Source of the DNA: Holothuria leucospilota
Taxonomy: Eukaryota
Assembly: GCA_029531755.1 (NCBI GenBank)
Contig: CM055969.1
Coordinates: forward strand, 23,623,285 to 23,687,284
Direction: 5' to 3'
Length of the DNA: 64,000 bases
The notes beneath the pieces were generated by a model. That model had not been told where the DNA came from and did not search any database. It saw nothing but the letters and a program-made list of their open reading frames with translations. Every line of letters begins with the position of its first letter. Positions within the stretch are counted from its first letter, which is position 1. The translations under genes and the position numbers were made by a program. This document shows positions 1 through 64,000 of this stretch, piece after piece.

Positions 1-349
1 GGCCTCCTGGAAAATCTGGATCAATTATATGAAATGGGGCAATGACATAATGCTTATTACCTGGCATCTGAATAATAATATAGAGTATGACGCCAAGCAC
101 TTTACATCTATCGTATTTTTTACTAATTTTGAACGAAAATCCAGACGAACAGCTTCCAGCAATTGGGAATGGGCGGGACGGGGAGAGTATAGGTGCAGAA
201 AAATGATAAGACCTCCCAGACAGGTATAGCAAAAGGTGTTTAGGACTAACAAGCGCGTTTTTAGAATGTACACCTAGTTTATGCTATAAAAGTTCACTGG
301 TACGTTGTGCTTATAATGTTCATAAGTGATACAACGTGGATTGTGAGGA

Positions 350-1450
350 TTGCGGGCGAAGCGCGCCGAAATTTGGGGGTATGCTTCAATGCCAAAATGA
401 AAAACCTGCACGCAGGCTCAGCCAGGGGTGGTGCTTTGATTTGCCGACATAGGGGGGAAGTTCCCTGACTGGGGGCCAGCTACTCTAAGTCCCGACAGAT
501 GCAATGGGTTGCCGAACTCAAAATATAAGGCGCCGCAAGCGCTCCAAAAATTTGGGGTTATATTGAATTTTCATTAAGGAAAGTTGAAAAAGTTTGGGCT
601 TTTATTGAAGAATCTGGACAAAACCAAGAAATTTGTTCGGGTGACTGCATGGTCGTCGTCGGGGATTACATTCTTCATCTTACCCATTAAGGATCTCCTA
701 CGAAACTGAAAGATCTTTTCTTACAAAATATGTTTGCCACGATGGCGAGGCTGAAGAAAGAATCTTCCAAAAGTTAGGAAAAAGAGGAAAGAACTTCGCA
801 ACGATGCATTTTCGTGTTTCTCTAGAGTGACGCCTACATGGAAGCACAACATTTGTGGAAACGTTGAAATCCAATGGGGCGTTACCACTAGATAGAAATA
901 TAGATGAAAGCGCGCGTAGCGCGCGAAAATTTTTTGAAGTTATAGAAAGAATCGTTAAAGAACTTACTGGCTACGGGCCTGATAAATAGACGTTTGGAAT
1001 ATTTTCTGAGTATATCTATGTCTTCACCAATATTAGTCTATATAAAATTTTGCGCCATTTTGTGGGGCTAGGAAAAATTTGGGGAGGGGGCGGGCTAAAG
1101 CGCCCTAGCTCCCATAGAACTGTGTCTGGTATATAACTACCTTAATAATATTCATGAGATTGATTGTAAATCGTGACGCATGCGCGCGAAGCGCGCCCAA
1201 ATTTTCACTAAATAAGATTTCCATAATAAAACTTGCATTCAGAATCTGCATCGAGATACTTTCAATTGCCCAACAAACCAACATGCCACTCAAAAAGCCA
1301 GTCTTTTACCTGGTAATTTGTAAACAGCTTTCAACTTCTGCTGTTGTGCTTCTCCGAAAGTTGCTATCGGAAGATATTGATAATAAGAACAACACTGAGG
1401 TTGAAGTTTGAAGCGAGCGGAGCGAAAATTTTGATAGTTTGAGAAGAATT
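350..1450. repeat. Cluster of six copies of a GC-hairpin motif GCGCGC-GWA-GCGCGC followed by SSAAAATTTT
   Basis: Occurrences near 354, 526 (degenerate), 907, 1176, 1410 (degenerate) and again at 52147. Each is a 6-bp GC stem with a GAA/GTA loop followed by an A/T run. Confidence 0.55.
1150..1310. repeat. Dispersed repeat, copy A (second copy at 52130-52460)
   Basis: Shared segments: GTGACGCATGCGCGCGAAGCGCGCCCAAATTTTCACTAAATAAG and ATCTGCATCGAGATACTTTCAATTGCCCAACAAACCAACATGCCACTCAAAAAGCCAGTC. About 90% identical to copy B. Confidence 0.7.
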
Positions 1451-3599
1451 TGCGAAAAAGGGACAGCTGTAACTTGATTTTACGTGAGGAAAATAACGTT
1501 TGGCATTATTCTCACTTGGTTTAGTTGGAAAATATATGCAAAGTTGACATAGGCTCAGTCGGAAAAATGTGCTAGACTGAGATATCAGAAATTCCAACTG
1601 GCATTTCAGATTTTCCGACTATCGTCGCTCTGACGAACTTAAGGGGGGGGGGTGAGACACCCCCCGGTCGCGACGGCCCTGCCTATGATTCATTGTTTGA
1701 AATTTGCGTGCACTAGGGTAATGACGCGTTTCAGTGTGGACCGACGTTCGGATGCAAAAAAAAAATCGCGGCGGTGTGTTCCCGTCTAGTTGAAACGTTT
1801 GTGCACATTAGTCCCCAGCCTGTTCACCTAATATGTGGGTCAACGTCTAAGATAATGCATCCCCCTACCCGACAAACCCGCTGCATCATGAAGAAATATT
1901 CTGGCGGCAAGTCTTGACCCCTGGCTATTATGAACCACAAGGACAAACTGCGATTTTTAGGTCCGTATAGTGAGTATTCAAAGCTATTTTCTGTCAAATA
2001 GAGGCAAATATTACTGAAAGTCTGTAAAAGTGTTTTCAGCGTGTTCAGCCATAACCCACTCACCTGTTTTTTGCAAATTGTAGCCCTCCGTCTCGTCGTC
2101 AACCACATTAATATATTTTTGAAAGGGAGATGATTTAAGTTAGAAGCTCTACCCAATTACCTCTGCAGAAAGATATATTTTGAATACCCTTCTAGAAAAT
2201 TATGGATAATTTTTCTTCTCTTTTTTCTTTATTTGTGTCTTCTTTTCCCCTTTCATTTTTCCGCAGCAACAAGGGGAGGGGCCCCCAGCCGCCCCTTAAT
2301 CAGCGCCTAGGTGTGGCGGTGAGATCTCTATCAATGTTTGCTCAATCTTTTTAGCAGTGCAAGTACAAGAATTTACTGCCTCAAAGAAAATATCTGTGTG
2401 CCTATTGGATGGGGTGGAAAGATGGGTGCATGCGAGTAAGAAGGGGACAGACCATAATCTAACCCCTGCCAACTTTTGAGAAGCTGTTGACGCTCTTGTC
2501 ATAGTAACTCAGACAACCCTTCGAATCTGATCACATACTTACAATTCCAGGAGGAGAACATGGATACGCACTTGGTCAGATTGGGCAATGAGGTAATGCA
2601 CTAACAGACATATTATTTCAAGCATTTATTGTTAAATTTATTTCGAGTAAATATACAATTTTACATGTCAAGACCCTGCTTGAGCAATGCATAAATATGT
2701 ACATAATTTACAAATCTTAGAAAATACAGTTCAATTGGTTTCTTCACCAATTAGCTGTAAAAGTCGGGCAATTATTTAAACTCAAAAATGTTTGAAAGAT
2801 TTTTTTTATTTCTTTAAAAAGAATAACGTTTGTCTCAGATCACATCTACAGTACAACACCCGAATGCATTTTATCTTTTTGAAGAACACTCGGAATAATT
2901 TACAGCAAGTCAGCATACACGGAGGGAAGACAAAGAGTTAACGCTTCTTTTGGAAGGTTTTTGCAGGTAGGAAATGAAATTGTATACCTGGTTCTCTGAG
3001 GTAGGTAAAACAAAATGACTTTCTTTGCATCAATCTCCTTACTTGCAACTTACTTGTCCACATCTTAAGTTACAAAGCAATGAATACAAAGTTCCCATGG
3101 AATACCTACCTCCACCATGCTGATGAAGAGAGACCATTATAACAACTTACCTACCATTATAATAACTCTTAACAAAACTGCAGACTGGATTTTTAAAGAA
3201 GTGGTATGGCTAACCATTCTTCCAGTATGCTCCTAGAGATTTCCAATTTCCAGGCTTAAAAACTGTGTTTGGTAGGATTACTGAAGTACTAACAAAATTT
3301 TCATGATTTTTGGTAAACACATTTAAAGACAGACCCAGCAAATGTTATGTTGACATATAACACATTTCTCATTTTCACATACACTTACTGGAAATAAAAG
3401 ATGGAGTACTTCAACGTATTATGACAAAAGAAGTGAAAGAACATGAAAACATTGTTTTTGTCTTAATAGAAAACAACAAAACACACAAAAGGCATTTTAT
3501 GCATCAAAAGTGGATGCCAAATGAAGAAAAACTAAGATCATAGGCACTGAAGTAAGGAATCATCCTGACTTGAAACTTTGGCGATTTTTGCATGAAATG

Positions 3600-3860
3600 A
3601 TCCAGTGCTGTGGCCGAGTGGATAAAGGCAGTGTCATTTGAAGGGATGAAGCTAAGCAACTGGGAGGTTCAGGGTTCGAATCCCTGACCATGTCAAAGGT
3701 GGGTTTTACAACTATGAGCATTCTATGGTTTTCCCATCTGAACTTTCCTTTCAAAAGCCATCCACCTGAAATTGTAATTTATATATATATAAGCCATATG
3801 AGCTTCTTCCACATTTGTGGTTGCTTAGCATCGTAAAACAACTGCCCTGAATTCACATTT
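3600..3860 (+). mobile_element. tRNA-derived SINE (family A), copy 1
   Basis: tRNA-like head (A box GTGGCCGAGTGG, B box GGTTCGAATCC) followed by a conserved body ending ...TTGCTTAGCATCGTAAAACAACTGCCCT. It is about 85% identical to copies at 24081, 16165(-), 57481 and 58408(-). Confidence 0.8.
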
Positions 3861-6764
3861 ATTATGGCTAAAAGGAAATTCTGGAGTGCACAATGCTTTG
3901 GTACAAATGCATTTTCAATACAGGAATTGTTTCCTAAACTGAGTAATGCTTTAAGGACATTGCTGCCTATCAGTTTTATTCTGCTTCCTTTGAAAGTGAT
4001 ACTCTCGATGCTCTAGAAAACTTTCATGTCTTAAAGATAGGCAGGTGAGTTACTATATGTGCAATTTCAAAACTTAATTTACAAATGAATACTTTTCAGG
4101 AGGGTCACTAGAATTCTATGAGGAATAAAGGCAGGGTTCCTAAAAAGCGAGGGGGATGGAGGGGGTTCAAATCCTGCAATCTGGTGCATTTACTGTCTCA
4201 AAATGACAAACCCAAGCATTACAACCCATTTACAATATTCTACTAAAACATGAGGGAGTTGGACAAGGGGGTTCAGCTGAATCCATTACCCCTTCCCCCT
4301 AACCATCCAGGTTTCATTAAAAACTCTGGATTTACTATGTTTGCTTTTTCCTAGAATCAACTGCATATATAGAAATTAGGCCCAAAGTATGCCTATACTG
4401 GTGAGTCAATTTATGATCACTGCGACAATTTGTACATCTGAAGTGTTCTCCTTTCATGGAGACAAAGTAACCTTATGACATCATTTAAAAATGTAAAGAA
4501 AAAAAAAAGAAGAAAGAAACTTACAGTGTTTGACTTTAAACACACAACACTTACAACATAGTGTAGTAAGCTGCAACTAATAAATCAAGGTTAAAACATT
4601 CACAACAATCACACATAGAAGGAAGTGGAGCTATGGGCTCCCAGGGGCTGCTTCACTTATGACTGCTAGAAATAGTTCCATAAATACAAGTGCCATCTCA
4701 TTCTTAGAGTCCCCACAACTAAATAAATTTTACTTTTAAATCTGTTCTGCAGCTTCACAGATTAGGTAACTAGTTTCTTAACTTTTTCAACCCACCTCTC
4801 CCCTAGTCAATTAATGGCAAAGCCAGAAAATTATTCATACAGGCATACTACCATTCCACTGTGTGAGTGAGCGTGGGGAGGGGGGGGGGGATTTAAATAT
4901 GGAAGGGGCGTACTGTTTTATTCTTAAATATTTCCAGTGGATAGGGAGAGAGTGACTTGGGGTGTAAGACACTTGAGGAGGGATGGCAGTTACCCCCAAG
5001 CCCCCTCCCCCTCTAGCTATGCCACTCTTTCTACATTATTTCTCAACACCCATTCCCTTAACCAGAATTAAGAAAATGTTAGTACACCTTAGAATGGAAG
5101 ACAATAGTACCTGAAAACTGAAAACAATTACAACTACTGACTGACCTTTACCACACCTTCCTTTATTGCTCCAACCACCCTCCGCCTTATAAATTTCTTA
5201 CAATGACCCCACAGGGGCTATATGAAACACTGTGATAACAACTGGTTTTAATGATGTCAGCCATCCATTTCTTACATGTAGGTGGGTCACAGCTTGTTGA
5301 AGCACCACACACATACTTAAAATCAAGTATAAAATCAGAAAAACCTAAATTATTAGTGCTTAATGAGCAATATTTTAAAGATATGCTGTACCTGTGAAAC
5401 TCAAGTCCACCAGTGGTAATGATGAAATCCACCTTACACAAATACATGCAAATTCTACCTAATTTGGGCCTCCACTTGATGAGAAATTTACATGATTTTT
5501 AGGCATAACACCATGAGACAATATCAAAAAGAGCCAGTCTCTCCTGTGGCTAGGTATCTTTCTACGAAAACTTCGTAACTGAGAAATCTAACACATCATG
5601 CTAAAATTTTTCACTATCAGATATAACCAAGGTCTTCTCTGTGAGATGTTTAATACAACAGTACTATTTTTAACAGAAGCATAAAGCAGTTTGGTGAACT
5701 ATTATTTAACTCCTGCATCAAAATATTAGCAGCTGATAGCTTCAATTACCACATTTTCTACAAAGGTAAATATGAAACCAGCAAGTGTGATGTGATGCTT
5801 TCTCATTCATGAAAATTGTTTTAGCTTGGATTGATGAGCATTGCTAGTCTGCCAAAAATTTACATGCAAAACTTAAAAACTTCTAGACTGATGGTGAATT
5901 TACAGTATAATGCTTAATATTTCTTGAAAAAAACATTTTTTGAGAAATCTGACGGAAAAACAAAATCCTCTACTTTTGGTTGAAATGTAAAAACTTCAGC
6001 TGCTACAATCATGAAAATCAAACACACCAACAACAGTTCCAGCAGATAAAGTTCGGACTATTACACACATCAAACATTATATTTGGTCTAAGCTGTTCTT
6101 TTCTCTAAAGTCTGATTTAGTCTACTCTTTGGCTTGGCAAACCTTGTAAGATTTTCCTCATGTGATGAGTGGACTACTTAGTGAGAATTGTGCAGTGACC
6201 TTTATAAGTGTGGGAATTGGGGATGAAACAGGTGGCAAGAAAACCACTTAAAGGGGGCATGACATGACCAAAATAAGTTTGGCATAATGCAAGACTGAAT
6301 ACAATGATGTATAAATATCAATTCACACACAGTAACAACTGGTGCCATTTGGCACAAATAGAATTGAAGAATAATGTCAAAGAATCCAGTTTCGAAAAAC
6401 ACCGCAACAAGTCACCTGACTTTTTTGACGGAACCAGCAGCACAAACACTGCGCTATATAAGGAGGTGTATCTAGATGTGGAACTAATGTAACACAGAGG
6501 TAAAGGTACTTAAGAGACTACATAAAAAGGCTTACATCACAATACCCGCGTAGCATATACAGAGCACAAAGCACGGACAGCGCATACGCATGACCGTGTT
6601 TTAGCTTCCTTACATAAGCCTCAGTCTGAACAAAAAGAATGTGGTCGGTGTGATGTACAGAGCAGCTATGCACATGTATGGACAGTACATAACAGGCGCA
6701 CCTATACTCTGTGTACTGTTGAGTGACGGTGTTAACGCAAATGCTAAGCAGTCACTTACTGACC

Positions 6765-6790
6765 GTGCCGCCAATGACGTCACGTCTTGA
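6765..6790. promoter_or_regulatory. CCAAT box overlapping a perfect CRE/ATF site (CCAATGACGTCACG)
   Basis: GCCGCCAATGACGTCACGTC at 6768-6787, about 130 bp beyond the poly(A) signal of the SLC25A39/40-like gene. It could be the promoter of an unannotated neighbouring transcript. Confidence 0.3.
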
Positions 6791-6913
6791 GACACGCTCA
6801 CATACGTTTTTTCGCTTTCAGATTTCAGATGGGCTGAGCTTGGCCTGTATTTGGGAATTCACATGGTCATATTCCAGTATATCTGGGTGAAGTGTAGTCC
6901 GAAAAACATTCAT

Positions 6914-6919
6914 TTTATT
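6914..6919 (-). terminator. Polyadenylation signal AATAAA for the SLC25A39/40-like transcript
   Basis: AATAAA on the minus strand, about 260 nt downstream of the stop codon at 7177. No other canonical signal is closer. Confidence 0.5.
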
Positions 6920-7176
6920 TCATTCTGTACCCAAAGATTATTTACTGAGCAACTTACTTTGGCCGTGTCATGCCCACTTTAAGTTAAGCTTTGACATTAC
7001 CTGTAGTTACAATACTCCCACAATTGCAGAAATCATCTTCTGTCATAATTATTTCAACCAATACCTCCTTTAGAAAATGATACTGCAAAGAAAACTTCAG
7101 TGTCCATTCATCACAGACTCAAGAGCAAATTGAACAGAAAACTCCTTCAGACTGTAATGAGTACAGTAATTCCTCT

Positions 7177-7280
7177 TCACGTAGATCTCTCCATATTTCT
7201 AAAAAACTTCTTTCCGTACTCATATGTACTAATCATAATTGCACAAGCAGGGGCAGCTTTAGCAATTCTTGGCAAGAGAC
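7177..7280 (-). CDS. SLC25A39: SLC25A39/40-like terminal exon ([34 protein letters not shown]) with TGA stop at 7177-7179
   Basis: Strong match to human [32 protein letters not shown]. Acceptor ctgacag. The stop is followed by a 3' UTR and an AATAAA signal. Confidence 0.85.
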
Positions 7281-8012
7281 CTGTCAGAAAGAAAAGCAAA
7301 ACAAGTCAAGATAATCCAACTCTTCACTTTCAGACTCAGCTTTACAAAAAAGGGCCAAAATATCCAGAGTCACAACAAAATCTGCCCCACAAGATCCGCC
7401 ACAAGTCTTAAATCTGGCACGCAAGATCTGCCAACCAAGATCTGCCACCTAAGATCTAAGCATGACATCCCCAGACTGGTGATAAAATTTTTGTATGTAA
7501 TTTGAACCTTGAAACCACTCTTGTTTCACTAAGATCTGCCTTAATTCTCAAACTGCTTTGAATTTTTTTCTATAAAACTCTGAATGTACCCTTCTGCCAT
7601 TTGCATTATGGGTACATATTCACAAGCAGATGTACTATTTGTGAATACACCACAGCTGAAGTTGTGTAAAATCTGCTGAGACAGCTACTGCCAGTCATTA
7701 GCATGTAGCAATAGCTTTTAATGATATGAAATTGAAACATCTAATAATTCAAAATGTGTCAATGAGTTGGCAGTTGAATGATCTGAAGGTAGACAAGACT
7801 TCTTCTGAAAGGAGCTTGGCAACTTTTAGTCATTCCACTGTACACTAGATGAAACATCTTGAATTATGTGATTAACATCATGAAAGTGTCTCTACTAACT
7901 TATCCAAATGTCTGTTGGTTCTGTTGTGAAAAGGATCAGCAATTTAGCTAGATAATGGAACTGATTTTAACCATTTAATGGAAATCATTTGAAAAAGATG
8001 TGCAGAATCCCT

Positions 8013-8398
8013 TAAGGTATACAAAACAAAGGCGTCAAGGTATGACCTTCTATACCCTCTTTGCACTGAGATTGTTTCTATGACATCCAACATCAAAACT
8101 GAAACCATAACAACATAAGCTTCTCTTGTCAGTGAAAGTGATCTTCATTTTAGTGAATACAATCATGAATTTCTCGAGTAGGTTCAAAAGGAGGACAACA
8201 GACAAGTTGGGAAATGCTCACACAATGCATCATGGGATGAGTCATGAAAGGTAAAGTGAACCACTAAACTTCATGGCAGTTGTCGAATATGTACTTGTGT
8301 CGGAAGTATACATTTGTGGTGAGTACTACAAGTGCTCACCACATTCTCAGTGCAAAGAGGGTATAGAAGGTCATACCATGACACCTTCGTTTTGTATA
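8013..8398. repeat. Foldback element or MITE with ~55-bp terminal inverted repeats
   Basis: 8013-8068 (AAGGTATACAAAACAAAGGCGTCAAGGTATGACCTTCTATACCCTCTTTGCACTGAG) is the reverse complement of 8342-8398 with about 90% identity. Confidence 0.75.
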
Positions 8399-8732
8399 CC
8401 TACAATGTAGGTGTAGAAGTAATACACATCCGCCCATGCAGGCATGTGTATCAAATGCATGCACACACAGGTTGTCATGGTACAGCTGACCTTATGACCC
8501 CACCAAGTTACCGAACTCGCTTACTGAACATCACACAATTACTACCAATTTCCCACACCACTTCCATTGACCACCAGCCCCACTAACATTCACCACACAC
8601 CAATGCCTCTCCAGCCACCCACCCCAACTCTTCCTCACCACCACCCTCTTGCCTGCCCACCCACTAACATCCCCCCCCCCAACCGTAATCAGCTAGTATA
8701 ACTACACAAATGACAGTGAGTAATTTCCATAC

Positions 8733-8813
8733 CTGCATAAAGTCCACTGATTCCTCTATTGGCATGGAGATGTAAAATAATCTCTCTAGTACTTTGTGGT
8801 TGCCCCTTAACAC
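8733..8813 (-). CDS. SLC25A39: SLC25A39/40-like exon (GVKGQPQSTREIILHLHANRGISGLYA-)
   Basis: Aligns with human VNPLHVDSTWLLLRRIRAESGTKGLFAG. The acceptor is fixed by the stop codon of ORF track 8814..9020 (..ctttag|gtg). Donor GTATGG. Confidence 0.75.
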
Positions 8814-9763
8814 CTAAAGATAGGAACAAAAAATGAAGTCAAAATCAAAGTTGTAATTTGAGGTGTCTCCAGCAAAACAATTCTTCTGTAAGTATACTAC
8901 CATTCCTATGATGAGTTCTAATATGCACCAAATGCTCAATAATAAATAAAGCCAGGGTTTGAAAAGTTTTTCCATATTTTGCAACTCTGAAGTAAAAGAA
9001 ACTATTTTACAATTTCTCACACATAAGAACAGGAAAACACTTCAAAACGAAAATTAGAAATGAAGAGGAAGAACAAAAAAGGCTTACAGTCTTTCTCTTT
9101 GCTGGAAATGACCAACATTCCTTTGATATTGACTTACACTATGACTTACTGTACCAAAAGTGTTCCACCAAGGTTTGTCCTTACTGACCTTTACATAAAC
9201 TGCCTTAGCCAGCCCTGTAAAATGCCATCAAATATGTCTTGAATGCACCCCAAAATTTTACAAATGCAATAAGATGACTGTAGCAACGTGCTAAATGCTC
9301 CTTAAAATGTGACTTGTAAGGAACATGTCTACAGTTCACACCACCAAACTGTACTGCAGTACACAGTGCATGCAAAAGTGCACTCAAACAGTCCATATTC
9401 ATATGAAAGGTACATAGAGCACATTTTTTTATTACCTGTAGTTTCTCATATGAGAGTTCTGTAATTATATAGTTTAATGATAACCCCATTCCTCATGTGG
9501 TATGTGCCATATGACATCATACCTCTTTTCTTGGGTCCAAACAACACTGAACCAGTAAAAAATACTGGGGGCTAATTTTTTTTGTTTAGGGCCCAGAGGC
9601 TACCATTTGGTGGTGGGTACATCTCTGAACTAAGCAGATATGTACAATTTGCTGGTTGGTTAGAAATTACACTTTTTCAACCTTTGCTGCAACTCTTCAC
9701 ATTTTGGTGTGACATTATAGTACAGCTTCCAAAACCAACCATTCATGCAGTGTTGCCTCTTAC

Positions 9764-9845
9764 CTATCATAAGTGCTTTATCTCCTAATTCTATTTGTCG
9801 CTGTGTTTTGACAACATCGAATGGTTGTGTCATGATGGATGCAAT
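9764..9845 (-). CDS. SLC25A39: SLC25A39/40-like exon with carrier signature 3 (IASIMTQPFDVVKTQRQIELGDKALMI-)
   Basis: PFDVVKTQRQ is identical to human SLC25A39 LPFDVVKTQRQVALGAMEAV. Acceptor tttatag, donor GTAAGA. No ORF-track entry is available, so coordinates are +-1. Confidence 0.85.
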
Positions 9846-10654
9846 CTATAAATAAACAAAACAAGCATCTTCACATTATATTTGACTTCATAAACCAGAC
9901 AAGTATTGTTATTTTTAAATTCACAATCATACCGCAACAATTACTACATCACTGGACATATATAAGACATCATAAGGGCAATGCAATTTCATACCAGCTC
10001 TAAGGGCACATTTATGTATCTCAAAGGGTACAAAGGCCGAACAGAATATTCTGGGTTATCTGGTATATGTTTGATTGTATTTTGTTAGGAAGAGTACAAA
10101 GGCCATTCAGGCTTAGAAGAGTCTGTCATTTTGTAGGGCACCACAGCCATTGCCAAAAATAGTAAGGCCATGGCCTCTTGTGTCCTTTGTTTATTTCCAA
10201 CCCTGCAATGGGCAGGGTCCACAAAGTCAAAGGTTCACTAGACTGAAGATCATAAATCTATCACTAATCCTAATCCAAACTCAAACTGTAATCCTGCTCT
10301 AGGTTACTGCTTATCCTAATCCTTAACCTAACTATGTGCTTACCCAGAATCCTAACCCTAGCTTTAACATACATTTCTCATCAAGCAGGTCTTCAGTCAA
10401 GTAAACCGTTGATCTAGTGAACCTTTGGTCTAGTGGAATTCCCCATTTGTAATTATCCATTGGCTATTCTTTCTTTTGGCAAGGGCTGAAAAAATCAAGA
10501 CGTAGATAAAATCTTTCATAAAAGTTACTATTCTGTTTAAACAAAAGGAAAGAAAGCTAAACCACCACATATTGAAAAGTGGTGACCATCTGTGGCCAAA
10601 ACAGATAGTGCTGTTGTTTACCTTTCTGCTGGCCCCGAAACCTCCCAGACATAC

Positions 10655-12055
10655 AGAAAAGGTAAAATCACTTTGTAAAGGCAGGAAAGGAATCTATGTT
10701 ACTTTATGAGCTATGCAATATTTATTCCTTCACAGTGATTATGGAAATAAATGATATTTTGATAAGTTATACATGGCATGGGCAGAAATTCATGACGTGC
10801 TCTTGGCTAGGCCTAAATTAGTGGTAATCAGCTGGTGTACTTGCATGTGACAATTTACCAGATGTGAAATCACCCTAGGAAATTCTAATAGCGGCCCTAG
10901 CCTTTGTGCTGTATGCTGAGGAGAAGTCATATGACCCAAGGTTAACTCAAAACCACCTGAAAATTGCCAACATAAGTTTTGAGGGACCTGACAAGTGAAT
11001 GAAAACGTATTCTAAGTTCTGGCTTCTTCAATAATTATACAGTATAAACTCAACAGCAAGAGGCCCTTGGCTCTCACACTTAAAACTACTGCCATTTATC
11101 ACTCAATCAGCAGTCCCAAAACAGTAGCTATTATACATCCCATGATACCACTGGAAAAGGTTGTTGACTTTTCTTTCCTCAGGTCTGTCTGTTTTAATAC
11201 ATGAATATTCATAAGCAATCCTCAACAGGTGTGTCTAATGTCGTACACAGGTGTTCATCAGAATATGCACGATACAACCCAAACTAAGCAGATGGAACTA
11301 CCCAAGAAGTGAGCCTAACAAAAGGTGAACTAAATGTTATGACTATAAATAGATTGGTGAAATCACTTTGTAAACACAGAACAGGAATCTATGTAAAATA
11401 ATAGGCTATGCTATATTCATTCTTTTACAACAGTTAGGTATAAAAATAATATTTTGATGCATTATTTGTGTGACTTGGGCAGAAATCCATGACATAGGGT
11501 CTTGGATAAGCCTAAATTAGCAGTAATTAGGTGGTATGCTTGAATATCACAATTTTACAATATTTGAAAGTACCAGTGGGCATTCTTATAGCAGCCATAG
11601 CCTTTATGCTGAGGGGAAGTCATATGACCCATGACTAAATCATGGCCGAAACTGGCCCATAAAAATTTTGATTGACCTGACATTTCAATAAAGGCAATTA
11701 CTTAAGTTATGGCTTCTTCAATTATTATACAGTATACAACACAACAGCAAGAGGCTCTTGGCTCAACACACTTAAAACCACTGCAATTTACCTTGGCAGG
11801 TAACTAGAAATCCCTCTCAAACAGTAGTTAGTATACATCTCATGATATCATTTGTAAAGTTTGTTGACCTTTGTTTCTTAAGTTTTTCTATGTTTTTATA
11901 CATGGATATTCATAACCAATCTTCAACAGGTGTTTCTATTGACAAGTGCAGGTGTTCATTAGAATGTGCAGTATACAATGCAAACTAAGCAGATGGGAAC
12001 CACCCAAGGAGTGAGCCTAACAAAAGATGACCTAAATGTAACTATAAATAGATTT
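10655..12055. repeat. Tandem duplication of a ~700-bp unit (2 copies, ~80% identical) in an intron of the SLC25A39/40-like gene
   Basis: 10655-11355 and 11355-12055 align along their whole length (..AATCACTTTGTAAA..GGCAGAAAT.CATGAC.. through ..AGCCTAACAAAAG.TGA.CTAAATGT...TATAAATAGAT). Confidence 0.8.
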
Positions 12056-13244
12056 AGGCCAAGTAGGGAAACAAAAGGAAACACTAAGAATAAAAGATGC
12101 ATGGCCAGGTGTTTACTATGAATGAGGTCAACTTCAGGAAGTATCAAAGTTTGATAACCTTTTTGATCAAGGGAAGACATATCATCTGCATTATCAGGTA
12201 TGCATGAAATATCAGCTATGCATGAAATCCACTGAAGATGAACAGTACTGAAATTACTATGGAAGGAACTTCATGCATATTTATTAGTATCAAAAGTATC
12301 CTAATCACATAGGTGACAGGTGTTCCCAGGTTTAAATAACAAAACAAATGATCTGAAGTCAAACAATATGAGAACAAGAAAAGAAGAAAAGGCTTTAGAA
12401 ATCTCTAACAATCGAGTGGATAAAGTTTATTTACACAGGAAAGTGAGAAACACTTTAATATAGGAGAAATCTACAAGAAAATCAGGCAAAAAGAAGCACA
12501 TCATTGGCAGGGCAACTTTGACCTCTGTGCAGTGCAAAACCACTAGAAAAGCCAGGCCTTTAAATTTTAATGAAAACCAGGTTATCTTATGACCATACAT
12601 ACATACAATGAACATACATATCTTAATGTAGAGTTCCCTTTGATCCTACAGTAAGGCTTCAAAGCGGTGGGTAGTGGAGCATGGGGGACTGCCCTAGGTA
12701 CAGTCCTACAGCCCACTGGCTCTTACAGCCTATTGGTCCTTCAGTAAACAAAGAAAATGACAACCTATTAGTCTTGCAGTCCATAACTCCCATAATACAC
12801 AGTAAAAATAACAACCCACTGGTCCTTTAGCCCATTGCCTCACTGTCCATCAGTCCTACATCGGTACAACATTTCAATGGTACTGCAGACCATTGGTGCT
12901 ACAGTATATCCTTATATACAAGAAAATCCTTTTGACTATAGACCCAAAACAACTACAGGGTCAATTAACTTTAGGACCAAGGTGTTGTTGTACAAATGTG
13001 CTGTAAGACTACTGGGCTGTAACCACAGCATAAATCAACGTAAACAAAATATAAGCACCTCATGGAACACCCATTGGATGAAAAAAGCCCACCTGAATGG
13101 AACAGCTCTGTCATCTAGACAACACAAGCACTGAAAAGGAGCCCACATATATGTAAATCCACTCCCATACCACTATGACTGCGATGGGATTACAGTTGTA
13201 AAATGGTTTATATTCTACTTCTTTCAATAAGGAAGTGAACTTAC

Positions 13245-13354
13245 TGTGCCAGAAGCAGCCCCACAAACAAATGCTGCAGAAAATGTAGGCACGTCATTCT
13301 CCAGGTATTCGCATAGTTTGGAATGGAAGTAGTTGTAGAAAAACCAGTGAATTG
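13245..13354 (-). CDS. SLC25A39: SLC25A39/40-like exon (AIHWFFYNYFHSKLCEYLENDVPTFSAAFVCGAASGT)
   Basis: Matches human ALYWFNYELVKSWLNGFRPKDQTSVGMSFVAGGISGT. Boundaries checked against ORF track 13224..13418 (acceptor ttccag, donor GTAAGT). Confidence 0.85.
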
Positions 13355-14562
13355 CTGGAAATGTCAAAAGAAATGGACAAGGTAAAATGATCATAAAAAG
13401 ATATACATCACATGACATACTATGTTAAAGCAATGCATTCAAGAATATGGGCTGCAACCTAACTGTGGGTTACCAAGCTTTAGCTGCATGTTAATTGCCA
13501 CATCTGACAAAGTGTCAAACAAAATTATGATAAAATATTTTGAATTACTTTTATTTTGTTAAGAATACTTTCAAAAAACATGAAATTTCAAAGGAATGTG
13601 TAGATGCAATTCACAATTTCATGCCTTTGGGAGATGCCATTTCCAGCAATCTGGGAGGTATTGTAGGTGAACAATTTATGTACTACATGCCAACCAATGG
13701 TGGCATTCTACTTTGATAGTGTTATGTTCATATTAGTCTATAATCTCCCAGATCCTGGCAATTGTGGGAAATCAAATCATGGGTTACCAGTAAAATAGTT
13801 TGGTAAGTACAGTCTTACACTATTTTTCACATAGACAGTTAACTCTGAATAAACCCTTTGTAATTTTCAGAGCTCGAAATAAGTTTAAAAACGGGCACAG
13901 CCAAAATGAGCAAATTGGCTATAGGTCTATGTTATTTTGTAGGACATTGCTGAGGGGCAACCACGGCCATCCCCAATAGCCATGGCTATCAGTGCCGTCG
14001 GTTATTTCAAGCCCTGAATTTTGTTTCGTTTCATTGTTAGTTTTTTCACACCTTGTGATTCAAATATAATACAGTGTTGTAATTTTGACAATTTGTTAAG
14101 CTTTCCTGCAATCCACTAATTAACAAAAGATTTGATTTAGTATTCAATTTCATCTAGTGGTATCTGACAAGAGGTCAGCTCTCAATTTGACTTTAGACTG
14201 AAGTCCCATTTGAAACTGCTGTTTAAAAGACAGGATTAATTTACAAACAAATGCTCCAAATAAGCAACATTTTTTGGTAAGGTTCCATTTCTCCTTCTAT
14301 GGTTTATTACAGCATTAACCCACGATTTTTCTGAAAAATGCACACCTCCCATATTTTGACACTTTGAGAAGTTGCCAAAAATCATAATGAAAGGAACATG
14401 TTTTTGATAAATATTATACAAATAAAATCAAGCACTACATGGTATGAAATCAACAAAATTTTAGCCATTTTAAAGCCCTCATAATGACCCAATCAAACCT
14501 TTTTTCATATTTTTCCAGACTGCACATGTACCCTGACTTGACAACAAATGAGAAAAACTTAC

Positions 14563-14736
14563 CAGAAAAAGGCACATCTCTGAGTAAAGTTGGCCCCAGT
14601 CCTCTCCACAGAGAGAATAACCCCTCCACTTCCACAGCACTCTTTACACATCCAACCAGCTCTGAATATGACAGCGGTTTTGATTGCATTTTGGTTCGAA
14701 TTAGCTCCAGAGGATTAATAATTGACACAGCAAAAA
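14563..14736 (-). CDS. SLC25A39: SLC25A39/40-like exon with carrier signature 2 (VFAVSIINPLELIRTKMQSKPLSYSELVGCVKSAVEVEGLFSLWRGLGPTLLRDVPFS-)
   Basis: Contains the P-x-[DE]-x-x-[KR]-x-[KR]-x-Q carrier motif and RGLGPTLLRDVPFS. Matches human [52 protein letters not shown]. Boundaries checked against ORF track 14450..14728; donor GTAAGT. Confidence 0.9.
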
Positions 14737-15090
14737 CTGTGAAGAGTTAAAAACAAAAACCAAACTTGGAAAAAATTGCATCCAAGCCATACATCCTTTC
14801 TGCAATATAATGCCAAGATTCAATGCACCTAATCCTTACATTTTGTTTTGTAAGGTATCACATATGTGTCTCGAGACATGCACATTATGCCTGATGTCAT
14901 GTCTCCAGATTAAATTAGGGGTAGAGACATGAGGAAAGGCTAGGGTTAGAAGTCTCTAGACTAAATATTATCATGCATGATAAAAAGTAACGGATTGGGT
15001 GTTCAATGTTTGTTACATTTGAATATTCATCAAATCATATGTGAATACTGATCGAATGGCATCTGAATATTCATGACATACTGATCTTAC

Positions 15091-15218
15091 CTCTAGATAT
15101 ACTACCAGCAAAGATTGGTGCATAAAGCCTTTTATCACTAGGAAGTATACTTTGGAAGTATATCCTGAGCTGATCATATGTTGTATAGTAAAGGACGGTA
15201 GCAGGAACTGCCATAACT
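15091..15218 (-). CDS. SLC25A39: SLC25A39/40-like internal exon (VMAVPATVLYYTTYDQLRIYFQSILPSDKRLYAPIFAGSISR-)
   Basis: Matches human LVMTVPATAIYFTAYDQLKAFLCGRALTSDLYAPMVAGALAR. Boundaries checked against ORF track 15013..15267 (acceptor ..tacag|a, donor GTAAGA). Confidence 0.85.
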
Positions 15219-16164
15219 CTGTAAAATATAATAAATCTTTCTCAAACTTTTTGTTTTCACTGTTCACTACTTACAACATTACTGTAGAAAGCTTCTTGCA
15301 TGTTTTCTTCAAACAATAATTGCTTCTCTTCTGTGACTTTTCTAGAATGATATCTTGTTAGTGACTTTTACATTACATGTTCAGGCCCATTAGCAGAGCT
15401 GCCAACCTGCCAGAATGAAAAAGAGGAACACCACCCACATGCGTGCTAGTGCGAAACTCCAAGGGCTGGGGTCCAGGGCCTGCCTTAGGGTCCCTGGTGG
15501 GGTCCAGTGGGCGAATTGCTGGATTGTATGTTTGGAAGACTTTTTGAGTCCTCAGTAGCAAACATTTACAAACTGATTGGTTAATTCCATGCCAAAATTC
15601 CAATTCCAATGCCAACCAACTCGTCAGATTTCAAAACTTGCCTTAACATTGAGGACCTCAAGTGATTTTACACTTTAATAAGCAAGCATTTACATAATTA
15701 CCACCATTTCCTTCAACAGTCCTGAAAAAAATCCACTATTTGAAGAAACAAATGACATCATTGTACATGTATAATCATCATTCCAGTTTTACTGAAAATC
15801 GGAACATGACATAGGAAAAGTGGAACACAGCAAATTTTGGTGTGAAAAAGCGGAACTGTTCCTCCTAAATCAGAACAGTTGGCAGCTCTGCATTAGCTGG
15901 CCTGTCAGTTCCTTCCAAATATATGCAGTTTTAACTCTGTGTCACGTTGACCAGATTGTGCCACAGTTTTCTCTTGCTTCACACTTCAGTATTCAGGGCT
16001 TGCACTTGGCAAACCTCAGACCTTACACACTTGGCTGAACTTACTGATTACATATTAAATTAAATAAATTGTGAACTCAATATACAGAGTGCAATGTACA
16101 CACACTCTATTGATTTCTTATAATTTACTTTTCACACCTGCTGTCCAGTCAGTTGTGGTCCAAG

Positions 16165-16455
16165 AGTCCTAAATAATTCAGGCCTAGAAGGGCAGCTGTT
16201 TAACGATGCTAAGCAACCACAAATGTGGGAGAAGCCTATGGATTATAAATTACAACTTCACATCAGGTGGCTAACCAACTCAATAATTAATATCATGTTT
16301 TCTTTTGAAAAGCCACTTCAGATGAGAAAACCTTAGATTGATCTTGGATGAAAAACCCATCTTACTTTGACCCAGCCGGGGATCAAACCCTGAACCTCCT
16401 TGTTGCCAAGCTTCATTGCTTCAAATGCCATCACCTTTATATCCACTTGGCCACA
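16165..16455 (-). mobile_element. tRNA-derived SINE (family A), copy 2
   Basis: Reverse complement of the family A consensus. It overlaps the artefactual ORFs 16348..16539 and 16437..16643. Confidence 0.8.
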
Positions 16456-19454
16456 GCACAGCACCATGGCAAAGTGGACAAATTATTTCCCTTACTAGCT
16501 ACAAAATCAACAGGAAGCCTAATGGGCTTGAACACATAATGCTGTGAAAAACTCAAGTGGAAAATGTAAGTCATTCCAATAGGACCAATACTGGAATTGT
16601 CCAAAAGGTCAAAAAGTGAGGGCAAAGTCTGCATAATTCTCAAGAGACACTTTCTGATACATTTCCCACAATTTGGCCCTTAACTGAATTTAAAACCCAA
16701 TTTTTTGTGAATGTTACAACTTTTCCATGGCATCCTGAATACCTGCAAAAACTTGTATGAGTTTCCCAGTTTTCCAGCAACAGGGTTAACCATGCATATA
16801 ACAGGATTCATATTACAAAACTTTTGTAAGATACATATTTACACCGATTTCCCACTAGGGATGATAACTTCGTTTTTGAGAAGCCACTGTACTTACCAAG
16901 ATGATACTACAATTATTCAATAGCTACACTGAATGTTAAGTTTTGATTGAAATAGCAGACTGATGGAATTTAAAAGCATTTCAACATGTGTACCAATACT
17001 GCTGCATATTTGCAAAACTACAGTATTCAGCCAAGTAACCTCAGATTGTGCAGCACTTTTTGTGAAAAGACCCCATTCACCTCTTCCTGCCAAACATTAT
17101 CCATTTTTCCGTTACTTTGTTTTTTGCATTGTAATCGCCATGTATTATTTTGCAGTTGAATGGGAAGGCCTAGACTAGTGGAATACTGTATCATGTTTTC
17201 CTTACCCAAAAGCCCAAGGACCCTGAACTTTTTTCAAAAGTCCCAAGACAATTTCAAGGGTCTTTCCATTTTTTTCTGGAGTGAAGTCTCAAACATAATT
17301 CAGCACAGTTACATGTTTAGGAAGTTTTTCACCAATTAGCTCATTCTGGATATTTTTGACCATCCACCTTGCCTGTTGTAAGACAGTGTCAACACTGCAC
17401 ACTGTAAGATGAGAGCTTCAGCCTGTCTGTGCAATCCAGTCCTGACTTTCAGGACATAAATTTCTCCTCCTTTGGGACTAAAAAGTTTGTGTAAATACTC
17501 ATACTGTAGATCAAAAAGGCTCACTCCTGTAAATGTTAATGGTTGCTGCTTCTTCCAAGCCATTTTAAATTGATATTTTGATCAAGATTTTGAATACCCA
17601 TTTCAATAATCTGCACAGTTTACATTGCAAATACTTCCATCTATGGAAAGAACTAACCTCATAATGCAGAATACCTTTGTCACAGACTAAAAATATCAAC
17701 CATAAAAGATCTATCATAGTAAATGATAATGTTCAAAATATTTGATACTTTCATAGGGCAACAGTACTTATTTGATGTATCACTGAACCCTTAGCCTTTA
17801 ATCTGCAACCCTTTCAGTCTTTATCTGCATATTTCATAACCTATATGAAACCTTTTTGTTAATTTAGTATGCTGAGAGTCCACAGGGTTCACCATATTTG
17901 AAGGTTTACGACTAGCCTTTGGAGTATTTGACAATTTTAATCCACTTGCCCAAAGGACATCTGCACCAGCCAAAAAAGATATTGGCCACAATTTAACTAA
18001 ACATCTATAGGTTTTTTGTAACAGCCAATGGGGCTTTTCATTGCACACAAACACTTGCTACATTGCAGTCTGAAGAATCCTTAAGCTAGTAGGCTATTTT
18101 TTCAAGTCCTGCAGAGAGATGCTATGGTGAAAGAGAGCTGCTCACCACACTCATACCGTAGGCCCTACTTGATAAGTGATGGGCAGGCACACACAACAAA
18201 ATTCCATCATAGGACTCTACAGTAGGTTTAATGCACAATATGGTTACACCTTTACAAGCTTGCACTGGAGTGGGTCCAACATATAGAGCCGTATACCAGC
18301 TAAAATAAAAAATACTAAAATGCTGATTCCTTTTTCTTAATGACATTTTTAATATTTCTTTTTTTTATTTTCTTGTTGTACGTGCAAGAATTAACAGAAT
18401 TTTTTAGTATTTTCTAGGATAAAAAAAAATCTTGTAAAAGCCAAGTTTAGGCAGCACTTGTTTCTATTTGGCTATATCTGTGCTCCAATTCCCCAGTAAA
18501 TGTTCAGAAAAAAAAAACTACCAAAAAAAAAAGGGTGGGGGGGGGGGGGTCTGCAAGACTTGCTACAAATCAGTCCAAGAGAACTGCCTGATTTTTATGT
18601 TCGACATACATAAACTTGTGCAAGCGTTGTCACACACCAAATCAAATGTCATGAAGTTATAGGTACAAAGAAGTTGTTTGAATTTGAACTCACAGTGTGG
18701 GTGGGAGGCCACTCCATAGCCTTGCAATGCCTTCGTTGCGAGTAATTTTAGCAAATGCATCCTGTGACGGAACAAAAATTAAATGTTTTGCTTACTTTTC
18801 AGATGGAGCAGCTATCTGAAACACTGACAGCAATAAGAACAAAAACACTTTTGCTTTTCCACAGGTAGAAACTATGGAATCACTCACTTAAAGCCTTTAC
18901 AGAGCCATGTTAGTGTTGTAAGACTAGTTTCATCAGGGAATCTGTTTAACAGTACACATTCATGTTTCAGTCATATTTACAGAACAGTACATGAAGCCAA
19001 GCAACTATCATAGCATGTACATTCCCTTATCACTGTAACTGCAGAGTATATTTCACTCTTCTGAGAGAAGTAGCCCCAAGTCCATTAAATTAAACAGAAA
19101 TTTCCCATTCCACAAGGAGATGCAACATGATCACTGGTCAAAGTGCTCAGTGAAGCCAAGAAATGTGAATGGCCTCAGAAGTAAACTCTTTGCTCTCAGA
19201 GTAGGTTACAATATAAATTACAGGCTGTGAAGCTGTAACATTGCATAACACATGGGAAGGCACTTGCTCTTATCACTAATGGTAATCAAGAAGGAATCAT
19301 ATACACTTGACCAGCCAGAGTATAAAATTAGTGCCTTGAGTAATTACTGAAGCTTGTCAACTTGTAAAATAAGCACAATGAATGTCATAACTAGGAGTGC
19401 TATATTGTTTTATATGGTTGTAAGTAGGAGTGCTAACAAAGAGTTTTGCATGAG

Positions 19455-19740
19455 ACTGAATACATCATTTCCCATAAGCACCAATTATCAACTGTGAAAA
19501 TCTGTGAGTATAAATATGTGGGTACGAATGAATTGTTTTACCATAGTCAGAGTACATCATTTCCATAAACACCAATGGGAAACTGAAAATATGTGAGTAC
19601 AAGTATGCGAGTACAAACAAATAGTTTAACTTGAGTATGAGAACATCATTTTGCATTTAGCACCAATGGATAACTTTCAAAATCTGTGAATACAAGTATG
19701 TGAGTACAAATCCCTTCTCATAAGCATGAATACATGAAGT
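19455..19740. repeat. Tandem repeat, ~85-bp unit in about 3.3 copies
   Basis: Unit ..ATCATTTCCATAAACACCAATGG.AACT..AAAAT.TGTGAGTACAAGTATG.GAGTACAAA... repeated. Confidence 0.75.
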
Positions 19741-21751
19741 GTGCCACACTGTGAGTATGGGTTAGTTAATACACTGTATTCCCTACACGCCAGGTAAAGG
19801 ACTCACCAGTGTTCCATTAAAATATCCAGGTGCCTTGTACCATGGTTTTCCGTTACCATTCCCATTCAGACAAGTACACACATGATCCATCAACCCATTG
19901 CAGTAGATGAAACAATCTCCTGTAAAAAAATGAAAATGTTTTTAAACATAATCTTTATACTTACTTGTTCGCTATTTCTTATGATTAATCTTTACTTCAC
20001 TGGTCCGCTATGTTCCTTTTGCACCTCCAATTACAGTATGTTTTACATAGATAGATGGCACTTTATAAATGCATAATTATCATTATGATTAACGTAATGT
20101 AATGCCATATTTTATTGACAGTTGTCACCTTACAACATAACACTGTCTAAATACAAGACACTCATCACAAATGATATTTTCTAAACACTTGACAGAATAA
20201 TTAACCTGGAAGACATCTACAATAGTTTGTCATATAAATACTGGATCAAGAGGATATTCAACCTTGTAATTTATAGGAAGATAATAACACTGTTCGCTTT
20301 GTCTTTTGAGGATACTTCCAATCAAAGCAATCTATGACAGATTTATAGGCAACAGTACAGCTACTGTACACAGCTATACAGCATTTTGCACTAGCCCATG
20401 GGCCTTTCATGGTTAACTGTCACTAACCCATGTGTGGTATGAGCTGGCCCTGGGCTAGCAAAGTTATGTGTTTATTGAACCCTGCTACAGCTAATACAAC
20501 TATCAGTTGTATAAGCAAATCAAATCTACTATTCGAGAGGCATTGAGATTTGGAGGTTATTTAATCTTTTCACCGATGTTAATGTACATGATAATGTTAC
20601 AACGAAACTTTTTTCTACAAATCTGCCTGTCAGCAATACTTTTTGGATCATTTTGTACATGTAGTCTGCTATTCCTCCTTCTCTCTCGTAAATTGTTAAT
20701 TGCTGATCAATTGACTATGCGGAAATGTTACAAAGTACTTTGAAACAGTTCTCATTACTAGGAAGATAAATTTAAATTTAGCAAGCTTGAACCACATTTC
20801 AATCCAATCCACATTTTAGCTCCTGGTCTGGTAAATTCTGGTAGAACCAGGTGCCATTTTCTATGACCAGGAGCTTGCTTTTAAAACCACTGAAGGTGCA
20901 AGTTATAGATGATGTTGGTATGATGGTAAACTACCGTCACGACTCCAGGATTTGCCCAGTATGATAAATTCCAACACATGGAAAGAGCTCATGAACTTAC
21001 TGTATATTAGTATTTTATGCACAAATAGGAGATTATACACTCACTGACCTCAGTTTTGGAATTAATGAACCAATGTGACCAATTTTTGGAAGCAAACCAG
21101 TCACACAATCTCAGGGACCATGAGGCAATAATCGCCTGTCACTTGCTAAATGTGCAATTTAGTCACAAGGATGTCATTATGACCTTTGGTCACCTTCCAA
21201 AGAAGGACATAATATCAATTATCAACCATCCAAAATGCACCCTTGCAGAGACACAATCAATACTGCATTCTACTTGCACTGGTACTACTGTAGTACTGTA
21301 CACACGACAGGCCTCAACAAAACCGCTCACTAACTTAGCACTAGCAAGTATTAACATTCTGGCAATAGTAACCTTCACTTTCACTAGCACACTAGTAAGT
21401 AAGTGGATTTTTGATGGAGTTGGTCAAGAAATCTTTGTTCATGGCTGATGCAAGGAACACTTACCACGGGCCATTGGTTTTACTTGAGCCTGTAAACGGA
21501 TCTTCACCACATCCAGAGGAGTCACTGAAAGAAACAAGGGCTTTTTCTTTACTAACTTGCAATCAAAGTGCTTCAGCAAATATAAAAAATTATGCAATGA
21601 AATTCATTCATATGTCTCCTAAGTGGGCAAAGTGAAGGTAACTACCCATGAAGAACAGGTCTTCAAAAGTTTAGCAAAAAACCCCAAATTTTCTCAAGGC
21701 CGTTGTGATGTACTGTATGTGTTAGAGAAATTTTTTAAACCTTTCAAGCCG

Positions 21752-21990
21752 ACTGCAGTGGCCAAGTGGTTAGAGCATCCAACTTGCAGCCGGAAGGTCT
21801 AGAGTTCAAATCCTGGCCGGGTCATTCCAAAGACTTTAAAAATGGAACCTACTGCCTTTGTGCTTGGTGCTCGGCATAAGCAATGGAGTAGGGAAAACAA
21901 GCCAGTGAGCCACAACTGGAAAAAAGGCTGTGGTCGTCTTGACTTCAACCAATTGGTTGGAAACCTGGGACGTTAAACCTCATCTAACTA
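21752..21990 (+). mobile_element. tRNA-derived SINE (family B)
   Basis: tRNA-like head GCAGTGGCCAAGTGGTTAGAGCATCCAACTTGCAGCCGGAAGGTCTAGAGTTCAAATCCTGGCCGGGTCA, then a unique body. It is distinct from family A. Confidence 0.6.
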
Positions 21991-23269
21991 ACTAACAAAT
22001 TTAAACCTTTCAAACCATGATTTATGTAAAGTACCATACAGAAAAAGAAATTCACTACTTTGAAGTCCATGAAAAAACTGTTTACCAAAACTTTCCAAAT
22101 TTCAGCAATACAACATGTATACACATAACTACTGCAACATGAATTATTTTAGGACAAAGAGCTTTGTAAGAGTTTGCATGTGAAGATAAAAACTTTTCAC
22201 TAGGGCAGGGTTTGCAATTGCAGCAGGATTGCAGGAATCACGCATGAATGTTGTCAAAATATGTAGGGTGGGAGTTCAAGCACAGATTTCAGGATGGACC
22301 CATTCTGCGAAATTTCTGTACTTTCTGCTGCATAGTATGCAAAGTAATTAGATCTCTCAACCTGCACATACTGAATTAATGAAGTAATGCATTGACTAAC
22401 TACCTTCTTGAACTTGATATACAGAAAGCCTGTCAAATGTGTTGTGTGTGTAACTGGTTCACATATTGCTGATAATGTAAGTACAGTGTTACCTGTTATG
22501 AGTGAGGGCTCAATACCACACATTTACTACGTTGTCACTCCACAAGACCATGCAGACAGCTCTCATTCAAACATGACAATAGGAAAGGTTTGACATATAT
22601 CCATAAATGAACACCTTAGGATTGCCTATGAGATAGTGTGATAATGTGTGAATAAAAAAGGATCGCATGAGAAAAGTACTTAAGAAAAGCTTCCAAATAT
22701 ATTACAAGGGGCTTAGTTAGAGTGATTACCACATGCCTCATAATTATTTTACAAATTCTACAGTATGCCAACTAGATAATTTTGGATGCCTTTTAATTTC
22801 ACGTTGTACCCTCAGGCTGTATCACTCCCAGTGTGGTGTGTACTACCAGTAGAATTGAAATTTGTAAGGACTTACTGTAATATAAGAGTGATCGTACAGT
22901 AGGTTCAAATTTTGGGACAATGTTGGCAGTTTAGAAGCATGCAAAATCACTCATTATCATCAATACTCAAAAGCAGTGAGACTACTTGATAAAACTTAAT
23001 GAATTTGTTTGACTTTTCATAGCTGCATCAATTTTATTTGGTAATGTTTAGGCAATCATCTTGCATAGGGGACCCCATCAAAGTAGACCTTTTGAAACTG
23101 AAGCTACAGTAGTATAGCCTCTGCTGCAGATCTGTACAGCTATTGGAGCAATAGTTTAATATAGTAGACAAGGCCTTTATAAACAACAGTGCCATTCACA
23201 ATGAAGTTTTATGGTTAAGGTTACAACTGAAATTTGAGGATTACAGTGGCCACAACTTGGCCTATTGTT

Positions 23270-23762
23270 AGGCACTATGAAAGGACCAGATTGGAAAGTA
23301 TGGCACTTTTCGCCGAGATCTCGGGTGTACACAAAAAAATTGAAGTGTGCAGTGTGCAACAAGGTGTCAAATGCACACCTGAAGTGTGAACACGAAAAGT
23401 CAAGTGTGAAATAAATACTTGGGAGAAATTTAAACAAAATCCTTGAAGGCCTCCTTAACATCCAGAGTGGAAAGTATGAGATCGATACCGGATCATAAGT
23501 TCCAAATACGCCTCACTCAAGGGGTCTTGGCTGAGTAATGGCCCACACTGCATACATCATTCAATCAAGTCATCAGCACGTCATGATCATGACTTGTGAT
23601 CATCCAATAGGCCAAGTCAATATAACATATACCTAGGGTTATATGAGGCAATCGCCGTCGGCTTAAAAAATCAGGTGTGCAATGTGAATTTTCAAGTGTG
23701 CAATAAAAATCTAGAAAAAAATCTGGGGTGTGCAATGGCCATACTTTCCATACTGGGGAAAG
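23270..23762. mobile_element. MITE-like element (~490 bp) with TIRs CCAGATTGGAAAGTATGGC / GCCATACTTTCCATACTGG and internal GTGTGCAA-rich repeats
   Basis: Inverted termini at 23270-23290 and 23742-23762. The interior holds about 10 copies of AAGTGTGCAA(T/C)-like motifs. Confidence 0.55.
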
Positions 23763-24080
23763 GGTAATGTTGTCCGTAAGTTTGTCCCCTAGAAAGAACT
23801 GTACTACCAGAACGATACCTCACAATGATTCTAATTTTTCAATGTTTCACACAGATGGAACCCCCCCAAAATGTAAGGTCAAGGGGGATTTGTCCCTAAT
23901 ATTTTGCAGCTGGCACAAACCCTGCACTAGCCTACACTAGGAATACACCAGATCCAAATTCTAAGATCCAGCTCAAACCATATTTTGCCTTTAAGAAACT
24001 TAACTCCGGCCTGATAAAGTCCAGGTGGACTGGATTTTTTCATTTATGAAGGGACTACACAGAGAAACAGAACGAAACTG

Positions 24081-24378
24081 GTGCTGTGGACCAGTGGGTA
24101 AAGGTGGTAGCATTTGAAGCGATTATTCATATAGCAACCAGGAGGTTTAAAGTTTGATTATTGGCCATGTCAGAGTAAGGTGGGTTTTTCATCCAAGAGC
24201 AATCTACAGTTTTCCCATCTGAACTGGCCTATCAAAAGAAACCAAATCTAATCTAAATGGTTGAATTGGTTAGCCACCTGACAAGAAGTTGTAATTTATA
24301 AGCCGTAGGCTTCTCCCACATTTGTGGTTACTTAGCATAGTAAAACAACTTCCCTTCAAGACCTGAATTGTAAATCAG
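24081..24378 (+). mobile_element. tRNA-derived SINE (family A), copy 3, in intron 1 of the SLC25A39/40-like gene
   Basis: Full-length homology to copy 1. Confidence 0.8.
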
Positions 24379-24462
24379 TAATTTTTCATGGAGCAGGATC
24401 CCCAAAATTATTGTCAATTGAAGTAAAAAACAGTACTGCTCGTCTTAAGTAAATGAACTCAC

Positions 24463-24589
24463 TGAATATCGAAGTGAGAATAGCACCAGTCCCTGATGCA
24501 ATAACTTGCTGCCATATCTTGATTTTCGGTTGAGATGATGTTTTCAAGTCAGGGGTGCCGTCACTTCCTTGCATTTTTGTATCTTTCAT
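24463..24589 (-). CDS. SLC25A39: Mitochondrial carrier SLC25A39/40-like, first coding exon (MKDTKMQGSDGTPDLKTSSQPKIKIWQQVIASGTGAILTSIF-). The start codon is ambiguous between the ATG at 24589 and the ATG at 24574.
   Basis: WQQVIASGTGAILTSIF aligns with human SLC25A39 LQQMVASGTGAVVTSLF (start of carrier repeat 1). Donor GTGAGT immediately after. The ORF track 24386..24607 opens with a TTG-initiated residue, so the true ATG is 24589 or 24574. Confidence 0.7.
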
Positions 24590-25195
24590 TACGTCTCTGT
24601 TGACCAACTGGCTTCTATGTTCATCTTCTTATATTTGACTCTTTAGGGAAAAACAAAACACACAACAAAAATAAAAAGCAAAAAACAAATTAAAAAGACA
24701 AAAAATCACCTGTAAAGCTTAAGTTGAGATTAGGGTGTGAAAAAGGACTCTGTAATTTGTGATAGATTGCCTCCATGTGAATCACCTTGTATAAAGTATA
24801 TTATGAAGGCTTTTATACAGTAGGAGGCAAGCAGAGATGCCAAGTTGGAGCTCCTGAAATTTCTTGAGCATACCAGCCAAGCCTCATACAATTTGTGGGA
24901 TTTGTACATGTTTGGAATCAGGACTGTTAAACTGCATCTCAAGCAGTCCCTTACCCCCCCCCCCACCCCCCTCCATCCCATCCCCTACCTTCAAGCCCTG
25001 TCAAAGCTAGAAAATGTTGTGGAGTTTTGTTATCCTGTTGGAAAAGGACATGATAGTTCTCACTGATTTTATTGTGGCCAAGCTTTACATTTTGCAGATT
25101 TTTCCTCATGGTACCCCACACATGCCTGGTTTGCTTCAGAGATAATAGTTTTAGTTTATATATACATATATGAAGTTTCGTAACAGCCTTGTTAT

Positions 25196-25852
25196 TCGTC
25201 AGTTTCTGTATTTATATATATTATACACATATATATATTTCTATAATTTGGGATTTAGGCAAAAAACCATAGCGACTGTTGGGAGAACACGACCCTTAGG
25301 CGAAAAAACCATTTCGCCTTAACGTTTTACACACTGTTTTATATTGGAATGCGTATATCAGGGATGCTAGCAAAATCTGAGTGCCTGGTAATTGTCTCAT
25401 CTGGGGAGAGTAAATTTCGGGCTAGTTTTAGGTTTCGGTAGGCAGATTTGTGGTGGGCGGGTGGACGTGTGTTTGCCTGGAGCGCCGGGCGGGAATATCG
25501 AGTGCTGGGTGTCACCGCCCAGCACCGCCTACCGTAGCTACATCCCTGGAGTATATATATATATAATGCTAGATCGACCTGTTAGGCGAAATCAGTATAC
25601 TGCCAATACAACCGTAAGTCCTTAGTGTTAACGGATACATGCATGTAAGTTGGCGTGCAGTTAAGTAATTGCATAAAAATTATGTGGTAAATCGGACTTG
25701 CGTACAGAGTTACGCATTCCTATATAAAACAGTGTGTAAAACGTTAAGGCAAAACAGTTTCTTCGCCTAAGGGTCGAGTTCTCCCAACAGTCACGTTTTT
25801 TCATACGGTTTTTCGCCTAAATCCCAAATTATAGAAATATATATACACATAC
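25196..25852. mobile_element. Foldback-type element with ~150-bp terminal inverted repeats
   Basis: 25200-25360 is the reverse complement of 25690-25850 (..GGGATTTAGGCAAAAAACCATAGCGACTGTTGGGAGAACACGACCCTTAGGCGAAAAAACCATTTCGCCTTAACGTTTTACACACTGTTTTATA.. versus ..TATAAAACAGTGTGTAAAACGTTAAGGCAAAACAGTTTCTTCGCCTAAGGGTCGAGTTCTCCCAACAGTCACG...). The 320-bp core holds only artefactual ORF 25392..25625. Confidence 0.75.
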
Positions 25853-25894
25853 AGTAAATGAACACTTTCCTTGATTTGTGCAAAAAAAAATGAT

Positions 25895-26197
25895 ACCAAA
25901 CACACTTCTTCTTCTTCTTCTTCTTTCGGATCACGGTGACACATCCAAAGGACATTACTACACCGCACATGCGTCAGGGGTGCCCTAATTTGCCCTAATA
26001 AAAGTGGTAATATATTGAACAGGATCTCTATGACTATCTAAACCATCAATCAAAGCAGCAGGAAGGTTATTCCAATCTTTCAGAGTACTAGGAAGAAAAC
26101 TAAATTTATAACAATTAGACCGAGAGTAGAGTTGACAAAAATGGAGGTTGTGCATCCCACGAGTTTTCCGAGTTGGATGACTGAGTTTGTCCATGGG
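25895..26197 (-). mobile_element. 3'-terminal fragment of a related LINE with an (AAG)n tail
   Basis: Minus-strand ORF 25985..26194 ends ...NCYKFSFLPSTLKDWNNLPAALIDGL..., homologous to the C-terminus of the LINE at 42804-45080. A (CTT)n run at 25902-25924 corresponds to an (AAG)n 3' tail on the element strand. Confidence 0.65.
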
Positions 26198-26934
26198 AAT
26201 ATTAGCACTTATGGTACTTATGGCACTTATGGCACTTATGGTACTTCACTTATGGTATGTATTGTACAGTACCTTGAAATACTGGGGTAATTAGCAAAAG
26301 TTTTGAATGTACATGCGTCGTCCTGCCAAACACCTCACAATTTCAAATATTTCTTTATTTCAAAACAATGCGTCTGGCCTTGACTAATAGGCATCTGCTT
26401 AATGTCAAACCTAAAATCCAAGAATTATTGCAGAATACCCAGAGCACAGATGCTCTGTTTGGGAAAATGTCTATCTAAAGAGCCAACTGATGTACATGTA
26501 AAACACACAATACATGAACTACTCATCCATGTATATGATTTATACTCTAAAGGTCGTGTGACATGCCACCAAAAAGAGCTGTTTCACTTGTCAGTTAAAG
26601 AAGTAAGTCCTCAAAGATTTCCAGGGCGGATTTTTTTATCAACACTGTTTTTTTACAAAATAATGAAACTTTGGCAGACCCAGGCCTGAATAATGAAAAT
26701 TTTTCATACCGCAGCTTTTGGACATGCAGACGGTGGACGCAAATCTACAACTTTCATTCCCTTGTCTTAACGTTTGACTAGGCCTAGGTCTTGCCACTGG
26801 GCCAAGTAGCCTACTAGCAACTTGCTTGTGACCCAGCAGATACATGTTTTTATGTCAGGCTAGGTTAATAGGCCTAGGCTAGGCTAAATTGTAACTTAGG
26901 CATGCATGAGAAACAGACGAGTCTACTTAATCTA

Positions 26935-27060
26935 CGTTAGGCTAGGCTAGTCCTTGAACAGGACTCTATGCTACGTACACTTTGTTTTACTCCGTACGGA
27001 GTAGGTTCACCGTTAACGTAGTACACGGTCCTGTTCAAGGACTAGGCTAGGCCCTTAGCC
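26935..27060. repeat. Inverted repeat (GCTAGGCTAGTCCTTGAACAGGAC ... GTCCTGTTCAAGGACTAGGCTAGGC) around a TACGGAGTA/TACTCCGTA palindrome
   Basis: The two arms at 26940-26965 and 27030-27056 are reverse complements. The area is rich in CTAGGCCTAGG motifs that also mark the termini of the composite repeat family at 37-41 kb. Confidence 0.6.
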
Positions 27061-27675
27061 TTGGAGTAAACACTTAGGCCTTTGGCCTAACGTTAGGTTA
27101 GGGTTGTGTTCATGGCAGTCTTACGTTTCTTGTTGGAGTTTACTTTTGGTTTCATAAATTATCATCAACCCTTCACAGAGACAGTTCACATTCTACTGAG
27201 CAAATGGTTGTCTGAAACTAGAAGACGGAATCTCCAGATAATCAAACTCACACGTCGAACGTCAAACGACGATACGATACATGCTGCTGGAAGTTGAAAG
27301 TTCATTGCAACATTCGACCGTACCGTACCTGTACCTGCACAGACTACGTATGCATGCGCATAATATTCGTACAGGAGTATTACGTAATACATAAACAACA
27401 TGCGGACGACAACGTGATATCACGTCGAGTAAGTAAAGTTATGGCGCGCCGTCTGTACAATTACAAGAGAAGACATGTTATGTTATGTTATGTTATGTGA
27501 TGTTATGTTATGTTATGCCCTTCAGTCCAAACCCCTTTACTTATGCAAAGCTAACCAAAACCAACGTCAAAACGGCAGTGTTTGCACTAATCGTTAGTTA
27601 CACGATCTCAAGGTTGTCCGGGTTCAAAGGCATCGCTAAGTCGATCCCTTATAATATATATACTTTATGTATATG

Positions 27676-27682
<7 letters not shown>

Positions 27683-27772
<90 letters not shown>
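27683..27772. repeat. (TA)n microsatellite, tail of Penelope-like copy 1
   Basis: Read directly from the sequence. Confidence 0.95.
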
Positions 27773-28439
27773 AGTAAACGTAACAGACATCACAACAGGA
27801 CACAAAATATATACCAGAGAAGAAGTCCAGTGCAGAACTAAAACGTTTATTCTCATATTTTCGGACGGCAAAGCGTCCTTCTTCAGGCCACGTACTAATA
27901 TACAATAAAACCAAGAACACTCCACAAGCATTTAAAAACGGAGAAAATAAACACAGAGAAGAACGAACGCTCTAGTACACAACTAGTTAAAAGCTAATCC
28001 TAAAAGACACAAAACGAGACAAAGAAACCCAAGACAACTCAAAAGAACACCTAAGAACTTAAGACCTGGATAAAAAAAAAGCCTAGAATACTAAAACGCA
28101 GGAGACAAGGATAGAGTCTACGAAGGCGTCTGGGAACCCAGCAACGGATAAAAACCTAAGGGAGGCCAAAAGAAGAAAGGGGGAAAAGGGGGAGAGAAAC
28201 AGAACTAAAAACATAAAAATAAAAAAAAATAAAAGGGTAACTAGAAGTTAAAATAGAAAGTAAAAGAAAAAGGAAAAATTAAAAAGGAAACAATTAAAAG
28301 AAAAATAAAATAAAATGAAAAACAAATCGAAAAGGAAGTAAAACCTAACGACGAAAAAGGTTGAAAAATTAAAGGCAAGAAAGAATAAAATAACAGCAAA
28401 TAAAAACACGACTTAACGAACTTTCCTAAAATGTTTATT

Positions 28440-28885
28440 TTGGCAGTAAAAACCATCATCTGTATTAATTAGTCTCCAAGGGGTGTCCAGTTTCCAAATC
28501 CATTCCCTTTCTTCAGCATTTAGCAGTTTTTCCAATTTCCCCAAGTTACGATCAACTTTGAAAGTACAATCAACAATCTGAACCTTAAAGGACTCGCAAT
28601 TATGAAAAATAAGATGATCATAAAGAATTTTGAGTCTAATTTGTTTGATGTACCAGCCCTATAAAGTCTTAAATCACTGTGCCCATTAATCCTTATACGA
28701 AAATTATTAGACCTACCCACGTATTGCAACTGACAGACAGGAAATGAAATAACATAGATAAGCCAGAGTGATTCACAAGTAGTAGAAGAGTTCTTACATT
28801 TAAAATTCTTACCTGACAAAATCAGAGCACACAAGCAAACCACAAATTTGACACCTGTTTTTGGCACAACAACGGCAAGGATCAA
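28440..28885 (-). pseudogene. Penelope-like GIY-YIG endonuclease domain, frameshifted
   Basis: ORF 28520..28885(-) carries C..C and LIYVISFPVCQLQYVGRSNNFRIRINGH, with GIY-YIG-like spacing of YVG..R..NGH. The C-terminal GIY-YIG motif EREWIWKLDTPWRLIN lies in a -1 frame at about 28440-28520. Confidence 0.6.
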
Positions 28886-29294
28886 CGGCCATGTTCAAAT
28901 TAATTCTGCTTGGGTCCAAAAGTTTAGCCCGACATAGGGACCTTTTAAGATTGAGAGGCTGGCTGAAACTTATATAACTGGGGCAGCAGGGACAGCTAAC
29001 TTCAATCTATCCGACTGATGCAGGAGAGGTAAAAACTTGGTGAGAATCCTCTTAATGTCAGGTAAAGCGGGGTGGTACTGAACGGTGAAAAACAAAGACT
29101 TTCCTTTAGAAATTTTAGGGGTCATAGAGGTAGTGAAATGTTTATATGCTCGGCCCACTTATTGTTGAACCCTACTCCCTATTATAGCAACGCCTTGCAA
29201 GGTAGTCACTCAATTGGCGACACCTTTTACGCGCTGTCTAAAGACTAGAGCAAATTCTTAAAATGCGTAAGGCCTGACTGTAAGGAATACTGCG

Positions 29295-29516
29295 TTAAGT
29301 ATGGTTTGGGTGGCAACTTATAGCTAGTAAACACTGATGAGTATCAGTAGGCTTAGTATAAAGGTCAGTAACGATTCCACCATCCTGGGAGGTCGATACC
29401 TGTACGTCAAGACAATGAACTAAACTTAGAGAATAATCGCACGTAAATTTAATACAGTTTTCTAGGTTTTTTGAGTTTTCTTGGTTTGCTTTGTCTGGTT
29501 TTGAGTCTTTTAGCAT
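29295..29516 (-). pseudogene. Penelope-like RT C-terminal (thumb) fragment: ...DGGIVTDLYTKPTDTHQCLLAISCHPNHT
   Basis: YxKPTDT-x-x-L-x-x-S-CHP is the conserved motif at the end of Penelope-like and related RT domains. The ORF abuts the inverted pLTR at 29510. Confidence 0.55.
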
Positions 29517-29884
29517 AAGCTTTTAACTTATTGTGTACTAGAGCTTTCGTTCTTCTCTGTGTTTATTTTCTCCGTTTTTAAATGCTTGTGCAGTGTTCTT
29601 GGTTTTATTGTATACAACTACGCAGTGTTGTAATTTAAGAGTCACGACTCAAGTCACTTCTTCTCAAAATGATAGTGACTCGAGAGAATTCAGGAGTAAT
29701 TTCTGCACTGAAATGGTACAGTGACTCGAGTCAATGACTCGACTCGAGTCACTTAAAAGTTTGACAATTGGTCACTCGAGTCACGAATCTACTCACTCGA
29801 TTACAACTCTGCTAGTACGTGGCCTGAAGAAGGACGCTTCACCGTCCGAAAATTTATTTTAGTACTTGCACTGGACCTCCTCTA

Positions 29885-29977
<93 letters not shown>
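29510..29977 (+). mobile_element. Solo Penelope-like 3'-terminal region (pseudo-LTR) with (TA)n tail, inverted relative to copy 1 and direct relative to copy 2
   Basis: 29510-29625 and 29800-29885 are the reverse complement of 27790-27990 and are homologous to 33002-33217 (..ctgaagaaggacgcttcaccgtccgaaaattta.. versus ..ctgaggaaggacacaggagtgtccgaaatata..). Like those two regions it is followed by (TA)n. A 175-bp insert with GTGACTCGAGTCAC-type palindromes sits at 29626-29800. Confidence 0.6.
29886..29977. repeat. (TA)n microsatellite, tail of the solo pLTR
   Basis: Read directly from the sequence. Confidence 0.95.
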
Positions 29978-29979
<2 letters not shown>

Positions 29980-30148
29980 CCTCTGTTTACCCACGTGACA
30001 AACTTCTGTCTTATAAACCAAAGGTTGAAAATTCTCGAATCCCCCTTGTCTTTGATTATTCTCCCAAAACTGAACGGGTACATAAAACCATACGTTCAGA
30101 TAACAGTATTCTTAAGTCTGATTCTTCTATATCTGAGTTAATCAATGA

Positions 30149-30553
30149 CCCCCTTTAACTGCCAGACGTCAACCCCCCAGTCACAAAACATTACTCACAT
30201 CTTCCCGACTGCTTGGTACCCGTAACATAGGCAACGCAAAATGTAGCAAACCGAGGTGTCAGGTCTGTCATTTTATTATTACAGACAAAGAATTTACCCC
30301 TCCCGCCACAAAGTGCATTGTTCGTCCTCCTCCCCTTGACTGCGATACACCCAATGTGGTTTACTTACTCTTTTGTAATATTTGCGACAAAGGCAACTAT
30401 GTCGGGCAGACAAGCAATAAATTCAGATTTAGATTCAATAACCATAAGAAGACTATTCAGGATAAATCTGTTAATTTCCCCGTTTTTAAACATTTCTGTG
30501 GTGAACCGAATCATTCCATTTCAAATCTAAAGTGTATTTTGCTCGGTTCAAAT
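30149..30553 (+). CDS. Penelope-like GIY-YIG endonuclease, N-terminal part, cut off by the hAT insertion
   Basis: CSKPRCQVCHF (the C-x-x-C...C-H knuckle seen in Penelope endonucleases) followed by NVVYLLFCNICDKGNYVGQTSNKFRFRFNNHKKT. ORF track 30356..30583 confirms the frame. Confidence 0.75.
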
Positions 30554-32843
30554 CAGGGTTGGGAAGTAACGAGTTACAAGTAACGCCGTTACTGTAACGA
30601 GTTACATTTTGTGTAACGGAACCCTGTAACGAGTTACATTTGCATTTCAGTAACGGAGCAAGTAACTAGTTACAATTCTGTGTAAAAGTAACTGTAACGG
30701 CGTTACATTTGGGTCCCGTTACTTTCCCGTTACAAATAGTCAAAATGACCACAAATTGCATTTTCTTTGAGCTAATAACAGAATAACAGAAAATTTTCAA
30801 ATTGATGACACTTTGGTAGTAAAATGTAAAATTATTTTCGATATAGGCTATTTATCATTCATCGCTATTATCGACGTCGCCCTCACCGACATCAAATTTT
30901 ATTCACGATTAGAATCAGAAGTTGATATTAGATGCACACGCTGCAGGCTTACAGGCCGGGCCACTTGATTGTCTATTGAACCAGGGAGTTGTCAAATGGC
31001 AACTCCCTGATTGAAATAAGTTTAAAATTGATCTGTATGTCAAAATACTTATTAGACAGATCAATGCTTATTATCCATGAGACCTATTTGTGCGATTATT
31101 TGAAAAATACTGAACGGTCCTCTAAGGCTCAGCTGACTTTATGTATTCTAAGTAAAGTCAACTGGGCCTTGGTTTACTCATATTGTCCTTTAGAGGACAC
31201 AGTGGAGACAGTGTACCGTGAGAAACGGGTTGGCCCATGGGCATTCAAATACCAGCTTACTTTGAAAGTTTAATCATTGCCTCTTGAGACGTTAGGGCTG
31301 GACCCGTGTTCACCCTATCCGAGTCGGAGCTAACTGCGATTCTAGATTCCCGAATCTTTCCGAGCATGGTACTACTCAGGATCCTCAAATTTCTGCCAGT
31401 TTTGATTCCAATGGCACCAATTCCGAGACCAGTCTTTTTGCCAATGTATATCATATCACACATACAGATGTTTTAATTCTATCGTACATGTCCACCATTA
31501 ATTAACAAAGTCATCGTTTGTACTCACTTCCATAGCCTGGCCTCCTGAGTAATTTAGTTGATTGTATGTGACAATACCTTAGATCTGTACATTGTGCACA
31601 AATGGAACTTTAAACACTTTTAATGTAACTTTCATATTTGAGAACTCGGCTGGAATGAACTCCGAGTCCGAGTCCAGTTACATCACATTCCGTAAAAATT
31701 TCGATTCCGGAACCTTCTATCCCGGGCAAATTCCTAATCTAGAAAAACGCTCTTGAGACCGGCATTAAGCTAACCGAATCCGGACTCTTGCGTTGGAGAC
31801 CAGTAAATCTATACGGTGCCAAGCGTTGGTAAACACCGTGCATCCATTTATGCATCTAATTTAACATGTATGGTATCTTTATTTGATGAATCAAACGTAT
31901 GAATTTAGGCTATATCATATTCTTTTCAATGTCCGTAACTCCTTACACTGGAATAATAGTACGGTTAATATACAAAAACAGCAGAATATTGAAATGGTCA
32001 ATGGCGTTAAAAGTATCCTAACAAAGCTAATTGGAAAGAGAAGTGTCCGACTTAAAGCTTTACCTATTGTAAAGGGAAAGTGAATTATGTGCACATGATC
32101 TGCATGTATAAACTGCATAGTATCACCATTTCTATGCACTGTTTTATATCGACACAATGTGAAACTTGAAATTTATGGGGAAATATCACTTAGCCCAACC
32201 TTAGCGGTGAGGTTTCAAAATTTTACTGCTAACAAATGTATTCATCCTCTTATTATACCATATTTATGCTCTTGAGGGGTGAAGACTTTACTGCTGAAAC
32301 AACGCTCTTCCCCTTTCCGGCATAGCCGCTAACCTCTCTAAATTAGCCGACTGTGTGATGGGAGTATAAAGATTTCAACCCTCAGAGAAGTACTTTGGTA
32401 ACTGGAAAAGTTTTGGTTATAACCATATTCCTCTAACAAATAGTTTGCGTAAGCTCCGACACAGTATCATGATTCGCTGCTTCATGTTGAGCATTAGGAG
32501 CCTCTGCGACAATGCCCATTGAAGATCAGCTATAGCTTCATTGACTTTCTTTGGGGAACACCTAAGGATAACCGGCACAAATGAGGTGTCGGTCGTCTCA
32601 TGTGCCCCCGTCTTACTAACTCATTATGCCCCCCCCCCCCTCCATTTCAGGTACCGAGGTACCGTATATTCACCTTGAAGTAACGAGTTACTTTTGAAAT
32701 GTAGCTAGTTACTTTTTAGTCAAAAGTAACTGTAACTAGTTACTTTTTCAACATTGTAACTAGTAACTGTAACGAGTTACAATTTTACGGAATTAACTGT
32801 AACTATAACGAGTTACTTTCAAAGCGTAACGGGAACAACCCTG
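30554..32843. mobile_element. Non-autonomous hAT-superfamily DNA transposon (2.29 kb) with 8-bp TSD GTTCAAAT
   Basis: Terminal inverted repeats CAGGGTTGGGAAGTAACG / CGGGAACAACCCTG. Perfect 8-bp direct repeat GTTCAAAT at 30546-30553 and 32844-32851. Subterminal GTAACGAGTTAC-type repeats at both ends, resembling Ac/Ds subterminal repeats. No transposase ORF inside. Confidence 0.75.
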
Positions 32844-32851
32844 GTTCAAAT

Positions 32852-33001
32852 TACCAATCTGTCAACGAACGCCTCAAATCTGAGAGCAAGTGGGTCGTTA
32901 AACTGTCAACTCATATTAGGGGCCTGAACAAGGACCTTGGCATCTTAAGTGACTTCCCCTTTGTAATTAATAACCCTTCCCAAGCTGCCAAGGTTAACTA
33001 A
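32852..33001 (+). CDS. Penelope-like GIY-YIG endonuclease, C-terminal part, resumes in frame after the hAT element
   Basis: YQSVNERLKSESKWVVKLSTHIRGLNKD... carries the terminal GIY-YIG motif E-x2-W-[IV]-x-K-L-x-T-x3-G-L-N. The frame is continuous with 30149-30553 once the element and one TSD copy are removed. TAA stop at 32999-33001. Confidence 0.7.
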   Translation, partial: YQSVNERLKSESKWVVKLSTHIRGLNKDLGILSDFPFVINNPSQAAKVN

Positions 33002-33214
33002 ACCTGCTTGTCTATCATTTGTTTTGGTTTGTACTTGTTTTACCGTTAAGTTTGAAAAATGCTGTAATTTTTCACTTTCCATTTTGCGCTGAGGAAGGAC
33101 ACAGGAGTGTCCGAAATATACGCTGTTTTTATCGTATCTGTGCTCGTATTATGTCATCTTGGGAATGTGTTTTATTATTTGCTATTTTACATGGAGCATA
33201 TGTGGAGTATTCTC

Positions 33215-33216
<2 letters not shown>

Positions 33217-33310
<94 letters not shown>
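33217..33310. repeat. (TA)n microsatellite, tail of Penelope-like copy 2
   Basis: Read directly from the sequence. Confidence 0.95.
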
Positions 33311-33313
<3 letters not shown>

Positions 33314-33609
33314 TGAAACTTGGAACCCTGTCCCCACATGGTCTGAAGGTTAGACTTAAACTTTTATAACTCAATAATTCCTACATTGTTGTTACCCGTG
33401 TCAACCACTTAACACTGTCCGTTTTCCTAGCCGATTTCCCGTGCCCAATTCTATTGTGTGTTTTCCAATTTGTACGTTCGGCCGTGTCAACAATCAGTTG
33501 ATGAAGGGTTTAAACCCTAAACATCGTGCAGTTTTTCACAAACTTTAAGCGCACTATTTACTAATTATTCTTTGACCTACTTACTTCATAACTGCTACGC
33601 ATTACTCTG

Positions 33610-33744
<135 letters not shown>

Positions 33745-33844
33745 GCATCAGTGGAGAACTAGTGCTGTTCCAGAAATAGGTGCCTGCTCAGGAGGTGAAT
33801 TGTGAGTGCCTCATATGGTGTTTGAACGAAGGCCAAACCAACTT

Positions 33845-33915
33845 GGCTTCATAGCTCAGTGGTTAGAGCGTCTGCACTAGCAAGCGGGAGGTCCCGAGTT
33901 CGAACCCCGGTAGAG
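33845..33915 (+). pseudogene. tRNA-like sequence, a degenerate tRNA or SINE head, flanked by (TA)n tracts
   Basis: Perfect D arm (GCTC AGTGGTTA GAGC) and a good T arm (CCGAG TTCGAAC CCCGG), but the anticodon stem does not pair and the acceptor stem has mismatches. This looks like a pseudogene or SINE head rather than a functional tRNA. Confidence 0.5.
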
Positions 33916-33959
33916 TCAACTTCTTTTCACCTCAGCCAGATTTTCCAGTGTCACAGTTT

Positions 33960-33962
<3 letters not shown>

Positions 33963-34039
<77 letters not shown>
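33963..34039. repeat. (TA)n microsatellite
   Basis: Read directly from the sequence. Confidence 0.95.
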
Positions 34040-34042
<3 letters not shown>

Positions 34043-34969
34043 TCCCGTCGTCGGGCTTATCTCTTCACCAGCTTTTGCTGAGTCTGTATGCAGGTTTTAC
34101 AGTGGTAACAATTTTCCTGCAAAATTTCGGCGCGCTTCCCGCGCAATTCTCACAAGCGAAGTTATATCGTCTATGAATATTATTAGCATAAAAATTCCAG
34201 TGAATTATTCTAGCCAAAGCTAGGTGAAGGTCAAACTTAGATGCTGGGTATCAAGGGGTTTTCATATAGTAATCTAGTAACTTGAGTAACATTCGTAACG
34301 CGATGACTATATGGTTTGAAGCTAAATTTAATCGTACCCAAATTTATTCCAAAATTTATTTTTTCTGTTCATGCAAAATTTCCTTTCAAAGTAGAAATAC
34401 GATAATGACCATCTGAATTGTGAACTGTGAAGAGATTGGTATGCTCTCAGTGTCATTCAAAGTCCTGCTCAAAGCTCCATGTTAGTGTTCCCATTTTGCT
34501 ATTTCCTCGGACATTTGGGGAATTTCCCTCTGGGTCCTAACAAAATCATACTGGACCACACCAAGACTGCCTAATGGCAGCTCCTGGTCCTCTCGCCGTT
34601 CGCAAAGTACACAACTGTTCACCTGCGCTTGCGAAGCTGAAGAAGCATCATCGTGATCATAGTCTTGTTCCCTTCACTTGTGGAGACTTTCCACGTCTTT
34701 CTATTGCAAAAGGAGGCGAAAATGTCCATCACAAGAGTGAAATTTTTGCCCTCTTCACGCGTATGTGCACACGTAAAACCGATACCTTTAAGCTGTCTGC
34801 GGTAAGCTTGAGATATCATCCCCTGTAGTTCCCGCAAACTGTAATCATATGGTGGCTCTACTGTCTACAAACATAATTATCTTCTTCGGTGCCTCCCTAT
34901 GAGGTGCCGGTGCCCCCTTATGTAAGAATTCCTGGCTACGGGCCTGCTGTTACAACTCATAATGTAGTA

Positions 34970-35462
34970 AACATTGGCCAATAATGTATCACTAACCGAT
35001 AATGTATCACTAACCAATAATGCAGTAACTTTTTAACCGATAATGTATCAACTCAATACCGACAATGTAGTAAAATAGTTTTAACCGATAATGTATTACT
35101 CTCTAAATGTAAAAGAGTGAATTTCACTCTTCGACGATTGCCTACAGTGACCACTTTCTGTTTAGAGTGGAATTTTACTCTGCCCGGAGTGGTAATTCAC
35201 TCATTTGGAGTGAATTACCACTCCGGGCAGAGTGAAATTTTCACTCGAAGAAAGAGTGGTCACTGTAGGCAATCGTCGAAGAGTGAAATTCACTCTTTTA
35301 CATTTAGAGAGTACCATTTGAACGATAATGTAGTAAAAGTTAATACATTATCGGTCAATTTTTACTACATTATCGGTTAGTGATACAGTTATCGGTCAAG
35401 TTTACTACATTATCGGTTAATGATACATTATCAGTCAATTACTACATTATCAGTCAACACCC
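34970..35462. repeat. Near-perfect 490-bp palindrome (foldback or hairpin element) with inverted ACCGATAATGTA sub-repeats
   Basis: Central arms at 35117-35210 and 35216-35320 are almost exact reverse complements around a 5-nt loop. The outer regions at 34975-35110 and 35330-35460 carry CCGATAATGTA(T/G) repeats in opposite orientations. Confidence 0.85.
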
Positions 35463-35603
35463 TCTTTCAGTAAGGAACCACTAAGACTTCGAGTTTCTGG
35501 CTTTCTGGTTATTTTGTGCTTTCAGTGACAAAATTTCTGACCCCCACAAAAAGGCGAATAAGAGAATGTTCCTTTGGTAAAATCACTGCAGCCTAGAATT
35601 TTA

Positions 35604-35606
<3 letters not shown>

Positions 35607-35691
<85 letters not shown>

Positions 35692-35705
35692 TATATATAT
35701 ATATA
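35607..35705. repeat. (TA)n microsatellite
   Basis: Read directly from the sequence. Confidence 0.95.
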
Positions 35706-36099
35706 CTGGTTGTACAAACCTGTGCCGATTGTCAAACCGGTGACGTTCTGCGTGGTTTAGTTCGAACGGACTTGTCTCACATGTCGTTACAAGTTTGCAG
35801 ATCGGCACGGTGGCCATTTTTCTGTTTTCCTCTACTTTTGTCACCATAGCTACGCTAACCATAGGAGGCGGGGGGCTAGGGGCTGCAGCCCCCAACCAAA
35901 TATTTTTGTGAAAATTCGCGCAATATGCTGAGAATTTTTCGGGCACCTAAGAAAAATAATGCAATGATGTAGCTGAAGGTAATCAATAGTTTATTAAAAC
36001 TTCCTTGGTAAGTAAAATAAAGTTTTGATTTTGAATTGCACCAGCACCTAAATATTCGGTATTAATTCACCAGTGTGTTTTTTAATGGTTTAACTTATG

Positions 36100-36360
36100 A
36101 TTATCAGTGGTGTATTTGAGGGGCCATTGGGCCGTGACCCCCCTCACTTATACCGATTTTCACTTAAGTACCTAAAATACTTTAATTTCTTAACACAAAT
36201 TTTACTTAAAAGCGGCTAGCATATGTGACACCAGATTGCATGTAAGGACACCGAATTTTTCAAAAATTTCAAAGGCAGGTGGTAATACCGCTTTTTTGGA
36301 CCTAAAATACTTATTTTTTAACACAAATATACCCCCTCCCCTAGGCCGGCGATCACACAA
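36100..36360. mobile_element. Related copy of the 51570-52005 element, opposite orientation
   Basis: Begins CAGTGGTGTATTTGAGGGG and contains ..GGACCTAAAATACTTATTTTTTAACACAAAT.., the reverse complement of the internal unit of 51570-52005. Confidence 0.5.
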
Positions 36361-37004
36361 CATAATGCCTACCCCTACACCATGAGAGAAATCCTGACGA
36401 CATTACTGATTATTATCATTATTATTGTAACAAATTCCCCCAAAATTATAAATATGGACGGTTGTTACACGGCAAATTACTGTATGTAATTGGTATATGG
36501 TGCGATAACCGATGCATGCCGTATATGATATGTACATTAACATGTTGAACGCGCGCGGCGTGGAGCGCAAGGAAATTTTGGTATATTATTTGGGCAAGTC
36601 GTTACAACCCCCCCCCCCCCCCCATTAACTTGGGCTCCGCCCATGATGCTAGCACGGCTCCATTCTCCTCCTCCCTCCCTCCCCTCCCTCCTTGTACTCT
36701 CTTCTCTTTAGGGGTGGTGGTGTCAGGATTTGTCAAAGCTTATGGGCCAACTTGGCCCCCAGATAATGGGGGGGGGGGGCAAATTAAGCCCGAACTTAAA
36801 TGTAAGGGGTTTCAGGAAAAGGGTTGCTGCGCGACTTGAAGACAAAACTGTTGTTTTATTGTAGGAAATTTGGAACATTAGGATCTGTTTCATTGAGGAA
36901 AATTAGAAGTTTTGGGCTTTAATTGAGGAATTTGAAAGTTATGGGCTTTCATTGACAAAAGTTTGAAAATAAGTTGATGAAGAATTTTGCCCTCCATGGA
37001 GTGA

Positions 37005-37592
37005 GAAGTAAAAGTACGGTCGTTGAGGGCAACTCCATCTTAGCCTAGGGTACCTAGGCCTAGTTCTCACGTACACTTTGCTCCCTGAACTAGGCCTAGG
37101 CTATTGCAACACAAAGTTTTTCCCGCGTGGTTACTGTGAGAGTAACATCGTCTTCGTTCGTTTCTGCAATGATTGTTGCTACATACGCGTATGTGCGTAC
37201 ATGAACGTAACCATAGCTATGAACTTTTGTCACAATTGAACAGCAAGTGCGTGCTATTTAGAATACAATAGTGTGAACGTCCTAGTAACGAGATTTAGCA
37301 GCTTAATAGAATGTTTAAAAAACAAAACAGGATCGTTTGTCTAAATCAAAATTTTTGGTCTCTTTTTGGAGACTGAGTGCTAGTATCCTCTATAGAATGA
37401 TGGGTCTTAAACATATAAATGACCCATAGAGGTCAATTACCTAGGAGTATATGTGAATTTGAGAAAGACTGAGACCATTCAAAATCTTTGAAGGTGCGGT
37501 AGCCCAAATTTTGACAATGGGTATATTGCTGACCTAGTATGGGAATCCACATACTAGGTCAGCAGACTGCGGACTAACTCCATCTATGCTGC
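37005..37592 (+). mobile_element. Composite interspersed repeat, long form (~550 bp), copy A
   Basis: About 90% identical to 38818-39364. Termini: AGCCTAGGGTACCTAGGCCTAGTTCTCACGTACACTTTG... and ...CTAGTATGGGAAKCC..ACTAGGTCAGCAGACTGCGGACTA. Confidence 0.8.
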
Positions 37593-38535
37593 CATCGTCC
37601 CTATAACTGAGACTCCGGCGTCTGACTTCGGGCCACGAAGGGAGGCAGCCTTACCTGGGGGTGCTGCACGGGGATGTTCCCCCACTAAGAGTATTTATTG
37701 ACTAGAGACCAAGGTCAAAATGGCGGAATGTCCCAGCCATGGAGGCAAAGTTAGGTCCAATATTAAAATTTGCAGTGTCTCGACCAACCAGTCGTTTCTT
37801 CCTTGCGTGTACTTTCTCTAACACTTTGTTATTTAATAGGGCTTGCCTGCATATGTTGTGCACAGAATTAACCTCAACGTACGCCGTATCGCGTCTCATG
37901 ATCATACAGAAATACCCTTTTGAGCTCACAAGAATTTAGTGCGTGCACAAACGTTATCAGCTTATGTGCAGCGCGTCAACGCAGCGCGTCGACGCGCTGT
38001 ACATAGCCCGCTGTGTGTACTGCGTCGACGCGACGCGCTTTACATAGCCAGTTTTGTGTAGCGCCTCGGCCCGCTTAACATAGCCAGATAACATTTGTGC
38101 GTGCACATGTGCGCGTCCAAAACAAAAATACGCCTGTCTATGAAAGCCGAAGTACGCGCTCACGAGTGCGCTCTGTTTTGCCAGTGGTTAATTTATAGCC
38201 TAGCCTACACATACAAGTTATAGCAATAGTTGCGTTCGCGTTCAAGTATGCTCTGCGCGTATTTTGATCTTACGAGCAGTTTTCTTCTCAGTCAGTGTGG
38301 AATTCTGTACGTTTTACATATTAAGCCTAGGATTTTTAGTTGGAGGAGACGAGCAAAGGTGAGTACCTATTTTTTATTCCAGTGTATATTATAATTATTA
38401 TCTATGCTAGACGACTAGGGCTTTCATTCGTTATGGTCGCCTAGGGTTTCGTAGTGAATCCTGTTGCCGGTATCTTAGCGTTACGTAAGCGCTGTATGCG
38501 TTAGTAATGCTTCAAACGTACACAGAAGTTGACGT

Positions 38536-38690
38536 TAAGAATTGCACGTCCAGTCTTAGTCCGCAGTCTGCTGACCTAGTATTTGGGAAGCTTTGGGGCT
38601 TCCCATACTAGTTCAGGGAACAAAGTGTAAGTCAGAACTAGGCCTAGGTACCCTAGGCTAGTCTAGTACCCCAGATAGCACACTTTGTTG
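38536..38690 (-). mobile_element. Same family, short form: 5' and 3' termini joined, internal ~440 bp missing
   Basis: Reverse complement of the 3' terminus directly followed by reverse complement of the 5' terminus. Equivalent short copies at 40628-40742(-) and 41148-41272(+). Confidence 0.7.
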
Positions 38691-38817
38691 GACCAACATT
38701 GGCAAATGGTCGGCAAATGTTGGCAAGCATTGGCAATAAGTTGTGTTGGCACATAAATGTTGGACCAACGCAAGACCAACAACTGTTGTGCACTCTAACA
38801 TTTTTCCAACGTTGGGC

Positions 38818-39364
38818 CAACATTAGCCTAGGGTACCTAGGCCTAGTTCTCACGTACACTTTGTTCCCTGAACTAGGCCTAGGCTATTGCAACACAAATT
38901 TTTGACCGCATATTACTGTGAGAGTAATATCGTCTGCGTGCGTTGCTGCAGTGATTGTTGCTATATACGCGTATGCGCGTGTATGAACGTAACTATAGCT
39001 ATAGACTATGTCACAATTGAACAGCAGTGGGTGCTATTTAGCACACAATAGTGTGAACGTCCTAGTTACACGATTTAGCAGTTTCATAGAATGTTAAAAA
39101 AAACAAAACAGGATCGTTTGTGTACATCAAAATTTTTGGTCTTTTTTTGGACACTTAGTGCAAAAAATCTTAGAATGAAGAGTCTTAAATATATAAGGCC
39201 CCGTAGAGGTCAATTATGTAGGAGTATACGTGAATTTGAGAAAGATCGAGACCATTCAAAATTTTTGAAGTTGCGGTAGCCCAATTTTGACAATGGGTAT
39301 ATTGCTGACCTAGTATGGGAAGCCCCAAAGCTTCCCAAATACTAGGTCAGCAGACTGCGGACTA
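38818..39364 (+). mobile_element. Composite interspersed repeat, long form, copy B
   Basis: Direct repeat of 37005-37592. Confidence 0.8.
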
Positions 39365-39374
39365 GGCCAACATT

Positions 39375-40265
39375 TACCAAACAATTGTTGGGTTTCATTC
39401 ATTGAACCAATGTTAGGCCAACATTATCCATCCAACAGTAGGGCTTTCTTCGGTCAAACAACATTGGGCCAACATATACCAACCAACTGTTGGGTCACAT
39501 ATATTGAACCAACGTTGGGCGAACATAATTCAGCCCAACTGTTAGGCCTTATTCGTTTAACCAACGTTGGACCAACGTGTACCAACCAAATGTTGGGCCT
39601 TACTCGTTAAACCAATGTGGGGCCAACATGTACCAACCAACTGTTGGGCCACATTCCTTTAACCAACGATGGGCGAACATTGCCCAGCCAACTGTTAGGC
39701 CTTATTTGTTTAACCAACATTGGACCAACATGTACCAACCAAATGTTGGGCCTTACTCGTTAAACCAATGTGGGGCCAGCATGTACCGCAACCAACTGTT
39801 GGGCCACATTCCTTTAACCAACGATGGGCGAACATTGCCCAGCCAACTGTTAGGCCTTATTTGTTTAACCAACATTGGACCAACATGTACCAACCAAATG
39901 TTGGGCCTTACTCGTTAAACCAATGTGGGGCCAGCATGTACCGCAACCAACTGTTGGGCCACATTCCTTTAACCAACGATGGGCGAACATTGCCCAGCCA
40001 ACTGTTAGGCCTTATTCGTTTAACCAACATTGGACCAACATGTACCAACTAATGTTGGGCCTTACTTGTTAAACCAACATGGGGCCAACATGTATCAACC
40101 AAAGGATGGGCTTCATTCATTTAACCAACGTTGGGCACACATTGCCCCGCCGACTGATAGGCCTTATTTTAGACATTATGTAAGAAACCAACGTTGAGCC
40201 AGTTTAAAGTTACCAACTGTTGGGAATCATATATTGAACCAACGTTGGACCAACACTTAAATTTT
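39375..40265. repeat. Satellite, ~155-bp unit in about 5.5 tandem copies, with (TTGGGCCAACAT / ACCAACCAACTGTTGGGCC) sub-repeats
   Basis: ORF-track entries 39577.., 39720.. and 39875.. repeat the same peptide with a 143-155 nt period. A related degenerate stretch lies at 38690-38830. Confidence 0.85.
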
Positions 40266-40627
40266 TTTTGAAGTTTCTAAAGGCCGTTACTATCATACAG
40301 TAATAAAACAGTATCAGAGAATTTATTTATAGGCCTGTCAAAGCAGTAAATAGAGGTTCAAAATTCATCAGCGGCACTTTATCTGTGATATTATCATGTT
40401 AAATATAAAAGATCAATAGTGTATGTGACAATTTGAAAGAGTTTAGTTATAAGTCATCCCTCGACTGATGTGCTGAATCTGGAGAACACTTAAAAGTCGG
40501 TCTACAACCTATGGTTGGCCCAACCCGAACACTGGATTTTGGTGATAGATTGCTAAAGGCCCACATTAGTTTCGGTTGGCCAATGGTAAGCGGCCCAACA
40601 TTGGCCTAACAATGTACCACCGAAAAA

Positions 40628-40742
40628 ATACTGCTAGTCCGCAGTCTGCTGACCTACTGAGTATTTGGGAAGCTTTGGGAACAAAGTGTACGTCAGAACT
40701 AGGCCTAGGTACCCTAGGCTAGTCCAGTCTATGCGTAAGCGA
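40628..40742 (-). mobile_element. Same family, short form
   Basis: CTGCTAGTCCGCAGTCTGCTGACCTA..GTATTTGGGAAGCTTTGGGAACAAAGTGTACGTCAGAACTAGGCCTAGGTACCCTAGGCT. Confidence 0.7.
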
Positions 40743-40982
40743 GGCGGTTCAGTAGGCAATTCTTACCTTCGCTTTGCGGCTCTGAAAGTTGAAAATAAAT
40801 CTAAGATATAGGCGACATGCCACTAATTTGTAGCGCCATACTCTTACATAATCAAACCAAAGGTAAATAGTGTTCCTACAGCAACAAAAGTACTGCTGTT
40901 CCTTTACCGTACTCTTTGGGATTTGCGAGGGAGAATATATCTTTTCTTAAGTTACGAAAAGCACCAAAATATTGTCGCCATG

Positions 40983-41037
40983 TTTCGCCCACTAGATGCG
41001 TTCGCCCACTAGATGCGTTCGCCCACTAGATGCGCAC
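40983..41037. repeat. Three tandem copies of GTTCGCCCACTAGATGC
   Basis: Read directly from the sequence. Confidence 0.9.
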
Positions 41038-41147
41038 ATCTCAACGACTGACCGTCGGAGACTAAATCATTTTGGACCATAGAAATAAAAGTAAGGGAGA
41101 ATGACGTCTGCCGATCTGGACTGAAGCCATTGATATGGCTAGGCTGT

Positions 41148-41272
41148 ACTTAGTCTAGGGTAACTAGGCCCAGTTCTCACGTAGGCCTACTATAGATACA
41201 CTTTGTTCCCTGAACTAGTCTGGGAATCCCCAAAGCTTCCCAAATACTAGGTCAGCAGACATGCGGACTAGG
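41148..41272 (+). mobile_element. Same family, short form
   Basis: 5' terminus (..CAGTTCTCACGTAGG..CACTTTGTTCCCTGAACTAG) joined directly to the 3' terminus (TCTGGGAATCCCCAAAGCTTCCCAAATACTAGGTCAGCAGACATGCGGACTAGGCTG). Confidence 0.7.
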
Positions 41273-42454
41273 CTGTACGGCAACAGAGCTGTGACCTGCG
41301 CGTAATACAAATATCCGTCATTACTTTTGCCCCAAGTATTGGCAAAGAAACTACAAGTTTTCAAGTTAGGAGTATAAAACAAAATACTTAAAGCACCATG
41401 ACTTATTTCTGTTGTGAAAATTACTTCTAATCTTTCGAAAACCGGATAAAATAAGCTATAACTTCTGCAGCAGAATGCACACTGTACGTACGGAGACACA
41501 CCAATCAACCGGTCTTTTGCCATACAACGAAAGCGCCCTTGCAATTTTCGGGGCTTCAGGCCTGGGACACATTGTGTCAGCGTTCTCCCTTACTTTTATT
41601 TTTTATGTTTTGGACCTAACTCTTGCTTTCAAATTGGCCAACATTTTGCCAATATACAGGGTATATGTATTAGACCTTGGTCTCTAGTCATTAAATACTC
41701 TTATCTCCCCCACTACTCGGGCGCCACCCCTAGCTGCCCCCCCCCTTCAGTCCTCCTTTTGCCTTTTCCCCTCCTCTCCAAGGATGGTGTACCTAATGCT
41801 CCCACCGGCAGTTCACTGAACTTGAAGCCATTCTCGGCTCGAAATTGCTATCCGCTGAGTGCGTAGGCCTACTGTTTTTACCATATTGCCCGCATTTTGC
41901 ATTCAAAGAGTTCACTTGGAAGTCACGCAGGCGCCGTTCATAGCTAAGCTGATGCAATGTTTCCTAGTTTCTACCCACTAAAATAACTTGTTCTTGTTTG
42001 GTTATGCAGATTTGTTAGACGCGCGCTACGCAGCTTTCCTTGCTAAGACAAGATAGTAAGGAGATCTTCAAACATCAAGTGTAAAAACAGAAATGATAAT
42101 CAATGAAGACAAAATAATGGTCAAGCTGTCACAAAACAGAGGCTACATGAACAAAAGATACAAAGTAACAATTTATGAATGTTACTTTAAACAAAGATTA
42201 TCGGTTATACCATAAAAAAGGTCATTTTCAAAAATAAGCAAATATGATACTTCGTATCTTCTGTATTTACTTTAAGCCAGCCTGCGAGAATGGTACGCTA
42301 GTGACGCACAAAGCGGAGCTAGTAGTGCTTTGGGTATTTCCAAGTTACTGTCGACTCTGGAATTCAGCACATTCACAACCGCAGAGACGAAACCAACAGT
42401 AGTTGACATAAAAGCAGCGTTTATGTCGTTCGGCTTTTAATTTTCCTTCCAAAT

Positions 42455-42557
42455 ATGAAGCTTTTTACAGATGAAGGAAACCAACACACTCTTAAAACCC
42501 TCATTGCCTCCAAACTTTCAGGAATCTCCGTGGAATTGAGTCATGTGGACAGCACAG
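42455..42557 (+). CDS. MARS1: Methionyl-tRNA synthetase (cytoplasmic) exon 1: start codon and N-terminal GST-like domain; donor GTAGGT at 42558
   Basis: The ATG at 42455 matches the ORF track. Translation MKLFTDEGNQHTLKTLIASKLSGISVELSHVDST aligns with the human MARS1 N-terminus ([20 protein letters not shown]...VLISTVGPE). Splicing to the next exon keeps the frame. Confidence 0.8.
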
Positions 42558-42764
42558 GTAGGTCTTTTCCTACAGGGGGGTTTTCTGCGAAAAGAAAAAA
42601 AGCTACTGTACGTATAGGCCTAGGCCTACTTACTGCCACACTAACTACTGTCAGCAGCCTGGCGAACGTAAGAGTATTTACTTCCCTGAGACATTACTCA
42701 AAGATGGCTATAAGTGTGCCTCATATTCAGAATATCCCGGGTACATCCTTATGATTGCTTCTGA

Positions 42765-45175
42765 TTCCAACCTGGCTCACAGTATCTTGACTTATCTAAA
42801 TGTATGCTTGACATATGCAATGAATTTGGCCTTGACCAAATGGTTAGTGAGCCTACTAGAGTTAATAACATCCTAGATATTTTCTTGACAACAAATCCTA
42901 CTCTAGTTGATAGGTCTACCCTGATACCCGGCATTTCTGACCATGACGGCATTCCCATGATTATGATAAGTACTAGGCCCAAAATATCTAAGCAAAGGCC
43001 TAGGAAGGTTTATAGTTTCCACAAAGCTGACATTCATGGCATCAAATCTGAGCTTTCTAAGTTCAGTGCAAACTTGACTAAACAAGAGTGCTCTGTACAG
43101 ACTATGTACTCTGCACTTGAGGGAAAAATCAAAGAGGTCATGGATACGTATGTTCCATCTCGTATTGTCAGAAAGAGGAACCAAACCCCCTGGATTGATA
43201 AGAATATAAAACGTCTATTGAATAGGAAGCAAAGGGCCTATAACACTTGGCGTAAAACGCGTACTCCATCCTCCTTTGAAAACTTCAAATCCCAACGCAA
43301 ATTAACTCACAAAACAACAAGAACTGCTTACAGAAATTATGTTAATACAGTGTGCACCGATTCACCTAAACGTTTCTGGTCTTTCATTAAAAATCTTAGA
43401 TGTGATAGTGTTGGTATCCCTTCCTTAAAATCTGATGGGATACTTGTTTCGGAGAACACTCAGAAGGCTAACATCTTAAATGAGCAATTCAAAAAGGTCT
43501 TTACACGGGAGAATGACATCTTGCCTCCAGTTGACTCAAACACCATACCTACCATGCCTGATATTGAGGTTTCTTTAGAGGGTGTTGTCAAACTGCTTAA
43601 AGAGCTGAACCCAAACAAAGCCTCAGGTCCTGATGGTATACCTGCTCATATCTTGAAACTGGCTGCCGAGGAGGTTGCCCCTGCCCTCTGTTCCATTTTT
43701 CAGAAATCACTGGACACTGGTGTTTTACCATCCTCTTGGCTATGTGCCAATATTAGTCCAGTCTTTAAAAAAGGTGACCGTTCCCTCGCTTCGAACTATA
43801 GACCGGTCTCTCTTACTTCAATTTGCTGCAAAGTCCTTGAGCACATTATACACTCTCAAATTATGGGTCACTTTGATAACTACTCAGTTATCACAAACAG
43901 GCAGCATGGCTTTAGACAACACCATTCTTGTGAATCACAACTGATCTTAACAACCAATGATCTGGTGCAATCTTTAGACCATAGATCCCAGACTGATATG
44001 ATAATTATGGATTTTTCTAAGGCTTTTGATACGGTCCCTCATAACCGTTTGCTCTGTAAGTTACAGAATTATGGCATTAAAGGCCATACTCTTACTTGGA
44101 TTTCTAACTTCCTTAAGTTACGCAAACAGAGGGTTGTGGTGGGTGGTGATTTCTCTGATTGGGTGGATGTCATCTCTGGTGTCCCCCAAGGTACTGTTTT
44201 AGGTCCTCTCTTATTTTTAGTCTATATTAATGACCTGCCTGATAATATCTCTTCTGAAGTCAGACTTTTTGCTGACGATTGTGTTATTTATAGACAGATA
44301 AAGAATAATCTTGACCAGGTTCAACTCCAAAAGGATTTAAACACCCTTTCTGAGTGGCAAAATAAGTGGCAAATGCACTTTAACACCAAAAAGTGCTTTT
44401 CTATGAGGATCACTCACTCAAGGAATCCCAAGCTTTTTAATTATACTCTAGACAAAGATATCCTTGAGCCCACTGCCTCTCATACTTACCTAGGTGTTGA
44501 CATTTCAAACAATCTTACCTGGAATAGACATATTAACCATATCACTTCGTCTGCAAATAGGTCTCTGGCGTTTATCAGAAGGAATCTATACTCCTGTCCC
44601 AGGAGTGTTAAAGCTAATGCCTACCTTACTCTTGTCAGGCCTTTATTGGAGTATTCATCTTCCGTTTGGGATCCCTACACCGTTTCCCTATCCAATAAGG
44701 TTGAGCAAATTCAACGTAGGGCTGCTAGGTTTGTCTGTAATGACTATTCCCCCCATAGTAGCGTGACTGAAATGTTAAAAGATCTAGGGTGGGATAGCCT
44801 TAAAGTCAGGCGTACTGTCAACAGGCTAGCAATTTTTCACAAAGCCAGATTGGGTCTCCTAGCCTTGCCAATGAACAACCTTCAACCGGTCCGGCGGCCT
44901 TCTAGGCATCATCATTCAAACAGCTTTTTACATATACCAACCAATAAGGACTGCTACAAATACAGTTTCTTTCCTCGGACCGTCAGGGACTGGAACCTTC
45001 TCCCCCAGAACATAACAGATCTCGAGGACCCCAAGCAGTTCAAGAGCGCAGCCTTGAGGATTCTCAGACGGGACGACTAACTTCATGCGCACACCCAACC
45101 CTGCACGTTTGACTCCACCAGGAGTGTTGTGCAGTATTTATCCAGATCCAGATTCTGATAATGCTAGCTTGTAAT
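42765..45175 (+). mobile_element. 5'-truncated non-LTR retrotransposon (CR1/L2-like LINE) inside MARS1 intron 1, in the same orientation as the gene
   Basis: One 758-aa ORF. It begins inside the C-terminal part of an apurinic/apyrimidinic-type endonuclease (..PGISDHDGI), so the 5' end is truncated. The reverse transcriptase domain follows. The 3' boundary is approximate: no clear tail was seen before the adjacent MITE at 45180. Confidence 0.8.
42804..45080 (+). CDS. LINE ORF2-like polyprotein (endonuclease C-terminal fragment, reverse transcriptase, C-terminal domain)
   Basis: RT motifs: FRQHHSCESQLI, MDFSKAFDTVPHNRLL, GVPQGTVLGPLLFLVYINDL and FADDCVIY (the YxDD box). The C-terminal motif CYKYSFFPRTVRDWNLLP is typical of CR1/L2-clade elements, as I recall. 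Confidence 0.85.
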   Translation: MLDICNEFGLDQMVSEPTRVNNILDIFLTTNPTLVDRSTLIPGISDHDGIPMIMISTRPKISKQRPRKVYSFHKADIHGIKSELSKFSANLTKQECSVQTMYSALEGKIKEVMDTYVPSRIVRKRNQTPWIDKNIKRLLNRKQRAYNTWRKTRTPSSFENFKSQRKLTHKTTRTAYRNYVNTVCTDSPKRFWSFIKNLRCDSVGIPSLKSDGILVSENTQKANILNEQFKKVFTRENDILPPVDSNTIPTMPDIEVSLEGVVKLLKELNPNKASGPDGIPAHILKLAAEEVAPALCSIFQKSLDTGVLPSSWLCANISPVFKKGDRSLASNYRPVSLTSICCKVLEHIIHSQIMGHFDNYSVITNRQHGFRQHHSCESQLILTTNDLVQSLDHRSQTDMIIMDFSKAFDTVPHNRLLCKLQNYGIKGHTLTWISNFLKLRKQRVVVGGDFSDWVDVISGVPQGTVLGPLLFLVYINDLPDNISSEVRLFADDCVIYRQIKNNLDQVQLQKDLNTLSEWQNKWQMHFNTKKCFSMRITHSRNPKLFNYTLDKDILEPTASHTYLGVDISNNLTWNRHINHITSSANRSLAFIRRNLYSCPRSVKANAYLTLVRPLLEYSSSVWDPYTVSLSNKVEQIQRRAARFVCNDYSPHSSVTEMLKDLGWDSLKVRRTVNRLAIFHKARLGLLALPMNNLQPVRRPSRHHHSNSFLHIPTNKDCYKYSFFPRTVRDWNLLPQNITDLEDPKQFKSAALRILRRDD

Positions 45176-45179
45176 GTGT

Positions 45180-45440
45180 TTAAAGGCAATAGGCAGTCGC
45201 CCCAAAATTTTCTTTGAAAAATCAGCTAACTCTTGCAAATCTCCTCTTACTGCATTACAAGCACCTCTGAAGACGTTTTGAACATAACTATCACAAACAA
45301 TTGGTAAAGCAAGGCGAAATTCTCCTTGAATTCCACAATTCACTAACAAAAATATTGTCACATGATCAAAATAGGCCATTCATGAACTAGAGTGACAGGA
45401 TACACTCACTCTGTTTGGGGTGACTGCCTACTGCCTTTAA
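45180..45440. mobile_element. MITE with 24-bp TIRs TTAAAGGCAATAGGCAGTCGCCCC / GGGGTGACTGCCTACTGCCTTTAA
   Basis: The terminal inverted repeats differ at 2 of 24 positions. The element is about 260 bp with TTAA at both ends. No coding capacity. Confidence 0.65.
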
Positions 45441-45462
45441 GGTTACACTTACAGTATAGATC

Positions 45463-46172
45463 GTGATCTCTATAAATTATTCCGTACAACTATAGAATAC
45501 AGGACCACTCTTGTGCGGATGTGATGCGGATGTGATGTGGATGTGATGCGGATGTGATGTGATGTGACTGTTTACCTTACACCCCGAATTTTGACTCTGC
45601 ATCCAAGCATCCCATCCACTCTAAGAATATACTAATATTGGTGAAAACAGTCACACCACATCCAAATTCCAAGCATCCACGCATCCACTCCAAAATATGG
45701 CTTAAGGGGTCTTAGCAAGGAATAGATGACAATAAGTCATTCTCAAATTAAAGTCTCCTACTATATGCATATTCCATTTTATTATTAAACCTTTCCTATT
45801 TATCTAACAGCCCCGACTTTCACTCCGCATCCGAGCATCGGCTCATCCACCCAGGGAATACTTGGAATGGACTTACATTTTCTTGAAAAAAGTTTCATTT
45901 TGACCCTGCATCCAAGCATACATGCATGCACCCAAAAATACTTGCAGCAGACTTAGGAAAAACATTAAAGAAAGGTCCGCTTGTACAAAGATAATCTTGG
46001 TAAAAAATTTTGACTTCGCATCCGCGCATGCACCCAGGGTGGGTTTGGAAGGGACTTAGAAAATTTTCGACAAGTTTCATTTTGAACCCGCATCCGGGCA
46101 TTCGCGCATCCATCCAAGGTGAGTTTGGAAGGAACTTAATTTTACTCCTGAGTGGCCCTGTATTCTATAGTT
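45463..46172. mobile_element. TIR-bounded non-autonomous element carrying internal tandem repeats
   Basis: 23-bp TIRs AACTATAGAATACAGGACCACTC / GAGTGGCCCTGTATTCTATAGTT. Inside are a (GGATGTGAT)n minisatellite at 45500-45565 and about five ~110-bp tandem units (..GCATCCAAGCAT..CACCCAG.GAATACTTGGAA.GGACTTA..TTTCATTTTGAC..) at 45570-46140. Confidence 0.6.
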
Positions 46173-46215
46173 ACTCCAATTATTCAGTGTAATGGTAACT
46201 TGGTTATTTCCACAG

Positions 46216-46306
46216 AAATTGTTGTTCCTTTTCTGAGGCGGAGTGTGTTACCTGTTCTACAAACTGATGATGGAAATCACCTATTTTCAGCTAATGCCAT
46301 TGTGAG
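46216..46306 (+). CDS. MARS1: MetRS exon 2 (GST-like domain; EIVVPFLRRSVLPVLQTDDGNHLFSANAIV)
   Basis: Acceptor ccacag, donor GTACAG. Phase 1 joins exon 1. Aligns with human [31 protein letters not shown]. Confidence 0.8.
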
Positions 46307-46967
46307 GTACAGTACCTACATACTATAGAATCTATCCCTGTTGGCTGTAATTGTAACACCAGCATGTTATCTGTCCAGTGGTGCCCCCAAGATTTCAAGT
46401 GAGGAGGGCGAGGGGGGGGGGTGTATTAAGCAGAAATTTGGAGACGACAGAAATTTATGAGTGCACATTACTCCTTAAAACCGTGCATCTTTATACACAG
46501 ACAGGGGAAAGTGGAGGGGAGTGGGGGGAAAAACAAGTTCCCCCTTTTCCCCCTCCCTGACAGTGGCACCCTTGCTTCTCAAATCATACAGTGAAATGTG
46601 ATTCAATTTGCCCATTTTGTGGTGGTCAAATTTAGCACCGTCCTACACAATAGTACAGCAAAGTACTGTATAGTACCGTACACATGTATTTTCCTTCCCG
46701 TCCTATTTCTTTTGCATTCAAAAGATTTAGAATGAAACTTTAGATAAAAATGTTCTTTTTATCTTGTCAACTTTTGTACTATGAAATGTAAATTTATAGC
46801 ATAATCTCTGCATGCACCGCTGACATTGAATTTGATTTAATGTTATTTTTTCAGTGCTGCAGATCTGCAGTCCTTCATCAAATTTGATTTCTTTGAGCAC
46901 CCCATCCCTCAAATGATGCATGCATAAATTATGTTCTTTTTGTAAAATCATGTTATCTGTGTTTCAG

Positions 46968-47049
46968 GTACCTTTTGAGTCAATCAGGAAAGGATTCAGA
47001 TGACATTAGAGTAACATCATGGCTAGAATGGGAGTCTACAGAATTACAG
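46968..47049 (+). CDS. MARS1: MetRS exon 3 (RYLLSQSGKDSDDIRVTSWLEWESTELQ)
   Basis: Acceptor tttcag, donor GTAGGC. Aligns with human [27 protein letters not shown]. Confidence 0.85.
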
Positions 47050-48478
47050 GTAGGCCTACTTTTAAATGTTGAGGAGAGGGAAAATGCACTTGCCCCAACT
47101 TAAAGTGGACCTAAAGTCTAAAATTACAAGAATACATATTTTAGAGGTTGGAAAAAGAATTCCATTCATCCAACTCCCATCTTCATAGCTTATTCCGTTG
47201 CGGACAAATAAAATGTTGAAATTTATTCACGTAATTTGAAAAAGTCGATTGCACAATACTGTAATTTATGATGCCCTTCTTGTACAACTCACATTACCTG
47301 CTTTTGTTTCCTTGTGAAATTAATATGTCTATATGACCTTGAAGCACTTACCGTTCCCTTGCATAGCATGTTGTAGGGAAAAGGCTTTTATAGCCAAGTC
47401 ACCCTATAACAGTAAGACAGTGATCACATTTTGAAACAAGGTGCAGTGACTTTCGAAAAAACAAAAACAAAGACTGTCATTTGAGTAGTACAAGAATGAC
47501 ATCACAAGTTATTGCACAATCTACCATTTCAGATTGAGTTGAGTAAGCTTCAACATTTTATATCTCAGCTCAGGAATGTCCTGTGAAGATGGGAGTTGGA
47601 CCATCTGGATACATTTTCCAAGCTTTGTAACATATATTTTTGAAATTTTAGACTGAAGATGCACTTTAAATAAAGGGCCTGTTAAATTAAAAGTTCTACC
47701 CCCAGAAGATATGAGTTTAAATGAATTTGTAAACTTATGCATCTGCAAGCTTTTATGTTTGTAGTTTTTGCATTGAATCATCTGGGGTATTGACTCTGGA
47801 AGGACTTCTGTTGGCCATAAGCCTGCTGCACACAAGACAAATTAGCTCAACAAAATGATTTATGTGTTACTTTGCTCTGCTAGCTTCTCATATTTGTGGA
47901 CAAGTTTTCTGCCTCTTATGGCAATTGTCTCATATAGGCTATCCAATGGGTTTGATGTTTTGTGATATTGTATGTACAGTATAGCACTTTTCTCAACCTG
48001 TGTGCCAGACCCGAGCATTGGCTCACATATGTTTACCATTGTTTGTACCACAGGCTTAAGCACAAGTGAAAGTAACTGAGCCAAGTAATAGGAAAGGCAT
48101 TTTGCTGAGTTAGTATCTCTCTGTGTGTTGCAGGCTTATCATTATGCATTGGTGAAAAAGGTGTGAACCAAGTGCCAAGGTCTGGTGTACATTGTGAGAA
48201 AAGTGCCATGTGTGTCAAAAGACATCAAATATGTTGAGTATTGTGACACAGCCAGCAGAAGCGATAGTGGTTATATTAAACTTACTTAAACATGTGTAAG
48301 AAAACATCTGAACAAAGTGGCATGAGAGGCATTTCGCTAAAGTAATTTCTCTTATGTGTACTATGCAGCAGGCTTAATTGACTTCTCAAAATTAATATTG
48401 CATGACCTTAACTGGTGCATTGGATTCTTTTTGGTTTCGATGATAAGAGAAACCTATGCATTGGTGATGGAGTGTGTG

Positions 48479-48528
48479 TATGTATATGTGTGTTTGTGTG
48501 TGTGTATGTGTGTGTGTGTATGTGGCGT
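48479..48528. repeat. (TG)n / (TGTA)n-type microsatellite
   Basis: Read directly from the sequence. Confidence 0.9.
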
Positions 48529-48536
48529 GTTTGTGA

Positions 48537-50125
48537 CACTTTGCTTGTTAACACGATATCTCAAGAAGGGAAACTCTGACAGTTCTCAAACTTGGTACAT
48601 AGATGCCCCATATTGAGAGGAAGAATCCTCTTGTTTTTGGTGGGGGTCAAAGGTCACCTGGGGTCACCGGAGGTCAAACCCTGAAAACTTTGTTAACACG
48701 ATATCTCAAGAAGGGAAACTCTGACTGTTCTCAAACTTGGTACATAGATGCCCGACATTGAGAGAAAGAACCCTATTGTTTTTGATGGGGGTCAAAGTCA
48801 CCTGGGGTCACCGGGGGTCAAACTCTGAAAACTTTGTTAACACGATATCTCAAGAAGGGAAGCTCTGACTGTTCTCAAACTTGGTACATAGATGCCCCAT
48901 ATTGAGAGGAAGAACCCTTTTGTTTTTGGTGGGGGTCAAAGGTCACCTGGGATCACCGGGGGTCAAACTTTGAAAACCTTGTTAACACAACATCTCGAGG
49001 TAGGAAGCCTGGATGAATTTCATACTTTGTATGTAGATGCGTTATGGTAAGAGGAAGAACCCTTTTATTTTTGGTGGAGGTGAAAGGTCATCTGGGGTCA
49101 CCGGGGGTCAAACCCTGAAAATCTTGTTAACACTGTAACTTGAGTTACAAAGCTTGGATGAATTTTATACTTTGTATGTAAATGCGTTATGGTAAGAGGA
49201 AGAACCCTATCTTTTTTGGTGGAGGTCAAAGGTCATTTGGGGGTCACCAGGGGTCAGACCCTAAAAACCTTGTTAACCTGATATCTTCAGGTAGGAAGCT
49301 TGGATAAATTTCATACTTTGTACGTAGATGCCTTATAGGTAGAGAAAGAACCCTATTATTTTTGGTGGGGTTCAAAGGCCATCTGGGGTCACCGGGGGTG
49401 AAACCTGAAAACCTGGTTAACACGATATCTCAAGGTAGGAAGCTTGAATAAGTTTCATACTTTGTATGTAGATGCTTTATAGTAAGAGGAAGAATACTAT
49501 CACTTTTGGTGGAGGTCAAAGTACATTTGGGGTCACTGGGGGTTAAACTCTGAAAATCTTGTTAACACGATACCTCCAGGTAGGAAGCTTGGATAGATTT
49601 CATACGTAGTATGTAGATGCGTTATAGTGAGAAGATGAATCCTATTATTTTTGGTGGAGGTCAAAGGTCATCTGGGATCACCAGAGGTCAATGTCTGAAA
49701 ACCTTGTCAAGAGGATATCTCCAGGTAGGAAGCTTGAATAGATTTCATACTTGGTAAATTGATGTTATAGTGAGAAGATGTACCCCATTGTTTTTGGTGG
49801 AGTTGAAAGGTCATCTAGGGTCACCAGGGGTCAAACACTGGAAACCTTGTTAACACAATTTCTCAAGGGAGAAAACTTGGATAGATTTTATGCTTAGTAT
49901 GTGGATGTGTTATGGTGAAAAGATGGACCCCATTGTTTTTGGGGGAGGTCAAAGGTCATCTGGGGTCACCAGAGGTAAAAAAAGCAAAATTTCCCAAGAA
50001 TTCCTAAGAATATTACATGGGTTCACCAGAGGTCAAAGAGCAAAATTTCCCGAGAATTCCCAAGATCGTCATCTGGGGTCACCAGAGTTCAAAACGCAAA
50101 TTCCCCAAGAATTCCCAAGACTAAA
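48537..50125. repeat. Intronic satellite in MARS1 intron 3: ~155-bp unit in about 10 copies, ending in three ~45-bp sub-repeats
   Basis: Unit ...TTGTTAACACGATATCTCAAGAAGGGAAACTCTGAC.GTTCTCAAACTTGGTACATAGATGCCCCATATTGAGAGGAAGAA.CCT.TTGTTTTTGGTGGGGGTCAAAGGTCACCTGGGGTCACCGGGGGTCAAAC.CTGAAAAC repeats with a 150-156 nt period and progressive divergence. It is unrelated to the satellite at 39375-40265. Confidence 0.85.
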
Positions 50126-50576
50126 TAGGAATACAAAACTGTATTTTTCCAACATGTTAAGATAGCATTTGACCATTGACTGAAAGAGATGGGACATCAT
50201 GGCTTTATTTGGAATAGAACATATATCATCGAAACCTCAATGAATTTTTGCATTCTGGTTATGTTATGTATTTCAACAGGCACAGAGATACTGTAACACA
50301 TAGACAAAGTTCTTTTTCTTTTTTCTTTTGATTTTTGGTTTCAGCTAACCGTATTAATCTACTTTTCACATTTGTGAATAGGAAGGACCATGTAAGAAAA
50401 AGATCAGAGCAGTTTGTGAACATCCAAACCTATACTTGTAAAGTATTAAGGTGGCATTGTAGCCTACTGAAGACTAGCATTGGTAAAATAACCAGCAACT
50501 CATTTTCACCAAGATCATAGAATTATACCAAGAACAAATACTTATTTACAAACCAATTGATTTGTTACCTTCACAG

Positions 50577-50696
50577 TCAGTACTGTCATCACATTTGCCC
50601 GTACTTTATGGAGGTGGGAAAGCAGATGTACAGAATTTACAGCCTTGCTTGAAGAAAGTTGAGGATACTCTCAGTGGAACACAGTTTCTAGTTCAG
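50577..50696 (+). CDS. MARS1: MetRS exon 4 (SVLSSHLPVLYGGGKADVQNLQPCLKKVEDTLSGTQFLVQ)
   Basis: Acceptor tcacag, donor GTGAGT, phase 0 at both ends. Aligns with human [45 protein letters not shown]. Confidence 0.8.
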
Positions 50697-51569
50697 GTGA
50701 GTTATCTGCCTTGGCAATACCATAGTAGATAAATTGATATTACAGAATATGACCAGAGACCTCTGTATTTTGCCAAAAATGGGAGATTGAATATCTCCTA
50801 CAGTGTGTAATATTAGCCCCACTCAGGCGTCAATCCGTAGTCAAATGTGGGGGGACGGGGGACATATATGACTTAGCACAAACCAATCCCTTTGGTTTTG
50901 AAGAAGGGGGTGTCTTTCTTTAGGCACTTGCCTCCTCCCCCCCCCCCCCCCTTATGATGGCTGATGCCCTATTCTAATAAGAATTACCATTTCAAAGTTA
51001 ACTTGACCATCATAGATGATCTGCCAGGTGAAATACACAGAGTCCACGGGATTTTAATTTTTCCGACTGACTGGATGTTTTTACGAACTGCAGTGGCGGC
51101 GCGTAAATTGCACCTTTTTTTATGCACCCTGCGTTTGAATATAGCAGTGGGGATCCTTCCTTTGTCACTTTATAAAGGTGTCATCCTGGGGGAGGGGTCT
51201 AAGGGGAGGGGGTATCCCCCTTTGAGAAATTTTTGTTAATTTAAGGTTGCTTATATGCAAAACTTTAAAAAATACCAAAAATATGCTCAGGGGGGCTGCT
51301 GGGGCCCTTAGTGTTGATATTTTTATTCAATTCCTGTTTTGAGAGTAGAAATTCACACTGATTGAACTGTTAAGAAATGTTGATGTTATATTCTCTTCGT
51401 TTTTTCTTTATATTTTTTCGTTTTTCAAGTTTTGGATTTTCTAGTTGGCAAGTGCCTCCCTTGCCCCCCTCTGGATGCCCATGGGTGAAGCGCTCGGTAA
51501 AAATTTTTGAAAAATGTTTAACGGCAACAACGTACTTTCAACCTTCCACATCATGCTACAAATTAGACT

Positions 51570-52005
51570 GAATGCAGCGGCGTACCCAGGATTTCTCTCT
51601 TGCATTAAAAAATTTAAATACTTTTAGGAAATAAAAAATAGGCATCAGTGAGGGGGGCATGGCCCAGTGGGGTGTCCCCCTCCCCTTTGAAAAATTTTGA
51701 AACATTTGGTGTCCTTATGTGCAATCTGGTGCCAAATATGCTACCTTTTGAAGTAAATTTGTGTTAAAAAATTTACATATTTTTAGGAACTAAAAAAATA
51801 GGCATCAGTGAAGGGGCATGGCCCAGTGGGGTGCCCCCTCCCCTTTGAAAAATTTTGAACAATTTGGTGTCCTTACATGGAACCTGGTGCCAAATATGCT
51901 ACCTTTTATAGTAAATTTGTGGTAAAAAATTTACGTTAGGAACTTAAAAAAATCGGAATCAGTGAGGGGGGGGCATGGCCGAATGGCCCTCCCCTCTGGG
52001 TACGC
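51570..52005. mobile_element. MITE-like element with CAGCGGCGTACCCAGG / CTGGGTACGCCACTG termini and 2.5 internal ~190-bp tandem units
   Basis: Inverted termini at 51575-51595 and 51985-52000. Internal units ..AAAAATAGGCATCAGTGAGGGGGGCATGGCCCAGTGGGGTG(T)CCCCCTCCCCTTTGAAAAATTTTGAA.. repeat. A related copy in reverse orientation lies at 36100-36360. Confidence 0.6.
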
Positions 52006-52129
52006 CACTGATTGAATGATCCCATATTGATGCGAGGCACCTTCAGATGTTTGGAGATGTATGTCTGTTTTCGGAGAGTTTTGTGATCAGAATAGTTCCA
52101 TGTATAATTACCTTTTTAATGGTCATGAG

Positions 52130-52460
52130 AAGGAGTGCAAACTGTGACGCATGCGCGTGAAGCACGCCAAAATTTTATCATTAAATAAGTTAGGTAGTTA
52201 GATGAGATTTAACGACACACCAACACGTATGTGTTGTATAGTGTCAGTCAACTCGATAAAAAGTTCAAAGTTTAAATTTGTTTTCAAGTATGGTTCAAGT
52301 TCAAGTTTGGTTTCCCTTTAGTCGCCTCTTACGACAGGCGGGAAATACCGTGGGCATATTCTACAACCCCCAGCCCACAGGGGGAGATTTCCCTGACAAA
52401 ATCTGCATCGAGACACTTAACAATTGCCCAACAAACCTACATGCCACTCAAAAAGCCAGT
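52130..52460. repeat. Dispersed repeat, copy B, carrying an internal ~170-bp insertion relative to copy A
   Basis: Same two conserved blocks as 1150-1310. Confidence 0.7.
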
Positions 52461-53495
52461 CAAATAGAGCCACGACACTACTCTTTTATGCAAATGTGGG
52501 GGGTATTTGATATTGTGTCCCCCACCCATCAAAATGTGGGGGGCTTGTCCCCCTGTCCCCCCCCCCCCCAGGATTAATGCCCATGGCCCCACTGAAAGCT
52601 CTACTGCACAGATTGGTTCTTAAATAACTGTCAATTACCTTCTAATAGTAAAAGGAGACTCTAGTTCAATAGTACCAAATACTGTATACTTTAGCATGCA
52701 GAATGTATCAGAAATAGAACATTTGCTCAGTAGTAGAGAAGATAAGTTTGCAATCATATGGTGGCTAGGTCAGTTAATGATTTACATGCAGGGATTAAGC
52801 CTACAACTGGCAGTACTTTTGGTAGACAATATTCTATGATGTGAGGAATTCTTACTCCTCAAGTGCATTGACAACTGACCATCTATTGGCCAGACTGGCC
52901 ATCATGATTCAGTAGAATTATGTACGGTGATACAAATATTTCATTTAACCTTCCTAAACAAACTAACACAAAATTTGGGGGATAAAATTCTCTAGTCAAT
53001 GATAAATATATATGAGGTTTAGTTTAACATGGGGTTAAGTTACAAACAATTCTAAGCATTGACTGTGCCTTGTAATACAGTGCCTTGTAATACAGTGCTT
53101 ACAAACAAAAAGGGGTCAAATGCTGTTTATAGTGAAATGGCTCCATGCTTGTATATACTTGTATGCATTCCTTAGGTCTCTGGATAAAATTCCTTCAAAA
53201 CCGTCTGGAAGTTTTTGGGGGACTTAATTATTTATTCAGTGGAGCTGTTTACAGTGGTGCTGAGGGGGTTTCAAACTAGTAAGTCAAAGGGGTTTCTAGC
53301 TATAAGATTGAGGTCTTGTCTTCCTATCGTAGGACCAAAGCTGAGTTTGGTTTTGGACTCAAATTACATTGGTATTTTGTTAACTCAACAATGTAACATT
53401 TTCTTCATGCGCTAGTCCTCAGCTTTATTAGATTTGTTGAAACATGAGAGTATGATGGGTTTGTGACCATGTGACTTTAAAATGTTTCTTTCCAG

Positions 53496-53762
53496 GATAA
53501 GCTAACAGCAGCTGACATCTGTGTATTTGGTGCCCTCTATCCTCTATATGCCATCAACCCATCTTGCTTTGAGAAACATTCAAAGCTTAGTTCCTGGTTT
53601 ACCAAACTGTCATCTGATCCAGCATTTGATACTTCAGTTACCTCAATTACGAAAGGAAAGGGTAGCTCTTCTTTGAAAGCTTCCATTTTGGCACAACCTG
53701 TGGTGAACCCTCTTCCATCAAGGAAGAGTTCTTCAAAACAACCAGAGGAACCATCAGCAGAG
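53496..53762 (+). CDS. MARS1: MetRS exon 5 (DKLTAADICVFGALYPLYAINPSCFEKHSKLSSWFTKLSSDPAFDTS...QPEEPSAE; end of GST-like domain and linker)
   Basis: Acceptor tttccag, donor GTAAGC. 89 in-frame codons. Aligns with human [39 protein letters not shown]... Confidence 0.8.
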
Positions 53763-53908
53763 GTAAGCTATGTATCCTTGGACCAGCCATTTCTCCTGGT
53801 GTTACAGGAAGTAAATGTAGGGAAGGGTTGATGGTAATTCTGTAGTGAAGGTGGTTTCCCAAATAGCTTCAATAATTTTTGTAGCGTTAGCATCATAGTG
53901 CTTAAAGC

Positions 53909-54281
53909 CAGTGGCATAGCTAGATATTTTTTTTTTTTGGGGGGGGGGAAGGGGGAGGCAAAAGCAAAAACTTTCCGACAGATTATTATCTTGAAGTAAT
54001 GATGTACTATCTAAGTGTAGTGCCACCATCATCTGGCGTGTAGCGCGCCAAAAAATTAGATTAAAATATCTTCAAGATTGCCTTAAATGACACTTCCAGG
54101 CCTTGTCAGTAACCATTTCGATGTGTAATTCTGCTTAAAAACATAAGAAGTGTTGTAAGTGTTTCAAATGAATTGTTTTTATTTATTTCCGACAGAGACC
54201 AGAAATTTCTGACAGAGGCCTTTGGAGGCTTTGTGGGGGGGTGACCGCCCCCATTCCCCCCCCCCTCTAGCTACGCCACTG
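53909..54281. mobile_element. hAT-like MITE (373 bp) with 8-bp TSD CTTAAAGC
   Basis: TIRs CAGTGGCATAGCTAGA / TCTAGCTACGCCACTG. Perfect 8-bp direct repeats at 53901-53908 and 54282-54289. A degenerate relative with the same ...CTCTAGCTATGCCACT terminus lies at about 4855-5030. Confidence 0.7.
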
Positions 54282-55892
54282 CTTAAAGCGGTGTCAAAAT
54301 TGCTGATTTAGAATGTTTCAGTAATACCTGTTTAACATCTACTAGTTGTGTGCAGTACTGTATTACAGTGGGAAGAGTCAATGGACAATACTATTTATCA
54401 TTACTTTTTACTTGTGTTCACTCTTTCACACAGTATGTTTGACATTGGGAATTGGCCAAATCAGGAAAAAAGTTTTTGTAGATTTGTGATTTGACTGTAT
54501 CTCACAACAATCAATTAATACTGTCATGTCATTTAAAGGACCAAGTGCCTCATCCCACAAAGTCAAAATTCTCCTAACTATTAAAGTTTTTTTTCTAGCC
54601 TCCCCTTCACCTGCAAAGAGTATCTGTCAACTGTACCGCCCAGACAAAGCTAGCATTTACTAAGCTTAACTACTCAAGGTCATTATCTGGAAAGGACACT
54701 ACTGTGTGTGACTGTAATGTGTCTGTATTAATCCAACCTGTCAGTTGCTGTATCCAGTGGGCTATGCAACATCACAAGTCATCACATATCACACAGAATA
54801 GATGATATTTGCAACTATTGTTTGAATTCATGCCAGTCAAATACAGTCACTATTTGTGGATCTAGATACCTGGGTTCATAAGTATGTTTGAGTTGATGCG
54901 AGAACGTATTTTGTACAAGTTAAAACTATTTCCGACAAAAATTCTGAAACTTTACAAATAGTGCAATTAATTAATCAAGTATGAGTCCTAGCCCAGTAGA
55001 AAGTCTCCTGGGGAGGTAATTCACTAATATTTGTGTAAGTTCTTGCTTGAGTCAAAATACCTACATGCTGCATAAAAACTTTCTTCAGTGGTATTCGTGA
55101 ATATGACTTATTCAGTCCTTAGAAAAAATGCTGCATAACTGCAATACATACTGTACATGAGTCAATCGTGTATGGGGTTCCATCTTGTTTTGTCACATCT
55201 TTAGCCAATCACATTGGCTGTTATTAATAAAACCATGCACATGGTCTTCTGTGGTTACATCATACATGAGAAGTCCTATGTCATGCAAAACTATTTTGTA
55301 TAGCATGCCTCTATGTGTTTCTATGGCTTTTTGTACTTGTAACAACTCTGAAGCTTGCATAAAGCTGCACAGAATATTTCCCTTTGTGAGTATTGACTAA
55401 TGAAGATGCTGTACAGTGTGTATGTCAGACTTATGCAAGTTTAAGTATGTTGATATGCTTTGTGAATCTGGACCCTGGTTCTTAGGATAAGCACTGCCTG
55501 TTACAGTAGATATATACTATCCACCATATTGATTACTGAAAAATTTCAGTTGTTAATTTGCCTTCTGTGTATGTGCTCTTCTCCTTAGGAAAAGATTTTT
55601 CTATCATAGTTTACTTTGTTATGTTTTTTGTGGATTTCCCAAGTCCTCTTTCAACCCTGGTTATCCATATTGTTTTCTAGGAATCTTTACATCTCCCATT
55701 TTTAGTAATTTTTTTGGAACATAATTTGCAGACCCTTTGGGGGCGGATGTAATGTTGTACATGCATATTTTGGTGTCAGAGGATTGTTTGTTGTAATAGT
55801 GAAGTATTTTGCTTTAATATATGTTCCTGGCATCTGTCTTGGTACAATTTTTAGATACTTTTGGATGTTTGGTATTTCTTTTGTTATTAAAG

Positions 55893-55999
55893 GAAGAAGT
55901 TGCAGAAGAATTTTCTTTTGAGGAGGTCAGAGCAGCCCAGGAAACATTCCAGTCGGGAAAGAAAAATGCTCCAAAACCTCAAGAGAGACATCATCCCAT
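55893..55999 (+). CDS. MARS1: MetRS exon 6 (EEVAEEFSFEEVRAAQETFQSGKKNAPKPQERHHP-)
   Basis: Both boundaries were checked against ORF track 55821..56003: acceptor ttaaag|gaa, donor cccat|GTAAGT. Acidic linker as in human [20 protein letters not shown]... Confidence 0.75.
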
Positions 56000-56883
56000 G
56001 TAAGTAAAGATGTCATGCAGTGTTACAAATGAAAGTTGAACTTTCTAAATTATTGTTCCTGCACAAACCTGTAGTGCTCTGTGATATTATCTGTGCAGAG
56101 TGCAAAGTCAGAGAGCTTTCATCTCATGTTGAGGACATGAAGCCTTGAGGGGGGGAGGGGGGGGGGGAAGAGGTGCATGTGGAAAATATATTTTCATCAC
56201 AATAGTATACAGTTTTGGAGCTATTTGAGCATAAAGTAACAAAGCTTTTTTATGTCTAGGGTAACAGAGTACATCTTTTCCCCAAAAATTCTAGGAGAAA
56301 TGTCCCCATGCACTTCCGGAATCAGCTTCTGCTATACAGATTGTTTCTACGAAACTTTTGTACTTGTTTGTAATTGCTTTGGAATGTGTGCAACATTGGT
56401 ATTTTATTATACACATTTTGCTATGATGTCACACTCAATTCATCTTGAATTTTGTTGGAATTTCATTGTCGTATTATATTTAAACACCATACAGGATAGC
56501 CAAAATTTAGACAAGAAAATCTTTTTGACTCATTGTACCCAAATTACATTGCATTTTGTATTCCATGCTCTCACCAAAGGAAGAGTTTGCCGAAGCCCAC
56601 TGATCTTCAGGCAGGGATAATTCCAGTTAGAAAAAAAAAACCCTGGGAGGAAATGAAGGGTGAGGAAATAGGTTGGAAAGGTAGTAGAAAAGTATGGTAT
56701 TCTTTGAATGAATCCTAAGTTCTTGTATGCTTACAAAAAGTTCTAGAAGTCACCTTGGTAATAATGGTTATCTTGAGCTTTTGCTCACTAGGCCTCTGCA
56801 AAAAATTAAAGGGAGCCAATTCTTTCAAGTGGGATAATATTATACATTGTAATCTTGATTTTTTTCTCTTCCTTCCTTGAAAG

Positions 56884-57000
56884 ACTTCCTAAGAAAGGCA
56901 GGAAGAATGTCTTAATAACCAGTGCCTTGCCATACGTGAACAACATTCCTCATCTTGGTAATATTGTGGGATGTGTCCTTAGTGCCGATGTGTTTTCAAG
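56884..57000 (+). CDS. MARS1: MetRS exon 7: start of catalytic Rossmann fold with the HIGH-region motif ([40 protein letters not shown])
   Basis: Near-identical to human [32 protein letters not shown] (class I aaRS HIGH signature, here P-H-L-G-N). Acceptor ttgaaag, donor GTAAGA. Confidence 0.9.
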
Positions 57001-57480
57001 GTAAGACAATGAGTGACTTTTGTAAAAATCTTTCAAACTGTAAGAGGGCCCGAACTTGAACATATCACTTCCAAAGCCTTGGAAGTGCCTAAATTTAAAT
57101 GGGTCACTTACAAAGCCCTGAAAGTGCTTGAATTTTAATGGGATGCTTTCAAGCCCTGGTCTCTTTCAAAGTCTTGAAAGCGCATGGACTTTGTTATTAC
57201 ATTCAGTGATGATGGAAAAACTGTTATTTAACCTTATTTTCCTCTTTGGATGTGCCTGCATCCTCCTCATATTTGTATCATCCATGTATTCATCGTCAGA
57301 GACTTCCCTTTAGGATTAATAGCAGGACAAATCAGAAGATGGATATACCAGGATGAATTGTGTGTTAGCTTCAGATTGGTTCTAGTCCTTGAGAATACTC
57401 TGTTGAACTGTACAACAGTGTTTTATCTAATCTCCCTCTTCTTCAAAGTTTCAGACAAACAACTGACCTTCCAAAAGAAA

Positions 57481-57612
57481 CCAAATTTGATCTAAGTTGT
57501 TGAAATGGTTAGCCACCCAATGTGAAGTTGTAATTCACAAGCCATAGGCTTCTTCCACACCTGTGGTTGCTTAGCATCATTAAACAACTACCCTTCAAGG
57601 CCTGAATTATAA
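57481..57612 (+). mobile_element. SINE family A, 3' body fragment, in MARS1 intron 7
   Basis: ..GGTTAGCCACCCAATGTGAAGTTGTAATTCACAAGCCATAGGCTTCTTCCACACCTGTGGTTGCTTAGCATC.. matches the SINE A body. Confidence 0.7.
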
Positions 57613-57776
57613 GAGAAGTGAAAGCAGAACAATGTTTGACCAAAAAGTTTTCGTTAATAGCAAATTTGTAAATGATAAACATGGTTCACAATTTGATACG
57701 ACAAGCATGTTCAGTTCCATTCATGAAAAAAGTAAGATGTTTTTTTTTTTTTCACGTTTTGTTCCCTCTTTACCAG

Positions 57777-57980
57777 GTTTTGCAGGCTTCGTAATTACAA
57801 CGTTTTATACATCTGTGGAACTGATGAATATGGAACAGCTACAGAGACCAAAGCCTTGGAGGAAGGCCTCACACCACAAGAGATTTGTGACAAGTACTTT
57901 AAGCTCCATGACCAAGTATATAGGTGGTTTAACATTGGTTTTGACTTCTTTGGTAGGACCACAACAAAAAAGCAGACAGA
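57777..57980 (+). CDS. MARS1: MetRS exon 8 ([69 protein letters not shown])
   Basis: About 80% identical to human [63 protein letters not shown]. Acceptor taccag, donor GTAAGT. Confidence 0.9.
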
Positions 57981-58407
57981 GTAAGTGCATGTTAAAAAAA
58001 AGATTGCATATTAAATTACAGGATAAGTGAGACTTGTTACATGTGGCAATAATAATTCAGGTCTTGAAGTAGTAACTTTTTGCCACTATTTCACTTGTGT
58101 CAGAAAAGCTGCAGTATAAAATGCTGCATGGCTACACCTATTACAATATAGTATTAAGATGAAAGTAATCCTGCTATTGTAACAAAACATGGCTGCAGCA
58201 GCTGCAGCTAAGCCTAGGAGACTGCAGCTTGGCTGAGGTATCTGCAACATAATGGGTGAAGTAACTGCAGTTTGGCTGTTTTGACATGGTTCCACATAGT
58301 GGCCATAAAGGTGAGAGAAGCCCACAAGGACCATGGGCTTCCAATTTTACATTTTTAGATCTAGTTTGGAATTTTTTCAATTTTGGTCATTTTAGATGGG
58401 AAAAATG

Positions 58408-58525
58408 TAGATTGCTCTGAATGAAAACCTTTACTGTGGTATAGCTGGGGATTGAACCCCCTATTTCCCAGTTGCTAAGCTTTATTGCTTCAAATGCTAC
58501 TGCCTATCTCCACTCAGCTATAGAA
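58408..58525 (-). mobile_element. SINE family A, tRNA-like head fragment, in MARS1 intron 8
   Basis: Reverse complement of the tRNA-like head (GGGGATTGAACCCCC B box, GCTTCAAATGCTAC). Confidence 0.65.
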
Positions 58526-58721
58526 ATAGTGTATTAACTACACCAGTATGGATATTTTGTTGTAACGGAATTCTTTGTCCAGTCTAGGATGCTTTCATTC
58601 ATCCGTCCGTCCATCCATCTGTTTGTCTGTTCATTTTTAGTTCACATTTGTTATATCATCTGATGTAGATGTAGATGACTTTATAATTCTTTTTTCTTTT
58701 TTTGTTTTTTGTTATTGAAAG

Positions 58722-58923
58722 AATTGCTCAGGACATTTTCTGGAGGTTACACAAAGCAGACCACCTGCTGCCAGAAACAGTAGAACAGCTGAAATGTGAA
58801 ACGTGTAACAGATACTTAGCAGATAGGTTTGTGGAAGGGACATGTCCGCTTTGTAACTATGACGATGCCAGAGGGGACCAGTGTGACAAGTGTGGCAAAC
58901 TGATCAATGCAACAGAATTAAAA
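58722..58923 (+). CDS. MARS1: MetRS exon 9: connective peptide with zinc knuckle ([67 protein letters not shown])
   Basis: Frame and both ends checked against ORF track 58702..59061. The C-x2-C...C-x2-C zinc motif and [15 protein letters not shown] match human MARS1. Donor GTAGGT at 58924. Confidence 0.9.
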
Positions 58924-60538
58924 GTAGGTTCTCATCTTCAGACTTTCTTCCAGTTTGTTTTTGTATTGATACCAAGAAAGCTATTTTGTCGTAAGTTTTC
59001 ATTTAATATTAAACATGTGGTAGTTCTTGATTGTCTGGAAGGGCCATGTGATGAGTTTTAAAATGTCACCGCGGGCCTGTAGGCTAGCATGCTGAAGAGA
59101 AGAATATCACTCAATTCCCCCCACCCCTGCCCACCTTCCATAAAGACATAATGTACCCAAGGCTAGAAATGGTAATGTTCATGTTTCACTGACATCATTG
59201 CTTGCCTTAATCACTTCTTGAAAATGGCATATGACCTTATTAGTTTTATATAAGTGCCAAAGTTATATTTATTGGTTCATTACCAGTTTACGTTGCCTTG
59301 GGCTTGGTCTCCTTGCTAGCCAGGTTTGATCTGTTGGTTGCCATTTTAGAACCCCAGATGGAAACCATTAGTAACATTTCAAGAGTTAATCCTGTGTCAT
59401 GACATTTGAAATATTCACGTGTTTGTTACATTGACGTTACAGTTTAAAGGGTGTGTAGCATACAAGGTGTGAGTTGCGTAATACTGCTTGTGATAAAGTG
59501 TGTTGAAAAGACCAAACATGTATGGTACATTATTAAACACCAAATCTAGTATCACAATGTCTACAATTTTGATATTTTATTATCATACAGTTGGTAGAAA
59601 AGTCCAAATGTTCTTAAAACCGAAATTTTGAAATTCAAATGTTTGTTTATGAGGGTTATTTTGCATAAGTAAATTAAATCCTTGTCATAGCAAAGAAATG
59701 CATTGCCCAATTTCTGTTGTTAACGGTTGTCTTGGAAACCATAGGAAATTGTTCCTGTCTGCTGTCTTGTACTGTAATGGACCAAAGTGGTATCCACTGT
59801 TTGAGAGACAAGTTTTACAAGCTAAAACTTAGCAAGCTTTATCAGTATCTAATGGGAGTTATTATATAGTTATCATGCCAAGTTAATATATTCCACATAC
59901 CATTATAAACAGGGGAGCTGCCATCAATATGAATTGGATGTATCATGTGACAAGCAAAGAGATAGCTGTTGCGATAGCTGAAGATGAATATCTTCATTTA
60001 TATGGTGATGTGGTACCTTAGATACACAAATTGCTTATCAGTCAGCTCTGCGTTGATTGGCACCACATTTGTACAGTAATATGCCAAATCTCTGTAAATT
60101 TATGGTTTGTTTTTAATGAATATGTAAGAAATAATTCCCAGTGAATAGTAACAACTAATTTGCTCAATTTATTGGAAAAGTATTTAAAATGTTTAGGCTG
60201 TAAGCTGGAAAGTGTGTACTGTCATGGTGTGGTTCATGTATTTTTCTGTGTTGATTCTGATCAGTTTCATGTTCTTGTGTTCCTTATCGAGTTTTCTTCT
60301 AAAGTTTTTCTTCATGCCTTGGTACCTGGCAAATTGCACAGAAATACAGAAAAAAAACAGAGATTCAACCCACATGATTGTTTTGAAGTGCTCTTTTTAC
60401 TTTATTTATCATTCCCTTGGCACCATCCTGCATTATCGCCCAACAGAATAATCCAAGTCTTCAACTACAATCAAATTTGTTAAACCAAAGTTATATCATG
60501 CACTGCTGTTTCTCTCATAAAATGTCTTTTTTTCCCAG

Positions 60539-60880
60539 AATCCTCGCTGCAAGGTTTGTAACAACACCCCTGTCGTCAAGAGCTCTGATCATCTTTTCCT
60601 AAATCTGCCGAAGCTAGAAGCTCAGCTTCAAAATTTCCTGGACGAGTCCACAGCTAAAGGGGACTGGACATCAAATGCCAAATTGATTACATCATCTTGG
60701 ATACGTGACGGTCTCAAGCCAAGGTGCATCACCAGGGACTTGCAATGGGGAACCCCCGTACCACTAGAGCCATACACCAGCAAAGTATTCTATGTATGGT
60801 TTGATGCACCCATAGGGTACCCCTCTATTACTGCCAACTATACCAGTCAGTGGGAAAAATGGTGGAAGAATCCTGATGAG
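60539..60880 (+). CDS. MARS1: MetRS exon 10 ([30 protein letters not shown]...[61 protein letters not shown])
   Basis: End checked against ORF track 60683..60886 (donor GTATGA at 60881). Strong match to human ...[63 protein letters not shown]. Confidence 0.9.
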
Positions 60881-61367
60881 GTATGAACATTGGAGACAAG
60901 TTTGTTGTTTAAAATATCTGCACTGTGATAGAAATCGATTTGCCTTTTATATATTTCTATGTGGTAAATTTGGCATTACTGTTAAACATAACTTATCTAT
61001 TAATAGCAGTTTAATTCTAAAGTTTATGACTTAAGCCTTCTGTGCAGTAACACTGATAGTGTTATAATTTCAGGGGCGTACATTAAATTGCTTATGAAAG
61101 TGCCGAGAGGAATGGGAGGAAGGGGTCAAAGGGTAAAGGCCAGTTGAAATTAACAAAAACAAGAAGGAGAACCAATGTGTAAATGTAATATAGGAGGGGC
61201 AAAAGGTGTCAGTCCCTTGTCTCCAATGTTAATGCACAATGCTGTATTTTTCACTTTCTAAGGGTGTTACACAGTTGCTTCTTACAAACTAATTTGCAGT
61301 TTTGTCTCTTAGTTTATTTTTCATGTATGCTCAGTGGCTTACTCTTTGTTTCTTGATCTTGTTGTAG

Positions 61368-61485
61368 GTGCAGTTGTACAACTTCATGGCCAAGGACAAC
61401 GTACCATTTCACAGTGTAGTGTTTCCCTGCTCTTTACTAGGAGCTGACGACAACTGGACCTTAGTGAATCATCTAATTGCCACAG
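61368..61485 (+). CDS. MARS1: MetRS exon 11 ([39 protein letters not shown]-)
   Basis: Matches human [39 protein letters not shown]. Acceptor ttgtag, donor GTATCA. Confidence 0.85.
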
Positions 61486-62271
61486 GTATCAGGCTTAAAT
61501 TTACATATTAAAATATTGCGGGGTCTGTTTTCCCCTGAAAAGTCAAGGTATTTTGTAAACAAAGACAGAAGTTCTGGAAAGTTGTAAAATTTGTCAACAT
61601 CCTGATCTGCTGTAAATACACATGTCTGATCAATATCTTAAATGTTTATACTGTGAGTTTGTACTAGGTGATCCTGTTATTGAGGCTTGATGAAAAATGA
61701 CCAGTAAAAAATCACTTCTGACAAATCTTGCATTAAGCAGTCTTGGATCAAACGCAGTCCAATCCATGTTTTGGTTCTTGGTCTTATAGATTTGGGAAGA
61801 ACCAGGTGCAATATTTGTATGATCAGGAGCCTTTTTGTATAAAAATCATTAAAAGCGCCAAAAACATGATGACTGTGCCCTGTTAAGATTCCACGAATAC
61901 CTTGGTATGACAAGTTACAACATGTATATGCAAGCATGTGAAATGAGCTCGCAGACATGATCAAGGAAATTTTGTGTGCACAAATCAAGGAAAATGCTCA
62001 TTCACAAATTAAAACACTAACCACAGATTTTGGTTTAATAAGTTTGGGGATATAGCCAGGCACTTTGTATTAAAATTAGAAATTGCTTATTTATATGGTT
62101 TTGAAGCAAATCAGGCTTTGTAGTTTATTGACCATGAGGTAAAACTCACCTGGTGCCTGCTTATTGTGAGGCTTTACTGGTTATGAAAAATCATTTTAAT
62201 ATTTCTTCTTTGTGTTTGCCCTTCTGCACTGGTTTGTTTAATTGTTTTGTAAACTAATACCACTCTTTTAG

Positions 62272-62485
62272 AGTACCTCAACTATGAAGACTCCAAGTTT
62301 TCCAAAAGTCGAGGGATCGGAGTGTTTGGCCACCATGCTGCTGAGACCGGCATCCCTTCAGATATCTGGAGGTTCTACTTACTCTATATTCGTCCAGAGT
62401 CTCAAGATAGTTCCTTCAACTGGTCGGACTTCATGTTGAAAAACAACAGTGAACTTCTCAACAACCTAGGAAACTTTATCAACAG
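62272..62485 (+). CDS. MARS1: MetRS exon 12 with the KMSKS-equivalent motif ([72 protein letters not shown])
   Basis: Contains KFSKS (the class I KMSKS motif) and matches human [72 protein letters not shown]. Acceptor ttttag, donor GTAAGA. The gene continues beyond this exon; later exons are not resolved or lie past the window end. Confidence 0.9.
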
Positions 62486-62945
62486 GTAAGATGACAAAGC
62501 TTGACTCCACATCTAATTCCCCCATGGATCTTGTGCTACTTGGGATGAGTTAAATAAAGATGGGCTTAGTACCAGCCTACCAGAGCCAACGACTCATTTT
62601 TCCCACAGGGAGTTTCAAATTCAGGCAGTTGAAGAGTCAGTCAAACTCTCTGAGAGCTGCTTCCCCAAAAAAGAAGCATATCTGCCCAAATAATTATTGT
62701 AAACAATTTATTGTTGAAGATGTGAGCAAGATTTTCTTTGGAGGTCAGAGAATCTCTCTCGCAAAAGCACAAAAGATTAACGTTAAGAATAACTGAAGTG
62801 GAGAATAATATCCAAAGTTTGCCCATTTGTCCCTTTGAGAGATTAGCTGGCAGACAGGACTTAATGGTACTGTAACCTGTGTGGAATGCATTGTTTGTGT
62901 TTGCCTAGTTTTGAACAACTTTCATTTATTTCTTAGAAAGATCTG

Positions 62946-63395
62946 GGACCGGATTCACAAAGACTACTTACGCACAAAAATTTGTGTAAGTCAGACTTAC
63001 GAAGCGTATCTTGCTTAGTCGGTATTCATGGAGAGAAAAGTTCGTAAATATTTTACATAACTTAACGCAAGCTTCAGAGTTGTTGTAATTACAAAATAGC
63101 CATAGTATCACATACAGAAGTGTTGTGCATAGTTGTGTAGAGCATGAAGCCATGGAAGACTTGTGTGCATCGTTTTAACAATAACAGTCAATGTGATTGG
63201 CTGAAAATGTAACAAAGTAAGATTCAACAGAACAACACGATTGGCTCTTGTGCATTAATTGTAGTTACGCGGCATATCTTTACAAACTGCGTAAGTTGCT
63301 TTCGTGAATACCACTTAAGAAAGTTTTTATGCAGTTCGTAAGTATTTTGACTTATGGAAGAACTTATGCAAATGTTAGTGAATCCCGCCCCTGAA
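62946..63395. mobile_element. MITE-like element with imperfect 14-bp TIRs (GGGACCGGATTCAC / GTGAATCCCGCCCC)
   Basis: Inverted termini, internal CGTAAG..CTTACG palindromes and two GATTGGCT (CCAAT-complement) motifs. It lies in the MARS1 intron after exon 12. Confidence 0.4.
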
Positions 63396-64000
63396 CATGC
63401 CCTGATTTGTATAATCAGTTCCTATTAAACAGAAACCAAATTGATGAAGAGGAATGCTTCACTAATCCAAATATCATTACTCTAATGTTAGCCAGTCACT
63501 CAGTCAGTCATTCTTCATTAAGCTATAAAGACATAAAAAATTTTTAGAGATTGAGCAAGCAAATATAACGTAAAACTCATTACAAAATTTAAAAACTACA
63601 AAAAGATCCAAAAGGCTGCTTTATACATGAAGGGCTGCTCTGTAAATGAAAAGAGTTCCTGTAGACATTCGAAGACATGGAATGATATTTGGATTACTTA
63701 AATTACAATTTATTTGATTGCACTGGTATGATCTTGTTGAACAGATTCAATCCTTTCAAGTCTTTCTTAGTCAGTTAATTGCATTTTAATGAAATAGTTT
63801 TGCATATGTCATACAGGTTTGTTGAACTTGTGAAAACAGAACATGACATATGTGTGCAGTGTGTGCACTACTGTGGTATTCTTCCAACATCAACCAAAAT
63901 TTTTTGGGAAGTTTCTCACTTGAACACATACTGTGTGATTGAGATAATTATCACAAGGGAAAATAAGGTACACTACATGTAATACAATTTCAAAAATCAT

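Follow-up and report, generated by a model that had tools for sequence, protein, structure and literature searches.

Penelope-like elements (PLEs) of the Neptune/Nematis type (Arkhipova 2006, via Craig et al. 2021, PMC8557442) carry a single ORF in which the reverse transcriptase (RT) is followed by a C-terminal GIY-YIG endonuclease, together with a DKG motif, a CX2-5CxxC Zn-finger linker between the two domains, a CCHH motif inside the endonuclease and a minimal hammerhead in the terminal repeat region. They show 5' truncation, tandem and inverted partial copies, an optional tail and an insertion bias towards microsatellites that is attributed to the linker. Published PLE insertions specifically include an adjoining inverted 5'-truncated copy, a one-sided tail of 30-40 bp and a hammerhead in the pseudo-LTR (pLTR) (PMC8557442). 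Nearly all families of the Hydra clade, which has aquatic invertebrate hosts including the sea cucumber Apostichopus, insert into (TA)n; they share the C-terminal endonuclease and canonical hammerheads, but have no endonuclease CCHH, a CxCX5C linker, a DKT motif and a length below 3 kb (Craig et al. 2021, PMC8557442). Naiad elements combine a (TA)n bias, a Neptune-like endonuclease with both Zn-finger motifs, adjoining inverted 5'-truncated copies and a tail, whereas their endonuclease is N-terminal and canonical hammerheads are absent (Craig et al. 2021). In vitro, a purified PLE protein cuts both strands of AT-rich DNA and extends each of them, with reverse transcription beginning at two adjacent sites (PMC11167929).

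The minimal hammerheads of PLEs (Cervera & de la Pena 2014, PMC4209133) have a type I core (CUGANGA...GAAA), an unpaired nucleotide between A9 and G10.1, a G10.1-C11.1 pair, a long helix II (4-8 bp), a short helix I (3-5 bp) and, with no helix III hairpin, a palindromic 15.1-16.1 tetranucleotide (AUAU, AAUU or ACGU), from which dimeric activity is predicted. Solo motifs from truncated PLEs are frequent, and opposite-strand pairs lie 100-700 bp apart.

The 64-kb stretch of Holothuria leucospilota DNA analysed here (the window; 64,000 nucleotides) contains dead, 5'-truncated PLE copies of two families, piled into one (TA)n microsatellite. This arrangement represents known PLE behaviour, not a new architecture: 5' truncation, an adjoining inverted copy, microsatellite targeting and a hammerhead at the 3' end have all been published for PLEs, as has a one-sided tail of the kind possibly present here.

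Two truncated copies belong to different families

In tblastn and profile searches, PLE coding matches are confined to 28661-29468 on the minus strand and to 29979-30553 and 32843-32989 on the plus strand. The two copies comprise the following segments:

27814-28412, minus strand: copy 1 3' UTR, T-rich on the coding strand, between the stop of the last frame (28413-28415) and site 1
28413-29455, minus strand: copy 1 coding remnant with RT thumb, linker CAKNRCQIC and GIY-YIG (translations, tblastn, Pfam)
29978-30553, plus strand: copy 2 part 1, with RT C-terminal region, linker CSKPRCQVC and the first part of GIY-YIG (tblastn, translations)
32852-33001, plus strand: copy 2 part 2, the GIY-YIG C-terminus (..ERLKSESKWVVKLSTHIRGLNKDLGIL..) with its stop at 32999-33001 (A1-profile hmmsearch, tblastn)
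33002-33217, plus strand: copy 2 3' UTR

Copy 1 (family A) retains roughly the C-terminal 45% of the ORF, interrupted by many stops and frameshifts. Proteins of relatives match it over the minus-strand interval given above with E values down to 3e-29, reached by residues 429-695 of P0140. A sequence-only reading of the window had placed a GIY-YIG-type frame at 28440-28885 on this strand and an RT-thumb peptide (..DLYTKPTDTHQCLLAISCHP..) upstream of it; both are borne out, the peptide by translations at 29295-29516 and the frame by a Pfam GIY-YIG score of 22.9 bits against a cut-off of 22.6, which is marginal, as are the Pfam GIY-YIG scores in general (19-23 bits).

The linker/GIY-YIG remnant of copy 2 (family B; 29978-33001) is better preserved. 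Its frame from 29978/30149 is 88-93% identical to H. leucospilota HOLleu_09441, residues 76-279 of P0001 match part 1 at 87-93% identity (tblastn) with a single frameshift near 30149, and part 2 matches the A1 profile with E=1.6e-13 (hmmsearch). The plus-strand GIY-YIG frame does run to the stop at 32999-33001 but is not continuous from 30149, as first read: a 2,290-bp insert (30554-32843) splits it. Copy 2 starts inside the RT C-terminal region, directly after a (TA)n tract, and most plausibly entered the microsatellite as a separate insertion.

The proposed identity of both elements as 5'-truncated PLEs is supported by the order of RT thumb, Zn-finger linker and C-terminal GIY-YIG; the DKG motif of relatives, the minimal hammerhead in the 3' UTR, the 5' truncation and the inverted partial copy adjoining copy 1 agree with it. 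The two elements are only 23% identical in protein and therefore represent different families, so that the solo 3' copy between them is not a shared pLTR. Outside the short CUGANGA-A-hairpin-GAAA hammerhead motif, the 3' UTR of copy 2 gave no alignment with copy 1 or the solo copy. Thus, among the supposed three copies of one ~200-bp 3' sequence, the copy 1 3' end and the solo copy are related, while the copy 2 3' UTR is not.

An inverted partial copy adjoins copy 1

29456-29886, plus strand: inverted, 5'-truncated partial copy of the copy 1 3' end (inverted repeat I1, 154 nt at 91%; alignments)
27773-27813, minus strand: candidate PLE "tail" extension of copy 1 (alignment of the copy 1 3' end with the solo copy)

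The solo copy exists in the orientation originally described, on the strand opposite to copy 1 and the same strand as copy 2, but it spans 29456-29886 instead of 29510-29977 and has a 189-bp MITE inside it. Without the MITE it measures ~242 bp, and it matches the copy 1 3' end at 91% over 154 nt (27891-28044, inside the 3' UTR) plus 78% over 92 nt. It adjoins the 5' end of copy 1 at ~29455/29456, with no TA repeat at the junction. The candidate tail, which the inverted copy lacks in the alignment, consists of 35 nt (27773-27807; minus strand TTTTGTGTCCTGTTGTGATGTCTGTTACGTTTACT) preceded by an internal TATATA (27808-27813). PLE tails have been described (PMC8557442, PMC11167929), and related loci end at two alternative offsets from the hammerhead, +37-42 or +90-98, after which (TA)n follows. 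Because no further member of family A was recovered, the closest relatives being ~50-55% identical and from other species, both its putative tail and its intact hammerhead are assigned by analogy.

Taken together, the locus is very probably a pile-up of two PLE families in a single (TA)n microsatellite, built by two insertion events and later hAT insertions. Both families, unrelated to each other, would have inserted by target-primed reverse transcription. The older event would have produced one family A unit (27773-29886), in which a 1.68-kb 5'-truncated minus-strand copy stands head-to-head with a ~240-bp inverted copy of its own 3' end, both 3' ends facing outward into (TA)n and possibly with a ~40-nt tail at one end only. 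Most likely, both strands of the (TA)n target, which is self-complementary, were nicked by the PLE protein and each was used to prime cDNA, after which the two cDNAs were joined at their 5' ends. In the younger event, a 5'-truncated family B copy (29978-33217) would have entered a (TA)n tract flanking the first unit, which would account for the look of a "pLTR + element" tandem. The inverted copy would later have received a 189-bp hAT MITE, and the copy 2 endonuclease frame a 2.3-kb hAT-like element; the nesting is observed and the order of events inferred.

L1 twin priming, or 5' inversion, likewise joins head-to-head two cDNAs primed from both strands of one target. There, however, the inverted segment is an internal part of the RNA and the 3' terminus lies at one end only; here the element 3' terminus is found on both arms, the usual state of inverted PLE units.

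Alternatively, the 240-bp copy could be a separate, extremely 5'-truncated family A insertion in opposite orientation, making three independent insertions. Heavy 5' truncation and repeated (TA)n insertion are typical of such elements (related loci; PMC8557442), the arms differ by ~9-20% including indels, and they end at different 3' sites, one with a tail and one without. Yet a second copy entering the adjoining microsatellite should have left a (TA)n remnant between the 5' ends, and none is present at ~29455/29456; in the literature, single PLE insertion units are recognised by an adjoining inverted copy that is 5'-truncated and by a tail at only one end (PMC8557442), cleavage and extension of both strands have been shown in vitro (PMC11167929), and the arm divergence is compatible with the advanced decay of the copy 1 ORF. 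We therefore regard three insertions as possible but unlikely, and favour a single event with priming from both strands.

The (TA)n tracts as probable insertion target

27650-27772, no strand: (TA)n tract 1, at the copy 1 3' end (TRF: period 2, 62 copies)
29887-29977, no strand: (TA)n tract 2, at the 3' end of the inverted copy and adjoining the truncated 5' end of copy 2 (TRF: 45.5 copies, 100% matches)
33218-33311, no strand: (TA)n tract 3, at the copy 2 3' end (TRF: 47 copies, 100% matches)

TRF confirms a (TA)n tract after each 3' end. The six long (TA)n tracts of the window all cluster between 27.6 and 35.7 kb, which is more than chance would give. An initial contrast of these tracts with telomere-type repeats marks no anomaly, as such repeats are relevant only to endonuclease-lacking PLEs (Athena, Coprina).

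The tracts had been taken for element tails; a microsatellite that served as target is the better reading. In the window itself, each (TA)n tract of the finding coincides with the 3' end of some copy, and it is related loci and published work alone that separate a target from a templated tail. Element-made tails, for instance if the telomerase-related RT copied a terminal UA run reiteratively, would explain this position, the variable (TA)4-18 ends of related copies and the short template-encoded TA runs at RT start sites. Against this, related 5'-truncated copies (L081, L074, L044, L090) start immediately behind (TA)n, the DNA upstream being unrelated and hammerhead-free; L090 has (TA)n on both sides; the tracts at 33963-34039 and 35607-35705 border segments without PLE homology; and the literature records a microsatellite and (TA)n insertion bias of PLEs (PMC8557442) as well as cleavage of AT-rich DNA (PMC11167929). 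Element-made tails in place of a pre-existing target are thus quite improbable, although the two readings are not mutually exclusive. The pattern of hammerhead, (TA)n and truncation is seen again in ~90 related loci. Targeting of (TA)n is a bias and not an absolute rule: among 33 scorable hammerheads of related loci, only 12 lie within 260 nt of a (TA)n run of at least 4 repeats.

On another notion, a single solo pLTR serves two divergent elements, perhaps acting as a promoter in both directions or as a terminal repeat common to both. Its geometry between two 5'-truncated ends and promoters reported in PLE pLTRs (PMC2377424) would suit this, but a pLTR partly repeats its own element in tandem, and the solo copy matches copy 1 only, has just the ~40-nt minimal hammerhead motif in common with the 3' end of copy 2, is separated from copy 2 by a 91-bp (TA)n tract and is itself broken up by the MITE, while both elements are dead and lack most of the RT, which makes the notion extremely doubtful.

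PLE-type hammerhead motifs in the 3' UTRs

33083-33126, plus strand: copy 2 minimal hammerhead, intact, GCG-CUGAGGA-A-GGACAC-AGGA-GUGUCC-GAA-AUAU-A|CGC (model R1, strict descriptor)
29824-29855, plus strand: hammerhead motif of the inverted copy, with core, helix II GGACG/CGUCC, palindromic AAUU and U17, no helix I (model R1, pattern scan)
27856-27886, minus strand: decayed copy 1 hammerhead motif, CUGAAGA-A-GGACG/CGUCC-GAAA, homologous to that of the inverted copy (pattern scan)
33312-33613, plus strand: segment C, a possible but unproven third PLE 3' fragment (model R1)

Each 3' UTR contains a motif of the PLE minimal hammerhead type, and that of copy 2 alone is intact. Against model R1, which was built from 26 related loci and includes no window sequence, the copy 2 motif scores 44.9 bits (E=3.4e-11); it is the sole strict-descriptor match in the window, with 0 of 50 shuffles matching. 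The motif of the inverted copy reaches 16.1 bits (E=0.018). That of copy 1, which has no helix I and an indel after GAAA, scores 11.6 bits (E=0.4), which alone is at noise level and not significant. Pairing in the 26 distinct motifs of related loci reaches 96.5%, with double changes at 9 of 10 pairs; 0 of 500 shuffles attain these values, and L001 shows a compensatory change (GAACAC/GUGUUC). Every feature described for PLE minimal hammerheads in PMC4209133 is present here, and no difference was found by sequence.

Segment C carries a degenerate hammerhead-like motif (33493-33530; 12.4 bits against R1, E=0.22, noise level) ~84 nt before (TA)n tract 4 (33614-33744); a search of the segment for coding homology to PLEs found none.

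Clade placement

By diagnostic motifs, both families appear to be canonical PLEs of the Neptune/Nematis type, whose endonuclease is C-terminal; on these motifs Neptune and Nematis are indistinguishable, and neither differs structurally from the elements here. The best relatives are H. leucospilota proteins. Full-length relatives have the DKG motif (KPADKGG), a CX4CxxC linker and a C-terminal CCHH GIY-YIG endonuclease with invariant C, H and H columns plus CxxC, in units of ~3.4 kb with ORFs of 800-980 aa. The (TA)n association, holothurian host, C-terminal endonuclease and hammerhead would also fit the Hydra clade (PMC8557442), an assignment made very improbable by the retained CCHH, the linker, DKG in place of DKT and the unit and ORF lengths. 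Among related loci, L022 and L024 show a pLTR-ORF-pLTR spacing of 3.4 kb, L001, L045 and L089 consist of tandem truncated copies with TA tracts between them, and L089 has a divergent hammerhead pair.

Nested hAT-type insertions

30554-32843, no strand: non-autonomous hAT-like element in copy 2, 2,290 bp (termini, TSD, P0001 alignment)
29623-29811, no strand: hAT-type MITE inside the inverted copy, 189 bp (TIRs, TSD, empty site)

The 2,290-bp element has termini CAGGGTTG, subterminal GTAACGAGTTAC repeats and an 8-bp TSD, GTTCAAAT, at 30546-30553 and 32844-32851, and the P0001 alignment is contiguous over it (residue 279 to 277). The MITE is bounded by TIRs CAGTGTTGTAAT / CAGAGTTGTAAT and an 8-bp TSD, CAACTACG / CTAGTACG, and its empty site is preserved in copy 1 as TTAGTACG.

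Two Penelope-like element families in neighbouring segments

The 64-kb window holds six long (TA)n tracts, all clustered between 27.6 and 35.7 kb, and the finding under study comprises the first three of these tracts together with the two segments between them, each containing a 5'-truncated Penelope-like element (PLE).

Long (TA)n tracts, PLE copies and nested inserts
27650-27772: (TA)n tract 1
27814-28412, minus strand: 3' UTR of copy 1 (family A), in segment A (27773-29886)
28413-29455, minus strand: coding remnant of copy 1, in the order RT thumb (..FLDV..DLYTKPTDTHQCLLAISCHPNHTKRSIPYSQALRI.RICS..), linker CAKNRCQIC, GIY-YIG (..YVGRSNNFRIRINGH..), stop at 28413-28415
29456-29886, plus strand: solo copy (inverted arm)
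29623-29811: hAT-type MITE, 189 bp, TIRs CAGTGTTGTAAT / CAGAGTTGTAAT (11/12), TSD CAACTACG / CTAGTACG (6/8)
29887-29977: (TA)n tract 2
29978-33217, plus strand: copy 2 (family B), segment B
30554-32843: hAT-like insert, perfect 8-bp TSD GTTCAAAT, termini CAGGGTTG, subterminal GTAACGAGTTAC repeats
33083-33126, plus strand: hammerhead of copy 2
33218-33311: (TA)n tract 3
33614-33744, 33963-34039 and 35607-35705: further (TA)n tracts

In segment A, the minus-strand frame is heavily decayed, with numerous stops and frameshifts. Searches with relatives (tblastn) match 28661-29468 on this strand with E-values down to 3e-29, corresponding to approximately residues 429-695 of a 767-aa protein, and the 3' UTR extends to about 27814. 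The search for close members of copy 1's family yielded only sequences with ~50-55% identity. In segment B, the plus-strand element directly adjoins (TA)n tract 2; its truncated start falls in the C-terminal part of the RT, and its alignment to the related protein HOLleu_09441 begins at residue 76. The frame is open apart from one frameshift near 30149; the 2,290-bp insert at 30554-32843 interrupts its GIY-YIG part, and the alignment to relatives resumes exactly beyond the insert. A stop at 32999-33001 is followed by a 3' UTR to 33217 and then (TA)47. The coding remnants find their best protein matches among Holothuria leucospilota hypothetical proteins, with up to 88-93% identity, and the window is echinoderm DNA; gene predictors name such PLE fragments "hypothetical proteins", which is a lesson for annotation. 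Additionally, both nested inserts display the 8-bp TSD and the short TIRs starting CAG/TAG of hAT elements and, judged from their termini alone, are members of the hAT superfamily, both being non-autonomous because transposase is absent.

The proteins of copies 1 and 2 are 23% identical over linker and endonuclease, and the two copies therefore represent two families. The 3' UTR of copy 2 aligns with copy 1 and the solo copy only through the motif CUGARGA-A-GGAC...GUCC-GAAA, so that the three copies of one terminus described in the sequence-only reading are not borne out. The solo copy corresponds, in reverse complement, to the terminal ~290 nt of copy 1's own 3' UTR. Specifically, 27891-28044 and 29469-29622 are 91% identical over 154 nt, and a second piece is 78% identical over 92 nt with a 10-nt indel. 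The solo copy amounts to ~240 bp without its MITE, its start at ~29456 directly abuts the truncated 5' end of copy 1 at a junction without TA repeat, and its end at 29886 lies in (TA)n; it is split by the 189-bp MITE at 29623-29811, for which copy 1 supplies the empty site. A pseudo-LTR (pLTR) repeats part of its own element in tandem, so the solo copy, which belongs to copy 1's family only, cannot be the pLTR of copy 2. The earlier observation is thus largely real, and its proposal of a solo pLTR shared by both elements has to be abandoned.

A minimal hammerhead motif in both families

The motif common to copy 1, copy 2 and the solo copy is, by its sequence, a PLE minimal hammerhead. In published PLE minimal hammerheads, a nucleotide between A9 and G10.1 is unpaired, the G10.1-C11.1 pair is conserved, helix II is long and helix I short, and a palindromic 15.2-16.2 stands in place of an absent helix III hairpin (PMC4209133, Cervera and de la Pena). 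They are mostly solo motifs from truncated PLEs and sometimes form opposite-strand pairs 100-700 bp apart (PMC4209133). The hammerhead of copy 2, GCG-CUGAGGA-A-GGACAC-AGGA-GUGUCC-GAA-AUAU-A|CGC, agrees with every point of this description, and a 28-nt stretch of it is 96% identical to one in L089, a related locus.

About 90 related loci were recovered from metagenome and genome contigs. A strict hammerhead motif is present in 36 of the first 83 retrieved, in every case on the same strand as the ORF and beyond its stop. In the alignment of 26 distinct motifs (A3), which align cleanly, the two helices are 96.5% paired, both sides have changed in 9 of 10 pairs, and none of 500 shuffles reaches the observed values. 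Helix I, which played no part in the selection filter, also covaries (CACC/GGUG, UGCC/GGCA, CGCC/GGCG, GCACA/UGUGC). An alignment of nine hand-picked motifs made with MAFFT (A2) misaligned the divergent ones and was excluded from the analysis.

The covariance model R1, built from the related loci only and hence independent of the window, scores 44.9 bits on copy 2 (E=3.4e-11), giving this element the terminal hammerhead of a PLE. On the solo copy it scores 16.1 bits (E=0.018), covering core and helix II only; the scores on copy 1 (11.6 bits, E=0.4) and on segment C (33312-33613; 12.4 bits, E=0.22) are by themselves at noise level. No hammerhead emerged from Rfam scans of the window, either at gathering threshold or at E<=10. 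Because the clean minimal hammerheads of three related loci (L013, L026, L034) are likewise missed, the Rfam negative carries no weight; these models pass over clean motifs lacking helix III. For annotation, this means that PLE minimal hammerheads escape the Rfam hammerhead models.

Domain layout and clade

The PLE identification made from the sequence holds: RT thumb, linker and GIY-YIG are found together with the hammerhead and a pseudo-LTR-type inverted copy. RT and GIY-YIG share one ORF, as copy 1 presents thumb, linker and endonuclease in a single orientation. Among the relatives, proteins P0024, P0031, P0041 and P0042 match RVT_1 and GIY-YIG, and P0169 is annotated with PF00078, PF26215 and PF01541. 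The PLE-specific N-terminal DKG motif (KPADKGG or KPVDKGG) is present in full-length relatives and falls in the region that the 5'-truncated window copies lack. The pseudo-LTR is represented by the inverted 240-bp copy against copy 1's 5' end, and the related loci L022 and L024 show a pLTR-ORF-pLTR layout with 3.4-kb hammerhead-to-hammerhead spacing. With 39,138 cluster representatives at E<=1e-3, the protein family is a very large one; the endonuclease profile finds its matches at the C-terminus of proteins of 800-980 aa.

The linker CX4CxxC reads CSKPRCQVC in copy 2 and CAKNRCQIC in copy 1 and is kept in relatives. The copy 2 endonuclease reads FCNIC...NNH...KHF, and its C, H, H columns are invariant in the endonuclease alignment of relatives (A1). 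Neptune and Nematis are both characterised by a CX2-5CxxC linker and a C-terminal CCHH GIY-YIG, both of which are found here, and the layout, judged by motifs and domain order, is of the canonical Neptune/Nematis type. The Hydra clade is defined by loss of the endonuclease CCHH, a CxCX5C linker, DKT for DKG, an RWK motif and units <3 kb (PMC8557442, Craig et al. 2021); here CCHH is kept, the linker is CX4CxxC, relatives carry DKG and units are ~3.4 kb, which makes this assignment very unlikely. Naiad elements have an N-terminal GIY-YIG followed by a CxC domain and the RT, and no canonical hammerhead, whereas here the hammerhead is present and, in the window as in all relatives, the RT thumb precedes the endonuclease. 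The elements are at most uncatalogued holothurian members of a known PLE type.

A (TA)n microsatellite probably split repeatedly

Target and tail cannot be told apart from the window alone, because every (TA)n tract of the finding adjoins a 3' end. In related loci, the 5'-truncated copies of L081, L074 and L044 begin directly after (TA)n, with unrelated, hammerhead-free DNA upstream, and a truncated copy in L090 has (TA)n on both sides. Insertion into (TA)n is described for Hydra and Naiads, the microsatellite bias of Neptune is tied to the linker (PMC8557442), and AT-rich DNA is cleaved by PLE protein (PMC11167929). On the basis of these loci and this literature, we read the tracts as one microsatellite repeatedly split by insertions, each of which would leave (TA)n on its 3' side and so invite the next.

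The elements here share with Hydra the insertion into (TA)n, a feature common to Naiads and not exclusive to Hydra (PMC8557442). The (TA)n association thus extends beyond Hydra and Naiad to PLEs with a C-terminal endonuclease, a CX4CxxC linker and CCHH, which agrees with a published proposal assigning microsatellite targeting to the linker. A paper on Neptune in killifish (PMC12602865) contains nothing on insertion targets. Taken together, the arrangement combines the ordinary insertion architecture published for PLEs with nesting in a microsatellite and has little significance beyond annotation, for which the locus serves as a clear example of PLE insertion units that, nested in microsatellites, can mimic a shared LTR, displaying an inverted partial copy, a possible one-sided tail and a minimal hammerhead.

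The same architecture recurs in related loci. In L089 (3300-7300) and L090 (3200-5100), from another species (ENA ERZ26859072), hammerhead-bearing fragments are stacked in tandem with (TA)n 25-90 nt after each hammerhead, and L089 also contains a divergent hammerhead pair about 200 bp apart. In L067 (3266-3330), (TA)7 leads into the reverse-complemented 5' half of a hammerhead, after which comes the plus-strand ORF, and the contig of L002 (1-95, 1276-1370) opens with the reverse complement of its own 3' UTR's first ~95 nt. The L067 and L002 junctions fit the PLE habit of inverted copies but may also be short-read assembly artefacts.

Alternative 3' ends and a proposed insertion route

The offset from the hammerhead to (TA)n takes one of two discrete values in related loci, +37-42 or +90-98, and read-through copies place the shorter end (site 1) within the longer form. 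These offsets match the published optional PLE tail of 30-40 bp, which often occurs at one end only of the insertion unit (PMC8557442). They also match the in vitro observation of RT starting at two neighbouring sites (PMC11167929). In the window, copy 1 ends in ...CTCTGG-TATATA, 35 nt and (TA)n (27773-27813), and the solo copy ends in ...CTCTATGA followed by (TA)n. The contigs retrieved in the search for family A (L084-L090) belong to other species, and as their 3' UTRs are not homologous, no consensus 3' end, helix I or tail could be reconstructed from them. With other members of copy 1's family not recovered, the tail is assigned by analogy: copy 1 appears to carry it and the inverted arm appears to be without it.

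Segment A is best explained by one integration event, in which the PLE protein would nick both strands of the self-complementary (TA)n, both 3'-OH ends would prime cDNA on element RNA, and the two cDNAs would then join head-to-head. The TA-free junction and the cleavage of both strands with extension by PLE protein in vitro (PMC11167929) support this single event; an origin of the inverted arm from a third insertion of its own is, in comparison, unlikely. Following the single integration, the flanking (TA)n would have received copy 2 as an independent insertion, and the two hAT elements would have arrived last.

A short TA run often sits exactly at the internal alternative 3'-end site of read-through copies. 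TATATAT occurs at site 1 in copy 1 (27808-27813), L012, L026, L030 and L038, and TATAT in L020 and L069. The position of these runs suggests a role for microhomology with the (TA)n target, which could select the two RT start sites of this lineage. Such UA runs at the RT start sites are the one mildly novel lead, as a candidate route for priming on (TA)n from either strand. The full proposal, that both alternative start sites lie at template UA runs and that (TA)n anneals to either of them from either strand, is a tentative one that we consider doubtful. If true, microhomology priming on a palindromic microsatellite would account together for the tail being optional, the bias towards (TA)n and the head-to-head joining of inverted units, and would contrast with the homology-independent internal initiation reported for Anolis Poseidon.

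Neighbouring segments and other repeats

Searches of segments C, D and E, which follow copy 2, with the endonuclease profile and 51 full-length queries found no PLE coding remnants. Segment C, 302 bp between (TA)n tracts, contains a degenerate UUGAUGA-A-GGGUU/AACCC-UAAA ~84 nt before the next (TA)n and could represent a very short 3' fragment of a third PLE. The 218-bp segment at 33745-33962, with (TA)n on both sides, has neither hammerhead nor PLE homology. It carries a tRNA-like sequence on the plus strand (33845-33918), which scores 40.6 bits with the Rfam tRNA model, above the gathering score, and to which ARAGORN assigns no anticodon. Possible origins are a tRNA pseudogene or part of a tRNA-derived SINE that, like the PLEs, inserted into the microsatellite.

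In a dispersed repeat at 271-433, ~905-935, 1181-1250 and 34066-34226, CGAAATTT(T) comes after a GC-rich hairpin, as in GCGCGAAGCGCGCCGAAATTT. The repeat superficially resembles hammerhead helix II plus GAAA; it has no CUGANGA box and no (TA)n association. The left end of segment E (34066-34226, minus strand), considered as a PLE 3' end for its GC-hairpin and CGAAATTT motif, was rejected because this repeat recurs at 271-433 and 1181-1250 without (TA)n and without CUGANGA. Within (TA)n-bounded segment E, 34959-35460 looks like a foldback or MITE element, with a near-perfect palindrome (~35100-35300) between mutually inverted tandem repeats (34978-35100 and 35340-35457) of 19-48 bp units.

On the minus strand at 25150-25830, a CUGACGA-hairpin-CGAAA core lies in a short TA-rich patch adjoining a MITE-like element with ~90-bp terminal inverted repeats. 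This hammerhead-like core at ~25.2 kb, which lacks the G10.1-C11.1 pair and the usual (TA)n spacing, is probably a chance match and was treated as such. Satellite-like tandem arrays lie elsewhere in the window, and an additional partial copy of the 158-bp unit is found just right of the (TA)n cluster.

Satellite-like tandem arrays
39365-40169: 51/155-bp units
48544-50120: 145/289-bp units, then 56-bp units
51605-51970 and 36121-36275: 158-bp unit

Follow-up and report, generated by a model that had tools for sequence, protein, structure and literature searches.

The 64,000-nucleotide stretch of Holothuria leucospilota DNA that we analysed (hereafter referred to as the window) contains a 2,290-bp hAT-type element nested in a truncated copy of a Penelope-like element (PLE). 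The history proposed for it, in which the PLE arrived first and the hAT element second, is very probably right as a whole. The nested insertion is genuine but of an ordinary kind, and its value is mostly that of annotation, as a case in which the order of two insertions (PLE, then hAT) is cleanly dated. It yields a non-autonomous hAT family that is well defined and has a consensus terminus, and it adds what appears to be a Neptune/Nematis-type PLE family to the holothurian repeat library, and the reconstruction of the interrupted reading frame serves as an internal control that the hAT and the PLE annotations are both right.

Boundaries, termini and coding content of the insert

The insert and its immediate surroundings comprise the following features.

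30546..30553, no strand: target-site duplication (TSD), left copy GTTCAAAT
30554..32843, no strand: non-autonomous hAT-type element, 2,290 bp, without coding capacity
30554..30561, + strand: left terminal inverted repeat (TIR) CAGGGTTG; longer form CAGGGTTGGGAAGTAACG at the left end only
30562..30740, no strand: left subterminal region, GTAAC(G/T)AGTTAC palindromes and GTAAC/GTTAC half-sites
32674..32835, no strand: right subterminal region, motifs as at the left; TRF 37-nt unit at 32725-32819
32836..32843, - strand: right TIR CAACCCTG
32844..32851, no strand: TSD, right copy GTTCAAAT

All the coordinates that an earlier note on this DNA had given for the element and its flanking 8-bp repeat proved to be exact; the 8 bp of GTTCAAAT are identical on both flanks of the insert. 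The start of the insert, CAGGG, conforms to the terminal consensus 5′-YARNG, which was reportedly described by Arensburger et al. in 2011 together with the target consensus nTnnnnAn of the Ac group. In GTTCAAAT, the second letter is T and the seventh is A, although a single site is weak evidence. The perfect TIR of the window copy extends over 8 bp only, beyond which the left end reads GGAAGTAACG and the right end, reverse-complemented, reads TTCCCGTTAC. A CAGGG-type TIR is present as claimed, perfect over these 8 bp, whereas the 18-nt terminus quoted in the note belongs to the left end only.

Next to the TIRs, both ends carry dense arrays of short repeats. Sequences matching GTAACGAGTTAC with no more than one mismatch occur 11 times in the window, as compared with 0.18 expected, and 10 of the 11 lie inside 30566-30673 and 32680-32816. 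The GTAAC/GTTAC half-sites number 17 in the left terminal 200 bp (85 per kb) and 13 in the right (65 per kb), against a background of 2.1 per kb in the element interior and 1.9 per kb elsewhere in the window, which amounts to a 35-45-fold enrichment in the terminal 200 bp. They are presumed to be transposase-binding sites. The subterminal repeats had been called Ac/Ds-like; this enrichment confirms the repeats, while the likeness to Ac/Ds is an analogy only. The subterminal motif of Ac is AAACGG, unlike the GTAAC(G/T)AGTTAC palindrome found here.

The insert contains 40-55 stops per frame, with a longest open stretch of 97 codons, and a Pfam search of its six frames gave no match. In tblastn searches against the element and the window, neither 120 hAT proteins nor the transposase remnants from metagenome elements (see below) produced a match. 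The element is therefore non-autonomous, as had been proposed, having no coding capacity in any of the six frames. No further copies of it were found within the window.

Metagenome elements with the same terminus

A scan with the 18-nt terminus identified 27 metagenome loci, about 19 of which carry on with the same subterminal architecture. The remaining matches, about 8, show no continuation past the 18-mer and were discarded as chance. The left terminus is common to L017, L020 and L007 over 35-36 of 40 nt, and that of L024 has a 23-nt prefix identical to the window element. L024 is a complete 1,442-bp element, whose 12-nt TIRs (CAGGGTTGGGAA / TTCCCAACCCTG) enclose a remnant of the Dimer_Tnp_hAT domain with a score of 18.7 bits, under the Pfam cut-off. 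The Dimer_Tnp_hAT remnant of L030 scored 26.9 bits against the Pfam cut-off of 21.4 and sits 313 nt inwards of the shared terminus, a placement that matches the one in L024; the two remnants are homologous (65% identity, E 3e-19). The hAT evidence from L024 and L030 consists of transposase remnants rather than a full transposase. When the 8-mers abutting the five complete elements were compared, 8 of 8 positions agreed for the window copy, 6 of 8 for the L007 MITE, 5 of 8 for L008 and none for L005 and L024. Flanking 8-bp repeats are thus present in three of the five, the window copy counted, and L005 and L024 are without any TSD.

Among the metagenome elements examined, no full-length autonomous hAT element with the shared terminus was found. 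A 587+129-aa hAT transposase at L007, which reads toward the shared terminus, was considered as the autonomous partner and rejected as merely a neighbouring gene, because a second, inward-facing terminus at L007 position 3219 makes 3219-3897 a separate 679-bp MITE and because homologs of the transposase on the longer contigs L033 and L034 carry no GTAAC clusters and lack the terminus. A phmmer search with this transposase against the PDB found nothing. L032, from the viral collection, proved to be unrelated, a phage intergenic palindrome of 58% GC.

For the gene beside the L007 MITE, the closest proteins are those of ants, and the AT-rich contigs bearing the terminus are probably from insects. 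The hosts of the terminus include the sea cucumber and those of the AT-rich contigs, with the metagenome contigs MDSQ/MDSP forming a third group. We entertain, tentatively and with some doubt, the idea that the insert belongs to a hAT lineage in which the terminal 18-40 nt and the GTAAC/GTTAC subterminal architecture have been kept almost unchanged across very different hosts. If true, such ends would mean either cross-phylum horizontal transfer or an unusually strong constraint on the transposase-binding ends. The near-identical terminus in unrelated hosts is the sole point of wider interest in this locus.

Assignment of the insert to the hAT superfamily

We assign the insert to the hAT type because of its 8-bp TSD, its short CAG-type TIR, its subterminal repeats and the dimerisation-domain remnants in the metagenome elements that share its terminus; the mobilising enzyme was probably a hAT transposase. 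The hallmarks of hAT elements are an 8-bp TSD and short TIRs, typically of 10-25 bp (PMC3942097). Against this usual range, the TIR is 8 bp (perfect) in the window copy and 12 nt in L024.

An origin from another superfamily able to make 8-bp duplications (P, Merlin, Mutator-like or Zisupton) is improbable, in that the hAT dimerisation-domain remnants of L024 and L030 lie inside elements sharing both the 18-40 nt terminus and the subterminal architecture. The insert itself encodes no transposase, its perfect TIR is short, its terminus is linked to no full-length transposase and no TSD is visible in two of the five complete elements, all of which would be compatible with such an origin; its terminus, however, begins with CAG and not with CATG or GG. 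The CAG start is that of hAT elements such as Ac, hobo and Tol2, whereas P elements start with CATG and Merlin elements and MULEs with GG.

As a hAT-type element, the insert resembles Ds of the maize Ac/Ds system, the Drosophila BuT2-MITEs and Mar, in having an 8-bp TSD, short CAG-type inverted termini and no transposase gene. Like other non-autonomous hATs, it has short subterminal repeats clustered within ~200 bp of both ends, and L024 and L030 resemble internal-deletion derivatives that retain a C-terminal fragment of the transposase. It differs from known non-autonomous hATs in its 8-bp perfect TIR and in its 1.9-kb interior without similarity to any transposase.

The interrupted endonuclease domain and the class of the host PLE

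The PLE copy that received the insert is made up of two parts and a tail, between two microsatellites.

29887..29977, no strand: (TA)n microsatellite at the 5′ truncation point of the PLE copy (TRF: period 2, 45.5 copies, 100% matches)
29979..30553, + strand: left part of the 5′-truncated PLE copy A, with the end of the RT-EN linker, CX4CX2C and the GIY...YIG/CCHH/R/H half of the endonuclease; its final 8 nt are the target site
32852..33001, + strand: right part of the PLE ORF, with the catalytic E200 helix, ...GLN (N215), the C-terminal tail and the TAA stop
33002..33217, + strand: PLE 3′ UTR/tail; conserved 3′ block aligns with L003, L001 and L035; ends at (TA)n
33218..33311, no strand: (TA)n microsatellite at the PLE 3′ end (TRF: period 2, 47 copies, 100% matches)

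The window copy retains the last ~240 codons and the 3′ UTR and has no reverse transcriptase (RT). A 1-nt frameshift lies near 30149-30152; in tblastn with P0011/P0001, aa 227-284 fall in frame 3 and aa 284-418 in frame 2, with 79-93% identity. With 94-100% identity to P0026, an uninterrupted protein of H. leucospilota, it is a young retrocopy; in the right part the identity is 100%. The perfect (TA)45 and (TA)47 arrays at its ends fit the insertion bias for (TA)n microsatellites known from linker-bearing PLE clades (PMC8557442), and the paralogs L001b, L003 and L035 likewise end in TA repeats.

The interrupted domain had been described as a complete GIY-YIG endonuclease (EN). Pfam GIY-YIG scored 19.7 bits on the window protein, below the cut-off of 22.6, and covered the N-terminal half only; the completeness of the domain therefore rests on family alignment and fold comparison, both of which bear it out. 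In place of the Pfam test on the window protein, we used an alignment of the family, a Pfam search with a distant relative and a search by fold. Nothing relevant came from a profile search of PDB sequences. The GIY-YIG catalytic residues R, H, E and N are all present. In the alignment of 34 sequences, H153 is invariant, and E200, C130, C133, H169 and H176 are nearly invariant, as are all three Cys of the linker C86-SKPR-C91-QV-C94. The segment VVY(124-126)-LLF-C130-NI-C133-DKGN-YVG(138-140) places two Cys between GIY and YIG. In the predicted structure, pLDDT exceeds 92 across the domain. Sequence identity to the I-TevI catalytic domain (PDB 1LN0) is 20%, and the PLE endonuclease differs from it further by the addition of the CCHH and CX4CX2C zinc-finger-like motifs.

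One criterion for C-terminal EN+ PLEs is a CCHH motif whose two Cys stand directly between GIY and YIG, and a CX2-5CxxC linker is found in Neptune, Nematis and Naiad and is absent in Penelope/Poseidon (PMC8557442). Classified by these motifs, the host is a C-terminal EN+ PLE of the Neptune/Nematis type. The linker argues against Penelope/Poseidon in the strict sense, so that the earlier note's 'Penelope-like' label is correct for an EN+ PLE but not in that narrower meaning. The combination of RT and C-terminal EN in one ORF is seen in relatives and not in the window copy: P0011 (87% identical) has RVT_1 (31.6 bits against a cut-off of 29.6), HTH_animal and EN in a single ORF, and full-length relatives of 800-900 aa (P0180, P0181 and others), whose C-terminal half is matched by the query, have RT and a C-terminal EN. 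All seven full-length relatives examined contain the DKG motif (KPADKGGAIV or K(K/S/R)ADKG(G/S)AVV), which in PLEs lies N-terminal of the core RT (PMC8557442). With Neptune/Nematis (Arkhipova 2006; Craig et al. 2021, PMC8557442), the host has in common the CCHH motif, two Cys of which lie between GIY and YIG, the CX2-5CxxC linker upstream of EN, the R, H, E and N catalytic residues and (TA)n insertion; a putative minimal hammerhead-like motif in the tail may be a further shared feature. It departs from them in that the window copy is a 5′-truncated, frameshifted fragment without RT; in the relatives, conservation of the GxKF/Y motif is no more than loose (G-L-N/S-F/Y).

The empty site and the order of events

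Deletion of the element together with one TSD copy joins ...KCILLGSN to YQSVNERLKSESKW... in frame. This junction, already claimed from the window, agrees with independent uninterrupted copies at both the protein and the DNA level. The uninterrupted proteins P0001, P0011 and P0026 align without gaps across it, and the paralogous DNA L001 1322-1623 (88% identical) represents the empty site, with one GTTCAAAT followed directly by TACCAATCTG. The insert is absent from all nine uninterrupted relatives examined. The restored frame is a matter of sequence continuity and not of a working gene, because the window copy lacks RT, has only its last ~240 codons and carries the 1-nt frameshift. The uninterrupted paralogs and the restored frame uphold the order originally suggested, PLE first and hAT second.

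The course of events was very probably as follows. By target-primed reverse transcription, a Neptune/Nematis-type PLE entered a (TA)n microsatellite and left there a 5′-truncated copy, of which only the 3′ tail and the last ~240 codons are present. A transposase supplied in trans later integrated the 2,290-bp non-autonomous hAT-superfamily element into this dead copy; the entry point, GTTCAAAT, separates the R/H half of the GIY-YIG domain from its E/N half. Staggered cleavage and repair duplicated the 8-bp target.

We infer that the hAT integration took place at the present locus. With the order of events unchanged and only the locus of integration different, the hAT element could instead have entered a PLE master copy elsewhere, the composite then being retrotransposed, with 5′ truncation, into the present (TA)n site. 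We give this little credence, since none of the nine uninterrupted relatives has the insert and a 2.3-kb insert splitting EN would inactivate the master copy in cis; it is also less parsimonious, even though a young retrocopy, with the hAT element wholly within it, is what it would produce. Integration at the present locus remains the preferred reading.

A reading of the interrupting segment as a spliceosomal intron kept within the PLE ORF was refuted by a boundary test: GT...AG boundaries were found in none of the nine equivalent excision registers. Introns are known to be retained in PLEs (PMC4209133), and removal of the segment does restore the frame, but the inverted termini, the 8-bp direct duplication, the transposon-type subterminal repeats and the close paralogs without the segment leave this reading next to no probability. 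The repeat-rich region and the microsatellite flanks might raise the suspicion that assembly misjoined a repeat into the PLE copy, an equally negligible prospect because a chimeric join would not yield an exact 8-bp host duplication abutting matched inverted termini.

A hammerhead-like motif in the PLE tail

By eye and with a regular expression, we found one further feature in the PLE tail.

33086..33123, + strand: minimal hammerhead-ribozyme-like motif, GCG-CUGAGGA-A-GGACAC-AGGA-GUGUCC-GAAA-UAUA-CGC

Rfam reported no hammerhead at the gathering threshold or at E<=10. In a comparison of only six sequences, the core is conserved and helices I and II show compensatory changes, with seven of nine pairs changed on both sides. 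The pairing occupies 90.7% of cells, as opposed to 28-50% when slid. The terminal repeat/tail of PLEs is described as containing a minimal hammerhead ribozyme (min-HHR) (PMC4209133), and the architecture of the putative hammerhead appears to match it.

Boundaries and empty site of the insertion

The earlier note had described a transposon lying between exact 8-bp duplications in a Penelope-like GIY-YIG reading frame. Both copies of the target-site duplication (TSD) were found in the window sequence where it had placed them:

30546-30553, left copy of the TSD, GTTCAAAT
32844-32851, right copy of the TSD, GTTCAAAT

The 2,290 bp between them start with CAGGGTTG and end with CAACCCTG, the terminal inverted repeat (TIR) being perfect over 8 bp only. 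Excision of the element with one GTTCAAAT yielded the single continuous frame that the note had proposed (...NLKCILLGSN|YQSVNERLKSESKWVVKLSTHIRGLN...). When the reconstructed protein was used as a database query, uninterrupted relatives, mainly from Holothuria leucospilota and marine assemblies, crossed the junction with zero gaps and zero added residues; identity between the related protein P0026 and the window was 100% on the junction's right side and 94% on its left. A spliceosomal intron is excluded, as all nine equivalent excision registers lack GT...AG boundaries.

A second paralogous DNA copy, in contig L001 (1322-1623; 88% identical to the window), reads GGGTTCAAATTACCAATCTGTCAAC at the junction, with a single GTTCAAAT and, immediately after it, what the window has after its right-hand TSD copy. 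This is a classical empty-site confirmation of the insertion. The 8 bp are host-element sequence that was duplicated at insertion, and therefore the host element was present first. These results show the order put forward in the note: the Penelope-like copy was in place before the hAT-type element arrived and duplicated 8 bp of Penelope-like sequence.

As hAT transposition is understood, a trans-acting transposase would bind the subterminal repeats and excise the element at another site, and the element would integrate into the Penelope-like copy via an 8-bp staggered cut. Integration could conceivably have occurred in another Penelope-like copy, the composite then being retrotransposed to the window site; however, the insert was missing from all nine uninterrupted relatives examined.

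The host is a Penelope-like element

The host of the insertion is a Penelope-like element (PLE), as had been claimed. At E<=1e-10 an exhaustive search retrieved 12,205 representative clusters; full-length family members have 800-900 aa, and the query aligns to their C-terminal half. P0011, a relative 87% identical over the entire query, carries reverse transcriptase (RT; RVT_1, above the cut-off), HTH_animal and the same endonuclease (EN) in one ORF, and the diagnostic DKG motif (KPADKGGAIV) lies 5′ of the RT in all seven full-length relatives read. Because it has the CX2-5CxxC linker, which occurs in Neptune, Nematis and Naiad and not in Penelope/Poseidon (PMC8557442), the host is most likely of the Neptune/Nematis type. 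The copy is flanked by perfect (TA)45 and (TA)47 arrays, in agreement with the (TA)n insertion bias of Naiad and Hydra elements, which has been tied to the linker motif (Craig et al. 2021, PMC8557442).

The copy begins at aa 227 of P0011 (467 aa), directly after (TA)n, contains no RT and has a 1-nt frameshift near 30149-30152. It is dead; the restored frame therefore signifies sequence continuity, not disruption of a functional gene.

As to the EN itself, the Pfam GIY-YIG model gave the window protein 19.7 bits, below the 22.6 cut-off, and matched its N-terminal half alone. The distant member P0054 exceeded the cut-off over model positions 3-74/78, a match covering both sides of the interruption. 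In a 34-sequence family alignment R149 and H153 are invariant, and C86, C91, C94, C130, C133, Y126, Y138, H169, H176, R196 and E200 nearly so. The reconstructed EN has all the PLE-specific features set out by Craig et al. 2021 (PMC8557442): a pair of Cys that directly separates GIY (VVY124-126) from YIG (YVG138-140), the CX4CX2C linker motif at residues 86-94, and the R, H, E and N residues. These findings bear out an interrupted GIY-YIG domain. The insertion point follows residue 189, and the insert splits the Y/Y/R/H half from the E200-bearing helix and N215.

Assignment of the insert to the hAT superfamily

The insert has no recognisable coding content, with 40-55 stops per frame and no open stretch longer than 97 codons; neither Pfam searches of its six frames nor tblastn with 120 hAT transposases and the L024/L030 remnants (see below) gave a match. 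Save for the rather short TIR, it fits the hAT hallmarks in PMC3942097: the duplication is 8 bp long, the inverted ends are short and of the CAG type, and the subterminal repeats are clustered. The 64-kb window contains 11 occurrences of the 12-mer GTAACGAGTTAC (at most one mismatch) versus 0.18 expected, 10 of them inside 30566-30673 or 32680-32816 and one elsewhere. The terminal 200 bp carry GTAAC/GTTAC half-sites at densities of 85 and 65 per kb, versus 2.1 per kb in the interior and 1.9 per kb in the remaining window. The subterminal repeats reported earlier are thus substantiated, whereas the 18-nt terminus CAGGGTTGGGAAGTAACG is present at the left end and absent from the right, which reads CAGGGTTGTTCCCGTTAC when reverse-complemented. 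The 64-kb window holds no further copy of element or terminus.

As a test of the assignment, metagenome contigs were scanned for the 18-nt terminus. Among 27 matches, about 19 extend with a GTAACG(C/A)(G/A)TTAC..GTAAC architecture; the remainder, which do not continue in this way, are chance. Over the first 40 nt, contigs L017 and L020 match the window at 36/40 and L007 at 35/40, and L024 shares an identical 23-nt prefix. The L024 element is complete at 1,442 bp; it has 12-nt TIRs (CAGGGTTGGGAA / TTCCCAACCCTG), subterminal GTAAC/GTTAC clusters at both ends and an internal 91-codon ORF matching Dimer_Tnp_hAT under the cut-off (18.7 bits, E 0.0015). A homologous remnant in L030 (65% identity, E 3e-19), alike in position and orientation to the terminus, scored 26.9 bits, above the 21.4 cut-off. 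Both elements look like internal-deletion derivatives that retain the transposase C-terminus, as Ds does of Ac. The 8-mers abutting five complete elements match at 8/8 in the window, 6/8 and 5/8 in short non-autonomous elements (MITEs) of L007 and L008, and 0/8 in L005 and L024, where copy-copy recombination or chimeric metagenome assembly may be the cause. The assignment to a non-autonomous hAT-type element, made earlier, is overall well supported; no autonomous partner was found in the contigs examined.

L007 contains, at 81-2421 (+), an apparently near-intact hAT transposase gene (587+129 codons; DUF4371 weak, Dimer_Tnp_hAT above threshold) that reads toward the shared terminus, its closest relatives being ant SCAND3/FAM200A/ZNF862-like proteins. 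A second, inward-facing terminus at 3219 (CAAGGTTGGGAAAGTTAC) makes 3219-3897 a self-contained 679-bp GTAAC-family MITE, 0.8 kb from the gene and merely adjacent to it. Because of this separate MITE, and because homologs of the transposase on longer contigs have neither terminus nor GTAAC clusters beside them, we rejected L007 as the partner; such adjacency is an easy trap in assigning partners.

Nested insertions are commonplace, and both partners are of known kinds, at most uncatalogued families for a holothurian. The sole mildly unusual point is the near-identical terminus and subterminal architecture across contigs. CAGGGTTGGGAAGTAACG with GTAAC/GTTAC architecture was seen in ~19 contigs from several unrelated metagenomes, at up to 36/40 nt; a distinct MDSQ/MDSP family among them continues ...GCATTACTTAGTAAC...TTACTTTTCCCAGTAAC. 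The groups sharing it have 26-31% GC (ant-like neighbour genes) and 36-43% GC, the window 35-39%; they differ in composition and probably in host. End conservation across hosts is unusually strong, and could stem from horizontal transfer or from tight constraint on the ends.

Hammerhead-like motifs and the neighbouring TA arrays

The surroundings of the insertion contain the following features:

33086-33123, minimal hammerhead-like motif in the 3′ tail of the window PLE copy
27650-27772, (TA)n array
29887-29977, (TA)n array
33218-33311, (TA)n array
33614-33744, (TA)n array
33963-34039, (TA)n array
35607-35705, (TA)n array

In architecture the motif matches the hammerheads that have been described in metazoan PLEs (PMC4209133). 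A comparison of six sequences gave 90.7% paired cells, versus 28-50% with partners slid, and seven of nine pairs are altered on both sides. Since an Rfam search did not report it, we regard this candidate feature as suggestive only.

A second, divergent PLE lies inverted (head-to-head) at 27773-29886 between two (TA)n arrays, its arms (27891-28044 and 29469-29622) being 91% complementary. It agrees with the 'complex tandem/inverted insertions' known from PLEs. A minus-strand RT/HTH-coding fragment (29184-29492) is 36-50% identical to the relatives P0011, P0016, P0020 and P0036. Each arm has a near-identical hammerhead-like motif, at 27845-27896 (-) and 29814-29865 (+), neither reported by Rfam, of sequence CCUGAAGA-A-GGACG...CGUCC-GAAAA; compared with the 33086-33123 motif, A-U has been replaced by G-C in helix II, a compensatory change.

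The six arrays span 8 kb (27650-35705) with repeat insertions between them, and look like one large TA microsatellite repeatedly hit by TA-specific elements. Between two of them, a tRNA-like sequence at 33844-33920 (+; Rfam tRNA, 40.6 bits) has an abnormal anticodon loop in ARAGORN ('tRNA-???') and may be a tRNA-derived SINE or pseudogene rather than a working tRNA gene. Tandem repeats at 34978-35457, just before an array, have 18-48-nt units with ATTATCGGT/ACATTATCGGT in both orientations. Upstream of a PLE endonuclease fragment, the 9-kb ENA contig L002 carries a pair of long ORFs at 235-3121 (+), of 446 and 439 aa, with zero precomputed Pfam hits. In the 1.6-kb contig L001 (1130-1630), a PLE copy gives way, across a TA-rich stretch, to a second, 5′-truncated one that belongs to a closer family and is 88% identical to the window; here too PLEs have inserted in tandem at TA repeats.
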